In this document: positions 1 through 64,000 of the stretch, piece after piece | Numbering within the stretch: position 1 is the stretch's first letter | Layout of the letters: the number at the start of each line of letters is the position of its first letter | Source of the DNA: Candidatus Gastranaerophilales bacterium | Lineage (GTDB): Bacteria > Cyanobacteriota > Vampirovibrionia > Gastranaerophilales > Gastranaerophilaceae | Length of the DNA stretch: 64,000 bases | NCBI GenBank assembly: GCA_944324375.1 | Contig: CALUWB010000002.1 | Location: forward strand, 175 to 64,174 | Direction of reading: 5' to 3' | The notes under the pieces: generated by a model | Database searches by the model: none | What the model saw: the letters and a program-made list of their open reading frames with translations, nothing else | What the model was told of the DNA's origin: nothing | Made by a program: the position numbers and the translations under genes

Positions 1-106
1 ACACTATGATTGGTTACACTAGTTTGATAGGAGTTATCCTAGTCTTTTTTACAGAGATGAAACAGGTAGCCCGTAGTAAAGTACATTAATATAAAGGAGA
101 AATGCT

Positions 107-886
107 ATGGCAGTAGCATCAATGATTGAATTATTAGAAGCAGGCGTTCACTTCGGACACCAAACACAACACTGGAACCCAAAAATGAAACAATACATCT
201 ATGGGGCTAGAAATGGTATTTATGTTTTAGACTTAAGAAAAACAACTGATTTATTAGATAAAGCATATGAAGTTGTTAGAGAATACGCTGCTAAAAACAA
301 AAACATCTTATTTGTTGGAACAAAAAAACAAGCATCAGAAGTTGTAACAGAAGAAGCTAAAAGAGCTGGCGCTTATTATATCAACAGAAGATGGTTAGGT
401 GGTATGTTAACTAACTTTGAAACAATCAGAACAAGAGTTAACAAATTAAGAGAATTAGAAGATTTCATCTCTAGCGGCCACGTAGAAAAATTACCTAAAA
501 AAGAACAAGCTCAAATTTCAAGACAAGTAACAAAATTAAGCAGAACTTTAGGCGGTATCAAGGAAATGAGAGGTCTTCCTGATTTAATTTTTGTTGTTGA
601 TCAAAAGAAAGAAGCAATTGCAATTGCAGAAGCTAACAAATTAAATATACCTGTTATTTGTTTAGCTGATACAAATGCTGATCCTGAAGGAATTGATTAC
701 ATCATCCCTGGTAATGATGATGCTATTCGTTCAGTAAAATTAATCACTTCAAAATTAGCAGATGCTGTTCTTGAAGGTAAACAACTTAAAGAAGCAAAAG
801 CTAACACAGGTAAAATCGAATCTATTAAAGCAGAAGATGCAGGTGTTGTTGAAGAAGCAAAATCTGAAGAAACTGCAAACGTTTAA
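107..886 (+). CDS. rpsB: 30S ribosomal protein S2
   Basis: 259-aa ORF. The N-terminal [19 protein letters not shown] region is S2-like. AAGGAG lies upstream of the ATG. It is followed by tsf, the conserved rpsB-tsf pair. Confidence 0.97.
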
Positions 887-900
887 TTCATAAATTTAAA

Positions 901-927
901 GAGCGAGGTTCTTCCTCGTTCTTTTTA
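901..927 (+). terminator. Intrinsic terminator/attenuator hairpin between rpsB and tsf
   Basis: Stem 901-908 (gagcgagg) pairs with 914-921 (cctcgttc, one G:U). Loop is ttctt, followed by a T-run at 922-926. Confidence 0.55.
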
Positions 928-952
928 AATAAATTTTAGAAGGAGAAAATAA

Positions 953-1816
953 ATGAACGTTACAGCTACAATGGTAAAAGAACTTCGTGACAAAACTGGT
1001 GCTGGTATGATGGATGCTAAAAAAGCATTAGTTGAAGTTGACGGAGATATGGAAAAAGCTATGGAAGTACTTCGCCAAAAAGGTATCGCTTCTGCTGAAA
1101 AGAAAATGGGCAGAATCGCTGCTGAAGGTAGAGTAGAATCATATATCGATGACTCTTGTGGTGCAGTTATCGAACTTAACTGTGAAACAGATTTCGTTGC
1201 TAAAAACGAAGAATTCATTGAATTAGCAAAAGGTTTAGCTGAAATGGTTGCTAAAATGAACCCAGCTGACGTTGCAGCTTTAGAAGCTTTAACTTGCCCT
1301 AAATGTGGTAAAGTAATCTCTGAAGTATTAAAAGAAAAAATCGCTTCTATCGGTGAAAAAATCACTATCAGAAGATTTGCTAGATACGAAGGTAATGTTG
1401 CATCATATATCCACAATGGTAAAATTGGTGTATTACTTGAAACATCAGCTGCTGATGCAGAATTAACAAAAGATATCTGTTTACACATCGCATCTTGCGC
1501 ACCTGAATTCGTTTCAAGAGCTAGCATTCCTCAAGAAGTAATTGCTCACGAAACTGAAATCGAAATGGGTAAAGAAGATTTAGCTAAAAAACCTGAAAAT
1601 ATCAGAGCTAAAATCGTTGAAGGACGTGTTAACAAATTAATGGCTCAAAAATGTTTATTAGAACAACCATTCGTTAAAAATCCTGATATGACTATTGAAC
1701 AATTAATTTCTGGCAAATTAAATATCGTTAAATTTGAAAGATTTGTTCTTGGTGAAGGTCTTGAAAAAAGAAACGAAAACTTTGCTGATGAAGTTATGAA
1801 CCAAATCAAAAAATAG
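953..1816 (+). CDS. tsf: Translation elongation factor Ts
   Basis: 287-aa ORF. It has the N-terminal UBA-like VKELRDKTGAGMMDAKKAL signature and GGAG upstream of the ATG. Confidence 0.97.
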   Translation: MNVTATMVKELRDKTGAGMMDAKKALVEVDGDMEKAMEVLRQKGIASAEKKMGRIAAEGRVESYIDDSCGAVIELNCETDFVAKNEEFIELAKGLAEMVAKMNPADVAALEALTCPKCGKVISEVLKEKIASIGEKITIRRFARYEGNVASYIHNGKIGVLLETSAADAELTKDICLHIASCAPEFVSRASIPQEVIAHETEIEMGKEDLAKKPENIRAKIVEGRVNKLMAQKCLLEQPFVKNPDMTIEQLISGKLNIVKFERFVLGEGLEKRNENFADEVMNQIKK

Positions 1817-1835
1817 TTGAATATTTTAATAATTG

Positions 1836-1872
1836 AAAAAGCGATAGGTAAAATATTTATCTATCGCTTTTT
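1836..1872 (+). terminator. Rho-independent terminator of tsf
   Basis: aaaaaGCGATAG...CTATCGCttttt: a 7-bp GC-containing stem extended by flanking A/T runs, with a T-run at 1868-1872. Confidence 0.7.
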
Positions 1873-1891
1873 CATATTAAGAAATAAAAGA

Positions 1892-1917
1892 ATGGACTGT
1901 TTTAGATTCCAGTCCAT
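1892..1917 (-). terminator. Terminator hairpin downstream of the 636-aa gene (usable in both directions)
   Basis: atggactg (1892-1899) pairs with cagtccat (1910-1917). On the minus strand it is followed by tcttttatttc. Confidence 0.55.
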
Positions 1918-1962
1918 TTTAATAACCCTATATGAAAATTGTAATATTATATAAAATGACTA

Positions 1963-3873
1963 CTAGCCTCCAAACACTTTGAAACCTTGTTCAACGTGCT
2001 TATCTACTACTTTTTTAACAGCTTCCATTTCATTTTGTAATGCTGATTGTTCTGTATTTAATTGTTCAAGCCTTAATTCTAAATTTCTATCCTGAGCCTG
2101 TATAATTTCTGTTTTAGCATTTATATCTGCTATCGCTTTATCGTATTCTTTTTGCTTATAGTTATACTGATTAACAGCATCATTATACGCAGCTTCATCA
2201 ATTACGGTTTCAACATTCAAAGTATAAACAACTGAATCATTTTCAAATTTTACAGTTGAAAAACGGCCACTACCATCAGTATCTAACAAAGCTTTTTGAG
2301 TTTCAGTAACTTTAGTATCAAGATAAGTGGCATTATAATAAGCTAATTTATCCTGTTGTCCGTCAATACCATTATCAGCAATTGAATCTTCATCATAAGC
2401 ACTAGTTGCTGATTTTTCTAAATCAAATACTGTTGTATAGTATTTAACACCATCCTTTTCAAAAGAATAAATACCTCCGATATACTCTCCTGCTGCGTCA
2501 AAACATTTTGCAAAATTTTCGGCTGCAGCTGTACTACCATTAGGTCCTTTCATATCCTTTATAATTTGCTGAATTTCAGTAGAGATTGTACTATCTTTTT
2601 TATAATCATCTTGAGATAATAAAGTTAACTTACTATTCCCAACTGCAGTATAATCTTTAAAAGTCGGAGAATATTTTGCAGTATCAATTGGTAATTTAGA
2701 ACCAACTATCATTGTCTTTAAATCAGCTTCTTTAGCATAATTACCATCTTCATCTTTGAAATATACAGTTTTTGAATTACTTGCCAAAACTGTTTTATCT
2801 TTATGGTCTAATGAAGTTTGAGATTGCTTTATTTCATTGGCACTTATATAATTTCCATTTGCATCTTTATAGAAAGAATCATTTTTATCATAATCCGTTC
2901 CATAAACTTTTATAAGTTCAGCTTCTTGTGCAGCATCTGTTGTATCAACTTTGTTATAAACCGTTTGAGTATTAGTAACTTTATCAATATCAGATGTTGT
3001 AGCACCGTTTGTACCGTCAAGATTTATAGCATACTGTTCTGTAGTAGTTGATTTATAATATTTATTTTCAGCAACACCGCCTGCTTTTACTTTAGCGACA
3101 TCGGCTTCAAAATCTGTACCATAGATTGCAAGCATATTTTTGTACTGTTGGTCATCAACATCTAAAGTATTCAAATCTACAGGAGCATATGTTTGACCAC
3201 CATATGTATAGTTAGAACCTGCTTGAACAAAAGATGTAAGTGCCACACCTGCATTTTGAACAGAAGTCTGAATATCAGTATAGGTATAAGTATCAGCTAC
3301 ATCATTATAGCTAAAATAATCTGCAACCAGATTTGTTCCTGATATTGCATTAATTTTCATTCTGTCCAATGAATTATTGTTGTCCACCGGCCTGAACGTA
3401 TGTTTATAGTTGTTGCTATCTGTGATAATGTAAGACCCATTGCCGGTCTGAGTCGGAGGAAGTAGAGCTTTTACATAGAGCTCTTTGTGATTTTTAGCTG
3501 GATCATAGGAGTACTTGTCTGTTTTTACAGCCTGTACTTGTGGGTCATTCATCAATTTTTTAGACCCGGTGTAAACTTTTTCATAGTGATAAGATGTTAC
3601 TACATAGTTATATTCAGAGTCAGAATCACCTATTTGATAATAATTTTCTAAAACTGAATCATTAATACCATCACTATAAGAATATTCTAATTTAGTAAAA
3701 TCAGTTGAAGAAGGAGCTGTTGGAACCTGCATTCCAAGCATTTGATTAAACAAATCTGCTGTTTGGTTCGCAAGAATTAAACGAGATTGGTTAATCTGTT
3801 GACCTTCATATTCAACATTACTTTTTCTCGCTGTTAAAGCTATATATCTTGCTTGTGAGGCAGCCATTCCCAT
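1963..3873 (-). CDS. Hypothetical protein with a conserved N-terminal helix, variable core and coiled-coil C-terminus (paralogue of the 171-aa duplicated genes)
   Basis: 636-aa ORF. N-terminal MGMAASQARYIALTARKSNVEYEGQQINQ aligns without gaps to MGMLLMMFRKMHLIQKKNNIEFQLTDLNQ of ORFs 32618 and 33485. Identities are M1 G2 M3 R9 L13 K17 N19 E21 N28 Q29. The middle is rich in Asn/Asp/Thr/Tyr. The C-terminus is heptad-like (NLELRLEQLNTEQSALQNEMEAV). No family recognised. Confidence 0.8.
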   Translation of the reverse strand: MGMAASQARYIALTARKSNVEYEGQQINQSRLILANQTADLFNQMLGMQVPTAPSSTDFTKLEYSYSDGINDSVLENYYQIGDSDSEYNYVVTSYHYEKVYTGSKKLMNDPQVQAVKTDKYSYDPAKNHKELYVKALLPPTQTGNGSYIITDSNNYKHTFRPVDNNNSLDRMKINAISGTNLVADYFSYNDVADTYTYTDIQTSVQNAGVALTSFVQAGSNYTYGGQTYAPVDLNTLDVDDQQYKNMLAIYGTDFEADVAKVKAGGVAENKYYKSTTTEQYAINLDGTNGATTSDIDKVTNTQTVYNKVDTTDAAQEAELIKVYGTDYDKNDSFYKDANGNYISANEIKQSQTSLDHKDKTVLASNSKTVYFKDEDGNYAKEADLKTMIVGSKLPIDTAKYSPTFKDYTAVGNSKLTLLSQDDYKKDSTISTEIQQIIKDMKGPNGSTAAAENFAKCFDAAGEYIGGIYSFEKDGVKYYTTVFDLEKSATSAYDEDSIADNGIDGQQDKLAYYNATYLDTKVTETQKALLDTDGSGRFSTVKFENDSVVYTLNVETVIDEAAYNDAVNQYNYKQKEYDKAIADINAKTEIIQAQDRNLELRLEQLNTEQSALQNEMEAVKKVVDKHVEQGFKVFGG

Positions 3874-3930
3874 AGGGGTTTTCTCTTCTTCTTTCTTTTT
3901 ACTTACTACTCACATATCATGTTACAAGGG

Positions 3931-3997
3931 TTTTATACACTATTCAAGGGATATAATAGATATTTTATACTTTAGATGGTGGAATTTTATACTTTAG
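3931..3997. repeat. Direct repeats in the upstream region of the 636-aa gene
   Basis: The 14-mer ATTTTATACTTTAG occurs at 3962-3975 and again at 3984-3997, 22 bp apart. A third TTTTATAC box lies at 3931-3938. Confidence 0.6.
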
Positions 3998-4023
3998 TAT
4001 AATTCAAAAGAGTGTATATATTA

Positions 4024-4233
4024 TTAATTTGTATCTCTAGTGAATTCCGTCAAATCGCACCCAAGAGCGCCTATAATTTTTATAATTTCAAGAATAGGTG
4101 GTTTATATCGACCTTTTTCAAATCTAATATATTTTCTAAGCCTCATACCAAGCAAGCTAGCAAATTGTTTTTGCCTAAACTTTCTTTTCCTAATTTTGAG
4201 AATCTTTTTCCGAAAAAAGTCTGAGTTATACAT
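4024..4233 (-). CDS. XRE-family (Cro/CI-type) helix-turn-helix regulator
   Basis: 69-aa ORF. QKQFASLLGMRLRKYIRFEKGRYKPPILEIIKIIGALGCDLTEF fits the HTH_3 pattern (helix-turn-helix followed by E.G). Confidence 0.8.
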   Translation of the reverse strand: MYNSDFFRKKILKIRKRKFRQKQFASLLGMRLRKYIRFEKGRYKPPILEIIKIIGALGCDLTEFTRDTN

Positions 4234-4257
4234 AGTTTATTACTTATAATTTAATTT

Positions 4258-4301
4258 ATCATATTCATATTGAATAATATAATCAACAATATGAATATGA
4301 T
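4258..4301. promoter_or_regulatory. Perfect 15-bp inverted repeat (candidate operator) between the divergent XRE genes
   Basis: ATCATATTCATATTG (4258-4272) and CAATATGAATATGAT (4287-4301) are exact reverse complements separated by 14 nt. They lie inside the 109-bp divergent intergenic region. Confidence 0.5.
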
Positions 4302-4342
4302 ATACCGTAGAAACATTTTTGTCAAATAAATAGAATAATAGT

Positions 4343-4570
4343 ATGGTAATTGATTTAAAAAGTTTGGCAAAAAATTTTGCAAAGAAGGTGAAATTAGAAC
4401 GAGTAAAAATGGACATTTCACAAGAAAAACTTGCAGAATTAGCGGGATTAAATAGAACAACAATAAGTGCAATAGAGAGATGTAAGATGTCCCCAACATT
4501 GGACACAGTAGGTAGTTTGGCAAATGCTTTTGGTTTAACAATCGAGGAAATGTTCAATTTTAATTTTTAA
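4343..4570 (+). CDS. XRE-family helix-turn-helix regulator
   Basis: 75-aa ORF. ISQEKLAELAGLNRTTISAIERCKMSPTLDTVGSLANAFGLTIEEMF is a canonical HTH_3 signature. Confidence 0.85.
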   Translation: MVIDLKSLAKNFAKKVKLERVKMDISQEKLAELAGLNRTTISAIERCKMSPTLDTVGSLANAFGLTIEEMFNFNF

Positions 4571-4601
4571 TTGGATAATTTTCTTTGAATTGGATAATTT
4601 T
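4569..4601. repeat. Short direct repeat downstream of the 75-aa XRE gene
   Basis: AATTGGATAATTTT occurs at 4569-4582 and 4588-4601 with a 19-bp period. The first copy overlaps the stop codon. Confidence 0.4.
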
Positions 4602-4771
4602 TACACCGAGTTGCAATCAGTATTGCACCCTATTTACTGCAATTTCTTCATGGTATGAATGATTATGACTTTTTAATTTATTTTTAAGTATTTTTTTATT
4701 ATAAAACAGATAGGAATATATAATGCAGTAGAAGAAAAATTAAGAGAGTCCATAGTCCTGCATAAATATCA

Positions 4772-5221
4772 TTATTTATTGTTGTATTCTCTCAATATAA
4801 TTTTATATATTGGGAGATATGTAAGAAAATTTGAAAATAAAACTATTGAGAAAAATAATCCAACTATGATGTCGCCTTGACCTACTATGTATGATCCTAT
4901 GATATCAATGCTTATAAAAATTAATAATAATATATGAGCTAATTTTATATGTTTATGAAAATATGAAGTAAAATTATATATTTTGTCGAATTTTAGATAT
5001 AGTTTTTTTTCAATAAAATATCTAATTGGATTAGTAAATATTATATTGACTAATGAACTTATAATAGGTATAACCATTGCATATTCATACAAGGATGCAT
5101 TTTGTGATAATTTTATACTTGCAAGTATTACTATTGTAAGTAAACAAAAAATAATTATTGGTAAAAAATCAAAAAATAAAAATGCGAAAATAAATTTTAT
5201 CCAGTAATTCTTTTGTTCCAT
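4772..5221 (-). CDS. Small polytopic membrane protein, unknown function
   Basis: 149-aa ORF with about four long hydrophobic segments in an extremely AT-rich context. No family recognised. Confidence 0.6.
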   Translation of the reverse strand: MEQKNYWIKFIFAFLFFDFLPIIIFCLLTIVILASIKLSQNASLYEYAMVIPIISSLVNIIFTNPIRYFIEKKLYLKFDKIYNFTSYFHKHIKLAHILLLIFISIDIIGSYIVGQGDIIVGLFFSIVLFSNFLTYLPIYKIILREYNNK

Positions 5222-5340
5222 TTCATACCCCTTAATAATTTTATATTAATACAAATATAATCATATATATTAATATATTTTCAATTAAAAACAGTAAATA
5301 TATTATAAATATCTGAAAATTATGTTATAATATAATAATT

Positions 5341-5760
5341 ATGAAGGATATGATTAAACAATTATATCAAAGGTTTATTTCCTTAAAATCTATGTGGTGG
5401 ACGCATGTTCTATCTATTTTGACAAACATTTTTTTTATTCCGTATTTTATATTGATAATTATTAATATAATTATCAACATTATTATATGTTTTACAAATG
5501 GTAGTGGAATTAAAGAATACTCAATTTTAAATGGTATAATATCAATTATTTTTATTATTATATCTTATGGAATAATAATGCCAATCACTCTTGTAGTTTT
5601 TATTACAGAAATGTTTACATCTTTTAAATTAGTAGTAAAGAATAAAATTTTGATAAAAAATCCTGTTTACCATACATTTTGGCTTACAGGATTTATTATA
5701 TTTATTATAAATATGTTAATTATTTTTATTTTAAGACTTAAATATTGTTTGGGATTTTAA
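5341..5760 (+). CDS. Small polytopic membrane protein, unknown function
   Basis: 139-aa ORF with about four hydrophobic segments. It is divergent from 4772-5221, and its 3' end overlaps the convergent 543-aa gene by 23 nt. Confidence 0.6.
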   Translation: MKDMIKQLYQRFISLKSMWWTHVLSILTNIFFIPYFILIIINIIINIIICFTNGSGIKEYSILNGIISIIFIIISYGIIMPITLVVFITEMFTSFKLVVKNKILIKNPVYHTFWLTGFIIFIINMLIIFILRLKYCLGF

Positions 5761-7369
5761 TTGGTATATGTAAAATAAATGGTTCTAGATGCATTAATTC
5801 TTGTTGCCTTGCTGCATTATTATTTATATATATAATTAATTCTTTTAAAATATTTTTTCCTGTTTCATCTAATTTAATATTTGTTAAGTCCTTATTTAAA
5901 ATTTTATTTGATATTATTTTAAATGTCTCTATATATTTCCATTTTTCAAAATCAAAATTATCTATATAATCCATAACAATATTACCATTTTTATCAATAT
6001 GTGGATTATAAATATCGACATAATGTAATGTTAGGTATAATGATAAATTATTATATGAATTTGTATTATATTCATATTCAATAGTAATAATTTTATTTTT
6101 AAGTTTTCCTGCTCTAATTTCATTAATATTTTTATTTATAAATTGTTTTAATTCTGTAGAATTTATAATTTGTTTTGTTAAACTTGAATTATTTTTAACA
6201 CTAATAATATATGTATTATTAATTTTTTCTTCTAAATTTTTATCATTTACATTTAATTTACGGCTATTAATAATTTTTTGTTTTATAATATTTTTTAAAT
6301 TACTATTTTTTAAGTCTGAAAATTTAAAATATAAATTATCTTTATTATTATTTTTAATTTTTTTTATATCATTATCTGCTAATGATAGTGATATTTTATA
6401 GTATTCTAAAAATGGAAATATATTTGGGATGATTTTAGTTAGTGCCTTCTGACTGATTTGTGGGATATTTAGCCATTCATAATCTCTATAAATTTTAAAA
6501 TTTTCATGTAAGAAATTATGTATGCTTTTTTTTATAGATTGTTCAGATGTTCTCATTTCAAATTTATAACTGCCGTCAGGATTTTTAATTTGTTTATAAT
6601 CTAAATTGTTATCAACCGATATTATATTCTGATTTGTTGGAATAATATTTTTATCCATGTAATCATTATCATCTCCACCTTTTTTCTTAACTTTCCTAAT
6701 ATGTTTTGCTCCACAGGTTCTGATATAGTCCTCTACCTCTGTACCATCTTTTTTGGTATAGCCAGATACTTCATAAGAGCCAACACATGGTGTTTCTATA
6801 TATTCATATTGGTTATTTGTATTTGAATTATCAGTTTCTTTGTTTTCATCTTTAGGTATATTTTGTTCAATTTTACCTTCAAGAGGTTTATTTGCCGATG
6901 GCTTTATCTTTTCCACCTCTTGTTTCTCAAAATATACTTCATCAAAATCATCGTAGTTTTTATTCTCATTTAAAGATGTGACCATTTTACCGTCATAAAG
7001 CTTTTCTGAAATAGAATATGCAAGCATTGATTTTATTTGATTATCATTTAGATTTTTGCCTTTTATAGATTTTTTCAAATCTTTGGCAATTTCTCTTCCA
7101 ACTCTAGCATTCCAAATTTTCATTGAGGCTTCTTTTAATGTTTCATTATTGTATTCAGAATCCATTTTTAAATTGCTTTCAAATTGCTTTTTAGCAACTT
7201 TGTCACCATATTTATATGCAATATATGATGATATATATGCCATTCTAAATGCATCCAATTCATCGTTAAGACCATAAGTATTTGATTGTCTAAACTTATA
7301 ATAATTTTGAAATAATCTAACATCTTCTTCTAATCTTTGTTTAGTATAATCTTGAAATTTTAATACCAT
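5738..7369 (-). CDS. Large orphan protein; the N-terminal domain has a DAFR.AY...G...A...E...W N.R.GR.IA pattern
   Basis: 543-aa uninterrupted ORF with GGAGG upstream. The N-terminus (LDAFRMAYISSYIAYKYGDKVAKK...MKIWNARVGREIA) resembles the DAFRHxxW...NNxxGR motif of DUF6973-type domains; this comes from memory and is tentative. A middle Cys-bracketed stretch reads CVGSYEVSGYTKKDGTEVEDYIRTC. The C-terminal roughly 280 aa is Asn/Lys/Ile-rich. Confidence 0.7.
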   Translation of the reverse strand: MVLKFQDYTKQRLEEDVRLFQNYYKFRQSNTYGLNDELDAFRMAYISSYIAYKYGDKVAKKQFESNLKMDSEYNNETLKEASMKIWNARVGREIAKDLKKSIKGKNLNDNQIKSMLAYSISEKLYDGKMVTSLNENKNYDDFDEVYFEKQEVEKIKPSANKPLEGKIEQNIPKDENKETDNSNTNNQYEYIETPCVGSYEVSGYTKKDGTEVEDYIRTCGAKHIRKVKKKGGDDNDYMDKNIIPTNQNIISVDNNLDYKQIKNPDGSYKFEMRTSEQSIKKSIHNFLHENFKIYRDYEWLNIPQISQKALTKIIPNIFPFLEYYKISLSLADNDIKKIKNNNKDNLYFKFSDLKNSNLKNIIKQKIINSRKLNVNDKNLEEKINNTYIISVKNNSSLTKQIINSTELKQFINKNINEIRAGKLKNKIITIEYEYNTNSYNNLSLYLTLHYVDIYNPHIDKNGNIVMDYIDNFDFEKWKYIETFKIISNKILNKDLTNIKLDETGKNILKELIIYINNNAARQQELMHLEPFILHIPIKIPNNI

Positions 7370-7646
7370 AGCTCCTCCTTAAATTATTAAATATTTGCAC
7401 ATAATAAGAACTAAATGTTATAATATAATTATAAAACAATGTAAAATATTATCTTACTATGTAAGATATAATAATACATTATAAGAATTTTAACAAGAGT
7501 TTTATACTAACTCTATTAATATTTCTTTACATTTAATATCTTTTTTTATTTCAATTTATAATTTTTCTGGTTGTATGGTCATAATAAGAAATTCTTTTTG
7601 AAATGATACTTCATCAACATAATTGTTAAGCTTTTATCATAATTCA

Positions 7647-7675
7647 TTGACTCTATTTTATGCTTTTCTTACAAT
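7647..7675 (+). promoter_or_regulatory. Sigma-70-type promoter
   Basis: TTGACT (7647-7652), exactly 17 nt of spacer, then TACAAT (7670-7675). The predicted transcription start is about 7682, at the start of the riboswitch-like leader. Confidence 0.6.
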
Positions 7676-7681
7676 TTTCAT

Positions 7682-7807
7682 GAGGAAATGAAGTGAATAT
7701 CTTCAGCTGTGCCGCAGCCGTAATAGCCGGAATACTCAAATTTTGACAATGTTTCGTCGCAAAACATTGTAGGCAAAGGGGTAAATGAAAGAGTAGAAAG
7801 GTTTATT
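7682..7807 (+). promoter_or_regulatory. Cobalamin (B12) riboswitch-like leader, short form
   Basis: The core at 7684-7735 is GGAAATGAAGTGAATATCTTCAGCTGTGCCGCAGCCGTAATAGCCGGAATAC. It is collinear with the nrdD leader and with the conserved B12 core (GGUG.AA.UCC...CCGC..C.GU...AGYC.GGA). A 9-bp hairpin follows (7746-7754 pairing with 7762-7770), then GAAAGG and a GTG start. Confidence 0.55.
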
Positions 7808-8527
7808 GTGAGTATCGCAGTATCAGCAATACAAGCATCAGGAGTACGTTCAGGGCTATGTCCACATGGTCTGCCACCTGGAGCTTGTCCTATATGCTCA
7901 GGTATGGGCTCAGGCTCAAACAAAGTTGTGACTGCCGATTTCTCTGCTAAACCTGGGGAGATGAGTTGGAACGAATGTGCTGCTATTGGTGCATTTCTTA
8001 AATCACTACAAAATGCCAGAATGGCGAGAGAAGCTGATTATCAACACCAACTTGTTGCAATTGCTCAGTTCCAAAATAATATGGCTAAAATGGCTGCTAA
8101 TTTGCAAACTTTTATCCAAAATATGAGCCAATCACCACTTACCAGACCTATTGCGTATGTTGCTCAAAACGTTTTACTTCCTGTGGTGAATTTTATGAAA
8201 GATTTACCGGTAAAATTCTTACAAATGACTGCTAATATTGGACAAAAATTAGCTGATATTTCTGATAAGTTAGCGGCAATTTATGGGGAACTTAAAGCTG
8301 CTATGGATAAGAAATTCTCTGATTTTGCTAAGAAAGTTAAGAAGAAAATTATTTCTATATTTGAAATATTTAGTTCTAATAATGAATCAACAGACGATGA
8401 AAAAATATTAGCATACCAAAAACAACTTAACAAAATACAATCATTTCTCGAAGGAATAAACAAAGAGCTCAATCACAAATACAAACAAATGGTTGAGAAA
8501 GATGTCGAAACTTCCTTATCTGCATAA
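7808..8527 (+). CDS. Hypothetical protein with an N-terminal Cys/His motif
   Basis: 239-aa ORF with a GTG start 7 nt after GAAAGG. The N-terminal GLCPHGLPPGACPICSG motif (C-x-H...C-x-x-C) is followed by long helical, Ala/Gln/Lys-rich sequence. No family recognised. Confidence 0.75.
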   Translation: MSIAVSAIQASGVRSGLCPHGLPPGACPICSGMGSGSNKVVTADFSAKPGEMSWNECAAIGAFLKSLQNARMAREADYQHQLVAIAQFQNNMAKMAANLQTFIQNMSQSPLTRPIAYVAQNVLLPVVNFMKDLPVKFLQMTANIGQKLADISDKLAAIYGELKAAMDKKFSDFAKKVKKKIISIFEIFSSNNESTDDEKILAYQKQLNKIQSFLEGINKELNHKYKQMVEKDVETSLSA

Positions 8528-8551
8528 CCAACAAATAGAAGGAATTAGATA

Positions 8552-10063
8552 GTGAATATTTATCAAGATCTAGAGGCACAAAGATTACATAGAAACCAAA
8601 CCAGAACACAAATCAAAACATCAAATTTAGTTAAAGAAGGAGTATTAGTAAATTCTAATGTTCCATTAAACGACTCTTATAATTCAATGTTGATTTCTGA
8701 TTCTGTTGAGATGCCTAACAAGTTGTATGAAAGAAATACCAAAAAAGAAAAAGGTTTACTCCCAATAGCTGCAGCGACAACAGGGTTTATGGGTTTAGTT
8801 GCAGCAGGAACTGCACTTTTAGCAAAATCTGCTAAAGATACTGTGGAAGTTGATTTAGCTAAAAAACTTCCTTCTATGACAAGAAATGTTTGTATAAATG
8901 AAGAAATCAATCAAGCAATATATAGAATGGTTGCATCTCCTAGTAAAAAAGCAACAAAGGCAATGCTTGGTGTTGCAGCTATTTCATCAATGGGATTTAT
9001 GGGTAAAACCTTCTGTGATGGGTTTAGAGATGTTTGGGTGAAGAAAAAAGAGGCTGATATCCATAAAAACTTACAAGAAAATCTTATAGCAGTAGAAACT
9101 CAATCTTTTGCAGGTAAATTACAGATTAATAGAAGTCTTTTAGCTGAAAAGGCAAAAGAATTTTCAAAGGTCTTGGCTGAAAACCCTGAAACGGCTGAAA
9201 ACTTCAAAAGTCATCATATTCATTTCAAATCAAATAAGTCAAAAGATACTAGTAACAAAAAACAAAAATCTTCATTCCTCAAAAATCTAGGTTATTTTGC
9301 TCTAGGTGCTGTATCTTTAGCTGCAATTACAGGTTTTGGATATATTTCGATGAAAAATATTCGAAAAAGTGTTTCTTCGATGAAAGAAGGACGTGAAAAG
9401 GTTAAAGAATCAATCAACTTTATAATTGAGAGTATGAAAAATCATTCTCCAGAAACACTTGGAGTTGAAGGACATAATGAAGCAAAAAAATTAAATAGTA
9501 ATAACATAAAAAATCTGCTTGTATCAATGGACGCAACCCCTGAAGAAGTTGCAGAAACTGCTAAAAAAATGCACTGGCATAATGATGAACAGCAAAAAGA
9601 ATTTATTGAAGATACATTATTCACAATAAGAAAATCAACAGAAAAAGCTAACAGTGCTCTAGGTGGTTCAGGTGAAGACAGAAACACTTTCTATTCACAC
9701 GTTAATGATTATACTGCATTCTTCTATAACTGGATGCTTGATTCATCTAACAAACAATTCAAAAGTCTTTTCTTAGGAATAACAGGAGCAACTGCTGCAA
9801 CATATTTAGGTAAAACAACAGGAGAAGCTATAAAAGATGTTCAGGTAAAAAAATATAATGCAGAAACTGAGCTTTCTCTACAACAAAGACTTGTTGCAAC
9901 AGAATTAAGAAACTTCAAATCTAAAAAAGAAGCATCTATTCAACCATTATGTGATGAATTTTACAGACAAAAAGATAATGGCAAGCCTAAAGAAGAACTA
10001 AAGGTTATGGCTGATAGTATATTAGGAGAAATCAAAAACGGTCCTCCTTATGTATATTCATAG
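8552..10063 (+). CDS. Hypothetical membrane-associated protein
   Basis: 503-aa ORF with a GTG start, 24 nt after the preceding gene. It has several Gly/Ala-rich hydrophobic segments (LLPIAAATTGFMGLVAAGTALLA, MLGVAAISSMGFMG, LGYFALGAVSLAAITGFGYISM, LFLGITGATAATYLG). No family recognised. Confidence 0.75.
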   Translation: MNIYQDLEAQRLHRNQTRTQIKTSNLVKEGVLVNSNVPLNDSYNSMLISDSVEMPNKLYERNTKKEKGLLPIAAATTGFMGLVAAGTALLAKSAKDTVEVDLAKKLPSMTRNVCINEEINQAIYRMVASPSKKATKAMLGVAAISSMGFMGKTFCDGFRDVWVKKKEADIHKNLQENLIAVETQSFAGKLQINRSLLAEKAKEFSKVLAENPETAENFKSHHIHFKSNKSKDTSNKKQKSSFLKNLGYFALGAVSLAAITGFGYISMKNIRKSVSSMKEGREKVKESINFIIESMKNHSPETLGVEGHNEAKKLNSNNIKNLLVSMDATPEEVAETAKKMHWHNDEQQKEFIEDTLFTIRKSTEKANSALGGSGEDRNTFYSHVNDYTAFFYNWMLDSSNKQFKSLFLGITGATAATYLGKTTGEAIKDVQVKKYNAETELSLQQRLVATELRNFKSKKEASIQPLCDEFYRQKDNGKPKEELKVMADSILGEIKNGPPYVYS

Positions 10064-10102
10064 GGGTAGGGGTAAATATATTCACAAATTGAAAAGGTAA
10101 AA

Positions 10103-10561
10103 ATGATAAATTCACCGGTATTTAGACAATTCAAGCAACAACAACATTTCAAACCGATAGAACTTCCTAACGAGAATAGGAATTATTGTCTTGTTGATAA
10201 AAATAAGGTAGATTTCTACGTAAATCAAAGAGAAAAAGCTCTACCTAAGCTTGAAAATATTCTGAAAAAATCTAACGATGAAAAAGAGGTTACTGAAACC
10301 TTATATATTGTTGATCAAATGATTGATAATGGTGTCAAAGGTGTTGATAAAATGTACCCAACATTATCAAGATTTAATGATACAAAATCACCTAATATCC
10401 AAACATTTTTGGCTGGGATTTATCGTAAAACAAAAGTTCCTGATGCCTTTGGACCTTTATGTACAATGCTTATACAAAACTCTATAAATCCCCCTAAAAC
10501 ACCTCAATATTTTAATCCAAATGAAGAAATCGGCGGAGCTATTTTAAGTTACTTGGCATAA
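10103..10561 (+). CDS. Hypothetical soluble protein
   Basis: 152-aa ORF with AAAGG upstream, 39 nt after the preceding gene. No family recognised. Confidence 0.7.
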   Translation: MINSPVFRQFKQQQHFKPIELPNENRNYCLVDKNKVDFYVNQREKALPKLENILKKSNDEKEVTETLYIVDQMIDNGVKGVDKMYPTLSRFNDTKSPNIQTFLAGIYRKTKVPDAFGPLCTMLIQNSINPPKTPQYFNPNEEIGGAILSYLA

Positions 10562-10608
10562 AATATTAAATTCTTTTATTTGATTTACCCCTGTGCTAAA
10601 ATATTTTT

Positions 10609-11259
10609 ATGGAAGTTATAAAGAATTTTCTAAAAAAGTTGGATAGAAGATACTTTTCTCGAATGCAAAAAAAACAAAAAATCTATTTAGGCGTTTTTGT
10701 TGGAATTGCAGTAGTTTTATTTTGGGCATTTATTAGTGCTGGCGTTATTACCCACAACTTTAACAGAAATATTTTAAAGGGAAATACTGATCAACAAGAA
10801 TTAGATGTTAAAAGCATGATTTTGACTGAATCTAAAGAAGGTCAAAAGTCTTGGGAAATTTATGGGGAAACAGGTGAATATTCAAGTGACCATAAAATTG
10901 CAACATTAAATAACTTAATAGGGAATTTTTATAAAGATAATAAAGTTAATATGAGTTTCCAATCTTCAAAAGGAACTTATAATGAAGAAACTCATAACAT
11001 AGATTTGTATGAAAATACTTATGTTGTTTTAGAAAATGACATAACGGTAACTGCAGATCACGTTACATATTATAGTGATTCTAAAATTATTACTGCAAAT
11101 GGACATGTTAAAATCAACAGACAAGGTACATTTATTGCAACAGCTGATGAGGCTGTTGTAAATTCTGATTTTAGTACATTTAAAATAAAAGGACATACAC
11201 AAACAAATATATATGAATCTAAAGATTCAAAAGGGGCAACTGCTTCGAAAGGGTTATAA
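10609..11259 (+). CDS. lptC: LptC-like LPS export protein (N-terminal membrane anchor plus OstA-type beta-jellyroll)
   Basis: 216-aa ORF with one N-terminal TM helix (IYLGVFVGIAVVLFWAFISAGVI). This is followed by alternating-strand sequence typical of LptC. It lies immediately upstream of, and overlaps by 1 nt with, an OstA/LptA-like gene. Confidence 0.6.
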   Translation: MEVIKNFLKKLDRRYFSRMQKKQKIYLGVFVGIAVVLFWAFISAGVITHNFNRNILKGNTDQQELDVKSMILTESKEGQKSWEIYGETGEYSSDHKIATLNNLIGNFYKDNKVNMSFQSSKGTYNEETHNIDLYENTYVVLENDITVTADHVTYYSDSKIITANGHVKINRQGTFIATADEAVVNSDFSTFKIKGHTQTNIYESKDSKGATASKGL

Positions 11260-12248
11260 TGAATAAAAGAAAATTTTTAACGATAATATCATTACTATTT
11301 TTATTTTTGAGCGCTGTAACTATTGGTTCAGACTTAATTATTGAATCAAGAACTCAAACTTATTCTGAAAAAGATAGCTTAATTAAATTTTTAGGCGACG
11401 TAAAAGTTCGTTATGATGATATTACAATTGTCGGGGATAAAGCTGATGTATCAGTAACGAAAGATAATAAACTTGATACAGCAACATTCCATGATAAGCC
11501 GTATGCTTTTCAAATCCAAAATAACAAAAAAAGAGAAGTTAAAGCTAATATAATGAAATTTTCGTTATTAACAAAAGTATTAAGAGCAGAAGGTGACACC
11601 CAAACAATTGTTACTGAAGGTAAAACACCTATTGCTATTATAAATGCGAATGAACAAGAATATGATACAAATACAAATGTAATGACTGCAACCGGAACTG
11701 TATCTATAAAATATCGTGATATGACAGCTTTTTCTGATAAGGCAATTGTTAAAACAGACAAAAGTGGAAATGTAAAAAGACTTGATTTAGTAGGGAATGC
11801 AAAGATTAACCAAACTAAAAACCACGCTCAAGCTGATCATTTCATTTATACTATGGACACTGAAGAAATGGTTGCGATTGGAAATACAGTTACTACAACA
11901 GTAACCGATAATGGTTCTGAATTTAAAGTTACTGCTAGATATCAACAGTATGACAAAAAGAACAATGTCTTTATGGGTAGTGGTAATGTTCAAGTATATT
12001 ATCAAGATTATTATGCAAAATCTCCTAAGATGACTTGTTACCCTGACAAAGCTACAAAAAAAATTAACGAAGTTTATATGACAGGTCGTTCTATGATTCG
12101 TCAAGATTATAAAGAAATTCACGCCGATAAGATAAAAATTATTGTTGATCCTAAAAACTTTGAGGCAGTGGGAAATGTTAAAACTATTATTAAAGATATT
12201 GATTCAAATACAAAAGATAAAGATGGCAAAGACGGAGGATTCTTATAA
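11259..12248 (+). CDS. lptA: LptA/OstA-family periplasmic protein (apparently two OstA-like modules)
   Basis: 329-aa ORF with a signal-like N-terminus (FLTIISLLFLFLSAVTIG). It has repeated 'GDVKV..DDITIVGDKADV' and 'GNAKINQTKNHAQADHFIY' type strands, as in OstA_N domains. Confidence 0.6.
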   Translation: MNKRKFLTIISLLFLFLSAVTIGSDLIIESRTQTYSEKDSLIKFLGDVKVRYDDITIVGDKADVSVTKDNKLDTATFHDKPYAFQIQNNKKREVKANIMKFSLLTKVLRAEGDTQTIVTEGKTPIAIINANEQEYDTNTNVMTATGTVSIKYRDMTAFSDKAIVKTDKSGNVKRLDLVGNAKINQTKNHAQADHFIYTMDTEEMVAIGNTVTTTVTDNGSEFKVTARYQQYDKKNNVFMGSGNVQVYYQDYYAKSPKMTCYPDKATKKINEVYMTGRSMIRQDYKEIHADKIKIIVDPKNFEAVGNVKTIIKDIDSNTKDKDGKDGGFL

Positions 12249-13015
12249 TGACAGCAAAAACGGATTCTGCTTTAGAATTTTATAAACAAGGAAAATATAA
12301 AGAAGCGATTGACGTTTTTAGTACAATCTTAGAGCATGATGAAGGAAATGCTGAAGTTTATAATAATATGGGATTATGCTATGCAAAATTAAATGATTTT
12401 GAACAAGCTGAAAAAGCATATAATAAATCTATTGAACTTAATCCTACTATTCCTCAGGCATATATTAATTTGTCAGATTTGTATTACAAGAATAACGAAT
12501 TAGGAAATTCTATCGGAACATTAGAGCGTGGAACTTATGAAATGGAAGATAATATGGTTCTAGCTCATATGCTAGCAAGGGTTTATCTTGATGATTCAAG
12601 ATATGATATGGCGATTGTTGAATTAGAAAAAGTTTTAGATAAAGAACCTGAAAATTATGATGCTTACTATGATTTAGGTAGAGTTTATTTTGAACTTGGA
12701 GATTATGAAGCTGCGATTAGTAATTTTGAAAACGTTATAGAATACAAAGAAGACAACGAATTTTTATATTACTATCTTGCTCAATCTTATGAAGGAAACA
12801 ACGAAATTGATAAAGCTATTTCTAATTATTTAAAAGCTGTAACTGTTAATACAAAATTTGCAGTTGCATATAAAAAATTAGGAGTTTTATTCTTAGCAAG
12901 AAATGATTTTGAAGATGCTATCGAGTATTTTGAAGATTATATGAATTTAGACATTCCTGATGAAGAAAAAGAAAATATTAAAAAACTTGTTGAGAGAATT
13001 AAAGCAAAATTATAA
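12248..13015 (+). CDS. Tetratricopeptide-repeat protein
   Basis: 255-aa ORF with several 34-aa TPR units (..A..Y.KAIELNP..A.AY.NLG..Y). Its start overlaps the lptA-like stop. Confidence 0.85.
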   Translation: MTAKTDSALEFYKQGKYKEAIDVFSTILEHDEGNAEVYNNMGLCYAKLNDFEQAEKAYNKSIELNPTIPQAYINLSDLYYKNNELGNSIGTLERGTYEMEDNMVLAHMLARVYLDDSRYDMAIVELEKVLDKEPENYDAYYDLGRVYFELGDYEAAISNFENVIEYKEDNEFLYYYLAQSYEGNNEIDKAISNYLKAVTVNTKFAVAYKKLGVLFLARNDFEDAIEYFEDYMNLDIPDEEKENIKKLVERIKAKL

Positions 13016-13018
13016 ATT

Positions 13019-14107
13019 ATGAATACTAAATATTGGGTTGCTTTATCTTCAATAGAATCTATAGATTCAATATTTATCCAAAAGATTTATGAGTATTTTG
13101 GGGATATTGAGCGTGCTTATAATGCATCTAAGACAGAACTTTCTAATATTGAAGGCTTGAGTGTAAAAAAGACTGAATATTTTTTAGAAAATAGAGCAAA
13201 ACAAAATATTGATGAAATATATGATACAGTAGAAAAACGAGGAATAAAAGTTTTAACTTTTGATGATGAAAAATATCCAAAAATGTTAAAAGAAATTTCA
13301 AATCCTCCTATGGTTTTGTATTACAAAGGTGATTTATTTTCTTGCAATTTAGACAAAACTTTAGCCGTTGTAGGTTCAAGAAGAGCAAGTTTTAATGGAA
13401 AAGAAAGTTTAAAAAAAATACTTAATGGACTCGCAGGTACTGATATTTGTATTGTATCAGGTTTAGCATCAGGTATTGACACTTTATCTCATCAATTGGC
13501 AATAGATAATAATTTAAAAACGATAGGTGTTATTGCTAGTGGTTTTGATTTTACTTACCCTGCATCAAATAAAAAATTATACGAAGATATAATTAACGGA
13601 AATGGAGCAATAGTTACAGAATATTATCCCACATTTGAGCCTTTGAAATATCGTTTCCCTCAAAGGAACAGAATAGTTTCAGGACTATCTTATGGGACAT
13701 TAGTAGTAGAAGCTGCGTTAAAAAGTGGAGCATTAATTACTGCAAATGTTGCATTAGAACAAGGTCGAGAATTGATGTGTATCCCTGGACTTATTACCAA
13801 TCCGAATACTGAAGGAATTTATAAATTATTGAAAACAGGAGCAAGTTTGATAACTGAATCAGATGATGTTTTGAATGCTTTAAATTGGGAAATTATAAAA
13901 AATAATGACAATTTTGAAGAATCAGATGATTTAAGCATTGACGAGAAAAAAATTCTTTATACAATAAATATAGAGCCAAAGAATTTTGATGAAGTCCAAA
14001 ATGAAACTAATATCCCAACAGATGATTTGTTGGTTTTATTAACAACCTTAGAACTAAAAGGAAAATTAGAACAAATAGTTGGCGATAGGTATGCCATAAT
14101 AAGATAA
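13019..14107 (+). CDS. dprA: DNA-processing protein DprA (Smf)
   Basis: 362-aa ORF. AVVGSRRAS...GLASGIDTLSHQLAI...RFPQRNRIVSGLS...VVEAALKSGALITA match DprA Rossmann-domain motifs. Confidence 0.9.
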   Translation: MNTKYWVALSSIESIDSIFIQKIYEYFGDIERAYNASKTELSNIEGLSVKKTEYFLENRAKQNIDEIYDTVEKRGIKVLTFDDEKYPKMLKEISNPPMVLYYKGDLFSCNLDKTLAVVGSRRASFNGKESLKKILNGLAGTDICIVSGLASGIDTLSHQLAIDNNLKTIGVIASGFDFTYPASNKKLYEDIINGNGAIVTEYYPTFEPLKYRFPQRNRIVSGLSYGTLVVEAALKSGALITANVALEQGRELMCIPGLITNPNTEGIYKLLKTGASLITESDDVLNALNWEIIKNNDNFEESDDLSIDEKKILYTINIEPKNFDEVQNETNIPTDDLLVLLTTLELKGKLEQIVGDRYAIIR

Positions 14108-14122
14108 GAGGAATTGTAATTA

Positions 14123-16441
14123 ATGAGTCCAGCAGCGACTAAAAAAGAAGAAAAAGAAGTTAAAATGAAAACTACAAAGTCATCCAAAAAATCTGATGAC
14201 AATGGGAAAGTTTTGGTTATAGTTGAGTCGCCTGCAAAATCTAAAACTATTAAAAAGATTTTAGGCTCAAATTATCAAATTGAAGCTAGTTTCGGGCATA
14301 TTAGAGATTTTCCTAAAAATGTTTTAGGTTTTGATGTAGAAAAAGATTTTGAACCCTCATTTATTATTATTCCTGAAAAGAAAAAAGTTGTTACTAAATT
14401 AAACGAATTAGCTAAAAAATCAGATAAAATTTTACTGGCTTCCGACCCTGACCGTGAGGGAGAAGCAATCGCATGGCATGTTAGACAGGTTTTGAATGTG
14501 CCTGATGATAAGATTTTTAGAATTGAGTTTAACGAAATTACTCCAAAAGCTGTTAAATATGCTGTTGAGCATTCTCGTCAAATTGATATGGATAGAGTAA
14601 AAGCTCAACAAACAAGACAAATCTTAGATAAGCTTGTAGGGTATAAATTATCACCTGTTTTATGGAAACAATTAGGGAATTATCACTTATCAGCAGGTAG
14701 AGTTCAATCTGTTGCTTTGCGTATGATATGCGAAAGAGAAGATGAGATTGAAGCATTTGTACCTGTAGAATATTGGTCTGTCACTGTTAAATTAGAAAAA
14801 GACGGTAAAGTATTTGATGCTGAACTTGTTAAATTTGAAGATGAAAAAATTGAAATCGAAAATGAAGAACAAGCTCAAAAAATAAAAGAATATTTAGAAG
14901 ATAAAACAAGAGAATACATCGTTTCAAAAATTACAAATAGAGAAACTAAACGTAAACCAACAGCTCCTTTTATAACATCAACACTACAAAGAGAAGCAAG
15001 TTCAAAGTTGGGTTATGGTGTTTCTAAAACAATGCAAATTGCTCAAAAATTGTATGAAGGTATTGAACTTGAAGAAGGTTCTGTGGGTTTAATTACTTAT
15101 ATGAGAACCGATAGTGTGAGAATATCTGATGACGCTCAAGCTATGGCAAAAGATTTTATTCTTAATAATTATGGAGAAAAATATTATCCTGAAACTCCTA
15201 ATAATTATGTAAAAGCAAAGAAAAATGTTCAAGATGCTCACGAAGCAATCAGACCTTCTTATCCAGAAAGAACTCCTGAAAGTATAAAAAAATATTTAAC
15301 TCCTGAACAATATAAATTATACAAACTAATTTGGAACAAGTTTATGGCTTCTCAAATGTCAAATGCTGTTGTTGCAAATAAATCTGTCGAAATAACTTGT
15401 GGAGATTATACTTTAAAAACAGGTACAAGTAAGGTTTTATTTGATGGATTTTTAAAATTATATAATGATTCTGAAGAAGATGAAGAATTATCTAAAATCC
15501 CTGATTTGAATAAAGATGACAAGTTAGAGTACAAAGAAGTTTTACCAAAACAACATTTTACTCAACCACCTCCAAGATATAGTGAAGCATCCTTAGTTAA
15601 GGCTTTAGAAGAATATGGAATCGGTCGTCCATCTACTTACGCATCAATTATTACTAAAATTCAAACTCGTAAGTATGTCGAAAAACAAGACAAAGCTCTT
15701 GTTCCAACATTCTTAGGCAGAACAGTTTCTAAACAGTTAGTAAGCCAGTTTACTGATATTATGGACTACGCATTTACAGCTGGTATGGAAGAAAAGTTAG
15801 ATAAAATTGCTGATAAAAAAGCTGTTTGGAATAAAGTTTTGAAAGAATTTTATGACCCATTTATGGATAACGTAAATGATGTAATGGCAAATGCAGGAAG
15901 AATTAAGATAGAAAGTGATGTTACTTGTCCTAATTGTGGAAGAAAAATGCTTATTAGAACAAGTCGTTTTGGAAGTCAGTTCTTAGGGTGTTCAGGCTAT
16001 CCTGAATGTAAGACAATATTGCCAATGAATGTTAGTGGAGAAAATCCTCAACCAGCAGAATCAGAAAAAGCAGAAGAGAAATGCGAAAAATGTGGTGGGG
16101 ATATGATTATCAAAACAGGTCCTTATGGCAAATATCTTGAATGTCTATCATGCCAGAATAGAAAAAGTTTTGTAAAATCAACAGGAGTAACTTGTCCGAA
16201 ATGTGGACAAGGACAGATTGTAGAAAGAAAATCTAAATATGGAAAAGTTTTCTATGGTTGTAACAAATACCCTGATTGTGATTTTGTATTATGGAACGAG
16301 CCAACAGGAGATATTTGCCCTGAGTGCAAATCTTTGATTGTAAAAAGAATTACAAAAAATGGTGAAAAATTAGAATGTTCAAATCGTTCTTGTAATTATA
16401 AACCTGAAGAAAAAAAAGAAGGTGATGATAATAATGTATAA
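14123..16441 (+). CDS. topA: DNA topoisomerase I
   Basis: 772-aa ORF. It has a Toprim domain (VIVESPAKSKTI, DPDREGEAIAWH), the active-site region GLITYMRTDS and several C-terminal CxxC...CxxC zinc ribbons. Confidence 0.97.
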   Translation: MSPAATKKEEKEVKMKTTKSSKKSDDNGKVLVIVESPAKSKTIKKILGSNYQIEASFGHIRDFPKNVLGFDVEKDFEPSFIIIPEKKKVVTKLNELAKKSDKILLASDPDREGEAIAWHVRQVLNVPDDKIFRIEFNEITPKAVKYAVEHSRQIDMDRVKAQQTRQILDKLVGYKLSPVLWKQLGNYHLSAGRVQSVALRMICEREDEIEAFVPVEYWSVTVKLEKDGKVFDAELVKFEDEKIEIENEEQAQKIKEYLEDKTREYIVSKITNRETKRKPTAPFITSTLQREASSKLGYGVSKTMQIAQKLYEGIELEEGSVGLITYMRTDSVRISDDAQAMAKDFILNNYGEKYYPETPNNYVKAKKNVQDAHEAIRPSYPERTPESIKKYLTPEQYKLYKLIWNKFMASQMSNAVVANKSVEITCGDYTLKTGTSKVLFDGFLKLYNDSEEDEELSKIPDLNKDDKLEYKEVLPKQHFTQPPPRYSEASLVKALEEYGIGRPSTYASIITKIQTRKYVEKQDKALVPTFLGRTVSKQLVSQFTDIMDYAFTAGMEEKLDKIADKKAVWNKVLKEFYDPFMDNVNDVMANAGRIKIESDVTCPNCGRKMLIRTSRFGSQFLGCSGYPECKTILPMNVSGENPQPAESEKAEEKCEKCGGDMIIKTGPYGKYLECLSCQNRKSFVKSTGVTCPKCGQGQIVERKSKYGKVFYGCNKYPDCDFVLWNEPTGDICPECKSLIVKRITKNGEKLECSNRSCNYKPEEKKEGDDNNV

Positions 16442-17273
16442 ATTAGGAATAATCGGTTATCCTTTAGGTCATTCAATATCTGCAGTAATTCAAAAAGCTG
16501 GATTTGAATCACTTAATTTAGATGCAAGTTATGAAGTTTTAGAAACTCCTCCAGAAAACTTAATCGATAGAATAAAATTTCTAAAAAGAAACGATTTCAA
16601 CGGATTCAATGTTACAATTCCTTTAAAAGTTCCTGTATCATTATTTGTTAATGATATTGATGATGATGCAAATATTGCAGGATGTGTAAATACTGTAAAA
16701 ATAGATGCTGATAAGAATTTCTTTGGATATAATACTGATATTTATGGATTTATGACTGCAATTCCTAAAAATGTTGATTTAAAAGGCAAAAGCGCAGCAA
16801 TTTTAGGAACAGGTGGAGCATCTCGTGCAGCTGCTGTTGGATTAGTTAGAAAAGGAATTGAAGAAATTGATTTTTACACAAGAAATATAATCAATTCTCA
16901 ACAATCAATTAATTATTTGAGAGCAAAATTTCCAACAATAAAATTTGAAGCACACCAAATACAAAATGCTAGAGATTTTTCTAAATATTCAATACTTGTA
17001 AACGCAACTCCAATTGGAATGAGAGGTTTCGCAATGGACGAAACACCTGTGGAATATGAAACTTTGAAAACTCTTAAACTTGATTCTGTTGTGTATGATA
17101 TTGTTTATAATCCAATGGATACAATATTACTTCAATATGCTAAAAAGTTGAATTTACAAACAGTTGAAGGCTTAGATATGCTGATTTATCAAGCAGAAAA
17201 AGCTATCAATATATGGACCGGAAAATCTCCTGATGTTCAAACAATGAAAATAGCAGCATTAAAAGCGCTATAA
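16434..17273 (+). CDS. aroE: Shikimate 5-dehydrogenase
   Basis: The ORF-track frame opens at GTG 16422. ATG 16434 (MYKLGIIGYPLGHSIS) is preferred because AGGTGA lies 8 nt upstream. SKS-like HSIS, NVTIPLK, NTD and GTGGASRA motifs are present. Confidence 0.9.
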   Translation: MYKLGIIGYPLGHSISAVIQKAGFESLNLDASYEVLETPPENLIDRIKFLKRNDFNGFNVTIPLKVPVSLFVNDIDDDANIAGCVNTVKIDADKNFFGYNTDIYGFMTAIPKNVDLKGKSAAILGTGGASRAAAVGLVRKGIEEIDFYTRNIINSQQSINYLRAKFPTIKFEAHQIQNARDFSKYSILVNATPIGMRGFAMDETPVEYETLKTLKLDSVVYDIVYNPMDTILLQYAKKLNLQTVEGLDMLIYQAEKAINIWTGKSPDVQTMKIAALKAL

Positions 17274-18734
17274 ACTATTTATAAGTGTTTTTTTGATTGG
17301 TAAATCTTCATTTAAATATGGATGTATTGGAGCTGTTTGCTTATCTTTATTTTCAAAATTTAACTGCAATTCCGTAGGATAAGTTGTATAGTAATTAGTT
17401 ATATAATATCTCCCATTTGAATCAACTAAACCTGCATAATTAGGATAAGCTGTTTCATAAGCATTTAATTTTATTGTTTCACCATTTAAAATATTATGAA
17501 TATTTGTTGCACTCCTTATATTTTCACGGCTTTTTGAAATAATTATATTTGTTCTTTTAACCTCTGAATTTTCAGGAGAATAAATTTTATTTAATCTTTC
17601 AGAGATACTTGGCTTAGTATTTATATAACCTAATAACCTTTTATAGCTATAGATATTCTGCTTTATAGATCTTTTATCTGTAATAATTCTTTTTTCAGCA
17701 TTATAATCATTCTGATAGAGTTTCTCTAATTTAGTACATATATCATTATAAAGATTTCTTAAATCTTGCTCTCTATAACCTTCTGTTCCCTTACTTGAAT
17801 TATCAGCTGCTCTTGCGATTATATTAAATTTTGGATTATCTAGAAGTGGAGTAAACGTAAAAAAAACATTTGCCATTCGTGTTGTATACAAATCTCTAAA
17901 TTTTTCTGCTTTTTCTATATTTCCACCTTTCCTTAAACTTACTTCTCTTGTATGCAATACATGATAAGGATTTAAAGATATATTAAAATCTGATATCTCA
18001 TCAAAATGATCTGGATCACTATAATATTCGGCATATTTTTCAGCTCTTTCTTGAGCTTTTTTATCATTTGGACTCCAACCTGCAGTATCAAATATTTGAG
18101 GTTTTCCAAATGAATCCTTTAATCTTAATGCGATATCAATAAAATCATGTTCATTTCCTTCATTATCTTTTAATTTAATATCAATACAATCAGCATCATG
18201 AAAAGATGTCATATATGGATCATCGTCCATGATATCTCTCGTAATTGGAAAGCCTAATCTATTGTTTAATTCTTTGAATCCATCTGTTAAGGTTTTAAAA
18301 TCATTCCAACTCATTTTATTAATATGGTTATTGTCTTCTCTAATTGGAGGATTAGCTCCGGCATAACAATGACTACAAACATTATGACAACCTCTATTAA
18401 TAGCAACTTCATTTATTGTTGAACCAATAAATGCAATCTCCTTCATATTAAGACCTTTAAAAACCTTAATACCTTCTTGAATTCCATCAAGTTTATTTAA
18501 ATCCAGATCATAAATTTCTATATTATTAATATCATCAAAGTCTTTTTTAGCATTATCTAAATAATTTTTTGCTTTAAAATAATTATCTGATATCCCATTT
18601 AATTGTATATTTCCATAACTTGAAACCGGAACCGAAACAATTTTGTTTAATACATAATTATTCTGTTCTTTATACTTATTTTCTTTTTTACTACTTGTTT
18701 TACTAAATTTTAAGGGGATAAATGTTAATTTCAT
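17268..18734 (-). CDS. Hypothetical protein with a radical-SAM-type CX3CX2C cluster motif
   Basis: 488-aa ORF. AINRGCHNVCSHCYAG contains C-x3-C-x2-C followed by an aromatic residue, as in radical SAM cores. No clear GGE or other downstream rSAM motif was recognised by eye. It starts 3 nt after the stop of the 155-aa gene. Confidence 0.55.
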   Translation of the reverse strand: MKLTFIPLKFSKTSSKKENKYKEQNNYVLNKIVSVPVSSYGNIQLNGISDNYFKAKNYLDNAKKDFDDINNIEIYDLDLNKLDGIQEGIKVFKGLNMKEIAFIGSTINEVAINRGCHNVCSHCYAGANPPIREDNNHINKMSWNDFKTLTDGFKELNNRLGFPITRDIMDDDPYMTSFHDADCIDIKLKDNEGNEHDFIDIALRLKDSFGKPQIFDTAGWSPNDKKAQERAEKYAEYYSDPDHFDEISDFNISLNPYHVLHTREVSLRKGGNIEKAEKFRDLYTTRMANVFFTFTPLLDNPKFNIIARAADNSSKGTEGYREQDLRNLYNDICTKLEKLYQNDYNAEKRIITDKRSIKQNIYSYKRLLGYINTKPSISERLNKIYSPENSEVKRTNIIISKSRENIRSATNIHNILNGETIKLNAYETAYPNYAGLVDSNGRYYITNYYTTYPTELQLNFENKDKQTAPIHPYLNEDLPIKKTLINSL

Positions 18735-18737
18735 AAT

Positions 18738-19205
18738 TTATCTATTCTCTATGTAATTAACTGTTTCTTTTTGTATAGAATGGTTAGCTAATTTCATATA
18801 TTTTTGTTGATTTTCGCTTAGTTCAGGATTTTTACTACTTTCTCTAGTTAATCTAGCTAAAAATGTCATAAGAGGAAGTTTTTTGTCATCATTTATAACT
18901 AAATCTTTATTATTAAGTTTAAAGGTTGATTGATTTACTTGATCTTCAGGCACATCAAATCTTTTTAAATGGAATTCTACGGTGTCAGGATTTTCCTTAT
19001 TTATGAACACTGTAGGAGTTCGTTTTAAATAATCATTAAAATCTTTCCCTTTATCATCATTAGTAAGTTTTGCAGAAATTTTAAGTTCTGTATAAAATTT
19101 TTCTCCTTGTTTTAACTCATTACTAAGATTTTGATAAGTCCCTAACTGTTTATATTGTTTCTTTGCTATTTTAATATTATTTATTCCTTTAAAACTAACG
19201 TCCAT
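18738..19205 (-). CDS. Hypothetical protein (N-terminal MDVSFKG tag)
   Basis: 155-aa ORF with AAAGGTGGA upstream of the ATG. No family recognised. Confidence 0.7.
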   Translation of the reverse strand: MDVSFKGINNIKIAKKQYKQLGTYQNLSNELKQGEKFYTELKISAKLTNDDKGKDFNDYLKRTPTVFINKENPDTVEFHLKRFDVPEDQVNQSTFKLNNKDLVINDDKKLPLMTFLARLTRESSKNPELSENQQKYMKLANHSIQKETVNYIENR

Positions 19206-19287
19206 AATCCACCTTTATAATCTAATTACATTAATATAAAGTCTCTAAAAAATAAATTTGCTAATAAATATGTTATAATAAAACCAT

Positions 19288-19360
19288 GCCGGAATGGCAC
19301 AGTTGGTAGCGCAACTGATTCGTAATCAGTAGGTCGGGGGTTCGATTCCCCCTTCCGGCA
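19288..19360 (+). tRNA. tRNA-Thr (anticodon CGT)
   Basis: 73-nt cloverleaf. The acceptor is gccggaa/ttccggc, the anticodon arm is actga-ttCGTaa-tcagt and the T arm is ggggg-ttcgatt-ccccc. The D arm gcac-agttggta-gcgc has one A:C mismatch. CCA is not encoded. Confidence 0.9.
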
Positions 19361-19515
19361 GGGGTAAATAAATAATGTTTAATTGTTTGGTTCGACAGAG
19401 TTCCCTTCTGATAAATAATATTATTCCACTATCTAGAAATGCGACGATTGGGTAATATACTCAACTCTTTGACTATAATTTAATCTTGTATGTAAACAAA
19501 AAAGGAGAGATACAA

Positions 19516-20187
19516 ATGATTGGAACAGACGAGATTAAAGTTGTTATTGTTGAAGATTTCAAATTAACAAGGGTAGGATTAAGGTGTGCATTAAATGAAA
19601 ATAAAGATATTAATGTTGTTGGGGAAAGTGAAAATGCAACTGATGGATTAAGATTAATTGAGCAACTTAAACCACAAGTAGTGCTAATGGACTTGGGATT
19701 ACCAGGAATGAATGGCATCGAAGCAATTTTGAAACTTAGAGAAACTAACAAAGATGTAAAAGTTATTGCACTAACTTCTCATGATAGAGAAGAAGAAGTT
19801 ATTACCGTATTAAGTGCAGGAGCAAATGCATACTGCCTTAAAGATATTGATCCTATTAAATTATCTGATGTTATAAGAGATGTTGCAAATGGAGTTTGTT
19901 GGCTTGATGCTGAAATTGCAGGAAAAGTATTAAGAGCATTCCCTAAACAAGATAAAATGGTTTTATTCAACAACCCATCGCAGAATAGTAATCAAGTTCC
20001 TCTTACAGAAAGAGAATTTGAAGTTCTTAAACACCTTGTATCTGGAAAAAGTAATACTGAAATTGCAAAAGAACTTATTGTAAGCGTACACACAGCAAAA
20101 GCACATGTTTGTTCTATTCTTCAAAAAATGTGTGTAAATGATAGAGTTCAAGCTGCTGTTAAAGCAGTTAAAGAAGGGATTGTATAA
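19516..20187 (+). CDS. NarL/FixJ-family response regulator (REC + LuxR-type HTH)
   Basis: The ORF-track frame opens at TTG 19486. ATG 19516 is preferred because AAGGAGAG lies 7 nt upstream. Receiver motifs are VVIVEDF, VVLMDLGLPGMNG and ALTSHD. The C-terminal LTEREFEVLKHLVSGKSNTEIAKEL is the LuxR HTH. Confidence 0.9.
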   Translation: MIGTDEIKVVIVEDFKLTRVGLRCALNENKDINVVGESENATDGLRLIEQLKPQVVLMDLGLPGMNGIEAILKLRETNKDVKVIALTSHDREEEVITVLSAGANAYCLKDIDPIKLSDVIRDVANGVCWLDAEIAGKVLRAFPKQDKMVLFNNPSQNSNQVPLTEREFEVLKHLVSGKSNTEIAKELIVSVHTAKAHVCSILQKMCVNDRVQAAVKAVKEGIV

Positions 20188-20212
20188 CTTGTGTTTCTCA
20201 TCTATAATAAGA

Positions 20213-20244
20213 TAAATTAGCAGAAATAAAATCTGCTAATTTAT
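20213..20244 (+). terminator. Hairpin downstream of the response regulator
   Basis: aattagcag (20215-20223) pairs with ctgctaatt (20233-20241). The T tail is weak. Confidence 0.45.
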
Positions 20245-20263
20245 CAATAGAGAGGGTATTATC

Positions 20264-20908
20264 ATGGATTTAATTGAAAATAGAAAAAGTGTTAGACAAT
20301 ATTCAGATAAAAAAATTACAGATGAAATATTAAAGCAAATCCTTAATGCAGGACGTCTTGCACCTTCTTGGATGAACTCACAACCTTGGCATTTTATTGC
20401 TGTAAAAAATCAAGAAACAAAAGACTTGTTATGCAAACTATCTAACAACCAACCACATGTTAGATTAGCAGATACAGTTATTGTTTGCGTTGCTGATAAT
20501 AATGCTTGGTCTAAAGAAATTTTTGGAAAAGTTCTAAAAGCTCGAGGAATGAAGGATGAAGCCATTGATAATATTATGACAATACCAGCTTATTACCCTC
20601 CATTACTAGGCGATGAAACTACTTTACTTCGTTCTGTTGAACAAGTTACATATGCTATAGCTTATATGACACTTGAAGCAGAAAGATTAGGTGTAAGCTG
20701 CTGTATTATTGGAGCATTAGGCAATGAAGTAACTAAAATCCTTCCTGAAATCAGCAAAGAAGCTAAAGATAAACTTAATCTTAATGATAATCAATGTATC
20801 ATATCAATGCTAACTTTAGGATACGAAAAAGAAGCTCAACCTAACAACAAAATGAGAAAAGATTTTGATGAAGTTATATCTTTAGAAAAATTAGGCAATA
20901 AATTTTAA
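20264..20908 (+). CDS. Nitroreductase-family protein
   Basis: 214-aa ORF. RKSVRQYSDKKITDE...ILNAGRLAPSWMNSQPWHFIAV is the classical nitroreductase N-terminal signature. Confidence 0.9.
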   Translation: MDLIENRKSVRQYSDKKITDEILKQILNAGRLAPSWMNSQPWHFIAVKNQETKDLLCKLSNNQPHVRLADTVIVCVADNNAWSKEIFGKVLKARGMKDEAIDNIMTIPAYYPPLLGDETTLLRSVEQVTYAIAYMTLEAERLGVSCCIIGALGNEVTKILPEISKEAKDKLNLNDNQCIISMLTLGYEKEAQPNNKMRKDFDEVISLEKLGNKF

Positions 20909-20915
20909 AAAATAA

Positions 20916-21776
20916 TTATGCATAATTTTTCAAAGTTTCTTCAATAAACTCTTTCATTTCAGCTACATACAACTTTGGAGATACCATTTTACAATTCTCT
21001 CCATAACGCATTAACCTATGGAATAATTGTGTTTTATCTTCAAATCTATTTTTTATAAGCAAATCACCATTGCTTAAAATTCGCATTACTTCTTCATGTT
21101 CTCTTAATTGATAATTTTTAGCTAATTTACCTTTAACCTCAAATAAAACTGTTGTTGGTAAAAATTTATTATTAGATTTTTGAGGCAAAATTTTCACTTG
21201 TTCTATGTTATCAGGAGCGATTGATTTAGAATTTGTTCCATCAAAAACTATCAAACTAATTTCATCATCTTTTATTGAAACCTCTATAGGTTCACATTGA
21301 ATTGATTCTTCATTATTAAAAATAATCTTTACTTTTTGAGATAGTAAACAAGCCTTTTCAAAAGTTTTTATATTTGAATTCTTTATCACTGAGGTAGATA
21401 CAGGTGAAATTGGTCTATCTGCCCTACGATTAATTTTATTTAAAATTTCTTGCATATTTTCTGATAGGTGTTGAACCTTCATTTTTTCACAGCAATTTTT
21501 CAATTCATTAAATAAAGATAATTCATTATTAGAAAAACTTATTCCTATTGGAAAATTTACTATTTGATATTTATTATTAATTTTTTTTATATCAATACCA
21601 CAATATCTACAAGTATTGATATACTTACTCATTACAAAGTTTGAATTATATTCATTGTGATAAAGTTCATAATACTTTATCAACTCATTCATCTCTAAAT
21701 CGCGTTCATATAACAATTGTAAAGTATAAAGAACTTTTAATGATGCAGCATTAATTTTTGATAAACTTTTAGTCAT
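20916..21776 (-). CDS. HTH + WYL-like domain transcriptional regulator (second of a tandem pair)
   Basis: 286-aa ORF. It has an N-terminal winged-helix-like segment (LKVLYTLQLLYERDLEMNELIKYY) and a central beta-rich WYL-like segment (KVKIIFNNEESIQCEPIEVSIKDDEISLIVFDG). It overlaps the upstream paralogue by 8 nt. Confidence 0.6.
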   Translation of the reverse strand: MTKSLSKINAASLKVLYTLQLLYERDLEMNELIKYYELYHNEYNSNFVMSKYINTCRYCGIDIKKINNKYQIVNFPIGISFSNNELSLFNELKNCCEKMKVQHLSENMQEILNKINRRADRPISPVSTSVIKNSNIKTFEKACLLSQKVKIIFNNEESIQCEPIEVSIKDDEISLIVFDGTNSKSIAPDNIEQVKILPQKSNNKFLPTTVLFEVKGKLAKNYQLREHEEVMRILSNGDLLIKNRFEDKTQLFHRLMRYGENCKMVSPKLYVAEMKEFIEETLKNYA

Positions 21777-22692
21777 ATTGGCTCCTCATACTTTGTAATT
21801 TTGCAACAATTTGTTCTTTAAAATTTTCAGGGGATATAACAACACAATCAGGACCAAAAGATAACATTCTTTGAAGTGCAATAAAATCAGTATAATAAGC
21901 ACCTTTAACCTGTATAGTATCACCCTTTTTATTTATAATTTCTTCTGTTTCTTCTAAAGAATATTTCTGAGAATTCTTTAATTCAAACTCTACATATACA
22001 TCATCAGCATTTACACTTTCACTTCTTAATGCTCTTGCTAATATTTTCTTTAATCTTGAAAAATTCAAGAAAGTTCTTTTATTTATTGTATGGTTATAAC
22101 AATAAATATATAACTTATCACTTCTAAATGCTAATTTTTCAACTGTTATATCATATTCGACACTTTTTGAAGATCCTGGTTTATACTCAATTGTTAACCT
22201 TGTATTTTTATAAGCATCTGATAATAACTCATTGATTAAATCTTTATTCAATCCTTTTAATACAGAAATACCTCTTAAATACTCTTTAATATGTTCATCT
22301 TGAATTACATCTGCAAGTTTTTCAAATAAAGTATCGTATTCTAAAATTCTTTCTATACTAAGATTTTTATATATATTTCTATAAATTTTAGCTAATGTTT
22401 CAACTTCATCTTCATCCAAAGTTAATTCAAATGGATGAGAGCGCAAAATATACATATTATTAGTTCTTTTAGTAGCTTTTGAAATATCACAACCAATATA
22501 TTTTAATGTATTCAAATCAATCCTTATTGTATCAATCGAATACTCTCTTGTTACTATATTACTTTTTATCAAAAACTCTTTAATTTCTTGAAAAGTACAA
22601 GGCTTCAAATTCAATAAAGCTAGGATTACAATTGCCCTTACCCCAGTCAATGATATTTGCCTTGGATTACATTGTTCATTAAATTTAAACAT
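21769..22692 (-). CDS. HTH + WYL domain transcriptional regulator (first of a tandem pair)
   Basis: The ORF-track frame opens at 22716. ATG 22692 (MFKFNEQ) is preferred because AAGAGG lies upstream. The wHTH is GVRAIVILALLNLKPCTFQEIKEFL...IRIDLNTLKYIG. The WYL-type core is RLTIEYKPG...KLAFRSDKLYIYCYNHTINKRTFLNFSRLKKI. Confidence 0.7.
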   Translation of the reverse strand: MFKFNEQCNPRQISLTGVRAIVILALLNLKPCTFQEIKEFLIKSNIVTREYSIDTIRIDLNTLKYIGCDISKATKRTNNMYILRSHPFELTLDEDEVETLAKIYRNIYKNLSIERILEYDTLFEKLADVIQDEHIKEYLRGISVLKGLNKDLINELLSDAYKNTRLTIEYKPGSSKSVEYDITVEKLAFRSDKLYIYCYNHTINKRTFLNFSRLKKILARALRSESVNADDVYVEFELKNSQKYSLEETEEIINKKGDTIQVKGAYYTDFIALQRMLSFGPDCVVISPENFKEQIVAKLQSMRSQYD

Positions 22693-22761
22693 GGATACCT
22701 CTTTAAAGAATAACATACCACAAATTTAAATAAATTCCTACTGTCTGATAACAATGTTTTT

Positions 22762-22797
22762 ACATAATATAAAAGAGGGTGGACCGACCCACCCTCT
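22762..22797 (-). terminator. Rho-independent terminator (after hsp20, before the WYL pair)
   Basis: The GC-rich stem agagggtgg (22774-22782) pairs with ccaccctct (22789-22797). On the minus strand it is followed by TTTTATATT. Confidence 0.7.
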
Positions 22798-22921
22798 ACC
22801 ACGTAAACCATCTCTGGCAGTGGTATTGTATATAACACCTAGAAATCGAATTGTTAACTTAACGACTAGTAAGTTTTATATGATTATTACCATCTCCTTT
22901 CAAGAACATTATAATATCACT

Positions 22922-23398
22922 TTATTCAATTTCTAAGCGTTTCGCCTTGCTCTCTTCGACCTGCTGTTTTGGAATTCTTATTGTTAATACTCCATTTTTA
23001 TATTCAGCTTTGCTTTCTCCTACTTTAATAGGCTGGTCAAAAGATATTGTTCGTTGATACTTTCCATATCTAAATTCACAAGTGTGATATCTTAAATTTT
23101 CTTCTGCTTCTTCTTTTTGTTCCTTTTCTTCTTCTATTTTGGCTGTTATTGTCATAAAGTCATTATCTAAATCTATCTCTATATCATCTTTTTTGACACC
23201 TGGAAGTTGAACTTTAACTTTATATGCAGTTTTTGTTTGCTTTACTTCTACTGCCGGACGCCATACTGAATTCTTCTTCATTGATAATGGATTTGAAAAC
23301 ATTGGACCAACTATTGTATCACGCAAAAAATTATTTAATTCATTATGGATACTATCAAAATATAAATCAGGTTCTCTTAATATTAAATCGTGTTTCAT
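22922..23398 (-). CDS. Small heat-shock protein, Hsp20/alpha-crystallin family
   Basis: 158-aa ORF. It has alpha-crystallin domain motifs (WRPAVEVKQTKTAYKVKVQLPGVKKDDIEIDL..., AEYKNGVLTIRIPK) and AAAGGAG upstream. Confidence 0.92.
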   Translation of the reverse strand: MKHDLILREPDLYFDSIHNELNNFLRDTIVGPMFSNPLSMKKNSVWRPAVEVKQTKTAYKVKVQLPGVKKDDIEIDLDNDFMTITAKIEEEKEQKEEAEENLRYHTCEFRYGKYQRTISFDQPIKVGESKAEYKNGVLTIRIPKQQVEESKAKRLEIE

Positions 23399-23554
23399 AA
23401 ATTTCTCCTTTCAGTGAGTAGTTATAATTTAAGAGATTTTACATTTAAATTCATTCAACAAATTCACTATTTATAACTATATTTATTAGCACATATGGTA
23501 ATAGATTTTCTTCTTACTAATTGAAATACTATAAATAAACAAGGAGAACTTAAT

Positions 23555-24565
23555 ATGAAAATGCTATTATTTGATTTTAGAGAATCAGAAGAAAAATATT
23601 TTGAAAATCACATTATTCAAGATTGCGACATTACATTTTATAAAGAAAACCTTAATGAAAATACAATCCTTTCAGAAAAAGAGCTTGAAGAAACTCAAAT
23701 TATTAGTGTTTTTATATCATCTCAGTTAACAGAAAAAGTTATTAATAAATTTAAAAACCTTAGAATTATCGCAACACGATCAACAGGATACAATCATATT
23801 GATACGAATGCCTGTATTGAAAGAAATATAGCTGTTGTAAATGTAGATGGATATGGGAAACGCTCTGTTGCGCAATATACAATTAGTATGATGGTTGGGC
23901 TTATAAGATATTTTGTTCCAGCAATGAAAGATTTTCAACAAGATAATATTCAATTTAGTAAATATACTGGATATGATCTGGCCGAAATGACTCTGGGAGT
24001 TATTGGTACTGGAGCTATTGGTGCTGCTGTTTGTGAAATTGCAAATTTCTTTGGGATGCATATTTTTGCGTACGACTGTAAAATTAATAATGAGATTAAA
24101 AACTTTGTAGAATATGTTTCATTAGAAGATTTATATAAATATTCTAATATCATTTCTCTTCATATCCCTTTAATCCCTGATGTTTATCATATGATATCTC
24201 ATAAAGAATTTGAAATGATGAATGATGGGGTTTATATTATTAACACTTCTCGTGGAGAATTAATTGATAACATTGCATTATATGATGCAATAAAATCAAA
24301 AAAAGTTGCAGGGGCTGCACTTGATGTTCTTGAATGCGAAAACTTGAATATGTATCCAGATGATTTTATATCAAATATTAAAGAAGCTACTTGCGATTGT
24401 ATTAGTAGTGCGATTGTTAATCAAAAACTATTTAATGAACCAAATGTTATTATAACTCCTCATATTGCATATAACACTTATCAAGCCGTTAATACCATAC
24501 TTGATCAAACATTTAAAAATATTAAATCATGCATTTCTGGAAAATGTTCAAATCGTATTGTCTAG
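23555..24565 (+). CDS. D-isomer-specific 2-hydroxyacid dehydrogenase (D-lactate dehydrogenase-like)
   Basis: 336-aa ORF. It has an NAD fold (GVIGTGAIGAAV), TSRGELID, AALDVLE and TPHIAYNT catalytic-region motifs, with AAGGAG upstream. Confidence 0.9.
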   Translation: MKMLLFDFRESEEKYFENHIIQDCDITFYKENLNENTILSEKELEETQIISVFISSQLTEKVINKFKNLRIIATRSTGYNHIDTNACIERNIAVVNVDGYGKRSVAQYTISMMVGLIRYFVPAMKDFQQDNIQFSKYTGYDLAEMTLGVIGTGAIGAAVCEIANFFGMHIFAYDCKINNEIKNFVEYVSLEDLYKYSNIISLHIPLIPDVYHMISHKEFEMMNDGVYIINTSRGELIDNIALYDAIKSKKVAGAALDVLECENLNMYPDDFISNIKEATCDCISSAIVNQKLFNEPNVIITPHIAYNTYQAVNTILDQTFKNIKSCISGKCSNRIV

Positions 24566-26203
24566 ATAATTTTTAATTCTCTCAAAAACACTTTCCCATA
24601 ATTCATTTGGCTGTTGTTTAAAGATAATAACAGAATTATACCATTCTGTTTTTTCATCATTATCAAACCATCTCCAATCTGGACAATATGGGAGAATTAA
24701 TATTGTTTTAACTCCTAATGCGCCTGATAAATGAGCAACTGATGTGTCTACTGTTATCATAACATCAAGGTTTTTTAATGCAGCTGCAGTATCTGAAAAA
24801 TCTTTAAATGTTGAACCTAAATCTATTAATTTAGAATATTTTTTATAATTATCCATTGATGGATTAACCTGAAATGAATAAGTTATTGCTTCTTTCGTAT
24901 TTATTATTTTTTCATATAATTCTATATTCAAAACTCGATGGATTTGATCTCTTAATCCAGTTGCTCCTGCTTCCCAGCATATTCCTATTTTGTATTTATT
25001 ATTTGAAAAATATTTATTTTGATATTTTTCAACATTAATACTTTCTACGTCTAAATAACCTGAACTTGAAGGGATTTTATTGAACTTCATTCCTAAATAA
25101 TAAGGTGAAAAGGTCAAAAATGTAGACTTATCATAATTTGGAATTTTTTGTGTGCTTGAATAAAATCGTATATTTTTATAATCTTTATACGAATATTTAA
25201 ATAAATCTAATAATGGAGAATCAACCATAACCTTTATTTGTCTAAATTTTTTTGATAAATATGGAAGATACCTTACATATTGGATTTGGTCACCAATACC
25301 TTGATCGCCAAATATAAACAAAACATCTTGTTTACATTGTTTTTCTCCTCTCCACATACTTTTAAATTTCGAATACCAATCAGAAGATTCTCTAGTCCTG
25401 AATTCTGGATTTATATAATAAGCATAACCTTTTTTAAATTGTCTATTTGATAAATAATAAGAAGCAAGTAAAAACCTTAAACCTTTTGTATCTGGAGCTA
25501 TTTTTTCAATTTTTTTTAAATAATAATATGCTTTTTTTCTTCCATCAGGTTCCTTTAGATAACTTATTGCCAAATCTAAATATCCCTCTAATTTATCTCC
25601 ACAATGTAACATTTTACGATAATATTCTCGAGCCTTTGCATTATCTTGATATAATACTTCTTGTAATAATCCTAAATTATGCCAAGCTAATGAGGACTTT
25701 GAATCTAATTGTAATAAATATTTCGAATATTGTTCACACTCTTTGAATTGCCCTCTTTTAATTGATAAATAAGCCAATTCTTTTATTATTATTTTGTCAA
25801 AAGGATATTTCTTATATGCCTCTAATGCCTTATCATAACCTTTTTTATATTCGCCCACACTGGAACATGAAGTTAAATATGCTTGATAATATTCTAAGGT
25901 ATCATTATTTTTACTAGATTTTTCTAAAAATGCAATAGCTGTTTGATATTTCTCAAGATAAAACTTGTTCATTCCTATATAAAAAACTATTGTATCTGAT
26001 GGTAATAGTTTATATGATTTATCTAAATATTTTTCAGATTTTTCATATAAACCTCTTTCATAATAAAGAAGTCCCAAAAATGATAATAACGATGCATTAT
26101 CTTGATTTTTTTTAAGCATACTTAAATATAATTTTTCAGCTTTCTTAAAATCACCATTTTTAGAATATTCTATAGCCTGTTTTATTCCTTCTACTATTTC
26201 CAT
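24548..26203 (-). CDS. TPR-repeat protein fused to a GT9 (heptosyltransferase-like) glycosyltransferase domain
   Basis: 551-aa ORF. The N-terminal roughly 270 aa are TPR units. The C-terminal half has FIFGDQGIGDQIQYVRYLPYL and DTSVAHLSGALGVKTILILP, which resemble the GLGD and DSGxMHLAAALG motifs of family 9 glycosyltransferases. Confidence 0.7.
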   Translation of the reverse strand: MEIVEGIKQAIEYSKNGDFKKAEKLYLSMLKKNQDNASLLSFLGLLYYERGLYEKSEKYLDKSYKLLPSDTIVFYIGMNKFYLEKYQTAIAFLEKSSKNNDTLEYYQAYLTSCSSVGEYKKGYDKALEAYKKYPFDKIIIKELAYLSIKRGQFKECEQYSKYLLQLDSKSSLAWHNLGLLQEVLYQDNAKAREYYRKMLHCGDKLEGYLDLAISYLKEPDGRKKAYYYLKKIEKIAPDTKGLRFLLASYYLSNRQFKKGYAYYINPEFRTRESSDWYSKFKSMWRGEKQCKQDVLFIFGDQGIGDQIQYVRYLPYLSKKFRQIKVMVDSPLLDLFKYSYKDYKNIRFYSSTQKIPNYDKSTFLTFSPYYLGMKFNKIPSSSGYLDVESINVEKYQNKYFSNNKYKIGICWEAGATGLRDQIHRVLNIELYEKIINTKEAITYSFQVNPSMDNYKKYSKLIDLGSTFKDFSDTAAALKNLDVMITVDTSVAHLSGALGVKTILILPYCPDWRWFDNDEKTEWYNSVIIFKQQPNELWESVFERIKNYLDNTI

Positions 26204-26212
26204 ACATTTATA

Positions 26213-27826
26213 TTAACATTTATCAGAAATTTTCGTCAATTCAGCAATTATTCTGTCCATTTCAATATTCCAACAAGTTTTTACTTTTTGTTTAAATATT
26301 TTAACGCTATCATACCACTCTGTTTGTTCTATATTATCAAACCAACGCCAATCAGAATAATATGGAATTAGCAGAAATGTTTTTATACCTAATGCTCCAG
26401 CTAAATTTGCAACAGAGGTATCTACTGTAATTAATAAATCCATATCTTGTAAAGCCAGCGCTGTATCATTAAAATTATTGAAACTTGAACCCAAATCTAT
26501 TAAATTATACTTTTTATAATCATCACTTGAAGGATTTACTTGAAATGAATAAAAATCATAATCTAGCTTTAATAAATTTGAAAACTCATTTATATTTATT
26601 GTTCTATGTATTGTTGTCCTTATATCAGAATTTCCTGCTTCCCAACATAAACCTATTTTTAATTTTTTATTTTTACGATGTAATTTATTAACTTTTAAAT
26701 ACCCAGCACTATTTGGAATATTATTAAAATCCATTTTTAGATAATAAGGAACCTTTGATAATACAACTGAATAATCATATTCAGGAATATAATCGACAAA
26801 CTCTATATCATTAAAACTATTTTTAAATAAGTCTATTAATTGAGGAAATGCAAAAACCTTTATATTTTTAAATTTATCCTTTAAATAAGGAATATACCTT
26901 ATAAACATTATATGATCTCCATAACATAAATCTGGATACACAAATAATGTTGAATTTTTATGTTTTTTACCGTCCCATAAATTTACTAATTTTTTTACAT
27001 CTCCTAAACCCTTATGTTGAATATAATATTTATAACCTTCTTTAAATTTACGTTGTCTAAAATAATTAAATGCTAATCCTAATAAAACAATATCCAAATC
27101 AGGAAAACTCTCATAAGCTTTTTTCAAATACCTTGTTGCAAGTGAGTATTTACCAACTTTTGAATAACTTATACCTAAATCATAATTATATGAAGGACTA
27201 TTTTTATATTTTATTGCCTTTTTATAACATTCCTGAGCCTTTTCTTCATTAATATACAAACTCTCATAAATAATCCCTAAATGATTCCAAGCTCTTGCAA
27301 ATTTAGAATCCATTCGTAAAATATCAAGACAATATTTTTCACCCTCTTGGAAACGACCTGTATAAATACAAGCAATTGAATAATTTAATAATAACTCCTT
27401 ATTCATTGGAAACTTATTAATACCAGCATACGAATAATCGTATGCCATTTTTAAATATTCTTTTTTACCTGTAGATATCAAAGAACAAAGTGCCAACGTA
27501 ATTCTTTCATAAGATTCACATTTTTGCTCTACTTTTATCAAATCAATATATAATGGAACACACTCATCAAATTTTTGGAGTAAAAATTTACTAAATGCAA
27601 GTCCTGATATAGTTGAATTATCTTGTGAATATTTATATGCTTTCTCAAAACATTTTTCTGCATTTTTATAATCTTTTATAGTTATATAAAGATATCCCAA
27701 AAAATTCAATAAAATATGGTTCTCAGGGTTTAATTTTAAAGCCTCAAGATATATTTTTTTGGCTGAATTATAATCTTCAAGTTTTACAAATTCAACAGCC
27801 TTATTTATTTGAGAAACTATATCCAT
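26213..27826 (-). CDS. TPR-repeat protein fused to a GT9-like glycosyltransferase domain (paralogue of 24548-26203)
   Basis: 537-aa ORF with the same architecture. Motifs are FVYPDLCYGDHIMFIRYIPYL and DTSVANLAGALGIKTFLLIPY. It is collinear with the neighbouring paralogue. Confidence 0.7.
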   Translation of the reverse strand: MDIVSQINKAVEFVKLEDYNSAKKIYLEALKLNPENHILLNFLGYLYITIKDYKNAEKCFEKAYKYSQDNSTISGLAFSKFLLQKFDECVPLYIDLIKVEQKCESYERITLALCSLISTGKKEYLKMAYDYSYAGINKFPMNKELLLNYSIACIYTGRFQEGEKYCLDILRMDSKFARAWNHLGIIYESLYINEEKAQECYKKAIKYKNSPSYNYDLGISYSKVGKYSLATRYLKKAYESFPDLDIVLLGLAFNYFRQRKFKEGYKYYIQHKGLGDVKKLVNLWDGKKHKNSTLFVYPDLCYGDHIMFIRYIPYLKDKFKNIKVFAFPQLIDLFKNSFNDIEFVDYIPEYDYSVVLSKVPYYLKMDFNNIPNSAGYLKVNKLHRKNKKLKIGLCWEAGNSDIRTTIHRTININEFSNLLKLDYDFYSFQVNPSSDDYKKYNLIDLGSSFNNFNDTALALQDMDLLITVDTSVANLAGALGIKTFLLIPYYSDWRWFDNIEQTEWYDSVKIFKQKVKTCWNIEMDRIIAELTKISDKC

Positions 27827-27919
27827 AAAAGAATAATAACATTTTATAATAAGATTTAAAATACAATAAATTATTTAATTTGGTTAAACATTTAAAATAT
27901 TTTATACTATAATTGTTTT

Positions 27920-29677
27920 ATGGAAATGTTAGATGAAGTACAAAATTTAGTAACAGAAAATGAATTTGCAAAAGCTAAACATAAGCTATTACAAATTATG
28001 GCTGAAACTGGCGAAAATGTAGAATCTATGAAACTTCTTGGCTTAGTCAATGTAAATCTTGGCTGCTACGAAGAAGCTAAAAATAATTTTGAATATGTTC
28101 TTTTATCAGAAAATAATGATGCAACTTCTTGGTTTTATTTAGGGAACTGTTATGATAAACTTAAAGACCTTGAAAATGCAAAAACTGCATACGAAAAAGT
28201 TATTGAATTAAGAGAAAATTACCTAGAAGCATACAAAAGTCTTTGTGTCATTTATATGCAAATTCATATGGAAGATAAAGCTATAGAAATCGCACAAAAA
28301 GCTAAAACAATTGATGCTGAAGACTATACTTATGATTATCTTATTGGAACTGCATTTGTTGCTAAAAAACAATATCAAGAAAGTATTAAATATCTTGAAA
28401 ATGCTTTAAAACTTAATCCTAATCATTCTCAAATTTATGGAAATTTAGCTACTGCATATCTATTATTAAATGATCAGGTAAAAGCTATTGAAATGTATAA
28501 TAAAGCGATTGAATTAAACCCTGAAAATGCAGATGCTTTATTTAATCTTGCTTCAGTTTATCAAATTCAAAATAACCATTCTGAAGCTTGCAAATATTTT
28601 GAAAAAGCGTATGCAATAACAAATGATGAAAAATCTCTTGTAGGATTAACTTTATCAGAATTTAAAGGTGGAAATTACGTAAAAGCAATTGATCACTACA
28701 AATCTCTTGTTATTGCTCACCCTGAAAAAGATTCTTATTTATATAATTTAGCTATTTGCTATGAGCAAGTTAGAGATTTTCAAAATGCTATCAATATTCT
28801 TAAGCAACTTCTAACTAGAAATCCTAAATCTGTTAATATGGCTCAAAAACTTGCTGGGTTATATATGGAAACAAAAGATTTAAGAAGTGCAAAAGATTTA
28901 TACGATAATATAATTCTTAAAAATTCTCCAACTGCTAATGTTTTATATCAATATGCGATAATATCTTCTCAACTTTATGATACAGATACTGCAGAAAGAA
29001 TTTTTAAAAAAGTTATTGGAATGAACCCTGATAATGCTCTTGCTCATAAAGATTTAGGAGTAATTTATCTTAATAAAAGATTATTTGATTATGCAGAAGA
29101 TGAATTCAAAACTGCGCTTAAATTAGCTCCTGACTCATACGACATTGTTTTTGAATATGCTAATTTCTTATATTCAATAACAAAATATAAAGAAGCTGAT
29201 GAATATTATGAAAAAGCATTGCAAATTAATAATGATGTTATTGCTAAAACTCTTCGTGCAATGAATAAAATTGAACTTAACGAACTTGATAAAGCAAAAG
29301 AATTAATTGATTCTGCTATTAAAGAAGAACCTAATCATGAATATATTCAATTTATGGCAGGAAGAATCTATTTTGCTTTAAAAGAATACGAAGAAGCTAA
29401 AAGATATATTATTCATTCGATTGAACAAAATCCGGATATTGAATCCCAAAATTTGTTAGCATTAACTTATTTTGGACTAGAAGAATATCAAAATGCAGTA
29501 AATATTTTCGAAAATCTACTTAAAAAGAATGAAAATAATATTTCACTCTTGCTAAATGCTGCTCAATGCTATGAAAAATTAAATGAGAATGATAAAGCAT
29601 TAGAAAAACTTTATAAACTAACTGACATATTCCCTGAGCATGAAGAAGCTCAAGAAATGATTAGACGTTTATCATAA
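27920..29677 (+). CDS. Tetratricopeptide-repeat protein (TPR only)
   Basis: 585-aa ORF made almost entirely of 34-aa TPR units. It is divergent from the two TPR-GT genes. Confidence 0.85.
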   Translation: MEMLDEVQNLVTENEFAKAKHKLLQIMAETGENVESMKLLGLVNVNLGCYEEAKNNFEYVLLSENNDATSWFYLGNCYDKLKDLENAKTAYEKVIELRENYLEAYKSLCVIYMQIHMEDKAIEIAQKAKTIDAEDYTYDYLIGTAFVAKKQYQESIKYLENALKLNPNHSQIYGNLATAYLLLNDQVKAIEMYNKAIELNPENADALFNLASVYQIQNNHSEACKYFEKAYAITNDEKSLVGLTLSEFKGGNYVKAIDHYKSLVIAHPEKDSYLYNLAICYEQVRDFQNAINILKQLLTRNPKSVNMAQKLAGLYMETKDLRSAKDLYDNIILKNSPTANVLYQYAIISSQLYDTDTAERIFKKVIGMNPDNALAHKDLGVIYLNKRLFDYAEDEFKTALKLAPDSYDIVFEYANFLYSITKYKEADEYYEKALQINNDVIAKTLRAMNKIELNELDKAKELIDSAIKEEPNHEYIQFMAGRIYFALKEYEEAKRYIIHSIEQNPDIESQNLLALTYFGLEEYQNAVNIFENLLKKNENNISLLLNAAQCYEKLNENDKALEKLYKLTDIFPEHEEAQEMIRRLS

Positions 29678-29694
29678 TCATATTAATATTTTAT

Positions 29695-30684
29695 TTAAGA
29701 CTTGATATAATTTTTCAAATTAGCAGAAATATCTTTGTTACGACAAAGCTTTTTCAATTTTGAAATAGCTCTATTTTCAATCTGTCTAATACGTTCTCTT
29801 GATACATTATAAATAGAACCAATTTCTTCTAAAGTCTTTTTATTTCCGTCACTATCTAAACCATATCTTAAAATCAAAATATCTCTTTCTTTTTGACTTA
29901 ATTGTTCTAAAATATGTCTTGTATCTTCTAATAAATTTTCGTCAGAAACTCTATTATCTGGTGACATTGTAGACTCATCTACAATATAATCAATAATCTT
30001 ATTTGCATCATCTTTTTGATTTGTTGGTGTATCAATACTAATTGTAGATTGAGCTGACTTGATAATAGAATTTATTTTCTTTAAACTCATTCCTAAACTA
30101 TCTGCAACTTCTTGCTTTGTTGGAACTCTACCTAATTTTGTCGTTAAATCAATAGTTTCTTTTTTAATCTTTGTTAAAGAATCAATCAAATGTATTGGTA
30201 AACGAATAATTCTTGCCTTATCTGCAATTGCACGAGTGATTGATTGTTGTATCCACCAAGTCGCATAAGTTGAAAATTTATACCCTTTTGTATAATCAAA
30301 TTTTTCAGTCGCTCTGATTAAACCCATATTACCTTCTTGAATTAAATCTAAAAATGATAATCCACGACCAATATATTTTTTAGCAATACTTACTACCAAA
30401 CGTAAATTTGCATTTATTAAAATTTTTCTTGATAAATCACAATTGTTTTCTTTAATTTTTCTTGCAATTTCATGCTCTTCTTCTGTTGATAAAAGAGGTA
30501 TTTTACCTATTTGTTGTAAATAAATTTTTACTGAATCATCAGAATTTACAACAGATAAATTCTCTGATGTTTTAGGCTCTTCAATAAATACAGAATCAGA
30601 ATCTTCATCTAATTTATCAAAATCTACACCTTCATCTGAGATTTCTTCAAAATTTAAATTTATTTTATCCATATCATCGCTCAT
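29695..30684 (-). CDS. RNA polymerase sigma factor, sigma-70 family (primary-like, group 1/2)
   Basis: 329-aa ORF. Region 1.2 is [14 protein letters not shown]. Region 2 is LVVSIAKKY...[41 protein letters not shown]. Region 4.2 is [27 protein letters not shown]. Confidence 0.93.
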
Positions 30685-30698
30685 TATAACAACCTCTT

Positions 30699-31439
30699 CT
30701 ATTTTTTTAATCGTTGCCTTACAGCTTCAAATACTATAATAGCTGTTGCGGCTGAAACATTCAAGGAATTAAAATCTTTTAACATTGGAATCTTCACCTG
30801 AAAATCTGACATTTTTAATAACGATTTTGAAACCCCTGCATGCTCTGCGCCCATAATTAATGCAAAATTCATATCACAATAATTTATGTCATAACAAGTA
30901 TCCTTCGAACTTGCATCTGTTGCTATTACCCACCAGTTGTTATTTTTTAACTTTTGGATAGTAGACGATAGACTATTTACTTTTATTATTGGAATATGAT
31001 TTACTGCACCTGCTGATGTTTTTTCTACAACAGATGTAATAGGAGAATTCCTTCTTGATGGAATTATTATTCCATCAATTCCTGCACATACACAAGTTCT
31101 TATTATTGCTCCAATATTGTGAACATCTTCAACACCATCTAAAACAACTAATGAACTATTTTCTTTATGTGTTTCTAGAAAATCATCTATATCTGTATAT
31201 TTTATTGGAGATATTTGAGCTATTACACCCTGATGATTATACTCTTGATAATCTAAGAATTTTTCTTTTCCTACAAATTGAAATATTATACCCTTGGATT
31301 GTGCTAGTTCTTTTATTTTCTCGATTTTTGAATCAGTATGCAAATTTCTTGAGATTAATATTTTATTTATCTCTCTTTTGCCTGAAGTTAATGCTTCTAT
31401 TACTGAATTTTTACCATAAATAAAATCAGTTTTTTCCAT
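30699..31439 (-). CDS. rlmB: 23S rRNA (guanosine-2'-O)-methyltransferase RlmB (SpoU/TrmH family)
   Basis: 246-aa ORF. It has an N-terminal [11 protein letters not shown] substrate-binding domain and SpoU motifs [26 protein letters not shown] and IPM...[10 protein letters not shown]. Confidence 0.85.
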
Positions 31440-31451
31440 CGAAACTCCTAT

Positions 31452-32381
31452 TTATTTTGAAACTTGCAACATTCTTTCTATACAACCTAATGCTTTTTTA
31501 GAAATTTCTTCGTCCAAAGTTACTTCGTATGTTTCATTTAATAATGCATTATATATGTCTTCAAATTTATTTGTTTTCATACTTGAACATATCATATCCT
31601 GTTTAATTAAATAAAACTTCTTATCAGGATAATCTCTAAGTAATCTATCTACAACACCTTTTTCTGTCACAATTATGAATTCATTTAAATCTTTATTATC
31701 AGCAACATATTTCATTATACCAGTTGTACTTCCTACATAGTCAGATAATACAGTAACTTCATTCTTACATTCAGGGTGAGTTAAAACTTTTGCGTTTGGA
31801 TATTTAGCCCTAGCTAATTTTACATCTTCTGCTGAAACTTGGTTATGAATAGGACAACAGCCATTATAAGTTATTACCTCAACTCCATTTAATTGTGATT
31901 CTACCCATTTACCCAAAAATTGATCTGGTAAAAATAAAACTTTATCTGATTTTAAACTATCAACTATTTTAACAGCATTTGAACTTGTACAACAAATATC
32001 ACATTCTGATTTTACTTCTGCTGTTGAATTTATATAACATACAACAGGGATATTAGGATTTTCTGCTTTAAAATCTCTTAATTGTTGAAGGTTTATCATA
32101 TCAGCCATTGCACAGCCACAATCTAAACTTGGGATTATTACTTTTTTATTTGGTGATATTATTTTTGCAGTTTGAGCCATAAACGTTACCCCTGCAAAAA
32201 CAATTATACCTGCATCTGATTCTGCAGCTTTTTGACTTAAATATAAAGAATCACCAACAAAATCAGCAACTTCATCAATCTCTACATTTTGATAACAATG
32301 AGCTAATATTACTGCATTCTTTGCTTTTTTTAATTCTATTATTTTTTCTCTAATATCCATATTATTTATATTGTATAACAA
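31452..32381 (-). CDS. nadA: Quinolinate synthase
   Basis: 309-aa ORF. ILAHCYQ, DFVGDSL, CPIHN and HPEC motifs match NadA. The track start at 32381 is TTG; an in-frame ATG at 32360 (MDIREK) is an alternative. Confidence 0.92.
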   Translation of the reverse strand: MLYNINNMDIREKIIELKKAKNAVILAHCYQNVEIDEVADFVGDSLYLSQKAAESDAGIIVFAGVTFMAQTAKIISPNKKVIIPSLDCGCAMADMINLQQLRDFKAENPNIPVVCYINSTAEVKSECDICCTSSNAVKIVDSLKSDKVLFLPDQFLGKWVESQLNGVEVITYNGCCPIHNQVSAEDVKLARAKYPNAKVLTHPECKNEVTVLSDYVGSTTGIMKYVADNKDLNEFIIVTEKGVVDRLLRDYPDKKFYLIKQDMICSSMKTNKFEDIYNALLNETYEVTLDEEISKKALGCIERMLQVSK

Positions 32382-32445
32382 ACAGGTTTCTTTTTGATAA
32401 AGCTTTTATTAAGATTTGTAAACATGTCTGTAATTCATGTCAATT

Positions 32446-32475
32446 CATGGTTTCAGGATTACTTTATATACATGT
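32446..32475 (+). promoter_or_regulatory. Conserved upstream block CATG-GTTTCAGG-N6-TTATATACATGT (also at 33313-33342 in repeat copy 2)
   Basis: The same block with a 3-nt spacer occurs at 40581-40608 upstream of an unrelated gene. Its function is unknown (promoter or operator). Confidence 0.3.
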
Positions 32476-32617
32476 AAAGGTTATTTAAAAAATTTGTTAG
32501 GTTAAAACAAAGATAGTGATTACAAAATTAACTTATAGGTTTTGTAATTAAACAAAAAATTAGTAACAAGTTTCGTGTGATAGTTACTAAACAGGTATAA
32601 GGTTAGGTAGGTTTATT

Positions 32618-33133
32618 ATGGGTATGCTATTAATGATGTTCAGGAAGATGCACCTGATACAAAAGAAAAATAACATCGAATTCCAATTAACAGATCTCAA
32701 TCAGAAGTTAATGGATTATCAAAGCTTATCTGCCTCTTTAGCGAATGATTCTACATCAATCACTGATATTGCATCTATTCCTCCTTCTTTATTCGGATCT
32801 GGAATTAATACTCTAATGATGGCGCACGGAGCTGCAACTCAATATGCTAATCAAGCGATGACATATATGAATAATAATAGTATATTCACGCAATTCGGCG
32901 ATAATGCTCCATATATGCAACAAATCGCGTATATGAAAGCGTATGAACAAGGCCGTGAACAATACAAAAAACGTATTATGGCTCAGTTGGACGAACAAGA
33001 ACAACAAATGGAATTAAAGAAAACTAAGCTTGAAGCTCTTCTTGCTCAAGTCGAAGAAGAAGAAAAGGCTACTACTCAACGTATTCAAGCCGGTGTCCAA
33101 TCTCAAGTTTCTCACTACGGACTTCAAGCATAG
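32618..33133 (+). CDS. Hypothetical coiled-coil protein, copy 1 (short paralogue of the 636-aa protein)
   Basis: 171-aa ORF with AGGTAGG upstream. Its N-terminus matches 1963-3873, and its C-terminal half is heptad-like and rich in Gln/Glu/Lys. Confidence 0.75.
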   Translation: MGMLLMMFRKMHLIQKKNNIEFQLTDLNQKLMDYQSLSASLANDSTSITDIASIPPSLFGSGINTLMMAHGAATQYANQAMTYMNNNSIFTQFGDNAPYMQQIAYMKAYEQGREQYKKRIMAQLDEQEQQMELKKTKLEALLAQVEEEEKATTQRIQAGVQSQVSHYGLQA

Positions 33134-33212
33134 CAAACAAATTTTATACTGGGGGCTTAGTCCCCCCGTAAAACCAATAACCTTAATATAACCTAAAAAA
33201 TAACCGTTTTTA

Positions 33213-33274
33213 GGGAAATCTATAAGATGTGTAGAAGGTAATCAATGCGTCTTTATGATTTCCCTTTTTATTTT
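33213..33274 (+). terminator. Long-loop hairpin plus T-run downstream of copy 1
   Basis: gggaaatc (33213-33220) pairs with gatttccc (33257-33264), followed by tttttatttt. A separate G5/C5-6 hairpin lies at 33151-33167. Confidence 0.5.
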
Positions 33275-33484
33275 ATTAAGATTTGTAAACATGTCTGTAA
33301 TTCATGTCAATTCATGGTTTCAGGATTACTTTATATACATGTAAAGGTTATTTAAAAAATTTGTTAGGTTAAAACAAAGATAGTGATTACAAAATTAACT
33401 TATAGGTTTTGTAATTAAACAAAAAATTAGTAACAAGTTTCGTGTGATAGTTACTAAACAGGTATAAGGTTAGGTAGGTTTATT

Positions 33485-34000
33485 ATGGGTATGCTATTAA
33501 TGATGTTCAGGAAGATGCACCTGATACAAAAGAAAAATAACATCGAATTCCAATTAACAGATCTCAATCAGAAGTTAATGGATTATCAAAGCTTATCTGC
33601 CTCTTTAGCGAATGATTCTACATCAATCACTGATATTGCATCTATTCCTCCTTCTTTATTCGGATCTGGAATTAATACTCTAATGATGGCGCACGGAGCT
33701 GCAACTCAATATGCTAATCAAGCGATGACATATATGAATAATAATAGTATATTCACGCAATTCGGCGATAATGCTCCATATATGCAACAAATCGCGTATA
33801 TGAAAGCGTATGAACAAGGCCGTGAACAATACAAAAAACGTATTATGGCTCAGTTGGACGAACAAGAACAACAAATGGAATTAAAGAAAACTAAGCTTGA
33901 AGCTCTTCTTGCTCAAGTCGAAGAAGAAGAAAAGGCTACTACTCAACGTATTCAAGCCGGTGTCCAATCTCAAGTTTCTCACTACGGACTTCAAGCATAG
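33485..34000 (+). CDS. Hypothetical coiled-coil protein, copy 2 (identical to copy 1)
   Basis: 171-aa ORF with a translation identical to 32618-33133. Confidence 0.75.
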   Translation: MGMLLMMFRKMHLIQKKNNIEFQLTDLNQKLMDYQSLSASLANDSTSITDIASIPPSLFGSGINTLMMAHGAATQYANQAMTYMNNNSIFTQFGDNAPYMQQIAYMKAYEQGREQYKKRIMAQLDEQEQQMELKKTKLEALLAQVEEEEKATTQRIQAGVQSQVSHYGLQA

Positions 34001-34079
34001 CAAACAAATTTTATACTGGGGGCTTAGTCCCCCCGTAAAACCAATAACCTTAATATAACCTAAAAAATAACCGTTTTTA

Positions 34080-34140
34080 GGGAAATCTATAAGATGTGTA
34101 GAAGGTAATCAATGCGTCTTTATGATTTCCCTTTTTATTT
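34080..34140 (+). terminator. Long-loop hairpin plus T-run downstream of copy 2
   Basis: This is the repeat copy of 33213-33274. It abuts the stop of the convergent nupC gene. Confidence 0.5.
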
Positions 34141-34142
34141 GG

Positions 34143-35429
34143 TTAAAATAAAATTCCTGCAATTGTTGCTGACATGAAACAAGTTAATGTACCACATATC
34201 AATGCTCTAATACCAAGTTCTGCTAAATTTTTTCTTTGATTTGGAGCTAATTCACCAATCCCACCTAATTGTGTTGCAATAGAACCAACGTTACCAAAAC
34301 TACATAATGAAAAACTTGCAATCAAAAATGCTTTTGGTGTTAATGTATCCTTTATTGCTGACAAATCAATATAAGCAACCATTTCATTTAATATAACTTT
34401 TGTTCCCATCAATTGACTAACAGCAGTAATATCCTGGTGAGGAACGCCCATTAAGAATGCAAATATTGCAAAGAATTTACCTAAAATCATTTTTAAAGAT
34501 AAATGTTGCAAATCTAATCCTAAGAAAGCTCCATGCATATGGAATGTTTTATAAATTAATGCACCAAAATATCCCAATGTATAATCAATCATTGAAACAA
34601 GTGCTACTAATGCAATCAACATAGCTGTAACATTAATTGCTACCTGCATACCTTCACTTGCTCCTGATGCGATTGAATCAATCAAATTAACATGTGTTTT
34701 TTCTGTAGATAATTTAATATTTTCACCTGTTTCAGGAACTCTATCTTCTGGATAAACCATTTTAGTTATAACCAAAACTCCAGGAGCTGCCATAATAGAT
34801 GATGCTAAAATATACTCTGCAGGAATTCCCATTCCAATATATATAGGCATCATTGCACCTGAAATACAAGCCATACTTCCTGCCATACATGCCAGCAATT
34901 CTGATCTAGTTAATGCTTCTAAATATGGTTTAATCATAATTTGTGCAACAATTTGACCAACGAAAGAGTTTGCAACAGAACAAAGAGCTTCAGCTCCTGA
35001 AACCTTCATTAATTTATTCATTGCCTTACCTAAAATCATAACAATTTTTTGCATTATGCCATAATAGTAAAGAATGTTTACTAGTATCATCATAAAAATA
35101 CAAGATGCAACTAATTGTAATGCAAAAATTCTATTTCCTGCGCCAAAAACTGCATCAAATAATTTGAAATCTAACAGCCCTCCAAAAACAAATTGACCTC
35201 CTTGGAAAGCAAAATCAAGTATTTTTTGAATTAATACCCCAATTCCTAAAAACATTTTTTGTCCTAAAGGAACTTTAAAAATAAAAACAGCTAATGATAT
35301 TTGAAGTAGAAAACCTATCCCAACTGTTTTAAAATTTATTTTTTTTCGATTATTTGATATCAAATAAGCTATTGCAAAAATAAATATAATACCTAAAATA
35401 CCAAATAATCTATCCATAATTCTCTCCAT
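34143..35429 (-). CDS. nupC: NupC-family (CNT) nucleoside:cation symporter
   Basis: 428-aa polytopic ORF. The N-terminal GILGIIFIFAIAYLISNNRKKINFKTV and the overall pattern match concentrative nucleoside transporters. Confidence 0.88.
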   Translation of the reverse strand: MERIMDRLFGILGIIFIFAIAYLISNNRKKINFKTVGIGFLLQISLAVFIFKVPLGQKMFLGIGVLIQKILDFAFQGGQFVFGGLLDFKLFDAVFGAGNRIFALQLVASCIFMMILVNILYYYGIMQKIVMILGKAMNKLMKVSGAEALCSVANSFVGQIVAQIMIKPYLEALTRSELLACMAGSMACISGAMMPIYIGMGIPAEYILASSIMAAPGVLVITKMVYPEDRVPETGENIKLSTEKTHVNLIDSIASGASEGMQVAINVTAMLIALVALVSMIDYTLGYFGALIYKTFHMHGAFLGLDLQHLSLKMILGKFFAIFAFLMGVPHQDITAVSQLMGTKVILNEMVAYIDLSAIKDTLTPKAFLIASFSLCSFGNVGSIATQLGGIGELAPNQRKNLAELGIRALICGTLTCFMSATIAGILF

Positions 35430-35494
35430 TATTAATAATATTATGAAGGAATTATATCAAAAAGGCTTATAAATGTATAGTTAAGACCATTTAA

Positions 35495-36052
35495 TTATTT
35501 ACATTTGTATGAAATAGCAAGACCAGCAGGTAAATCTAAAATTTCTGTTTGAAAATCTTCATCATTCATAACTGCATCAAGATAAGTTTGGACTTTTTCT
35601 CTATGAGAATTAACATTATCAGCAGCAATTATAGCATTCGGAAGTAAATGAGGCTTTATTAATTCAAAATTTCTTACATACTCTCTTTTATTTGCATCAA
35701 TAAGAACAAAATCATACATTTTATCAGAAGGCAATTTGTCTAATATATCACAAGCAGATCCTAAAATTGGAGTATACATGCCAGCAAACCCACATTTATC
35801 AAAATTCGCACGAGCAATACTTTGACGTTTATCATAGTATTCTATAGTTGTTAAATGACCTTTTGTAACCTTCAAAGCATCTAAAAACCAAAGACCTGAA
35901 TAACCATTTGATGTTCCTATTTCTAATACACTCCTTGCATTACGAATTTTTACTAACATATTAAGAAAGTTTCCAGTAGAACGAGATACATTCCAAAAAT
36001 CATGTTGAGTTTTTTCAAGTTCCAATAATGTATCATTTAATATTTCATTCAT
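35495..36052 (-). CDS. Class I SAM-dependent O-methyltransferase (family 3, caffeoyl-CoA OMT-like)
   Basis: 185-aa ORF. It has the SAM motif VLEIGTSNGYSGLWF and DFVLIDANKREY, typical of this family. Confidence 0.85.
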   Translation of the reverse strand: MNEILNDTLLELEKTQHDFWNVSRSTGNFLNMLVKIRNARSVLEIGTSNGYSGLWFLDALKVTKGHLTTIEYYDKRQSIARANFDKCGFAGMYTPILGSACDILDKLPSDKMYDFVLIDANKREYVRNFELIKPHLLPNAIIAADNVNSHREKVQTYLDAVMNDEDFQTEILDLPAGLAISYKCK

Positions 36053-36055
36053 AAT

Positions 36056-37501
36056 TTATATCTTTCTTACATTCTTACCAATTGTAATACTACTTACAGG
36101 AATATCTAGAGTATTTGTTTTTAATATTACATTTTTATTTAAATCCATCACAGAATACCTACCTGCTTTAACATCTGAAATTATCGCAAGAGATGTATTA
36201 GGAATTATTTCCATAGATGTTGAAAAACCACCACTATTAATATTAATAACTGATATAGGTTCATCTGTTTGAGAATCAATAACCTGAACAACATTATCTT
36301 GAGCACTTAATACAAATATTTTCTTGCCATATGATATCATATCAACTGGTTTTTTTATTACATCAAACTCAGATAATAATGTTTGATTTTTATAATCTAA
36401 AACAGCCATTCTACTTTTTGTTCTACTTACAAGATATAACTTCCCATTTAAACAAACCATTTTTGAAATATTTGGATAACTTCCCAAATCCTTCAACAAA
36501 TATTCATTCCCAAATTCAATACACCAAACTTTATTTGATAGCTTATCTACATATAATAAGTTATCTTTGTATAAAACTAGATTTTCACATCTTCCATTAA
36601 CTTTTATTTTTTTCTTTAATGTCATATCTTCAAGAGATATCTGATAAATTGTAGAAGCATCAGGACTTGAAACATAAGCCAAATTATTATCTTTATCCAT
36701 AATAATTTCACCAGCATTTGTTGTTAAATCTAATTGCTTAATAACCCTATCATCAGCCAATGAAATTATATCTACTAATGTACTATTATAAGTTGTGACA
36801 AACAAAAACTTATTATCAGGAGTTATCATTATAGAACGAGGTATTGCTTTTTGAGCCAATGCGTACATTGGACTATGAGATTCTCCTTGAATAACTTGAA
36901 TATCTTTTGAATAACAAGTTGATACATATAATACTTTATCTTTTAACTGAGGAATTACAGATACTAAATTCGTTTGTTTAACAGGTTGAACTTGAGTAGC
37001 TTTTTCATATTGTATTTTTGTAGGTACAACTTTTATTTCTTCTTTTGGGCCAATTTTTACATTCAAATTCCCTGTTATACCTTTTAAATTCTCAGGAATA
37101 ACCAAATTTTTAGGAACTAACATATCCTGAGGAAGTAACCCAGATTTAACAATTACAGGAGGCTTATCGAATTTTTTAATTGTTTTTGTTCCATCATTTT
37201 GTATAATCATTTTTAACAAAACAAAATCATTATTAAAAATAACAACATCAGGTTTTTTATTTAAAGATAACTTCTCAGGATACGTTTGAACTACTGTAAG
37301 AGTAGATTCATTTTTAATTTTCGCTGGATACAACGGTAAATATACAGTACCATCTTGTAGAATAATAACTCCATCAAATCTTATATCAACTGAAGGGAAT
37401 GTTTTCTTTAGCATAGATTGAACATCTTCAGGCAACTTAGCAGCTAAACTACTGGTTGCAGTTAATAATAAAACCATCAATGATATAAGATACTTTTTCA
37501 T
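36056..37501 (-). CDS. Exported beta-propeller-repeat protein (YncE/YVTN-like)
   Basis: 481-aa ORF with a signal peptide ([21 protein letters not shown]). The C-terminal roughly 300 aa contain repeated '..LYV....S..V.VID' blades. Its start shares TAATG with the dnaJ stop. Confidence 0.65.
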   Translation of the reverse strand: MKKYLISLMVLLLTATSSLAAKLPEDVQSMLKKTFPSVDIRFDGVIILQDGTVYLPLYPAKIKNESTLTVVQTYPEKLSLNKKPDVVIFNNDFVLLKMIIQNDGTKTIKKFDKPPVIVKSGLLPQDMLVPKNLVIPENLKGITGNLNVKIGPKEEIKVVPTKIQYEKATQVQPVKQTNLVSVIPQLKDKVLYVSTCYSKDIQVIQGESHSPMYALAQKAIPRSIMITPDNKFLFVTTYNSTLVDIISLADDRVIKQLDLTTNAGEIIMDKDNNLAYVSSPDASTIYQISLEDMTLKKKIKVNGRCENLVLYKDNLLYVDKLSNKVWCIEFGNEYLLKDLGSYPNISKMVCLNGKLYLVSRTKSRMAVLDYKNQTLLSEFDVIKKPVDMISYGKKIFVLSAQDNVVQVIDSQTDEPISVININSGGFSTSMEIIPNTSLAIISDVKAGRYSVMDLNKNVILKTNTLDIPVSSITIGKNVRKI

Positions 37502-38625
37502 TATTTAAAAGCCCCTTTAATTTTTTCTTTTACAGATTGTTTTTTAACACGACCTGTTTCTAATTCATATAGAGATTCATATAATCTTCTTTCTTCATTT
37601 GAAATATGTGTTGGGGTTTTCACATTAACTATAACAATATGATCCCCACGCATAGAAGGATTTGAAACAGAAGGAGCACCTGCACCTTTTATTGTTACTC
37701 TATCACCTGACTGTAAGCCCACAGGAATAGAAATTCTTCGTTCTCCATCTATTGTTTTTATTTCTATTTCATCGCCTAATACAGCTTGAGCAGGTGTTAC
37801 ATCTAATTTAGTATAAATATTCATTCCATCACGATGGAAATATTTTGAAGGTTTAACATGAATAATTATATATAAATCACCTGAAGGCCCACCATTCATG
37901 CCAGCATCACCCTCACCTGACAAACGCATTTTTGAACCTGTATCAACACCTTTAGGTATTTTTACATTTAACGTTTTTTCAACTTCTTTTCTTCCTTGAC
38001 CTTTACAATCAGGACAAGGATCAGAAATAATTTTACCTTTACCATGGCATTTTGGACAAGTAACGATTTGAGCAAAACTACCTAATATTGTTTGAGTAGT
38101 TTGTTGAACTTGACCACGACCTCCACAAGTAGGACAAGTTACAGGCTGACTACCTGCTTTTGCTCCTGTGCCTTTACAAGATGGACAAGTTTCAAGGTGA
38201 TCAATTTTAACATCTTTTTCTACACCAAACATTGCTTCTTCAAACTCGATTTCTATATCAAGTCTTAAATTTTCACCTCTTGTTGGAGCATTAGGATCAA
38301 CTCTACGAGAACCACCAAAACCTCCAAATCCTTCAAAAAATGATTCAAAGATATCATTCAAATCACCAAAACCATTTGCAAAAGGTCCTTGTGATGAATA
38401 ACCTTGATTTTGTAACCCTTCTTCTCCAAACCTATCATAAGTAGCACGCTTATTGTCATCCATTAATACTTCATAAGCTTTGCCTAATTCTTTGAACTTT
38501 TCTTCTGCATCCGGAGCTTTATTTACATCTGGATGGTACTTTCTTGCCATTTTCCTAAAGGCACTTTTTATTTCATCTTTGGTTGCATCTTTTGATACTC
38601 CCAGTATTTCATAATAATCCGTCAT
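37501..38625 (-). CDS. dnaJ: Molecular chaperone DnaJ
   Basis: 374-aa ORF. It has a J domain (DYYEILGV...YHPD), a G/F region and four CxxCxGxG zinc-finger repeats. Confidence 0.97.
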
Positions 38626-38646
38626 CGTTTTCTCTTTTTCTATTTA

Positions 38647-39261
38647 CTATTCAGCTGTTGCTACATTTACTAATGATGGTCGTAATACTCTATCACCTAG
38701 TTTATAACCTTTTTGTAATTCTGCGATAATTGTATGTTCTGGATACTCACTTGTTGGAGTCTGCATTACGGCTTCATGGAAGTTTGGATCAAACTCTTTT
38801 CCTTCACATTCAATTACTTCTAAACCTACTTTTGATAATGCATCATTTAACTGTTTATGTACAAGATTGAAACTTTCTTTTACTTTTTCACAATCTTCTA
38901 CATCAGCAATAGCTTTTTCACCCCTATCAAAATTATCTAATACTTCAATTAATTTCTTTAAAGTATCTTCTGCTCCATATTTTAACAAACTTTCTCTTTC
39001 TTGAGCCTGTCTTTTTCTGTAATTATCAAAGTCTGCTGCTAATCTAATATATTGATTATTTAACTTTTCATAATCAGATTTTAATTTGTCTAATTCTGAT
39101 AATTCTGATGTATTATCTTCTTTTTCTGTTGACTCATCATTATCTGAATTTTCATCAACAATTACTTCTGCATCAGGATTTACTTCTGCTTTATTATCTT
39201 CTTTTATATTATTTTCTTTATTTTCTGACTCTTCTGTTTCACCCTTAAATGGATTTGTCAT
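38647..39261 (-). CDS. grpE: Nucleotide exchange factor GrpE
   Basis: 204-aa ORF. It has an acidic N-terminus, the RLAADFDNYRKR signature and C-terminal FDPNFHEAV...GYKLGDRVLRPSLV. Confidence 0.95.
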   Translation of the reverse strand: MTNPFKGETEESENKENNIKEDNKAEVNPDAEVIVDENSDNDESTEKEDNTSELSELDKLKSDYEKLNNQYIRLAADFDNYRKRQAQERESLLKYGAEDTLKKLIEVLDNFDRGEKAIADVEDCEKVKESFNLVHKQLNDALSKVGLEVIECEGKEFDPNFHEAVMQTPTSEYPEHTIIAELQKGYKLGDRVLRPSLVNVATAE

Positions 39262-39281
39262 AGTTAAACTCCCCTTACAGT

Positions 39282-39310
39282 ATCGTACAATTTTAATTAT
39301 AATTTATCAA
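39282..39310 (-). promoter_or_regulatory. Sigma-70-type promoter for grpE-dnaJ
   Basis: On the minus strand: TTGATA (39310-39305), 17 nt of spacer, then TACGAT (39287-39282). AAGGGGAG is the RBS before the grpE ATG. Confidence 0.45.
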
Positions 39311-39330
39311 GTTGCATATACAAGGAAACT

Positions 39331-40479
39331 TTATTTTTTTTTAACATTTATAACCCATTCAGCTATATTATGTTTAAGTCTTGTGAGATTATTTGAATTT
39401 GTCACCAATTCGTAGTTATAATAACAAAAAATGCCTGCTGTAAAAAATATAACTAAAAATATTATTGCAAAAAACCTAAAAGCCTTTAATACCTCATACA
39501 TTGGCAATCTATCATCTTGTATAATTGTTTCTGAAGGTTTCAACAAAGTATCCATAACTTCTGCAGTTGTTTTATCATGAATACTTGAAATGTTATTCTC
39601 TTCATTTAATGGTAAATTAAATAATCTTTCTAAATTTGCACGTGCACATTCTAATTTAAATTCATTTGCAGTTCCTTGATTTTCGTTTTCGCCTGTTCGC
39701 AATATTTCATTCTTTGACTGTATAAATGCATCTGCTAATTTTGAAATATTATCAACTTCTATTTTTAACTCTTTCTGTATATTTTCTTCATTCAATACTA
39801 TTTCTGAAAATACTTCTTCGGATTTTTCAAATTTTATCATTTCTTCTCGTAAATATTTAGAATTTGATAATAATTTAAAAAATTCAATTTTATCTTCTAT
39901 TAAACCATCATAATATCTGATAATATCTAAACGATATTTCTTTAATTCTTCAATATTTTCATCTTTTTTATTAATATTAAAATTTATTTCTTCTAATGGT
40001 TTTAAACTATCTATATCAATATAATAATTTTCGTTATCAGAATTTTCTTCATCTAAATCAGAAGGATTTAAAAATCCTAATAATTTCGCACAATTATCTT
40101 CAAACCTTACAAACATTAATAAATCACCTAATAAACCATATCTTTTATGTTTCTTAGGGACAAATAATTTATAATCTAAAAAATTATTCCTTACAGAAAT
40201 TCGACAATTACCAACAAAAATTTCAGCTATATCCCACTTTAAAGCTATTGATGAAATCTCTTGTAAGGATATTGATGTATTGCATTGTAAACCATAATTT
40301 TCTAATATTTTTATACCTAGTAAAACACTCAAATTGTTGGCAATCATTCGACTTCTTATACTTGAATTATTAACAAAAGAGCATTTCTCGCAAGCAAAAT
40401 ATTTATCTTGTTCAGTTATTGGAACAACATCTTTTGCTTGCTCGTCACAATTAATCTGTTCTAATATATCATCTTCCAT
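39331..40479 (-). CDS. Hypothetical protein, possibly DUF1822-like, with a C-terminal TM helix
   Basis: 382-aa ORF. NNLSVLLGIKILENYGL...KWDIAEIFVGNCRISVR...VPKKHKRYGLLGDLLMFVRFEDNCAKLLGFL resembles the DUF1822 pattern (..LNTLAV..YL...DVADL...G.LECRPV...IP...R.GYV.V.....A.LLGF). The match is made from memory and is tentative. Confidence 0.45.
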   Translation of the reverse strand: MEDDILEQINCDEQAKDVVPITEQDKYFACEKCSFVNNSSIRSRMIANNLSVLLGIKILENYGLQCNTSISLQEISSIALKWDIAEIFVGNCRISVRNNFLDYKLFVPKKHKRYGLLGDLLMFVRFEDNCAKLLGFLNPSDLDEENSDNENYYIDIDSLKPLEEINFNINKKDENIEELKKYRLDIIRYYDGLIEDKIEFFKLLSNSKYLREEMIKFEKSEEVFSEIVLNEENIQKELKIEVDNISKLADAFIQSKNEILRTGENENQGTANEFKLECARANLERLFNLPLNEENNISSIHDKTTAEVMDTLLKPSETIIQDDRLPMYEVLKAFRFFAIIFLVIFFTAGIFCYYNYELVTNSNNLTRLKHNIAEWVINVKKK

Positions 40480-40580
40480 AAAAGTATATTCGCATATAGA
40501 AAATATTTATTCCACATATTTTTATATGAAATATTGTTTTGTAAACAAAACTTAACAATTACCCCAAAATAAGCAAAAAA

Positions 40581-40608
40581 CATGAGTTTCAGGTTTTTAT
40601 ATACATGT
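40581..40608 (+). promoter_or_regulatory. Conserved upstream block CATGA-GTTTCAGG-N3-TTATATACATGT
   Basis: It shares CATG, GTTTCAGG and TTATATACATGT with 32446-32475 and 33313-33342. It ends 31 nt before the ATG at 40639. Confidence 0.3.
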
Positions 40609-40638
40609 GTAGTGAATAAATAACCCTTGGAGGTGTGT

Positions 40639-41058
40639 ATGTTAAACAACGTTTCATTTAGAGCAGGTGCATTAGATTCAGCAAAAGATATTATGAATCA
40701 ACCTCAAAAATATGCAAAACAACCAAATGCTCAAGGTCCTCAAGCAGGCCCAGAAGTTGATGCTTTTGTAAAACCAAAGAAAAAACATACAGTTAGAAAT
40801 GCTATTATTGGAACATTAGTAGCAGCAGCTGCAATTGCAGGTGGTTTATTAGCTGGCCATAAAACAGGTTACTTCACCAAATTAATTGACAAAGCTGGTG
40901 CTGCTGATGCAGGAAAAGTAGCTAAATTTATGGGTACTGCTGCTGAAAAATTAAATGGCGTAGGCGAATGGTTAGCAAAACAAGGTTCAAATGCTTGGAA
41001 AGCTGTTACAGGTATGTTCAAAAAAGGTGCTGAAGGTGCTGGAGAAGTTTCAGCATAA
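40639..41058 (+). CDS. Hypothetical Ala/Gly/Lys-rich protein with one TM helix (N-terminal MLNNVSFRAG tag)
   Basis: The ORF-track frame opens at TTG 40627, which lies inside the GGAGG RBS, so ATG 40639 is preferred. The TM segment is AIIGTLVAAAAIAGGLLAG. Confidence 0.75.
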   Translation: MLNNVSFRAGALDSAKDIMNQPQKYAKQPNAQGPQAGPEVDAFVKPKKKHTVRNAIIGTLVAAAAIAGGLLAGHKTGYFTKLIDKAGAADAGKVAKFMGTAAEKLNGVGEWLAKQGSNAWKAVTGMFKKGAEGAGEVSA

Positions 41059-41091
41059 AATTTTAAGCATAACGCATCAACAAGGTTTTAG

Positions 41092-41124
41092 AATGGCGAC
41101 ACAATATTGTGTCGCCATTTTTAA
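41092..41124 (+). terminator. Rho-independent terminator
   Basis: aatggcgacac (41092-41102) pairs with gtgtcgccatt (41109-41119). The loop is aatatt and a T-run follows. Confidence 0.85.
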
Positions 41125-41220
41125 TATTAATTACATCGTAAATATTTGTAAAATCACATAGCAAATTATATTTTGACAAGGTTTAAAATAAAGGTAGACC
41201 AACAATGAAAGGATATATGT

Positions 41221-41700
41221 ATGAATTTAGGAATTACCCCAGCAAATCAAAATATTAATTGCAAACGCAATAATAGCCCTCAATTTGGAATGGCTATTAA
41301 ATTAGATAAATCAGCTCATTCAATTATAAAGAAACAAGCTGTAGCACTAAGTGAAAAAAGCCGTAATAACTTTTTGACAAAATTAAAAGAAAAAGTAGAA
41401 AGACAAGAATACAACCCTGTTAATATCTTAATTCGTAAAGCAAAACATAGAAACGCATTAGCTGCTGAAATTGTAGATTCAGAAATTGGCAAGTCAATGG
41501 GAGGTGTTAAAAACCAAGTAACTTCTCAACCTTTAATTGGTAAAAATGGAAACCTAAAGTTCTTAGATAAAGCTGAAAAGAAAGCTGATAAATTAAATGA
41601 TACAAACAAAAAAATTAAAACTCTTATTGACGAAATCCCTGCAGCTGAAGCTAAAGATTATGGGAAACGTGGGGGTTCTATTACTGAGGTAGAAGCCTAA
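41221..41700 (+). CDS. Hypothetical Lys-rich protein
   Basis: 159-aa ORF with AAAGGA 8 nt upstream. Its 5' context (GAAAGGATAT..ATGAAT) resembles that of gene 44738-45133. No family recognised. Confidence 0.7.
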   Translation: MNLGITPANQNINCKRNNSPQFGMAIKLDKSAHSIIKKQAVALSEKSRNNFLTKLKEKVERQEYNPVNILIRKAKHRNALAAEIVDSEIGKSMGGVKNQVTSQPLIGKNGNLKFLDKAEKKADKLNDTNKKIKTLIDEIPAAEAKDYGKRGGSITEVEA

Positions 41701-41715
41701 TAAAACCATTTATAA

Positions 41716-41757
41716 TAAAAAAATAGTTCCTATAAATTATAGGAACTATTTTTTTAG
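41716..41757. terminator. Bidirectional rho-independent terminator
   Basis: A perfect 11-bp hairpin (tagttcctata at 41724-41734 pairing with tataggaacta at 41738-41748) is flanked by an A-run and a T-run. It lies between the convergent genes 41221-41700 and thiL. Confidence 0.85.
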
Positions 41758-42674
41758 CTAAAATGATTAAAACATTTATCAATATCATTTATTTTTTCAA
41801 TTTTATCATCATAATTTAATTTTATTACACAATCTTCTTTTGGTATCACTTCACCTATTATTGTATAATCCTTCAACTTCGGAAGCAATTCAACAGGTAC
41901 AGTTGCAACTAGTTGATAATCTTCACCTCCATAGAAAATTAAATCTTTATAATCTTCAAAATATTCTTTTATTTTAGGATCATATAATATTCTTTCAAAA
42001 TCAACCGACATAGTACAATTACTTGCTTCACCTATTTTATATAATGCATCAATAAGACCATCAGATGTATCCATCATCGCATAATCTTCTTCTATTTGTT
42101 CTGCAATCTGTTTTGAAAAATCTAACTGAGCTGTTGGCATCAAATGAGCTTTTATCAAATCTTTATCAGGTTCTAAATCATCCATTAATATTCTAAGTCC
42201 TGCTGCACTTGAGCCATGTACTCCACTTGTTATAATCTTGTGACCAATTTTTGCATTACTTCTTGATGATATTTTTCTTCCTGCAGTTTTTCCTATTACA
42301 CATATTGAGATAAATAATTTATCTGCTCCTGTAATATCACCACCAACAATTTCTATACCTAAATCTTTCAATGCAAATTTACATCCTTCATAATAATCAT
42401 TTATATCTTCTTCTGAAACATCTTTTGGAATTGAAAGAGATATTGTTATATAGCAAGGTTTTGCACCTGAAGCTGCAATATCACTTAAATTTGCCATTAT
42501 AGATTTATAACCAGTTTGATATGGAGTCATTAATTTTTTATTAAAATGAATACCTTCCACCAAACTATCTTGACTTATTACAATTTCTAAATCTTTTAAA
42601 AAAGCACAATCATCGCCAATATATTTAGAATTTAAAATATTTTTTATATTATTAATTAACTTTATTTCATTCAT
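41754..42674 (-). CDS. thiL: Thiamine-monophosphate kinase
   Basis: 306-aa ORF. GDDCAFL...SQDSLVEGIHF and GGDIT motifs match the AIR-synthase-related ThiL fold. Confidence 0.9.
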   Translation of the reverse strand: MNEIKLINNIKNILNSKYIGDDCAFLKDLEIVISQDSLVEGIHFNKKLMTPYQTGYKSIMANLSDIAASGAKPCYITISLSIPKDVSEEDINDYYEGCKFALKDLGIEIVGGDITGADKLFISICVIGKTAGRKISSRSNAKIGHKIITSGVHGSSAAGLRILMDDLEPDKDLIKAHLMPTAQLDFSKQIAEQIEEDYAMMDTSDGLIDALYKIGEASNCTMSVDFERILYDPKIKEYFEDYKDLIFYGGEDYQLVATVPVELLPKLKDYTIIGEVIPKEDCVIKLNYDDKIEKINDIDKCFNHFS

Positions 42675-42937
42675 AAACGAATTCTAACAGAAAAAATATA
42701 CTTAGTCGACATGGATAATAATAAAAATTAAAAAAATTAATATTTTTACTCATTAATATTAAATATTTCCATAAATAATAGGATTATGGAAATAATAAAT
42801 TTTTTCAAAACACTAAATAAAAAAATAGATTCTATTGATAAAATGGCACCGAAAACAAATCCGTTTACGATGCCAAATTATATAACACTTGTTTGGGTTG
42901 ATGAAGAATGCCCTATTAAACAAAAATTTGAGAATGA

Positions 42938-43612
42938 TTAGTTAACAGGAACATCTATAGGTTGAGTTAGTTTTGTTTTAAAAACTGTTCCCTTTGTAAA
43001 AGATACATCTTCACCTCTTCTAAATAAATCAATAATACTATCACCTATAAGATAGCACCCACCACCTATTGCACCACCTATTGCGCAAACAGGACAAGTT
43101 ACATATTGAATACCTGGAGCTGATTCTCCTGCCTTTAAACCGTAATTTGTTGATACTTTTGTAATATCAACACATTTATCCCAATTTTGTTGCACTGCTT
43201 CGCCATAACCCTTTTGATTATAAATCCCTCCATCATATGTCATTTTAGGAATACCTATAAAGCCTAAACTCAAAGGAATCTGTCTTCCTGTTGGAGTTAC
43301 TATATGATCAAAATCAATATATAAAACTGCTCCTCTTGAGCAAATTTTTGCTGTTTTAATTCTTGAAATACTACCTCTTACGATAGAACCAGCTGGTAAA
43401 ACTACATTATTTTGATATTTTTGATCATTTAATAAAACAAAATTACAAGCATCACCTTCTTGATTTGCCATTGTATCAACAGTTTGCATCAACTGCAAAT
43501 CAAAAGCTGTGCCTGCTGGAATCCTAGCTGTTCTTGCATCACCTATATAAGGGGCAGCAAAAGACATATTCATAAATGCAAATAAACTCAAAATAATTAA
43601 TAATGCTCTCAT
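42938..43612 (-). CDS. Exported protein with a C-terminal glycine-zipper segment, unknown function
   Basis: The ORF-track frame opens at TTG 43666. ATG 43612 (MRALLIILSLFAFMNMSFA, a signal peptide) is preferred because AAGAGG lies 7 nt upstream. IPAGTAFDLQL and LPAGSIVRGSI strands are present, along with CAIGGAIGGGCYLIG. Confidence 0.7.
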   Translation of the reverse strand: MRALLIILSLFAFMNMSFAAPYIGDARTARIPAGTAFDLQLMQTVDTMANQEGDACNFVLLNDQKYQNNVVLPAGSIVRGSISRIKTAKICSRGAVLYIDFDHIVTPTGRQIPLSLGFIGIPKMTYDGGIYNQKGYGEAVQQNWDKCVDITKVSTNYGLKAGESAPGIQYVTCPVCAIGGAIGGGCYLIGDSIIDLFRRGEDVSFTKGTVFKTKLTQPIDVPVN

Positions 43613-43655
43613 ATAATAACCTCTTTTCTTATTTTTGATTATTATAGCATAAAAC

Positions 43656-44735
43656 TTAACATTCAATAATATTTACTCCCATAGATTGCTTAGGAAGTTG
43701 GGCTTTTGCTTCTTCTGTACATATTCGAAGATTTTCACATAAAACTCCACCTACATATTGAGGTAAATCTTTTCCGATAATTGGGATGGATTGTTCCGTA
43801 ATTATAGCATTTTCTTTATCTCCAAAAAATTTCTTATAATTTTCTTGAGCAAATTGAGAAGAAACATTCCCTTTATTTACATTTAAAACATCTCCTTGTT
43901 TTTTAAATATAAGTGTTTTACCTATATATATACTATCTCCTGTAGATTTTAATTTCTTATTATATGCAAAACCTATAGGAGTAACATTAACCTCTGGAAG
44001 CCTATCTGCTAACTTTGTAACCATTTCTGATACACCTAATTGAAACTTTTCTTTTAATGGTTTTTTTTTATGTACTGCGTTTTTACCTTCAGGAAATATA
44101 AAAATATTTACCTCTCCTTGTAAAAATTCTCGCATTAATTTAAAAAATTGTTTTGTGTTTCCTCGTTTATCTGTTGAATATAAACTTGCATCGATAGGAA
44201 CAGCTCCTAATTTCTCAAATATTTGCCTATTCTTTTTATTCATAGATAACAAAATATCTTCATTTAATATTATTCTAGGACGTGGACAAGTTTTTGATTG
44301 ACCTGTTCTTACATACTCGTCATTCAAAAGAGTATTAAAAAATGCCATCATTTTAGGATCTTGACTTTGATTATCATGATTCATTATAAATATATGAGGC
44401 TTACCATTTGATGCAATTTCTTGAATTCTAGCACTCTCTAAATTTATTTCTATTTCTTTTTTAGTTGACAGAAGTCGACTTACTTTACTCAATGCTTTAA
44501 TATATTCAGGAGATTTTGAATCGGAATTTATTAATTCTGTAAATGTTTCATTATTTTGTTTTTTACCAAAAAAGTCAAAAAATTTATTTATAATTTTACG
44601 CCCTGCAAATTCAACGCTTTGCATTGATTTTTCAGTATAATAAGCCGACTTCATAGGTAAATTACCTTTAAACTTCGGCTTATTAGATATATATTGATTA
44701 TTATAATTAAATTGAATCGGAGTAAATGTATTCAT
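43656..44735 (-). CDS. Acyltransferase of the PlsC/LPLAT superfamily (tentative)
   Basis: 359-aa ORF. It has IFIMNHDNQSQD (non-canonical spacing relative to HX4D), GAVPIDAS and IFIFPEGKN, which resemble LPLAT motifs I-III. Confidence 0.5.
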   Translation of the reverse strand: MNTFTPIQFNYNNQYISNKPKFKGNLPMKSAYYTEKSMQSVEFAGRKIINKFFDFFGKKQNNETFTELINSDSKSPEYIKALSKVSRLLSTKKEIEINLESARIQEIASNGKPHIFIMNHDNQSQDPKMMAFFNTLLNDEYVRTGQSKTCPRPRIILNEDILLSMNKKNRQIFEKLGAVPIDASLYSTDKRGNTKQFFKLMREFLQGEVNIFIFPEGKNAVHKKKPLKEKFQLGVSEMVTKLADRLPEVNVTPIGFAYNKKLKSTGDSIYIGKTLIFKKQGDVLNVNKGNVSSQFAQENYKKFFGDKENAIITEQSIPIIGKDLPQYVGGVLCENLRICTEEAKAQLPKQSMGVNIIEC

Positions 44736-44737
44736 AA

Positions 44738-45133
44738 TTAACTTGGATCTTTTACTTTAACATTAACTTTTCCTAAACTATGGAAAAAATTACCTATAGC
44801 ACTAAATATTGAACCCATTGTACTTGGATGAGCTTCAGCAGAAGCTACTGTAGCAGGAGTCACATGAGGAGATGCTGCTTCTATTACTGAAGGAACTATA
44901 CCAAAAGAATCAACTCCAGATGCTTTTGCAGAAAATGCTGATCCTACAACATTAGCAGCAGAACCTAAAGAATGAGAAACAGTTGTACCGACAGTTCCGG
45001 CAGCTGTACTACCAATAGTTGATGTTCCTGATGATAATGCACACATTCCTTCTGCTATAGTCTTGGAATCATTTTTAACATTTGTAATCCGAACTCTTGC
45101 CTTGAAGGAAAAATTATTATTTATACTATTCAT
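44738..45133 (-). CDS. Hypothetical Ala/Ser/Gly/Thr-rich protein (N-terminal MNSINNNFSFKA tag)
   Basis: The ORF-track frame opens at GTG 45151. ATG 45133 is preferred because AAGGA lies 9 nt upstream. The sequence is low-complexity. The next gene starts 3 nt after its stop. Confidence 0.65.
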   Translation of the reverse strand: MNSINNNFSFKARVRITNVKNDSKTIAEGMCALSSGTSTIGSTAAGTVGTTVSHSLGSAANVVGSAFSAKASGVDSFGIVPSVIEAASPHVTPATVASAEAHPSTMGSIFSAIGNFFHSLGKVNVKVKDPS

Positions 45134-45189
45134 ATCCCTATATCCTTTCACACATAAGTAAATAATACATGTAAAAAAATAATTTGCTA

Positions 45190-45750
45190 TTATATTATAA
45201 CTTTTATTGCAAGAGCGATTAAAATGAGCCCTCCAACAATATCAAGACAATTAGGATTAAATTGTCTAAATATTCTACCTGAATAAAAACCTATTAATGA
45301 ATTTATAAAAGTCACTACACCTATTAAAATTACAGGAAATATTATACATTTTAAATTTAAACATAATGTAATTCCTGCAGAAAATGCATCAATACTTGTC
45401 GCAATAGCAATTAAAAATAATGTTGTATACGTCAATACTGATTTATTTTCATTTGATTCTGATGCTTTATTTTTATCCAATGCTTCTTTTATAAAATTTA
45501 TTCCTAAATACATAAATATCGCAAATACAATCCATTTTGAAAAAGGTTCTATATAAACCCTTACAAAATTAGTAAAAATCCCACCTAAATATGGCATCAA
45601 AGATTGAAAAACTCCTGTAAATAAAGCCAAAAGAAGTGATGATTTTAAAATACTTTTTGTTAACTTTGTTCCATAAGAAAATGAAACAACACAAGCATCA
45701 ATTGATAAAGCTATAGCCAACAAAATTATATCAAACAGACTCATCCACAA
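45190..45750 (-). CDS. mntP: Manganese efflux pump MntP
   Basis: 186-aa ORF. It has two repeats of the DUF204 signature (LAIALSIDACVVSFSYG and IAIATSIDAFSAGITL). Confidence 0.85.
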   Translation of the reverse strand: MWMSLFDIILLAIALSIDACVVSFSYGTKLTKSILKSSLLLALFTGVFQSLMPYLGGIFTNFVRVYIEPFSKWIVFAIFMYLGINFIKEALDKNKASESNENKSVLTYTTLFLIAIATSIDAFSAGITLCLNLKCIIFPVILIGVVTFINSLIGFYSGRIFRQFNPNCLDIVGGLILIALAIKVII

Positions 45751-47074
45751 CCTCTACTTCAAACAATCTATCCCAGGGGTAAGTATAATTATTTTTAATT
45801 TCAATATCTAAAACTTTACTTATTTTATCTTCAAATTGCTTCATATAATTTTTTATATCTTGAGGTTTATCTATCATTTGTCTTACATTTGCTTGATATG
45901 CCCAATCATCTAAAAATCTTATCATCTGAACTTTTTTAAATGCTTTATCATCATACTCTTTTGCTTTAAATTTTATTTTTGCAGCACAAATCAATGTTCC
46001 TAAACTATTAGCCGAAGTATTCCAACCACTATAACCATAAAAATTATCTAAATTTATTTGTGGCAATATTTTTTCTACAAAATTATTATCAGCACCATTA
46101 GCATTTCTTACATCTGCTATCATATAAGGAGTATCAGGCAATTTTATATCACCTGAAAATAATTCTGTAGGTCTTTTCATTACAATTTCGCCCTGATGGT
46201 CTTTAAAATTATTCACTATCAAAGTAATATCTGCATCTTCTTTAACTTCTATTCCAGCTAAATTTAATTGATTTAATACTGAGTTTTCTATTGATACATC
46301 TTCATAATTTGAAATCAAACCCTTTGAATCTTCTTCTATAAATATTGGGTTAACTGAAAATTTCTTTTCAATTGCTCTTGATAATAAACTTATAGGGATT
46401 TCATCAGCTCCTGTTATTACTTTCCCACCCAATTTTTCTAACTCTTTTGCTTCTTTTACATTGAAGCCATATTCGGCACAATCATCTTTTGAAAAAATTA
46501 GTTCATCAAAATATCCCAATTTTTGCCATTCAAGATACATTTTATTAATATTAAAGTTTCTCTGACGAGTCATTAAATAATCATTCAATATACTTTTAGG
46601 AATAAGATTCTGTATTGGACTTCCTAAATTTCCTAAACTACATTTATGGGTATTATATGAATATTCAAAAATTCTAGTCCCATAATCTTTCCAATACTCC
46701 TTTTCTTCTTCGTTATAGTTGTTATTAGAAATTCTCATAATACTAGAAAATGCTAAAACTTTAGCTTTTCTTTTTACCAATTCTGAACGAAATTTTAAAA
46801 CTCGCTCTTTTATTTCTTTTTCCGAATAATTTGCTCGTCTTGATGGAATCAAGCCTCCATAAGCAATTGTATCAAGTGATAAAATAACTTTATCAACTTG
46901 AGGTAATTCTTTAAACCATTCATAAATTTTATCCACATCAGCATATTTAGTTAAAGAACCTAAATACTCACGAGGAGGAATTAATAATTCAATATCTTTA
47001 TCAATCTTAGCAATATCAATTGCTAAATTATAACAAACAGGTCTATTATCTATCGGAATAAAACATATTTTCAT
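45731..47074 (-). CDS. DUF4127-family protein (tentative)
   Basis: 447-aa ORF. The N-terminal MKICFIPIDNRPVCYN resembles the characteristic DUF4127 start (..YVPLDERPCN); this is recalled from memory. It overlaps mntP by 20 nt. Confidence 0.55.
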   Translation of the reverse strand: MKICFIPIDNRPVCYNLAIDIAKIDKDIELLIPPREYLGSLTKYADVDKIYEWFKELPQVDKVILSLDTIAYGGLIPSRRANYSEKEIKERVLKFRSELVKRKAKVLAFSSIMRISNNNYNEEEKEYWKDYGTRIFEYSYNTHKCSLGNLGSPIQNLIPKSILNDYLMTRQRNFNINKMYLEWQKLGYFDELIFSKDDCAEYGFNVKEAKELEKLGGKVITGADEIPISLLSRAIEKKFSVNPIFIEEDSKGLISNYEDVSIENSVLNQLNLAGIEVKEDADITLIVNNFKDHQGEIVMKRPTELFSGDIKLPDTPYMIADVRNANGADNNFVEKILPQINLDNFYGYSGWNTSANSLGTLICAAKIKFKAKEYDDKAFKKVQMIRFLDDWAYQANVRQMIDKPQDIKNYMKQFEDKISKVLDIEIKNNYTYPWDRLFEVEVVDESV

Positions 47075-47119
47075 AAATTAATTATATAAAAAATATTAAC
47101 ATTTGTAAAAATTAAACTA

Positions 47120-47644
47120 TTAATACCCAATAGACCAAGAAAATGGACGTTCTGTCTCAAACTGAACAGGTTTTGCCTGAGTTGTGACAACTTCCGGAGC
47201 TTCTATCACTTTATCCGGTTTTTGCAATAAATTATTTTTTTGCATTGTCATATCTACATTACTGAATGATTTTAACCTATCTAGCTGATTCTGCAAATCT
47301 GCATTCTCATCATTCAACATTATTGTCTGGCGACTATATTCATTCAATTTGATTTCACTAGACACAACAAAATAATAACTTATAATCGATACGAATATAA
47401 GACAAAGTAAAAGTCCACATAATGTTTTATTTACTTTTTTTATTGCCATTGCCCTAACTAAATTTTCCTTCGGGAAATATCCGTCAATTACTTCTGATCT
47501 ATTCCCATTAATATTAATATAACCTAATTCTCCATTAGATTGAATACTTCCATTGGTTGATTGCTGAATTGGGTTTGTTAATACATTAGAATAATTAACA
47601 TCATACCCACTAACCATTGATTTGTTTGTATAGTTTCTTACCAA
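47120..47644 (-). CDS. Bitopic membrane protein, possible FtsL-like division protein
   Basis: 174-aa ORF directly downstream of rsmH. It has a single TM helix (LCGLLLCLIFVSIISYYFVV) followed by a short coiled coil (LNDENADLQNQLDRLKS). The assignment rests on position and architecture only. Confidence 0.4.
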   Translation of the reverse strand: MVRNYTNKSMVSGYDVNYSNVLTNPIQQSTNGSIQSNGELGYININGNRSEVIDGYFPKENLVRAMAIKKVNKTLCGLLLCLIFVSIISYYFVVSSEIKLNEYSRQTIMLNDENADLQNQLDRLKSFSNVDMTMQKNNLLQKPDKVIEAPEVVTTQAKPVQFETERPFSWSIGY

Positions 47645-47653
47645 AGTCCTACC

Positions 47654-48580
47654 CTACTCTTTGATATATCTTGCAACTCTTAGCTTTGCACTCCTTGACG
47701 ATGGATTTTCTCTTATCTCCTCATCTGACGCTACAATAGGTTTTCTATTGACAAGCTCTATTCTTGGTGGTTCGCAAGTACAAATCATATTATTACATCT
47801 GCACTTTTGTGCTTCATACTTGAACAGTCTCTTTACTATTCTATCCTCCAAGGAATGAAAACTGATTACAGATATTATAGCACCATAACCTAACAAATCC
47901 AATACATCTGTTAAGATTTTATTTACATTTTTAAGCTCTCCATTAACCTCTATTCTAATAGCCTGAAACACTCTTGTAGCAGGGTGAATAGAAGTTTTTA
48001 TCCTAGGGGTACTTTTTTTTATTAACTCGGCTAACTCAAGCGTAGTCTTGATTGGATTTTTTTCGCGAATTGTTACAATTGACTTCGCTATTCTTTTTGA
48101 AAATCTTTCCTCCCCATACTCTGAAAATATCTTCACAAGCTCATCTTCAGAATATCCATTTACTACATCATACGCAGAAAAATCACTATCCATGTTAAAG
48201 CGCATATCTAAAGGAGCATCATGCATAAATGAAAAACCACGTTCTGCCTTTGTTAACTGATGATAAGATGCACCCAAATCTAATAACACACCACCTGTTA
48301 TCTTATCAACTCCATGGGCTGCCATTTGAGATTTTATATTTGTATAAGAATCTTTTATTATTGTTAAATTATCATAATCTTTTAATCTTTCAGAAGCATA
48401 ATTTATTGCATCATCATCTATATCAAATGCAAATAACTTCCCTGTTGGAGATATTCTTTGAAGAATTAACTCACTATGACCACCACCACCTAAGGTACAG
48501 TCTACATAAATCTTACCTTCTGTACATTCTAAAGCATCTACTGCTTCATTCTTCATTACTGTATAATGTCTAAATTCCAT
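47654..48580 (-). CDS. rsmH: 16S rRNA (cytosine1402-N4)-methyltransferase
   Basis: 308-aa ORF. HYTVMKNEAV...YVDCTLGGGGHSE and DLGASYHQL...SFHSLEDRIVK are RsmH/MraW signatures. Confidence 0.95.
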   Translation of the reverse strand: MEFRHYTVMKNEAVDALECTEGKIYVDCTLGGGGHSELILQRISPTGKLFAFDIDDDAINYASERLKDYDNLTIIKDSYTNIKSQMAAHGVDKITGGVLLDLGASYHQLTKAERGFSFMHDAPLDMRFNMDSDFSAYDVVNGYSEDELVKIFSEYGEERFSKRIAKSIVTIREKNPIKTTLELAELIKKSTPRIKTSIHPATRVFQAIRIEVNGELKNVNKILTDVLDLLGYGAIISVISFHSLEDRIVKRLFKYEAQKCRCNNMICTCEPPRIELVNRKPIVASDEEIRENPSSRSAKLRVARYIKE

Positions 48581-48597
48581 ACAAAAATACTAACACA

Positions 48598-48630
48598 ACA
48601 CAAAAGGCGAAACAATCGTTTCGCCTTTTA
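48598..48630 (-). terminator. Rho-independent terminator between the RHH gene and rsmH
   Basis: ggcgaaac (48606-48613) pairs with gtttcgcc (48618-48625), flanked by A/T runs. Confidence 0.8.
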
Positions 48631-48652
48631 TTGAATCTTTTTTAAGTTGACA

Positions 48653-48841
48653 CTAATCTAATAATGCTTCTAATAACTGTGCATTTTGGGTTGCATAACT
48701 AGATGTTCTTACTCTGTTTCTGTGAATATAAGTTCTTAATGCTTCTCTGATTAACTCAGAACGTGAACGATTTTCGTTGTCTGCCACATTATCTATTTCA
48801 TCTAGAAACTTTTCAGGCATTGAAATCAATACTCTTGCCAT
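48653..48841 (-). CDS. Ribbon-helix-helix (CopG-family) DNA-binding protein
   Basis: 62-aa ORF. MARVLISMPEKFLDEIDNVADNENRSRSELIREALRTYI is a typical RHH (beta-strand then two helices). AAAGGAG lies upstream. Confidence 0.8.
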   Translation of the reverse strand: MARVLISMPEKFLDEIDNVADNENRSRSELIREALRTYIHRNRVRTSSYATQNAQLLEALLD

Positions 48842-48964
48842 AAACTAATTCTCCTTTATATCTAGTTGACGATATCTACCCTGTATATACTTTATAAGTA
48901 TAATATTATATAAAAATTGCTTTTTATTCAATAGTGATAGTCAAAATTGTTACAAAAGTATATA

Positions 48965-49645
48965 TTATCGTATACCTACACTTTTTATATACAGTTTTAA
49001 TATGTTCATTATACATTTTATTTCTGATTCTGTATACCCCTTATCGGCTAATAAATTATTATCCAATATTTTAGATGGAACAAATTTTTGGATAAAATAC
49101 TTGTCAGCACCTGATATCAGCTTTCCCATTTCTTCAAAATCTTTTATTAATAATTGTGAAGATAATGCTGTTGTTCTAAATTCATAAGGAATTTTACCCT
49201 TTAATAAAAATTTTATACTTTCGTTTACGCCAATAGGTTCTACACATGTAATCATTTTATATTTTGATAATGGAGCTTTTATATCCATTGCAACATAATC
49301 AATCAAATTTGATTGAACCAAATCCTCTAACATTTCAGGATTTGTTCCATTTGTATCAAGTTTCACTAAAAAATCTAATGCTTTAATTTTTTTTATAAAT
49401 TCAGGTAAATCCTTATGAATGGTAGGTTCTCCACCTGTTATAACAACTCCGTCCAATTTCCCTTGTCTTGTTTTTAAAAATTCCAAAACTTTTTCTTCAT
49501 TCCATTCAGAATTAGAAAAAAATAACTCAGGATTGTGGCAATAACCACAACGGAAATTACAGCCTGAAGTAAAAATTATTGCAGAAATTTTATCAGGATA
49601 GTCCAGAAGTGAAAACTTCTGGACTCCACCTATTTTTATACACAT
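48965..49645 (-). CDS. nrdG: Anaerobic ribonucleoside-triphosphate reductase activating protein (radical SAM)
   Basis: 226-aa ORF. It has the CNFRCGYCHNPE cluster motif and GVVITGGEPT. It overlaps the nrdD end by 10 nt. Confidence 0.9.
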   Translation of the reverse strand: MCIKIGGVQKFSLLDYPDKISAIIFTSGCNFRCGYCHNPELFFSNSEWNEEKVLEFLKTRQGKLDGVVITGGEPTIHKDLPEFIKKIKALDFLVKLDTNGTNPEMLEDLVQSNLIDYVAMDIKAPLSKYKMITCVEPIGVNESIKFLLKGKIPYEFRTTALSSQLLIKDFEEMGKLISGADKYFIQKFVPSKILDNNLLADKGYTESEIKCIMNILKLYIKSVGIR

Positions 49646-51474
49646 AAATTGTATGTCTTTCGTTCCTTGAACTCTTGTTTTTTACCTCTGTTCCATTGAT
49701 TGACAGGTCGAATATAACCGACAATTCTTGAATAAACTTCGCAATCAGCCCCACAGGTTGGACATTTAAAATGTTCACCTGAAATATATCCATGATTTGG
49801 GCAGGTACTGAATGTTGGAGAGAATGTAAAATATGGAAGCTTATAATTAGAACAAACTTTTTTTACAAGATTTTTTGTAGCTTCTATAGATGTAATTCTT
49901 TCTCCTGCAAAAATATGTACAACTGTTCCACCTGTATATTTTGTTTGAAGCTCATCTTGGTGATCAAGAGTTTCAAAAACATCATCAGTATAATTTACAG
50001 GTAATTGAGTTGAATTAGTATAATAATCATATTTTTTAGTATTATCCAATTGAGCCAAGCGATATGAAGTTCCCTCGCCTGGGGTTGCTTCAAGGTTATA
50101 ATTATTACCTGTTTCTTTTTGATATCCAATTATTCTCTCTCTCATAAAATCCATTACTTCAAGAGCAAAATTTTTACCCCTCTGAGTTCCAATATCTTCG
50201 TTTAAGAAATTCAAACAAGCCTCATTCATACCGATTAAACCAATTGTTGAAAAATGGTTTTTCCAATATACACCATATCTTGATTTGATATCTCTTAAGT
50301 AAAATTTTGTATATGGATAGAGGTTTTTATCTGTATAATCTTCCAAAATTTTGCGTTTAATTTCTAAACTTTCTTTTGCGATATCCATTTTGTCAGCTAA
50401 AATTTCAAAGAATTCAGCTTTGTTTTTAGCAGAAGTTGCAATTTTTGGAAGATTTATTGTTACAACTCCAACTGAACCTGTTAGAGGGTTTGAGCCAAAT
50501 AAACCACCACCTCGATATTCCAACTCACGATTATCGATTCTCAATCTACAACACATTGAACGAGCATCTTCTGGGTTCATATCAGAATTGATGAAATTAG
50601 AAAAATATGGGATTCCATACTTTGCAGTCATTTCCCAAAGCCCATTTAATTCTTCATTATCCCAATCAAAATCTTTTGTAATATTGTATGTTGGGATAGG
50701 AAAAGTAAATACACGACCTGAATTGTCTCCTTCCATCATTACTTCAAAGAATGCTTTGTTTAGCATATTCATTTCTTTTTGAAATTCTTTATAAGTTTTA
50801 TCCTGAACTTCGCCCCCTATAATTACAGCCAAATCAGCATAATAACTAGGGACAGTTAAGTCCATTGTTATATTAGTAAATGGTGTTTGGAATCCAACAC
50901 GAGTTGGAACATTCATATTAAAAACAAATTCTTGAATAGCTTGTTTAACTTGAGAATAATCAAGATTATCATAATAAATAAATGGTGCTAACAATGTATC
51001 GAAGTTAGAAAAAGCTTGCGCTCCTGCAGCTTCTCCTTGCATTGTGTACATAAAATTAACAACCTGACCTAAAGCTGAGCGAAAATGTTTTGCAGGCGCA
51101 GATTCAACTTTTCCCTTAACACCTGTAAAACCTTCCATCAATAAGTCTTTTAAATCCCATCCTACACAATATACAGATATAATATTCAAATCATGGATAT
51201 GAATATCACCTGACAAATGTGCATTTCTAATTTCTGAGTTATAAACCTTATTAAGCCAATATTTTTTGCTGATTTCAGATGCTAAATAATTATTCAAACC
51301 TTGGATTGAATAATCCATATTAGAATTTTCATTAACTTTCCAATCCAATTTATTCAAATACTTTTCAACAAGTAAAACACTCTCATCCATAAATTGTTTT
51401 GGGTTAGAAACAAAATTTTCTCTAACAGCTTTCAAGCCAACAACATTGGCATCTCTTCTGATTGCATTTTTCAT
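49636..51474 (-). CDS. nrdD: Anaerobic (class III) ribonucleoside-triphosphate reductase
   Basis: 612-aa ORF. It has the C-terminal zinc ribbon CPNHGY...CPTCG and the glycyl-radical region SRIVGYIRPV. Confidence 0.95.
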   Translation of the reverse strand: MKNAIRRDANVVGLKAVRENFVSNPKQFMDESVLLVEKYLNKLDWKVNENSNMDYSIQGLNNYLASEISKKYWLNKVYNSEIRNAHLSGDIHIHDLNIISVYCVGWDLKDLLMEGFTGVKGKVESAPAKHFRSALGQVVNFMYTMQGEAAGAQAFSNFDTLLAPFIYYDNLDYSQVKQAIQEFVFNMNVPTRVGFQTPFTNITMDLTVPSYYADLAVIIGGEVQDKTYKEFQKEMNMLNKAFFEVMMEGDNSGRVFTFPIPTYNITKDFDWDNEELNGLWEMTAKYGIPYFSNFINSDMNPEDARSMCCRLRIDNRELEYRGGGLFGSNPLTGSVGVVTINLPKIATSAKNKAEFFEILADKMDIAKESLEIKRKILEDYTDKNLYPYTKFYLRDIKSRYGVYWKNHFSTIGLIGMNEACLNFLNEDIGTQRGKNFALEVMDFMRERIIGYQKETGNNYNLEATPGEGTSYRLAQLDNTKKYDYYTNSTQLPVNYTDDVFETLDHQDELQTKYTGGTVVHIFAGERITSIEATKNLVKKVCSNYKLPYFTFSPTFSTCPNHGYISGEHFKCPTCGADCEVYSRIVGYIRPVNQWNRGKKQEFKERKTYNLCV

Positions 51475-51578
51475 AATAAAAATCTCCTAGTCTCGTAAGT
51501 ACAACTTGAATCAAGCGTTCCGACTATAACGGCTGCGGACCAGTGAGGGACTTGCACCCTACTTTCCTTGAATAAGTA
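51475..51578 (-). promoter_or_regulatory. Cobalamin (B12) riboswitch, short form, in the nrdDG leader
   Basis: The minus-strand core at 51568-51515 is AGGAAAGTAGGGTGCAAGTCCCTCACTGGTCCGCAGCCGTTATAGTCGGAACGC. It matches the conserved B12 core (GGUG.AA.UCC....C.GG.CCGC..C.GU) and has a B12-box-like AGUCGGAA. TAGGAG is the RBS before the ATG. Confidence 0.65.
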
Positions 51579-51583
51579 AAATC

Positions 51584-51612
51584 ATTATACAACTTTTAAT
51601 AAGTCATGTAAA
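51584..51612 (-). promoter_or_regulatory. Sigma-70-type promoter with extended -10 for nrdDG
   Basis: On the minus strand: TTTACA (51612-51607), 17 nt of spacer ending in TG, then TATAAT (51589-51584). Confidence 0.6.
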
Positions 51613-51617
51613 TAAAT

Positions 51618-52364
51618 TTATGAAAATCTTTTTATTATTTTCAAATATTCTTTTTGCGCTTCATAAGTCATATCAGCTATAAAGCTTATAAACTCATCAT
51701 ATTTATTATCATTAGTCAGTTGTAATATTCTTATATAATTACTTCTTTCAACAGGGGGAATTATTACGATATTATATCCACTTTGTAGCAATGCCAAATT
51801 CATTAATAATCTTGCAACTCTACCATTTCCATCTATGAAAGGGTGTATATTTACAAATAAAATATGAACCATTGCAGCATATTCTATCGGATGAAGATTT
51901 GATTTTAATTCATATAACTTTGAAACAAAATCTCTCATTTTACTATCTAATTCATCAGGTTTTGGAAATTCAACATCAGAACCTGTAATAATAACCTGTG
52001 TTTTTCTGTATTCTCCTGCTTGAGCATCATCTATATTTGAATAAAAAAGTTTGTGCAATAACTTAATATCGTTTTCATCAAAATTATCTTTTTTAGCCAA
52101 TTCTAATAATTTATCATACGCTTTTGCATGTCCTAACGCTTCGAAATGGTCTTTTAGAGGTTTGCCTCCAATTGTTAATCCGTCTTCAATAACTACTTTT
52201 GTTTCCGCTAAATCTAAAGTATTGCCTTCCAAAGCATTAGAAGAATAAGTAAGACCTATTTTATAATATTCTTTTATTTGAGAAAGAGCATCAATAGAAA
52301 GAGGTCTGAATGAATCTATCTCTTTTTTTAACTCGTCATTTTTAACAAAAAAATTATTATCCAT
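51618..52364 (-). CDS. Fic-family protein (class II, with an internal inhibitory motif)
   Basis: 248-aa ORF. It has the Fic active-site loop HPFIDGNGRVARLL. The N-terminal SNALEG fits the (S/T)xxxE(G/N) inhibitory helix. Confidence 0.92.
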   Translation of the reverse strand: MDNNFFVKNDELKKEIDSFRPLSIDALSQIKEYYKIGLTYSSNALEGNTLDLAETKVVIEDGLTIGGKPLKDHFEALGHAKAYDKLLELAKKDNFDENDIKLLHKLFYSNIDDAQAGEYRKTQVIITGSDVEFPKPDELDSKMRDFVSKLYELKSNLHPIEYAAMVHILFVNIHPFIDGNGRVARLLMNLALLQSGYNIVIIPPVERSNYIRILQLTNDNKYDEFISFIADMTYEAQKEYLKIIKRFS

Positions 52365-52467
52365 ATAAATACCTTTGTTCCATTATAACATACAATAAAC
52401 CTTTTTATTAACTTGTTTACCCCAAACTCTGTTCTTGATAAAATGAAGAAAAATGGAGGGTATGAGA

Positions 52468-53751
52468 ATGATTAAATCAGTTATATTAGCAGCAGGTAAA
52501 GGTACTAGAATGAAATCCAAAACACCTAAAGTTCTGCATCAAATTTTTGATAAAACTCTTGTAGGTTACGTTATAGATGCTGTTAATAATACTGGGCTTA
52601 TTGATGAATCATTCGTAATTGTCGGACACCAAGCAGAAAGAGTTGAAGAATACATCAAATCAACTTATACAAATGCTAAAACTGTTCTTCAATCACCTCA
52701 ATTAGGTACAGGTCATGCAGTTAGCATGGTTTGTCCATATTTAGAAGATTTTGATGGCGAAGTTGTTATCCTATGTGGTGATACTCCTCTTATCACTTCT
52801 GAAACTCTTAAAAAATTCATTGAATATCATAAATCAGTTAACTCTGATATTACTGTTATGAGTGCTATTTTTGATAATCCTACAAACTATGGAAGAATTA
52901 TCAGAAATTCAGATAACTCTCTAAATTCTATCGTAGAAGAAAAAGATGCAACAGATGAACAAAAGAAAATCAAAGAAGTTAATGCTGGCATCTATTGCTT
53001 AAACTGGGCAAAAATCAAACCTGCATTCTCTCAATTAAAAACAAATAACGCACAAGGCGAATACTACCTAACAGATATTATTGAATGGGGTAACAATAAC
53101 GGATTAAGCGTTAATGCAAACCCTCTTGAAAATAACGAAGAAATTTTTGGGATTAATTCAAAAGTTCACCTTGCAGAAGCATCAAAAATTCTAAACAGAA
53201 GAACTCTTCAAAAACATATGGAAAATGGAGTTACAATTGTTGATCCTGAAACAACTTGGATTAGTACAGAAACAGAAATCGGTGCTGATACTATAATTTA
53301 TCCTAGCTGCTATATTTCAGGTAAAAACAAAATCGGTTCAGATTGTAAAATAGGACCTTTTGCTCATCTAAGAGGTGATGTAATTCTAGAAGACGGAGTA
53401 AAAGTTGGAAACTTTGTAGAAGTTAAAAAGTCAAAAATACACAAAAATACAAATGCCTGTCACCTAAGCTACATCGGAGATTCAGAAATTGGCGAAAGGG
53501 TAAACATCGGAGCAGGTACAATTACGGCAAATTACAACCCTCTAACAAAAGTTAAGAGTAAAACAACATTGGGTAATGATGTAAAAATAGGTTCAAATTC
53601 TGTACTTGTTGCTCCTGTTGAAATAAAAGACGGAGCAAATGTTGGAGCATTATCAGTTATTACAAAAAATGTCCCAGAATGGAGCCTTGCCCTAACTCGT
53701 TCACCACTTAAAGTTGTTGAAGGTTGGGTTAAAAGGTTTTTAAACAAATAA
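52468..53751 (+). CDS. glmU: Bifunctional UDP-N-acetylglucosamine pyrophosphorylase / glucosamine-1-phosphate N-acetyltransferase
   Basis: The ORF-track frame opens at ATG 52453. ATG 52468 (MIKSVILAAGKGTRM) is preferred because GGAGGG lies 7 nt upstream. It has the LAAGKGTRM nucleotidyltransferase motif and C-terminal hexapeptide repeats. Confidence 0.9.
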   Translation: MIKSVILAAGKGTRMKSKTPKVLHQIFDKTLVGYVIDAVNNTGLIDESFVIVGHQAERVEEYIKSTYTNAKTVLQSPQLGTGHAVSMVCPYLEDFDGEVVILCGDTPLITSETLKKFIEYHKSVNSDITVMSAIFDNPTNYGRIIRNSDNSLNSIVEEKDATDEQKKIKEVNAGIYCLNWAKIKPAFSQLKTNNAQGEYYLTDIIEWGNNNGLSVNANPLENNEEIFGINSKVHLAEASKILNRRTLQKHMENGVTIVDPETTWISTETEIGADTIIYPSCYISGKNKIGSDCKIGPFAHLRGDVILEDGVKVGNFVEVKKSKIHKNTNACHLSYIGDSEIGERVNIGAGTITANYNPLTKVKSKTTLGNDVKIGSNSVLVAPVEIKDGANVGALSVITKNVPEWSLALTRSPLKVVEGWVKRFLNK

Positions 53752-54836
53752 TGAAAGAACTCAAAGACTACAAAGAAATTATTCATACATGTTCAAAATG
53801 TGGACTTTGCCAATCAGTATGTCCAATTTACCTTGAAACAGGGAATGAATGTACTGTTTCTCGAGGTCAATTTATTATGCTTCGAGGAATTATCAAAGGC
53901 GAATTAAAAATGAATAAAAACATAAACAAGTACCTTGATTTATGTTTAAAATGTGGAAAATGTTCTGATTTTTGTCCATCTGATATTGATATTGTAGAAG
54001 TTATTCTATCTGCGAAAGCAGAATATTTCAAAAACTCACTAGAAGGAAAACTTTTATCAATACTTCAATCAAAAACAATATTTAATACTGCATTAAATAT
54101 TACAAGATTTTTATTTGGACATCAAAAGAAATTTAAAAAGAAATTTGATAAAAAAGCTATATACTTTGGAGGTTGTATTGAAACAGTATTTCCCAAAACT
54201 TCTGAATACATAAAATCACTATTAAATAAAATGGAAATAGAAGTTCTAGATACAAAATTCAACTGTTGTGGACTTCCTTTTTTAACTAGTGGAAATATGA
54301 AAAGATTTGTTGAACAAGCAAATGAAAATGCTCAAAAGCTTAAAGAGTTAGATTTTGATTATTTCATAACAGATTGCGCAAGTTGTGAATGGACTTGGAA
54401 AGAATATATAAAATATATTGAAGATGAAGAACTTAAATCAAAACTTGAAAAAATTCAATTTAAGTCTATATATGATTTGATTTCAGAAAGTGATATCAGA
54501 TTTGAATCAAAAAAACATTGTAAAATTACATACCACCAACCTTGTCACGAAAAAAATGGTGAAAAAGTTATCAACATAATTAAAAATATAGAAAATACAG
54601 AATTTGAAGAACTTGAAGATTTTAATAAATGTTGTGGATTTTCAGGTCTTATAAAACCTTCCACTTGGAAAATTTCAGGCAAAATAATAAATTCTAAAAA
54701 AAGAAATCTGAAAAAAATAAAACCAAATTACATATTAACAACCTGTGTTGGATGTCTTATTACTCTTAGCCTCATTACAAGACTAAAAGCAAGACGACTA
54801 ATAAGATTTTTAGACAAAAACTGCAATATAAAATAG
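53751..54836 (+). CDS. (Fe-S)-binding protein, GlcF/HdrD-like (two 4Fe-4S motifs plus two CCG domains)
   Basis: 361-aa ORF. It has CSKCGLCQSVCP and CLKCGKCSDFCP ferredoxin motifs, followed by two cysteine-rich CCG segments (NCCGLPF, KCCGFSG). Its start shares TAATG with the glmU stop. Confidence 0.8.
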   Translation: MKELKDYKEIIHTCSKCGLCQSVCPIYLETGNECTVSRGQFIMLRGIIKGELKMNKNINKYLDLCLKCGKCSDFCPSDIDIVEVILSAKAEYFKNSLEGKLLSILQSKTIFNTALNITRFLFGHQKKFKKKFDKKAIYFGGCIETVFPKTSEYIKSLLNKMEIEVLDTKFNCCGLPFLTSGNMKRFVEQANENAQKLKELDFDYFITDCASCEWTWKEYIKYIEDEELKSKLEKIQFKSIYDLISESDIRFESKKHCKITYHQPCHEKNGEKVINIIKNIENTEFEELEDFNKCCGFSGLIKPSTWKISGKIINSKKRNLKKIKPNYILTTCVGCLITLSLITRLKARRLIRFLDKNCNIK

Positions 54837-54909
54837 TAAATTATTGTTAAGGGCGATTGATTTTAGGGTTTAAATAATTATACACAAATTGTATAATGAA
54901 TGTATAATT

Positions 54910-55137
54910 ATGAAAATCGTCAAAACACTTAAGGATTGTAAACTGACGCACAAACAACAAGTATTCGCAGGCTATATTAAGGATAAAGTAGATTCCTACG
55001 TTTGCTACGAAAACATCACAAATCGAGCGTTTATGCGACAGTATTTCGCACCAGATAATGAATTTTTAATTTACACAACGGCAGTGGCTGCACCGCCGCA
55101 AACTTTGTTACAAAGTTATGGGTATAAACAAGCATAA
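54910..55137 (+). CDS. Small hypothetical protein
   Basis: 75 aa from ATG 54910; the track frame opens at TTG 54889. No clear SD and no family recognised. A strong terminator follows. Confidence 0.4.
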   Translation: MKIVKTLKDCKLTHKQQVFAGYIKDKVDSYVCYENITNRAFMRQYFAPDNEFLIYTTAVAAPPQTLLQSYGYKQA

Positions 55138-55172
55138 AAAAAGGATTGAGCGAAAACTCAATCCTTTTTATT
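55136..55172. terminator. Bidirectional rho-independent terminator
   Basis: aaggattgag (55141-55150) pairs with ctcaatcctt (55157-55166), flanked by an A-run and a T-run. It lies between convergent genes. Confidence 0.85.
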
Positions 55173-55187
55173 TATAAAATCAATTTA

Positions 55188-55697
55188 TTAGCCAATAACA
55201 GGAGCAACAAATGTTCTAGCTGCTAAATCTTTATCTAACATCAATAATGCCTTAGCATCATCTTTTATTAATTGTAATGTAGCTAATACACCACCAACAT
55301 TTGATTCTTCTTCAACTTGTTCTTTTAAATACCAGTCTAAGAATGATAAAGCAGCTCTATCTTTAACTTCTTCTGCAACGTCCATTAGGGCATTAATTTT
55401 TGAAGTAACTAATTCTTCGTGACGTAATACATGTTCAAAAACATCAAGTGGAGAATTCCAATTTGTTTGAGGTTTTTCAATTGCCATCAACTCAACCTTT
55501 CCACCACGTTCGTGAACATAATCATACATTCCCAATGCATGAGCATGTTCTTCTTGTACTTGAACATCCATCCAATTTACAAAACCTTTTAAGTTAAGTC
55601 TTTCAAAATAACCTTTCATTGAAAGATATAAATATTCAGAATATAATTCTGCATTAATTTGTTCGTTAAAAGCTCTTTCTAATTTTTCACTTATCAT
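55188..55697 (-). CDS. Ferritin (non-haem, FtnA-like)
   Basis: 169-aa ORF. It has ferroxidase-centre residues in NEQINAELYSEYLYLSM...QVQEEHAHA.... Confidence 0.92.
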   Translation of the reverse strand: MISEKLERAFNEQINAELYSEYLYLSMKGYFERLNLKGFVNWMDVQVQEEHAHALGMYDYVHERGGKVELMAIEKPQTNWNSPLDVFEHVLRHEELVTSKINALMDVAEEVKDRAALSFLDWYLKEQVEEESNVGGVLATLQLIKDDAKALLMLDKDLAARTFVAPVIG

Positions 55698-55724
55698 AAT
55701 AACCTTCTTTCTTTTATAGATTAT

Positions 55725-56474
55725 TTAATAATCTAATTTTTCCATCAATTCATCTGAAATATCAAAATTCATATAAACATTTTGAACATCATCATGTTCT
55801 TCTAATCTACTCAATAATCTTAATATATTAGTAGCGATTTTTTCATCAGTAACTTCAATAGTATTTTGAGGGATTCTTACAAATTCAGCTGTTTCAGATT
55901 TAAAACCTTCTTTTTCTAAACCTTCCGTTACTGCTTGAAGATTAGTAACTGAAGTCATCACATTATATGATTCTTCTTCTTCCACGATATCTTCTGCATC
56001 AAGATTAATTGCAGCTTCAAATAAAGCATCATAATCAACAGTCTTAGGGAATGTTATACAACCTTTTCTATCAAACATCCAACCTACACAACCTGTTTCA
56101 CCAAGGTTTCCGTTGAATTTTGTAAAGAAGCTTCTAACATCACCTGCTGTTCTGTTTTTGTTATCAGTCATTGCTTCAACAACAACTGCAACACCACCAG
56201 CTGCATAACCTTCGTATATTAATTCTTCATAGTTATCTGTATTATTTTTCCCTGAGCCTTTATCAATAGCTCTTTTGATATTATCATTTGGAAGTCCTGC
56301 GGCTTTTGCTTTTTCAATCGCAGTTCTTAATCTGAAATTACCAGCAGGATCAGGTCCACCCAATTTTGCTGCAACGATTAATTCTCTTGAAAATTTTTGG
56401 AATTCAGCAGCTCTTGCTGAATCTGTTTTTGCTTTTTTATGCTTGATTGTTGACCACTTTGAATGTCCGCTCAT
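55725..56474 (-). CDS. yebC: YebC/PmpR-family transcriptional regulator
   Basis: 249-aa ORF. MSGHSKWSTIKHKKAKTDSARA is the family-defining N-terminus. Confidence 0.95.
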   Translation of the reverse strand: MSGHSKWSTIKHKKAKTDSARAAEFQKFSRELIVAAKLGGPDPAGNFRLRTAIEKAKAAGLPNDNIKRAIDKGSGKNNTDNYEELIYEGYAAGGVAVVVEAMTDNKNRTAGDVRSFFTKFNGNLGETGCVGWMFDRKGCITFPKTVDYDALFEAAINLDAEDIVEEEESYNVMTSVTNLQAVTEGLEKEGFKSETAEFVRIPQNTIEVTDEKIATNILRLLSRLEEHDDVQNVYMNFDISDELMEKLDY

Positions 56475-56638
56475 AAATTATCTCCATATATTGTCTATGG
56501 TTACATAATAACAAAAAAAAGATATTGATTAAAGCAACCCAAAATATAAACTTTTGTAACATTAAATTAAATTATCCTAAAGAATTCTATAAAACTGACC
56601 GTAAACTCATGTGTATCGAATATAAATGGAGTAATACT

Positions 56639-57205
56639 ATGGCAATAGGTGGAATAGGTGGTAACGAACCAATAAAAGAAGTCAAGGGACCACAAAGTAA
56701 TAATGAAGTCATAAATCGCAGTCAGGTTTCACCTGATCAAATTAGTATATTCAATAAATGTGATACCGATAGCAATGGCAAACTTGAAGGAGCTGAAGTA
56801 AACAGTTTCAAATCAATGATTGCTCAACTAAAAAATAAACTTACTGGAGGAGTAGAAAAAACAGAAACAAAACAGACAGGAACAAATGAAGATGTAAAAA
56901 ATGCAACAAATCAGCCTACAAAAAATAGTGTTGATAAATTTGAGGCAGATGGAACATATAAAACAGAAGTAAAATATGTTAATGGCCAAAAAGAAATAAC
57001 TACAGGTGGAGAAACTGTTAAAGTTGGAGAAAATTCATTAGATGTCACTGGGAAAAATGGTGAATCTATTGGAGGAACTAAAATTTTACCTAATGGAATG
57101 CAAGTATTAAAGCAACCTAACGGAGAACAAGGGGTTTATGACCCTAAGAAAGGACAGTTTTTACCTGAAGAAGAAGCAAAAAAAGTTTTAGCTGAAATGT
57201 CATAA
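56639..57205 (+). CDS. Hypothetical protein with an EF-hand-like calcium-binding loop
   Basis: The ORF-track frame opens at TTG 56525. ATG 56639 is preferred because GGAG lies 7 nt upstream. DTDSNGKLEGAE fits the 12-residue EF-hand loop (D-x-D-x-N-G-x-hydrophobic-x-x-x-E). Confidence 0.6.
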   Translation: MAIGGIGGNEPIKEVKGPQSNNEVINRSQVSPDQISIFNKCDTDSNGKLEGAEVNSFKSMIAQLKNKLTGGVEKTETKQTGTNEDVKNATNQPTKNSVDKFEADGTYKTEVKYVNGQKEITTGGETVKVGENSLDVTGKNGESIGGTKILPNGMQVLKQPNGEQGVYDPKKGQFLPEEEAKKVLAEMS

Positions 57206-57327
57206 ACTTGATATTTTTATTCAAATTAAAAGAGAGTTTTCTAATAAGAAGAGTTGAGCTTTTCTTGTATTTTTAAAGATTGATATTATATTGTCGTAAC
57301 CTCTTGTATAATCAAGCGAGGTTTTAA

Positions 57328-57501
57328 ATGGCTAGAATTATAGAAAGTTCTTCAGGTGGTAGAAGATTAATTAAACTATCAACAGCAGACGTAATATCTG
57401 TTGTACAAGAATATCAACAACTTGTACATAACAATAGATGTTACGAAGATATTTATTCTATTTTAAATGACAAAGTTATTTTTTTACCTGAAGAAGGGTA
57501 A
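57328..57501 (+). CDS. Small hypothetical protein (57 aa), absent from the ORF track
   Basis: Translation is MARIIESSSGGRRLIKLSTADVISVVQEYQQLVHNNRCYEDIYSILNDKVIFLPEEG. GAGG lies 7 nt upstream, TGTATAAT lies about 20 nt upstream, and a hairpin lies directly downstream. Confidence 0.45.
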   Translation: MARIIESSSGGRRLIKLSTADVISVVQEYQQLVHNNRCYEDIYSILNDKVIFLPEEG

Positions 57502-57505
57502 ACGG

Positions 57506-57533
57506 TTTTGACAGAGATTATTCTCTGTCAAAA
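57506..57533. terminator. Hairpin between convergent genes
   Basis: ttttgacagag (57506-57516) pairs with ctctgtcaaaa (57523-57533). There is no separate U-tail beyond the stem. Confidence 0.45.
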
Positions 57534-57541
57534 TCTTATAC

Positions 57542-58252
57542 CTATCTAACAATCGTTGCATTAACCTGTTTTTTAGAATTCATTGATCTTTCTAATACAT
57601 TCATTAATTGTGCTTCTGTATCAACATTGTACAGCTTTCCACTAGTTACATTTGCAGTACAAGTAAGTTGATCTAAATCATCGTGATTTTTTATATTTAT
57701 TGCAATCACATCTATTTTAATGTCTCTTCTAGTCTTTATTAAATTCATAACATATTCACAAGGACTCTCATCACAATTTTCACCCCCATCAGTTACTAAC
57801 ACAATATGTTTTGGGGTTCTATTTTGAGGAAAGTCATTCTCAATAGTTTCTTTTAATGAATATGTAATCGGTGTCATTCCTCTTGGACGATATTTACTTA
57901 ACACATCAGGGATAATATCTCTATTATATTTATTTATTCCCTCAATCATATTGGAGGCTCTACAAGCATCATAATTTGTAAAGCCCCATCTGTGCCCATA
58001 TACCCTGACACCTACTGGAACTTCATCAGGAATTTGGGTGACTAAACTATCAAAACAACGTCTTAATATATTGAATTTTGTTTCTCCTTCAATTCTTTCA
58101 TTCATACTATTAGAATAATCAAGAATAAAAACAGTTGGAATATCTCCTCTTAAATTTGCACCTAAAGAATTATGGTAATCATAAACCCTATAGGCTTCTT
58201 GTGCCATACAAGAAAGTGAAAAAAATATAAAACTTATTAATAACCATCTCAT
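57542..58252 (-). CDS. Exported von Willebrand factor type A (VWA) domain protein
   Basis: 236-aa ORF with a signal peptide. It has the MIDAS motif VFILDYSNSM and downstream VLVTDGGEN. Confidence 0.8.
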   Translation of the reverse strand: MRWLLISFIFFSLSCMAQEAYRVYDYHNSLGANLRGDIPTVFILDYSNSMNERIEGETKFNILRRCFDSLVTQIPDEVPVGVRVYGHRWGFTNYDACRASNMIEGINKYNRDIIPDVLSKYRPRGMTPITYSLKETIENDFPQNRTPKHIVLVTDGGENCDESPCEYVMNLIKTRRDIKIDVIAINIKNHDDLDQLTCTANVTSGKLYNVDTEAQLMNVLERSMNSKKQVNATIVR

Positions 58253-58355
58253 AATTTAATTTTATGACTGTTTCAATTTGAATAATTCCCTATTTGACGA
58301 ATATTTTTAGTTGCAATATCATTAACATGCTAGCCAATATTATTAAGGATAAATT

Positions 58356-59597
58356 ATGAATATAGAAACTGAACAAAAATTTAAAGAAACTGAAAAATTA
58401 TTACAAAAAGAATTTGAATATATTGAAGATATAAGAGATTTCAATCAAGAAAAAGTGCTAAAAGCATTTATCGATAATAAAGTCGCACCAGAACATTTTT
58501 ATACAGTATCAGGCTATGGACACGATGATTTAGGGAAAGAAATTCTTGATAATGTTTTTGCACAAGTGTTCAAAACCGAAAAAGCAATTGTAAGAAATCA
58601 CTTTGTATCAGGAACACATTCAATCGCTTGTGCGTTATTTGGAAACCTAAGACACGGAGACAAACTTGTTTCAGTTACGGGAACACCTTACGATACAATG
58701 CTTGAAGTTATAGGAAAAGTTGAAGGTCGTGAAGAAATAAGACCTGAATCTTTAATGGGACACGGAGTTTTATATGATGAAGTTCCACTTAAAGAAGACG
58801 GAACAGTAGATTTTGAAGGAATTGCAAATAAAATTGATGAAACAGTTACAATGGTAGAAATCCAACGTTCAAGAGGATATTCATTAAGACCATCAGTAAA
58901 CATTGAAACAATCAAAAAAATCTGTGAAATAGTAAAATCTAAAAATCCAAACTGTATTTGTTTTGTAGATAATTGCTATGGAGAATTTGTAGAAAAACAA
59001 GAGCCACTAGAAGTTGGAGCTGATTTAATTGCTGGTTCATTAATTAAAAATCCAGGTGGTGGTATTGTTGAAACAGGTGGTTATATTGCAGGAAAAGAAA
59101 AATACGTAGAACAAGCAGCAATGAGATTAACTGCTCCTGGAATAGGCTCAGAAGGTGGAGCAATGCTAAATCAACTTAGATTAATATTCCAAGGTTTATT
59201 TATGGCACCATCAATTGTTGCAGATGCAGTAAAAGGAGCCGTTCTTGCAGCTAAAATATTTGAAGATATAGGCTACAAATCAACTCCTAAATATAATGAA
59301 CATAGAACGGATTTAATCCAAACAATAGAATTTGGAAAACCTGAGCCATTGGAAATATTCTGCAGAAAAATTCAACAATTATCTCCAATAAATTCTCATG
59401 TAACTCCAATCCCTGACGATGTTCCAGGATATGAAGATAAACTTATAATGGCTGGGGGAACATTTATTGAAGGATCAACAATAGAACTATCTGCAGATGG
59501 ACCTATGAGAGCTCCTTATGCCGTTTATATGCAAGGTGGTTTAAATTACTCACACGTTAAATATGTACTAAAAAATATTTATGAGGACGTTAAATAA
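58356..59597 (+). CDS. PLP-dependent enzyme of the YnbB / aluminium-resistance (methionine gamma-lyase-like) family
   Basis: 413-aa ORF. The N-terminal region ...NQEKVLKAF...HFYTVSGYGHDDLGKE...FVSGTHSIACALFG is typical of this family. Confidence 0.75.
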   Translation: MNIETEQKFKETEKLLQKEFEYIEDIRDFNQEKVLKAFIDNKVAPEHFYTVSGYGHDDLGKEILDNVFAQVFKTEKAIVRNHFVSGTHSIACALFGNLRHGDKLVSVTGTPYDTMLEVIGKVEGREEIRPESLMGHGVLYDEVPLKEDGTVDFEGIANKIDETVTMVEIQRSRGYSLRPSVNIETIKKICEIVKSKNPNCICFVDNCYGEFVEKQEPLEVGADLIAGSLIKNPGGGIVETGGYIAGKEKYVEQAAMRLTAPGIGSEGGAMLNQLRLIFQGLFMAPSIVADAVKGAVLAAKIFEDIGYKSTPKYNEHRTDLIQTIEFGKPEPLEIFCRKIQQLSPINSHVTPIPDDVPGYEDKLIMAGGTFIEGSTIELSADGPMRAPYAVYMQGGLNYSHVKYVLKNIYEDVK

Positions 59598-60037
59598 TGA
59601 CAATTTTAAAAATAAAAAGATTAGCTCATAACAAAATTTTACCTGAATATAAAACAGAAGGTGCTGCTGGAATGGATTTATCAGCTGCAATTGAAGAACC
59701 TATAACTTTAAAGCCATTAGAAAGAACTTTAGTTCCAACAGGTATAAAAATTGAACTTGAACACGGCTATGAAGCACAAGTAAGACCACGTTCAGGATTA
59801 TCAATTAAACACGGAATTACATTAATTAATTGCGTAGGAACAATTGATGAAGACTATAGAGGTGAACTTTGTGTTCCGGTTGTTAATTTATCTAATGAAG
59901 AATATACTATTCAACCACAAGAAAGAATTGCACAAATGATAATTGCAAGAGTTGAACAAGCAAAAATTGAGGTTGTTACAGAACTTTCAGACACTGAACG
60001 AGGTGAAGGAGGATTCGGTTCAACAGGAAAAAATTAA
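59597..60037 (+). CDS. dut: dUTP diphosphatase
   Basis: 146-aa ORF. It has the five dUTPase motifs, including GAAGMDL, RPRSGL, GTIDEDYRGE and GGFGSTG. Confidence 0.95.
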   Translation: MTILKIKRLAHNKILPEYKTEGAAGMDLSAAIEEPITLKPLERTLVPTGIKIELEHGYEAQVRPRSGLSIKHGITLINCVGTIDEDYRGELCVPVVNLSNEEYTIQPQERIAQMIIARVEQAKIEVVTELSDTERGEGGFGSTGKN

Positions 60038-60068
60038 TATTTTATTTAAAATATAATAAATTTATTAT

Positions 60069-60857
60069 ATGGAGAATATCATGAGTAATAATAAAGATGG
60101 GTTTGATAACGAATTAGATATTATTAAATACATAAATTCAAAAAATAATTTTAATAATATGAATGATAATATGCAAAAATTTTTGCTACAACTATTCAAT
60201 GATATTAATATTAAAAATCAAACAATATTTGCATCAAAACCTGTTGGATTTCCTAAAAACATCAAACCAGATATCGTAATTTCAGCTCTTGGGAAACAAA
60301 AATTTGTTAGTATTAAAAAAGGTTCTGGAAATAGTGTTCATCAAGAAGATTTAAAAGATTTTACAAAATACTTATTAAGTATTGGAATATCTGAAGAAAC
60401 AATATTTTATCTTAGAGAATTCCATTATGGGGATGGAACTATTGATGGTTCTGGAGCTACAAGAATAAGCGCAAAAGAATTTAAAAATAAATATCCAGAA
60501 AAAATTAAACAAATCAACCTTGAATTTAATAATCCAGAAATTTTGAAAAAATTATTTAATAGGTTCTTATTTATAGGAAATATTCCAAATGCTCCTATTG
60601 TTGATATGATATATTATGGTTCAGTTGATAAAGGTATTTGGGCTAAAAATACAGACGTTGAAAAATATTTATTAAATTGCTATACAAATAAAGAAGCTAT
60701 TATGTTCTCTCAATTAAGTTATCAAGTATGGAATCGTTGTTTAAATTTTAATCCAAAAACCGAAAATAGAAGACATATAATGCAAATTAAGTGGGCTAGT
60801 CTTGAAAATGACTTAACTAATATTACAAAACAAAGGAGCAACAACTTTGAAAAATAG
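60069..60857 (+). CDS. Putative restriction endonuclease subunit 1 (PD-...-SxK-like)
   Basis: 262-aa ORF; ATG 60081 after GGAGA is an alternative start. KPDIVISALGKQKFVSIKKGSGNS has a D...S-I-K arrangement. It is paralogous to the next ORF and lies next to two m5C methyltransferases. Confidence 0.5.
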   Translation: MENIMSNNKDGFDNELDIIKYINSKNNFNNMNDNMQKFLLQLFNDINIKNQTIFASKPVGFPKNIKPDIVISALGKQKFVSIKKGSGNSVHQEDLKDFTKYLLSIGISEETIFYLREFHYGDGTIDGSGATRISAKEFKNKYPEKIKQINLEFNNPEILKKLFNRFLFIGNIPNAPIVDMIYYGSVDKGIWAKNTDVEKYLLNCYTNKEAIMFSQLSYQVWNRCLNFNPKTENRRHIMQIKWASLENDLTNITKQRSNNFEK

Positions 60858-61638
60858 AGGAACTATAGAAGGTGACCAACAAGAAATTATATTCGTACAA
60901 GAATATAATAAACATATCAACAATGAAGTATTTAATGAATATAATAAATTATTTAATAATTATGATTTAAATAAAATCTATTTATGCAGAGTTGTAACAA
61001 AACAATATTCAAAATTAAGCAATCAAGTTGTTATGACTAGAGCTGATGCTTATGCTGTGTATATTGATAGTGATATTAGTGATTTATTAAAAAATAACTC
61101 ATACTATTTAGATGAAAATATTCTTAAATTAAACAATATAAAATATCATTTTATTAATAAATCTGGGATTTCTATTAAATTATCTAATTCTAAAAAGTTT
61201 CAAATTCTGAAACTTACACCAAATAGTTTTAAGTCACTATTTGGGAATTCAGAACTTGGAGCAGGTGCAAGTTTATATTGTCAAAAAGAAGAAGAGTTAA
61301 TCAAAAATACTGATTTGATTAAAGGTTGGGGCACAACTATTCAATCAATGTGTGAATATTTTTCAAATTTAAATATTGACTATAACTTCACAAATAATAC
61401 AAACTCTTGTAAACAAATAAAAATATTTTCTGAACAAAAAATTAAAGAAATAATAGATTCTTCAATAAGCATCCAAAAAAAGATTTTTAATGGTATAGAC
61501 CTTTATGAAGAGCCCTACACAGCTTACTACTTATATAAAGATGCTAAACTTACAAATCTAAATTATATACCATTTCAAATAACAACAGGTTCAGGGCGCT
61601 CTAAAGGGATATACACTCTCGTTCTAAAACCTCTTTAG
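60847..61638 (+). CDS. Putative restriction endonuclease subunit 2 (paralogue of subunit 1)
   Basis: 263-aa ORF. Its TTG start lies 8 nt after AAGGAG and overlaps the upstream gene by 11 nt. RADAYAVYIDSD...KSGISIKLSNSKK parallels subunit 1. Confidence 0.5.
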   Translation: MKNRGTIEGDQQEIIFVQEYNKHINNEVFNEYNKLFNNYDLNKIYLCRVVTKQYSKLSNQVVMTRADAYAVYIDSDISDLLKNNSYYLDENILKLNNIKYHFINKSGISIKLSNSKKFQILKLTPNSFKSLFGNSELGAGASLYCQKEEELIKNTDLIKGWGTTIQSMCEYFSNLNIDYNFTNNTNSCKQIKIFSEQKIKEIIDSSISIQKKIFNGIDLYEEPYTAYYLYKDAKLTNLNYIPFQITTGSGRSKGIYTLVLKPL

Positions 61639-62659
61639 GTTGTTCTAAGTTATTAATAAAATTATCATCATTAACAATAGTATTTTCACTCGTATTAATA
61701 TTTAATAACTCAATTAAGTTTTTTGCTAATTCATTTATAATAGGAACAACAACACTATTCCCAATTTGTTTATATGCGTTTGCTCCTTTACCTATTATAT
61801 AAGAAGAAGGATAACCCATAATTTGTAAGCATTCTTTCTCTGTCAATTTTCTCATTTGTTTCACAACAACAGGAATATTATTCCCTCCTGTTCCCATTTT
61901 AGCAGTTAAACATGGTGCAATACTATCATTTTTAAACTGACACCTAGATGGGCGAATCTCATAAGCAAGAGTATCTGACTGAACTATTATATTTTTTAAC
62001 TTAATAAATTTTTTAATATGCTCTTTACAAATATCTGATATATTATATTTTTCATCAGGTAGGTTTGCATTTATTATTGATTGAAGCTGAACAGAGGTAA
62101 TTTTTTCCTTTGGAAAATAATAATTATTAATATCAATACCTAAATCTTTTCTTACCCCAATACAATACCATCTTTCTCTATTTTGTGGAATTCCAAAATC
62201 TTTTGCATTCAAAACTTGAGATTTAAAATCATATCCTAATTCAGATAAAACATTATTAATAACTTTTATTGTATTACCTTTATCATGATTAGTAATCCCC
62301 TTAACATTCTCTAAAATGAAAGCTTTAGGATGTTTTTCTTTTAATATTCTTGCAACCTCAAAAAATAAATTCCCTCTTGAATCCTCAAAGCCCTTTCTGT
62401 AACCAGCAATCGAAAACGACTGACAAGGAAAACCAGCACATAATATATCATGATCTGGAATATCTTGAGATGATATAGTTCGAATATCGCCTTCCGGAAG
62501 TTCTCCAAAATTTTTCGCATAAATACTTGCAACTTGTTTATCAATTTCAGAACTAAAAACACAAGTACAACCTTGTTTCTCAAATGCAAGTCGAAACCCT
62601 CCTAATCCAGCAAATAAATCTATAAATTTATATTCTCTATTCAAATTATACAACCCCAT
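61601..62659 (-). CDS. DNA (cytosine-5)-methyltransferase
   Basis: 352-aa ORF. Motif I is FIDLFAGLGGF, IV is GFPCQSFS, VI is ENVKG, VIII is QNRER and X is GNSVVVP. Confidence 0.95.
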   Translation of the reverse strand: MGLYNLNREYKFIDLFAGLGGFRLAFEKQGCTCVFSSEIDKQVASIYAKNFGELPEGDIRTISSQDIPDHDILCAGFPCQSFSIAGYRKGFEDSRGNLFFEVARILKEKHPKAFILENVKGITNHDKGNTIKVINNVLSELGYDFKSQVLNAKDFGIPQNRERWYCIGVRKDLGIDINNYYFPKEKITSVQLQSIINANLPDEKYNISDICKEHIKKFIKLKNIIVQSDTLAYEIRPSRCQFKNDSIAPCLTAKMGTGGNNIPVVVKQMRKLTEKECLQIMGYPSSYIIGKGANAYKQIGNSVVVPIINELAKNLIELLNINTSENTIVNDDNFINNLEQPKEVLERECISL

Positions 62660-63698
62660 TTTTAAGATTTTTACTTATTTCCTGCGCAATTGCTAATCCT
62701 AATAAAGGAGGAACAGCATTAGCCAATTGTTGATGCTGATCTGATTTATTTCCTAAAAATTCAAAATTATCATCGAATGATTGTAAACGAGCAACCTCTC
62801 TTACTGTTGGAGTTCTATTTACAAAAGGATGTATTAACATTGATTTTGTTGCATGTTTAATCGTAATAGATGGCTTCGTTGAATCTAATCTTCTATAATT
62901 ATTGCTATGAGTTCCTCCTCCTTGCCCTAATTCTAATGGAATATTTTGCCAATTGCCTCCTTGAGGAACACAAGACATTCTCTTAACTATTAATTCATTA
63001 TGTTGTATTGGCTCATGATTATAAATATGCTTACTCCCTGACATTAATTTTTGATATTGTGACGTTGGAGATAAATACTCTGAACCACTTACAGGAATAT
63101 TACCTAATGCATCACCTACTGTAACATAATTTGTTGAAGAATATTTTGCTTTTGGATAAGTCAATGGATAATTTTTACTTATCATAAAAATTACACGTTT
63201 TCTCTGTTGAGGCACACCATAATCTGCAGCATTTAAAACCTTATATTCTAACTTGTAACCTATTTTATTAAATTCTTCTTTAATTAGTCCCTTAATATCA
63301 TGTCCATCCGAATCTGACATTGATAGAAGCCCAACAACATTTTCTATTACAACATATTTAGGCTCTATGATTTTAGTAATTTTTACAACTTCTTTAAATA
63401 AACTATTTCTCTGATCATTTACATTACGCTGCCCAGACATACTAAAGCCTTGGCAAGGAGGCCCTGCGATAATTACATCAACTTTATTTTTTAAACTTTT
63501 CCAATACCCTTCATCTATTAAGGTTAAATCTTTGTTTAAAAGTGTAGTTTTTTTATGATTTTTTTCAAATGTTTTAAGCGCTATATTCCATATATCAGCA
63601 CCTAATATAACTTCAAAATCTTGAGTTTTTTCAAATCCGTATGAAAACCCTCCAACACCACAAAACAAATCTACAACTTTAAACTTATCTTTCCTCAT
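62646..63698 (-). CDS. DNA (cytosine-5)-methyltransferase
   Basis: 350-aa ORF. Motif I is VVDLFCGVGGF, IV is GPPCQGFS, VI is ENVVG, VIII is QQRKR and X is ANAVPP. It overlaps the second methyltransferase by 14 nt. Confidence 0.95.
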   Translation of the reverse strand: MRKDKFKVVDLFCGVGGFSYGFEKTQDFEVILGADIWNIALKTFEKNHKKTTLLNKDLTLIDEGYWKSLKNKVDVIIAGPPCQGFSMSGQRNVNDQRNSLFKEVVKITKIIEPKYVVIENVVGLLSMSDSDGHDIKGLIKEEFNKIGYKLEYKVLNAADYGVPQQRKRVIFMISKNYPLTYPKAKYSSTNYVTVGDALGNIPVSGSEYLSPTSQYQKLMSGSKHIYNHEPIQHNELIVKRMSCVPQGGNWQNIPLELGQGGGTHSNNYRRLDSTKPSITIKHATKSMLIHPFVNRTPTVREVARLQSFDDNFEFLGNKSDQHQQLANAVPPLLGLAIAQEISKNLKNGVV

Positions 63699-63765
63699 TT
63701 AGCCTCACCCGTTAATATTATATAATAAATAGTTTAGTTATTTAAATTTGTAACAAATCATTTAA

Positions 63766-63800
63766 TAAAAAAAAGACTTAACATAAGTCAAGTCTTTTTT
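63766..63800 (-). terminator. Hairpin flanked by A- and T-runs upstream of the methyltransferase operon
   Basis: agactt (63775-63780) pairs with aagtct (63790-63795), flanked by an A8 run and a T6 run. It terminates the partial upstream minus-strand gene. Confidence 0.55.
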
Positions 63801-63827
63801 ATAAGATTTATTTACTTAATAAGATGA

Positions 63828-64000
63828 TTATTTTGCAATAGCTGCATCATCCATCAATAAAATCATTACTTGTTCACCTTCTTTAGCTTTATAATTCAAA
63901 CCAGGAGTTAACAATCCTACTATTAGACCAACCCCACAACCAACAGGAATACCAATTGCTAAACCTGTTCCAATTGCAGCATGAGTTGGAATAAATGCAA
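63828..64000 (-). CDS. C-terminal fragment of a membrane protein (gene continues beyond the window)
   Basis: The minus frame is open from the window edge to TAA at 63830-63828. Translation is ...FIPTHAAIGTGLAIGIPVGCGVGLIVGLLTPGLNYKAKEGEQVMILLMDDAAIAK. It is hydrophobic and Gly-rich, and I could not identify it. Confidence 0.4.
   Translation of the reverse strand, partial: AFIPTHAAIGTGLAIGIPVGCGVGLIVGLLTPGLNYKAKEGEQVMILLMDDAAIAK

Follow-up and report, generated by a model that had tools for sequence, protein, structure and literature searches.

BtuG-type surface proteins, ECF-CbrT and BtuM started out as orphans that were first recognised via B12 riboswitches and were later found to serve B12 uptake. 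The genes under known cobalamin riboswitches are overwhelmingly those of B12 transport, of B12 synthesis or of B12-independent isozymes, and the riboswitches of class II (Rfam RF01689) act by means of a kissing loop and prefer cobalamins with small upper ligands (PMC5028336). A B12 riboswitch that is coupled to an upstream ORF is reported for PPE2 of M. tuberculosis (PMC11260477). The Gastranaerophilales are widespread uncultured bacteria of the gut and rumen, and the published genome reconstructions of gut Melainabacteria show no B12 synthesis (PMC4914512, Table 1; PMC3787301); in the literature on Melainabacteria we found no statement on B12 uptake, on riboswitches or on the genes described here. 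These genes form an operon of three, encoding the proteins P1, P2 and P3, in a stretch of 64,000 nt from a Gastranaerophilales genome (hereafter the window). The RNA that precedes them belongs to a known class and is unexceptional within it; the novelty lies in the downstream genes.

The leader and its RNA class

The initial annotation had described the leader of the P1 gene as B12-riboswitch-like and as collinear with the nrdDG leader on the opposite strand of the window. A cmscan of the whole window at the Rfam gathering thresholds bears this out for both leaders and specifies the short class-II form: RF01689 is matched at 7673-7743 (+) with 38.4 bits (E = 1.4e-5), i.e. 1.9 bits above the gathering cut-off of 36.5 bits, and at 51507-51584 (-) with 42.1 bits (E = 1.1e-6); apart from these two sites the scan gave a single tRNA. 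The motifs that had been named as common to the two leaders, CCGCAGCCGT and AG(C/T)CGGAA, are present in both. Taken alone, the match of the window leader is marginal; the identity of the RNA is settled by comparison. The cut-off is passed by 18 of 20 related loci (37-53 bits), a distant relative (L086) scores 41.6 bits, and the exact CCGU.A.AG.CGGAA core, the columns of which are invariant in leader alignment A2, is located 5' of the P1 gene in 79 of 80 loci from species-level Gastranaerophilales genomes, the core being split by an insertion in the remaining one (L079).

The features of the locus are collected in Table 1. The near-consensus promoter of the initial annotation was recovered by a promoter scan with the same hexamers and spacing, and its counterparts recur among the relatives. 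Of 78 relatives, 63 carry TTGAC, the median distance to the B12 box downstream of it being 74 nt, and 77 of 79 leaders have a -10-like hexamer whose end precedes the aptamer by 6-16 nt. Transcription probably starts near 7682, as judged from these positions, and the leader core, GGAAATGAAG...GGAATAC, begins at 7684. When pairs are counted over the relatives, 91-100% of the cells in the four core helices of the aptamer are paired, and RNAalifold independently recovers three aptamer helices. P6 of the RF01689 aptamer is a stem of 3 bp capped by a loop of 7 nt and, unlike that of RF00174 class I, has no peripheral extension. Insertions of about 50-60 nt occur in the P6 region of the L079 leader of the P1 gene and of some nrdD leaders. 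The outermost Rfam helix (7673-7678 with 7738-7743), which lies where transcription is likely to start or 5' of that point, is not supported, with 57.8% of its cells pairing.

Downstream of the aptamer, the GCA in the loop of hairpin P13 (7759-7761) is complementary to the UGC of L5, with which it forms the kissing loop. Over 60 distinct leaders the four-pair L5-L13 interaction is paired in 87.1% of the cells, as against 70.3% in shuffles, in an alignment that was built by motif anchoring and is somewhat biased toward such pairing; none of 500 shuffles reached the observed value and slid controls stayed at or below 62%. The pair types include UA (44) and AU (14), and the window itself has only three of the pairs. 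Both the L5-L13 kissing loop and the helices of the core are thus supported by covariation among the related genomes. The remainder of the leader consists of an SD-like AAAGGGG (7775-7781) and a mini-ORF of three codons (ATG AAA GAG TAG, 7785-7796), the stop of which adjoins the SD of the P1 gene (GAAAGG, 7796-7801); start-stop or duplicated SD-start modules are found in the closest relatives as well. With the GTG start of the P1 gene at 7808, the leader has the length of about 125 nt that had been estimated initially. On the alignments, the 7684 leader is almost certainly a real class-II cobalamin riboswitch (RF01689), for which a response to cobalamin is predicted.

Table 1. Features of the riboswitch-operon locus and of the nrdDG locus in the window
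Feature	Position	Strand	Remarks
Sigma-70-type promoter	7647..7675	+	TTGACT 7647-7652, 17 nt, TACAAT 7670-7675; promoter scan 10/12
Class-II cobalamin aptamer core	7682..7737	+	Rfam match spans 7673-7743
Aptamer closing helix	7682-7684 with 7735-7737	+	97.8% of cells paired
Aptamer hairpin	7689-7693 with 7701-7705	+	99.7% of cells paired; compensatory changes in 4/5 pairs
Aptamer P5	7708-7710 with 7714-7716	+	91.3% of cells paired; L5 UGC = 7710-7712
Aptamer P6	7718-7720 with 7728-7730	+	Invariant across relatives
B12-box-like CCGTAATAGCCGGA	7718-7731	+	
Regulatory hairpin P13	7746..7770	+	ACAATGTTT, loop CGTCGCA, AAACATTGT; predicted in window and relatives
Ribosome-binding region of leader	7775..7801	+	Read from sequence
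P1, 239 aa	7808..8527	+	No signal peptide or TM segment
P2, 503 aa, membrane protein	8552..10063	+	Hydropathy scan, self-BLAST, alignment A3
P3, 152 aa, all-helical ARM/HEAT-like repeat	10103..10561	+	AF2 model
nrdG	48965-49645	-	Radical_SAM/Fer4_12
nrdD	49636-51474	-	PF13597 NRDD
Second class-II cobalamin riboswitch	51507..51584	-	Upstream of nrdD; RF01689 42.1 bits

A clade-restricted triad behind the riboswitch

P1-P2-P3 is a clade-restricted triad that is physically tied to the riboswitch across the family. As first described, the three ORFs are separated by 24 and 39 nt and no terminator was found between them on the + strand; in 78 of 80 genomes the three genes are neighbours and keep their order. 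A covariance model built from the relatives (R1) matches directly upstream of the P1 gene in 80 of the 80 loci, so that the linkage of homologues to B12 leaders, which the initial annotation had only raised as a question, is found always; R1 also matches the leaders of L085 and L086, both outside its training set. Since the riboswitch is retained down to about 30% protein identity, as in two distant loci, the linkage argues for a direct dependence of the operon on B12 status. Among 120 metagenome contigs that were found by the riboswitch core alone, the first downstream ORF is a P1 homologue in 41 (identities down to about 25%). The only further targets of R1 in Gastranaerophilales DNA, of which about 935 kb were covered, are nrdD leaders. 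Extra B12-box matches in L006 and L022 lie within coding regions, were missed by the model and are attributed to chance. The operon is not uniform, i.e. one lineage lacks P2 and has P1 with two P3 paralogues instead, and another has no P3 beside P1-P2.

With respect to the wider neighbourhood, nrdDG is a close neighbour of the operon in 8 of the 80 genomes, where it has its own riboswitch, and in 3 metagenome contigs. In 6 genomes the operon is immediately preceded by a gene pair for a CdhD/AcsC-type corrinoid Fe-S protein. A further orphan, whose termini are conserved and whose middle part varies, is encoded behind the triad in about 28 genomes and 4 kb away from it in the window. The initial annotation had left undecided whether transcription reads on into the lptC/lptA genes: these are found behind the triad in no relatives other than the three closest (L001, L002 and L004) and were rejected as part of the conserved unit, and in the window no terminator separates them from the triad, so that read-through may occur there.

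The three families comprise about 1,200-2,300 unnamed homologues each. Neither the whole proteins nor their segments have a Pfam or NCBIfam match at E <= 10, sequence-profile searches against the PDB returned nothing, and no match was obtained below E = 0.001 in PADLOC (a weak Csm2 match to P2 has E = 0.0017) or at E <= 0.01 in PHROG. The earlier statement that the proteins match no B12 transporter or enzyme family thus holds, and extends to any other family. In particular, P1-P3 contain no recognisable corrinoid-binding domain (PF02310 or similar) according to Pfam, NCBIfam and a fold search with the P3 model, fall outside the importer families BtuB, BtuFCD, ECF-CbrT and BtuM (Pfam, NCBIfam), and have no multi-TM carrier architecture, there being two strong and two weak hydrophobic segments in P2 and none in P1 or P3. 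In other contigs, similar riboswitches precede a TonB receptor and ECF-S-like proteins, all of which were readily recognised, and the method can therefore detect known importers. A 571-aa orphan and other riboswitch-linked metagenome proteins were compared as well and show no similarity to P1-P3 or to the neighbouring genes.

P1 looks cytoplasmic, its hydropathy scan giving no TM segment, and carries an invariant C18-P-H20-G...C27-x-x-C30 knuckle that the alignments retain even in relatives of 26-31% identity and that is a candidate metal site. The knuckle is followed by a Gly-rich linker, a conserved EMS(W/Y)xE motif and about four long helices; the AF2 model is unreliable (pLDDT 48.6). None of the 1,640 homologues is named by any source, and the 120 homologues listed have no Pfam domain except for one marginal coiled-coil match. 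C57 (in NECAAIG), which we take to resemble the cap-helix motif of HgcA, was rejected as a Cys-on corrinoid ligand because it is not conserved in distant homologues. A relationship between P1 and P2 was likewise rejected, the two being unrelated in a profile-profile comparison.

P2 has strong hydrophobic segments at residues 72-90 and 249-267, weaker Gly/Ala-rich ones at 137-155 and about 405-423, and an internal duplication (residues 126-211 and 395-489; self-BLAST E = 6e-11). A profile HMM search of 1.84 billion proteins connected P2 with no larger family, the representatives at E <= 0.001 numbering only 209; no fused domains (Pfam) were seen in the longest or partial matches, and no source provides a name for any homologue. 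P3 is the most conserved of the three, with 58-72% identity in most loci where P1 has 42-49%, and looks cytoplasmic, without a signal peptide. Its AF2 model (pLDDT 91, pTM 0.84) gave only generic ARM/HEAT matches in a Foldseek search of the PDB (best E = 0.08, TM-scores about 0.45-0.58), and there is no family or PDB sequence match; on the model, the relation to ARM/HEAT proteins is a fold resemblance and not family membership.

Possible roles of the triad

The best overall explanation, to which we assign a probability of roughly 40%, is a riboswitch-controlled B12-limitation module for corrinoid acquisition or handling. P1 (metal knuckle and coiled coil), P2 (duplicated membrane protein with two to four TM segments) and P3 (ARM repeat) might constitute one set that acts jointly at the cytoplasmic membrane when B12 is limiting, and in presumed B12 auxotrophs the likeliest role of such a module would be the capture, import or delivery of corrinoids. 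That the triad itself functions in corrinoid acquisition or handling under repression by B12 is a tentative assignment. It is doubtful whether P1-P3 are the core of an undescribed system for corrinoid acquisition or trafficking that is confined to the non-photosynthetic cyanobacterial relatives (Gastranaerophilales and related Vampirovibrionia); such a system would be unrelated to BtuB/BtuFCD, ECF-CbrT and BtuM, and its parts would be a Cys3His-knuckle coiled-coil protein, a small membrane protein with a duplication and a scaffold of ARM repeats. Several observations go against a corrinoid role: no feature in the P1-P3 sequences or in the confident P3 model points to corrinoids, P2 has only two to four hydrophobic segments while P1 and P3 are without signal peptides, some lineages have the operon without P2 or without P3, and P3 is conserved to a degree that is expected of a housekeeping partner and less so of an accessory for uptake. 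From the initial reading as a B12 acquisition, handling or sparing module, the riboswitch and the lack of a known family stand, whereas the module as such is not borne out, since nothing in the sequences or in the P3 model ties P1-P3 biochemically to corrinoids.

B12 could also act as a niche or growth signal that tunes the level of an envelope or cytoskeleton-like complex that is specific to the lineage, combines a coiled coil, a membrane anchor and an ARM scaffold, and has no role in B12 metabolism. The long helices that make up most of P1, the protein-interaction repeat of P3 and its conservation like that of a core cellular component are in line with such a complex, as are the further orphan protein behind the triad and the lptC/lptA genes behind the operon in the window; the lpt linkage is not conserved, however, and both the overwhelming use of known cobalamin riboswitches for B12 transport, B12 synthesis or B12-independent isozymes (PMC5028336) and the unbroken 80/80 linkage across distant loci render this reading unlikely.

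We consider it rather improbable that the triad supports a B12-sparing or bypass route without handling corrinoids, i.e. that it is needed for a B12-independent process under B12 scarcity, for instance as an accessory or scaffold of the class III ribonucleotide reductase NrdDG. The operon shares its riboswitch class and presumed logic with nrdDG in the window and adjoins nrdDG in some genomes, P1 and P3 look cytoplasmic, and P1 has its Cys/His knuckle, all of which would suit such a role; however, there is no enzyme-like fold or family among P1-P3, and the adjacency to nrdDG, seen in only about 10% of the loci, could simply reflect clustering of the regulon. It also counts against this role that we know of no accessory of this kind for class III enzymes.

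Whatever the function, the orphan triad is an unexplained part of how these bacteria cope with B12. B12 sensors within about 0.9 Mb of Gastranaerophilales DNA are found only before nrdDG and the orphan operon, and the riboswitch provides one of the few functional labels independent of annotation, here one that ties three unnamed families to B12 status across the whole order. The question of B12 supply and economy in the Melainabacteria thereby becomes experimentally approachable.

Switch direction and described counterparts

An SD-sequestering, terminator-like hairpin is present in 55 of the 80 leaders; in most relatives a CCUCU...AGAGGA hairpin buries the SD and is followed by U5-7 and the start codon. 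Neither a sequestering hairpin nor a terminator is visible in the leaders of the window's own subgroup, and the fold of the whole window leader is no better than that of shuffles (z = -0.65). In 27 of 48 leaders drawn from those with the hairpin, the ligand-free MFE structure pairs the 5' strand of the aptamer downstream and not with its own 3' strand; this 5' strand, AGAGG, has the same sequence as the SD. We propose that a class-II (RF01689, env8-type) riboswitch, transcribed from the conserved promoter just upstream, controls the P1-P2-P3 operon. Binding of cobalamin would stabilise the aptamer and the kissing loop, the stabilised aptamer would free the anti-SD so that the SD is sequestered or transcription terminated, and the operon would be made only under B12 scarcity, in parallel with nrdDG. 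The riboswitch is thus predicted, with good confidence, to be an OFF switch.

This logic is not guaranteed, since an activating corrinoid riboswitch is reported (PMC10327014). If the riboswitch activated, the operon would be made with B12 present, for instance to load or protect corrinoid enzymes; the corrinoid Fe-S protein genes that adjoin it in 6 genomes would fit, as would the window subgroup, in which base pairing is feasible between the first SD-like GGGG and the 3' strand of an opened aptamer. Activation is nevertheless very unlikely in view of the standard repressing layout (sequestering hairpin and U tract) in 55 of 80 leaders, of a 5' strand that is identical to the SD and can serve as an anti-sequestrator in the unliganded aptamer, and of the kinship with the nrdDG leader, where repression is expected. 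A chance resemblance without a functional riboswitch, for which the narrow excess over the Rfam cut-off, the unsupported outer helix and the unexceptional whole-leader MFE might be cited, is effectively refuted by the comparative data, namely by a leader whose position is conserved in all 80 genomes, by compensatory changes in helices and pseudoknot and by covariance-model matches outside the training set.

In comparison with the described RF01689 RNAs (AdoCbl-variant or AdoCbl-II; env8HyCbl), the window aptamer has the same closing helix, hairpin with GUGAA loop, P5 and P6, the same CCGU.A.AG.CGGAA core without a peripheral extension of P6, and an L5 that would kiss the loop of a downstream hairpin. 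It differs in that transcription seems to begin directly with the aptamer, so that the model's outer P1 helix is absent. Furthermore, most relatives have their SD outside P13, in a hairpin of its own that is located further 3' and followed by a U tract, and the window subgroup has a mini-ORF or a duplicated SD-start module in place of an SD hairpin. The leaders thus form a natural series of class-II expression platforms in which one aptamer is combined with different outputs: a kissing loop with a separate SD/terminator hairpin, no hairpin, or mini-ORF modules. The PPE2 case, as reported (PMC11260477), is similar in that the function of the operon behind the B12 riboswitch is uncertain and that a short ORF separates the aptamer from the first gene; this likeness is suggested only by the 7785-7796 ORF and the modules of the closest relatives and is not conserved across the family.

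The nrdDG leader belongs to the same genome and riboswitch class, has a near-identical core and is often a neighbour in related genomes, and P1-P3 are presumably expressed under B12 scarcity as nrdDG would be; unlike nrdDG, a B12-independent isozyme with an obvious rationale, P1-P3 have neither such a rationale nor a known family. BtuG, ECF-CbrT and BtuM are surface lipoproteins or multi-TM carriers, whereas two of the three triad proteins look cytoplasmic and P2 combines few TM segments with large helical soluble regions, and no sequence or fold similarity to proteins of this type was found. What the triad does have in common with them is that unannotated genes, in hosts that have to import B12, carry a conserved cobalamin riboswitch as the sole clue to their function.

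A class-II cobalamin riboswitch and its conservation

The leader that precedes P1, P2 and P3, three adjacent genes together called the triad, belongs as an ordinary member to an established riboswitch class; we regard this as settled. Scanned with Rfam at gathering thresholds, the entire window gave three matches, i.e. one tRNA and two to RF01689, one of which covers the triad leader and the other a leader followed by nrdD (PF13597) and nrdG, encoding the class III ribonucleotide reductase. The core of the triad leader begins at 7684 and the GTG start of P1 lies at 7808. The initial annotation had proposed a cobalamin riboswitch from a promoter, a leader, closely spaced ORFs and two strings common to both leaders. 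The window sequence bears out the promoter, the leader and the ORF spacing, as well as the absence of a terminator-like site between the ORFs (window scan), and CCGCAGCCGT and AG(C/T)CGGAA do occur in both leaders. Both leaders also exceed the RF01689 gathering threshold, and the riboswitch assignment holds on these matches and on the comparative data.

By the species of origin of the homologues, the window comes from a member of the Gastranaerophilales, which are non-photosynthetic relatives of the cyanobacteria (Melainabacteria/Vampirovibrionia). Scanning one genome per species recovered P1 relatives in 197 stretches, from which 80 loci were taken for comparison. A simple pattern for the B12 box, a conserved core element of cobalamin riboswitches, was present in 79 of the 80 loci, on the strand of P1 and 77-212 nt ahead of it. 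In the exception (L079), ~60 nt inserted into the P6 loop interrupt the box, the class-II aptamer being standard otherwise. With Rfam, 18 of 20 short loci scanned passed the RF01689 threshold at this position (37-53 bits). A covariance model built from the aligned leaders of the relatives matched upstream of P1 in all 80 loci, and also in two much more distant loci absent from the training set, namely L086 (68.6 bits, with RF01689 also reached at 41.6 bits; identities of 32% for P1, 32% for P2 and 52% for P3) and L085 (48.5 bits; 29% for P1 and P2). Seven of the eight other matches in the 935 kb searched were nrdD leaders; the eighth, in L071, was weak (24.6 bits).

Coordinates of features in the window and in other loci (L numbers)
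Feature	Location	Strand	Remarks
Promoter TTGACT / TACAAT	7647-7652 / 7670-7675	+	17 nt between, read from sequence
RF01689 (AdoCbl-II, short class-II cobalamin aptamer)	7673-7743	+	38.4 bits, cut-off 36.5; E = 1.4e-5
P13 hairpin	7746-7770	+	window leader
SD-like AAAGGGG	7775-7781	+	window leader
Three-codon ORF ATG AAA GAG TAG	7785-7796	+	stop abuts SD of P1; region 7775-7801
P1	7808-8527	+	239 aa
P2	8552-10063	+	503 aa; 24 nt after P1
P3	10103-10561	+	152 aa; 39 nt after P2
RF01689, second leader of window	51507-51584	-	42.1 bits
Homologue of conserved-ends orphan	1963-3873	-	636 aa; N- and C-terminal regions match family
Three orphan genes upstream of promoter	4772-7369		149 aa (-), 139 aa (+), 543 aa (-)
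P1 leader with P6-loop insert	L079:1321-1455
Riboswitch, P1, two P3 paralogues (171 and 207 aa), no P2	L162:4924-6809		also L073, L109, L123, L175, L205
nrdD-nrdG with own cobalamin riboswitch near P1 operon	L050:2322-4286	-	upstream of P1; also L052, L023, L028, L031, L070
CdhD/AcsC-type pair upstream of riboswitch and P1	L032:1754-3726		also L038, L040, L046, L047, L061
Putative DtxR/MntR-like repressor gene and 333-aa orphan membrane protein	L036:4311-5794		also L024, L034, L044, L050, L052, L053
Gly-rich hydrophobic orphan family, first ORF after class-II cobalamin riboswitch	L089, L160, L171, L191		GC 0.32-0.37

Aptamer structure and expression platform

Across 77 distinct leaders, paired cells amounted to 97.8% in the closing helix, 99.7% in the main hairpin (compensatory changes in four of its five pairs), 91.3% in P5 and 100% in P6, which is invariant, and RNAalifold recovered three of these helices unaided. 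The outer P1 helix of the Rfam model found no support, only 57.8% of its cells being paired in the same leaders. Its absence fits the promoter positions, since TTGAC keeps a constant distance in 63 of the 78 loci and 77 of 79 leaders show a -10-like hexamer whose end lies 6-16 nt ahead of the aptamer; both together imply that the transcript probably begins at the aptamer core.

Every leader has a hairpin directly 3' of the aptamer with a loop complementary to the P5 loop, and in 60 distinct leaders the two loops covary (CUGC with GCAG, CAGC with GCUG, UAGC with GCU(A/U/G) and UGU with ACA). The four-pair interaction is paired in 87.1% of cases as compared to 70.3% in shuffles, none of 500 of which reach the former value, and to 62% at most in slid controls, in an alignment anchored on motifs and therefore somewhat favourable to this result. 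The pairing is U:A 44 times and A:U 14 times, an exchange that is hard to explain other than by a kissing loop. The covarying loops form the L5-L13 kissing loop by which cobalamin riboswitches of class II exert their effect (PMC5028336).

In 55 of the 80 leaders, all from more distant relatives (L023-L080), a CCUC(U)...(A)GAGGA hairpin is followed by U5-7 and then (A)AUG; it sequesters the Shine-Dalgarno sequence (SD) and at the same time resembles a terminator. The aptamer 5' strand (AGAGG) is identical in sequence to the SD, and 27 of the 48 MFE folds without ligand have it paired to a segment beyond the aptamer instead of to its own 3' strand. The two observations suggest a strand exchange in which the unbound 5' strand would pair downstream, yielding a switch that turns OFF upon ligand binding.

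The SD-sequestering hairpin is absent from L001-L022, the subgroup of the window, and the fold of the complete window leader does not surpass those of shuffled sequences (z = -0.65). The window leader carries a three-codon ORF directly before the SD of P1; the closest relatives have start-stop modules, GGGGTAAATGTAA or AGGGTAAATGTAG (L004, L006), or a duplicated GAAGGATAT-ATG / GAAGGATAT-GTG module (L005, L007). By analogy, these could be instances of uORF coupling, as reported for a B12 riboswitch of M. tuberculosis (PMC11260477).

The triad proteins and their genomic neighbourhood

The three proteins, called unrecognisable in the initial annotation, are indeed without a library match in Pfam, NCBIfam, PADLOC, PHROGs and PDB sequences. 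Each has well over a thousand homologues, unnamed by every source, and the listed ones show no Pfam domain except for one marginal coiled-coil match. Run exhaustively over 1.84 billion proteins, a profile search with P2 returned no more than 209 representatives, so that the family is small and confined to this clade. P1 has an invariant C18-P-H20-G...C27-x-x-C30 knuckle, kept down to 26% identity and a candidate metal site, followed by about four long helices (its AF2 model is unreliable, pLDDT 48.6). P2 has two strong hydrophobic segments, two weaker Gly/Ala-rich ones and an internal duplication (residues 126-211 match 395-489, E = 6e-11). P3 is an all-helical repeat with a confident AF2 model (pLDDT 91), for which Foldseek found only generic ARM/HEAT proteins (best E = 0.08). 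Neither a hydrophobic segment nor a signal peptide was found in P1 or P3.

In 78 of the 80 loci the triad genes adjoin one another in a constant order. Operon composition is not fixed, as in one lineage P1 precedes two P3 paralogues and P2 is missing, and in another (L106, L133, L151, L199) P1-P2 have no P3 behind them; the constant core is P1 plus the riboswitch. Among the 80 loci, lptC, lptA, a TPR gene and dprA follow the triad only in the three closest relatives, which makes the lpt link a local one; no terminator was found between the triad and the lpt genes in the window. In about 28 of the 80 genomes, the gene of an orphan protein that is conserved at both ends and variable in between follows P3 after 54-150 nt on the same strand; this protein may be a fourth, loosely linked partner.

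Neighbour clustering placed nrdDG nearby in eight genomes, with an own riboswitch detected in six; in the other two (L055, L057) the covariance model found none upstream. For nrdD, the aptamer match spans ~130 nt in four genomes, implying an insertion of ~50 nt, possibly a P6 extension. Six genomes have a gene pair of the CdhD/AcsC corrinoid Fe-S protein type (PF03599, PF04060) immediately before the riboswitch and P1, on their strand, so that some members encode corrinoid-dependent proteins there.

In 7-10 genomes, the riboswitch is immediately preceded, on its own strand, by a gene that by the look of its sequence alone would encode a DtxR/MntR-like repressor, together with one for a 333-aa orphan membrane protein with Gly-rich segments and no Pfam match. 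The window itself has three genes without a family match upstream of the promoter, the 149-aa and 139-aa products being very hydrophobic.

The riboswitch core alone, used as a metagenome pattern, returned 120 contigs; the first downstream ORF is a P1 homologue in 41 and nrdD in 7, proportions that are biased because the pattern derives from the leaders studied here. Other low-GC contigs, not placed in the Melainabacteria, have a TonB-dependent receptor, ECF-S-like proteins, a DUF4430 protein or an orphan membrane family. A Gly-rich hydrophobic orphan family (506-571 aa in complete ORFs) occurs on four independent contigs and has neither a Pfam match nor similarity to P1-P3.

Possible role in B12 physiology

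Published genome reconstructions list no B12 pathway for gut Melainabacteria (PMC4914512 Table 1; PMC3787301). The riboswitches on nrdDG and the corrinoid-protein genes in some members imply that these bacteria use imported B12. Since the usual targets of cobalamin riboswitches are genes for B12 transport, B12 synthesis or B12-independent isozymes (PMC5028336), the simplest view of the triad is that of a B12-repressed module required under B12 scarcity.

Our first-ranked, still tentative reading (probability about 0.35) is that the triad serves at the inner membrane to capture, import or deliver corrinoids. Against corrinoid transport speak the cytoplasmic look of P1 and P3, the few transmembrane segments of P2, the differing operon composition among lineages and the lack of a corrinoid-binding signature in P1-P3. 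Ranked second, and unlikely by itself, is a role unrelated to B12 metabolism and merely tuned by B12; somewhat less likely again is support of a B12-independent process. That the riboswitch activates instead of repressing is a minor possibility.

Of the proposal that a B12 leader precedes an unrecognised B12 module, the riboswitch and the unrecognisable proteins thus stand, while the function of these proteins is unproven. The triad, an uncharacterised, clade-wide cargo of a riboswitch from a known RNA class, is a concrete, testable lead into the B12 physiology of an uncultured bacterial order.
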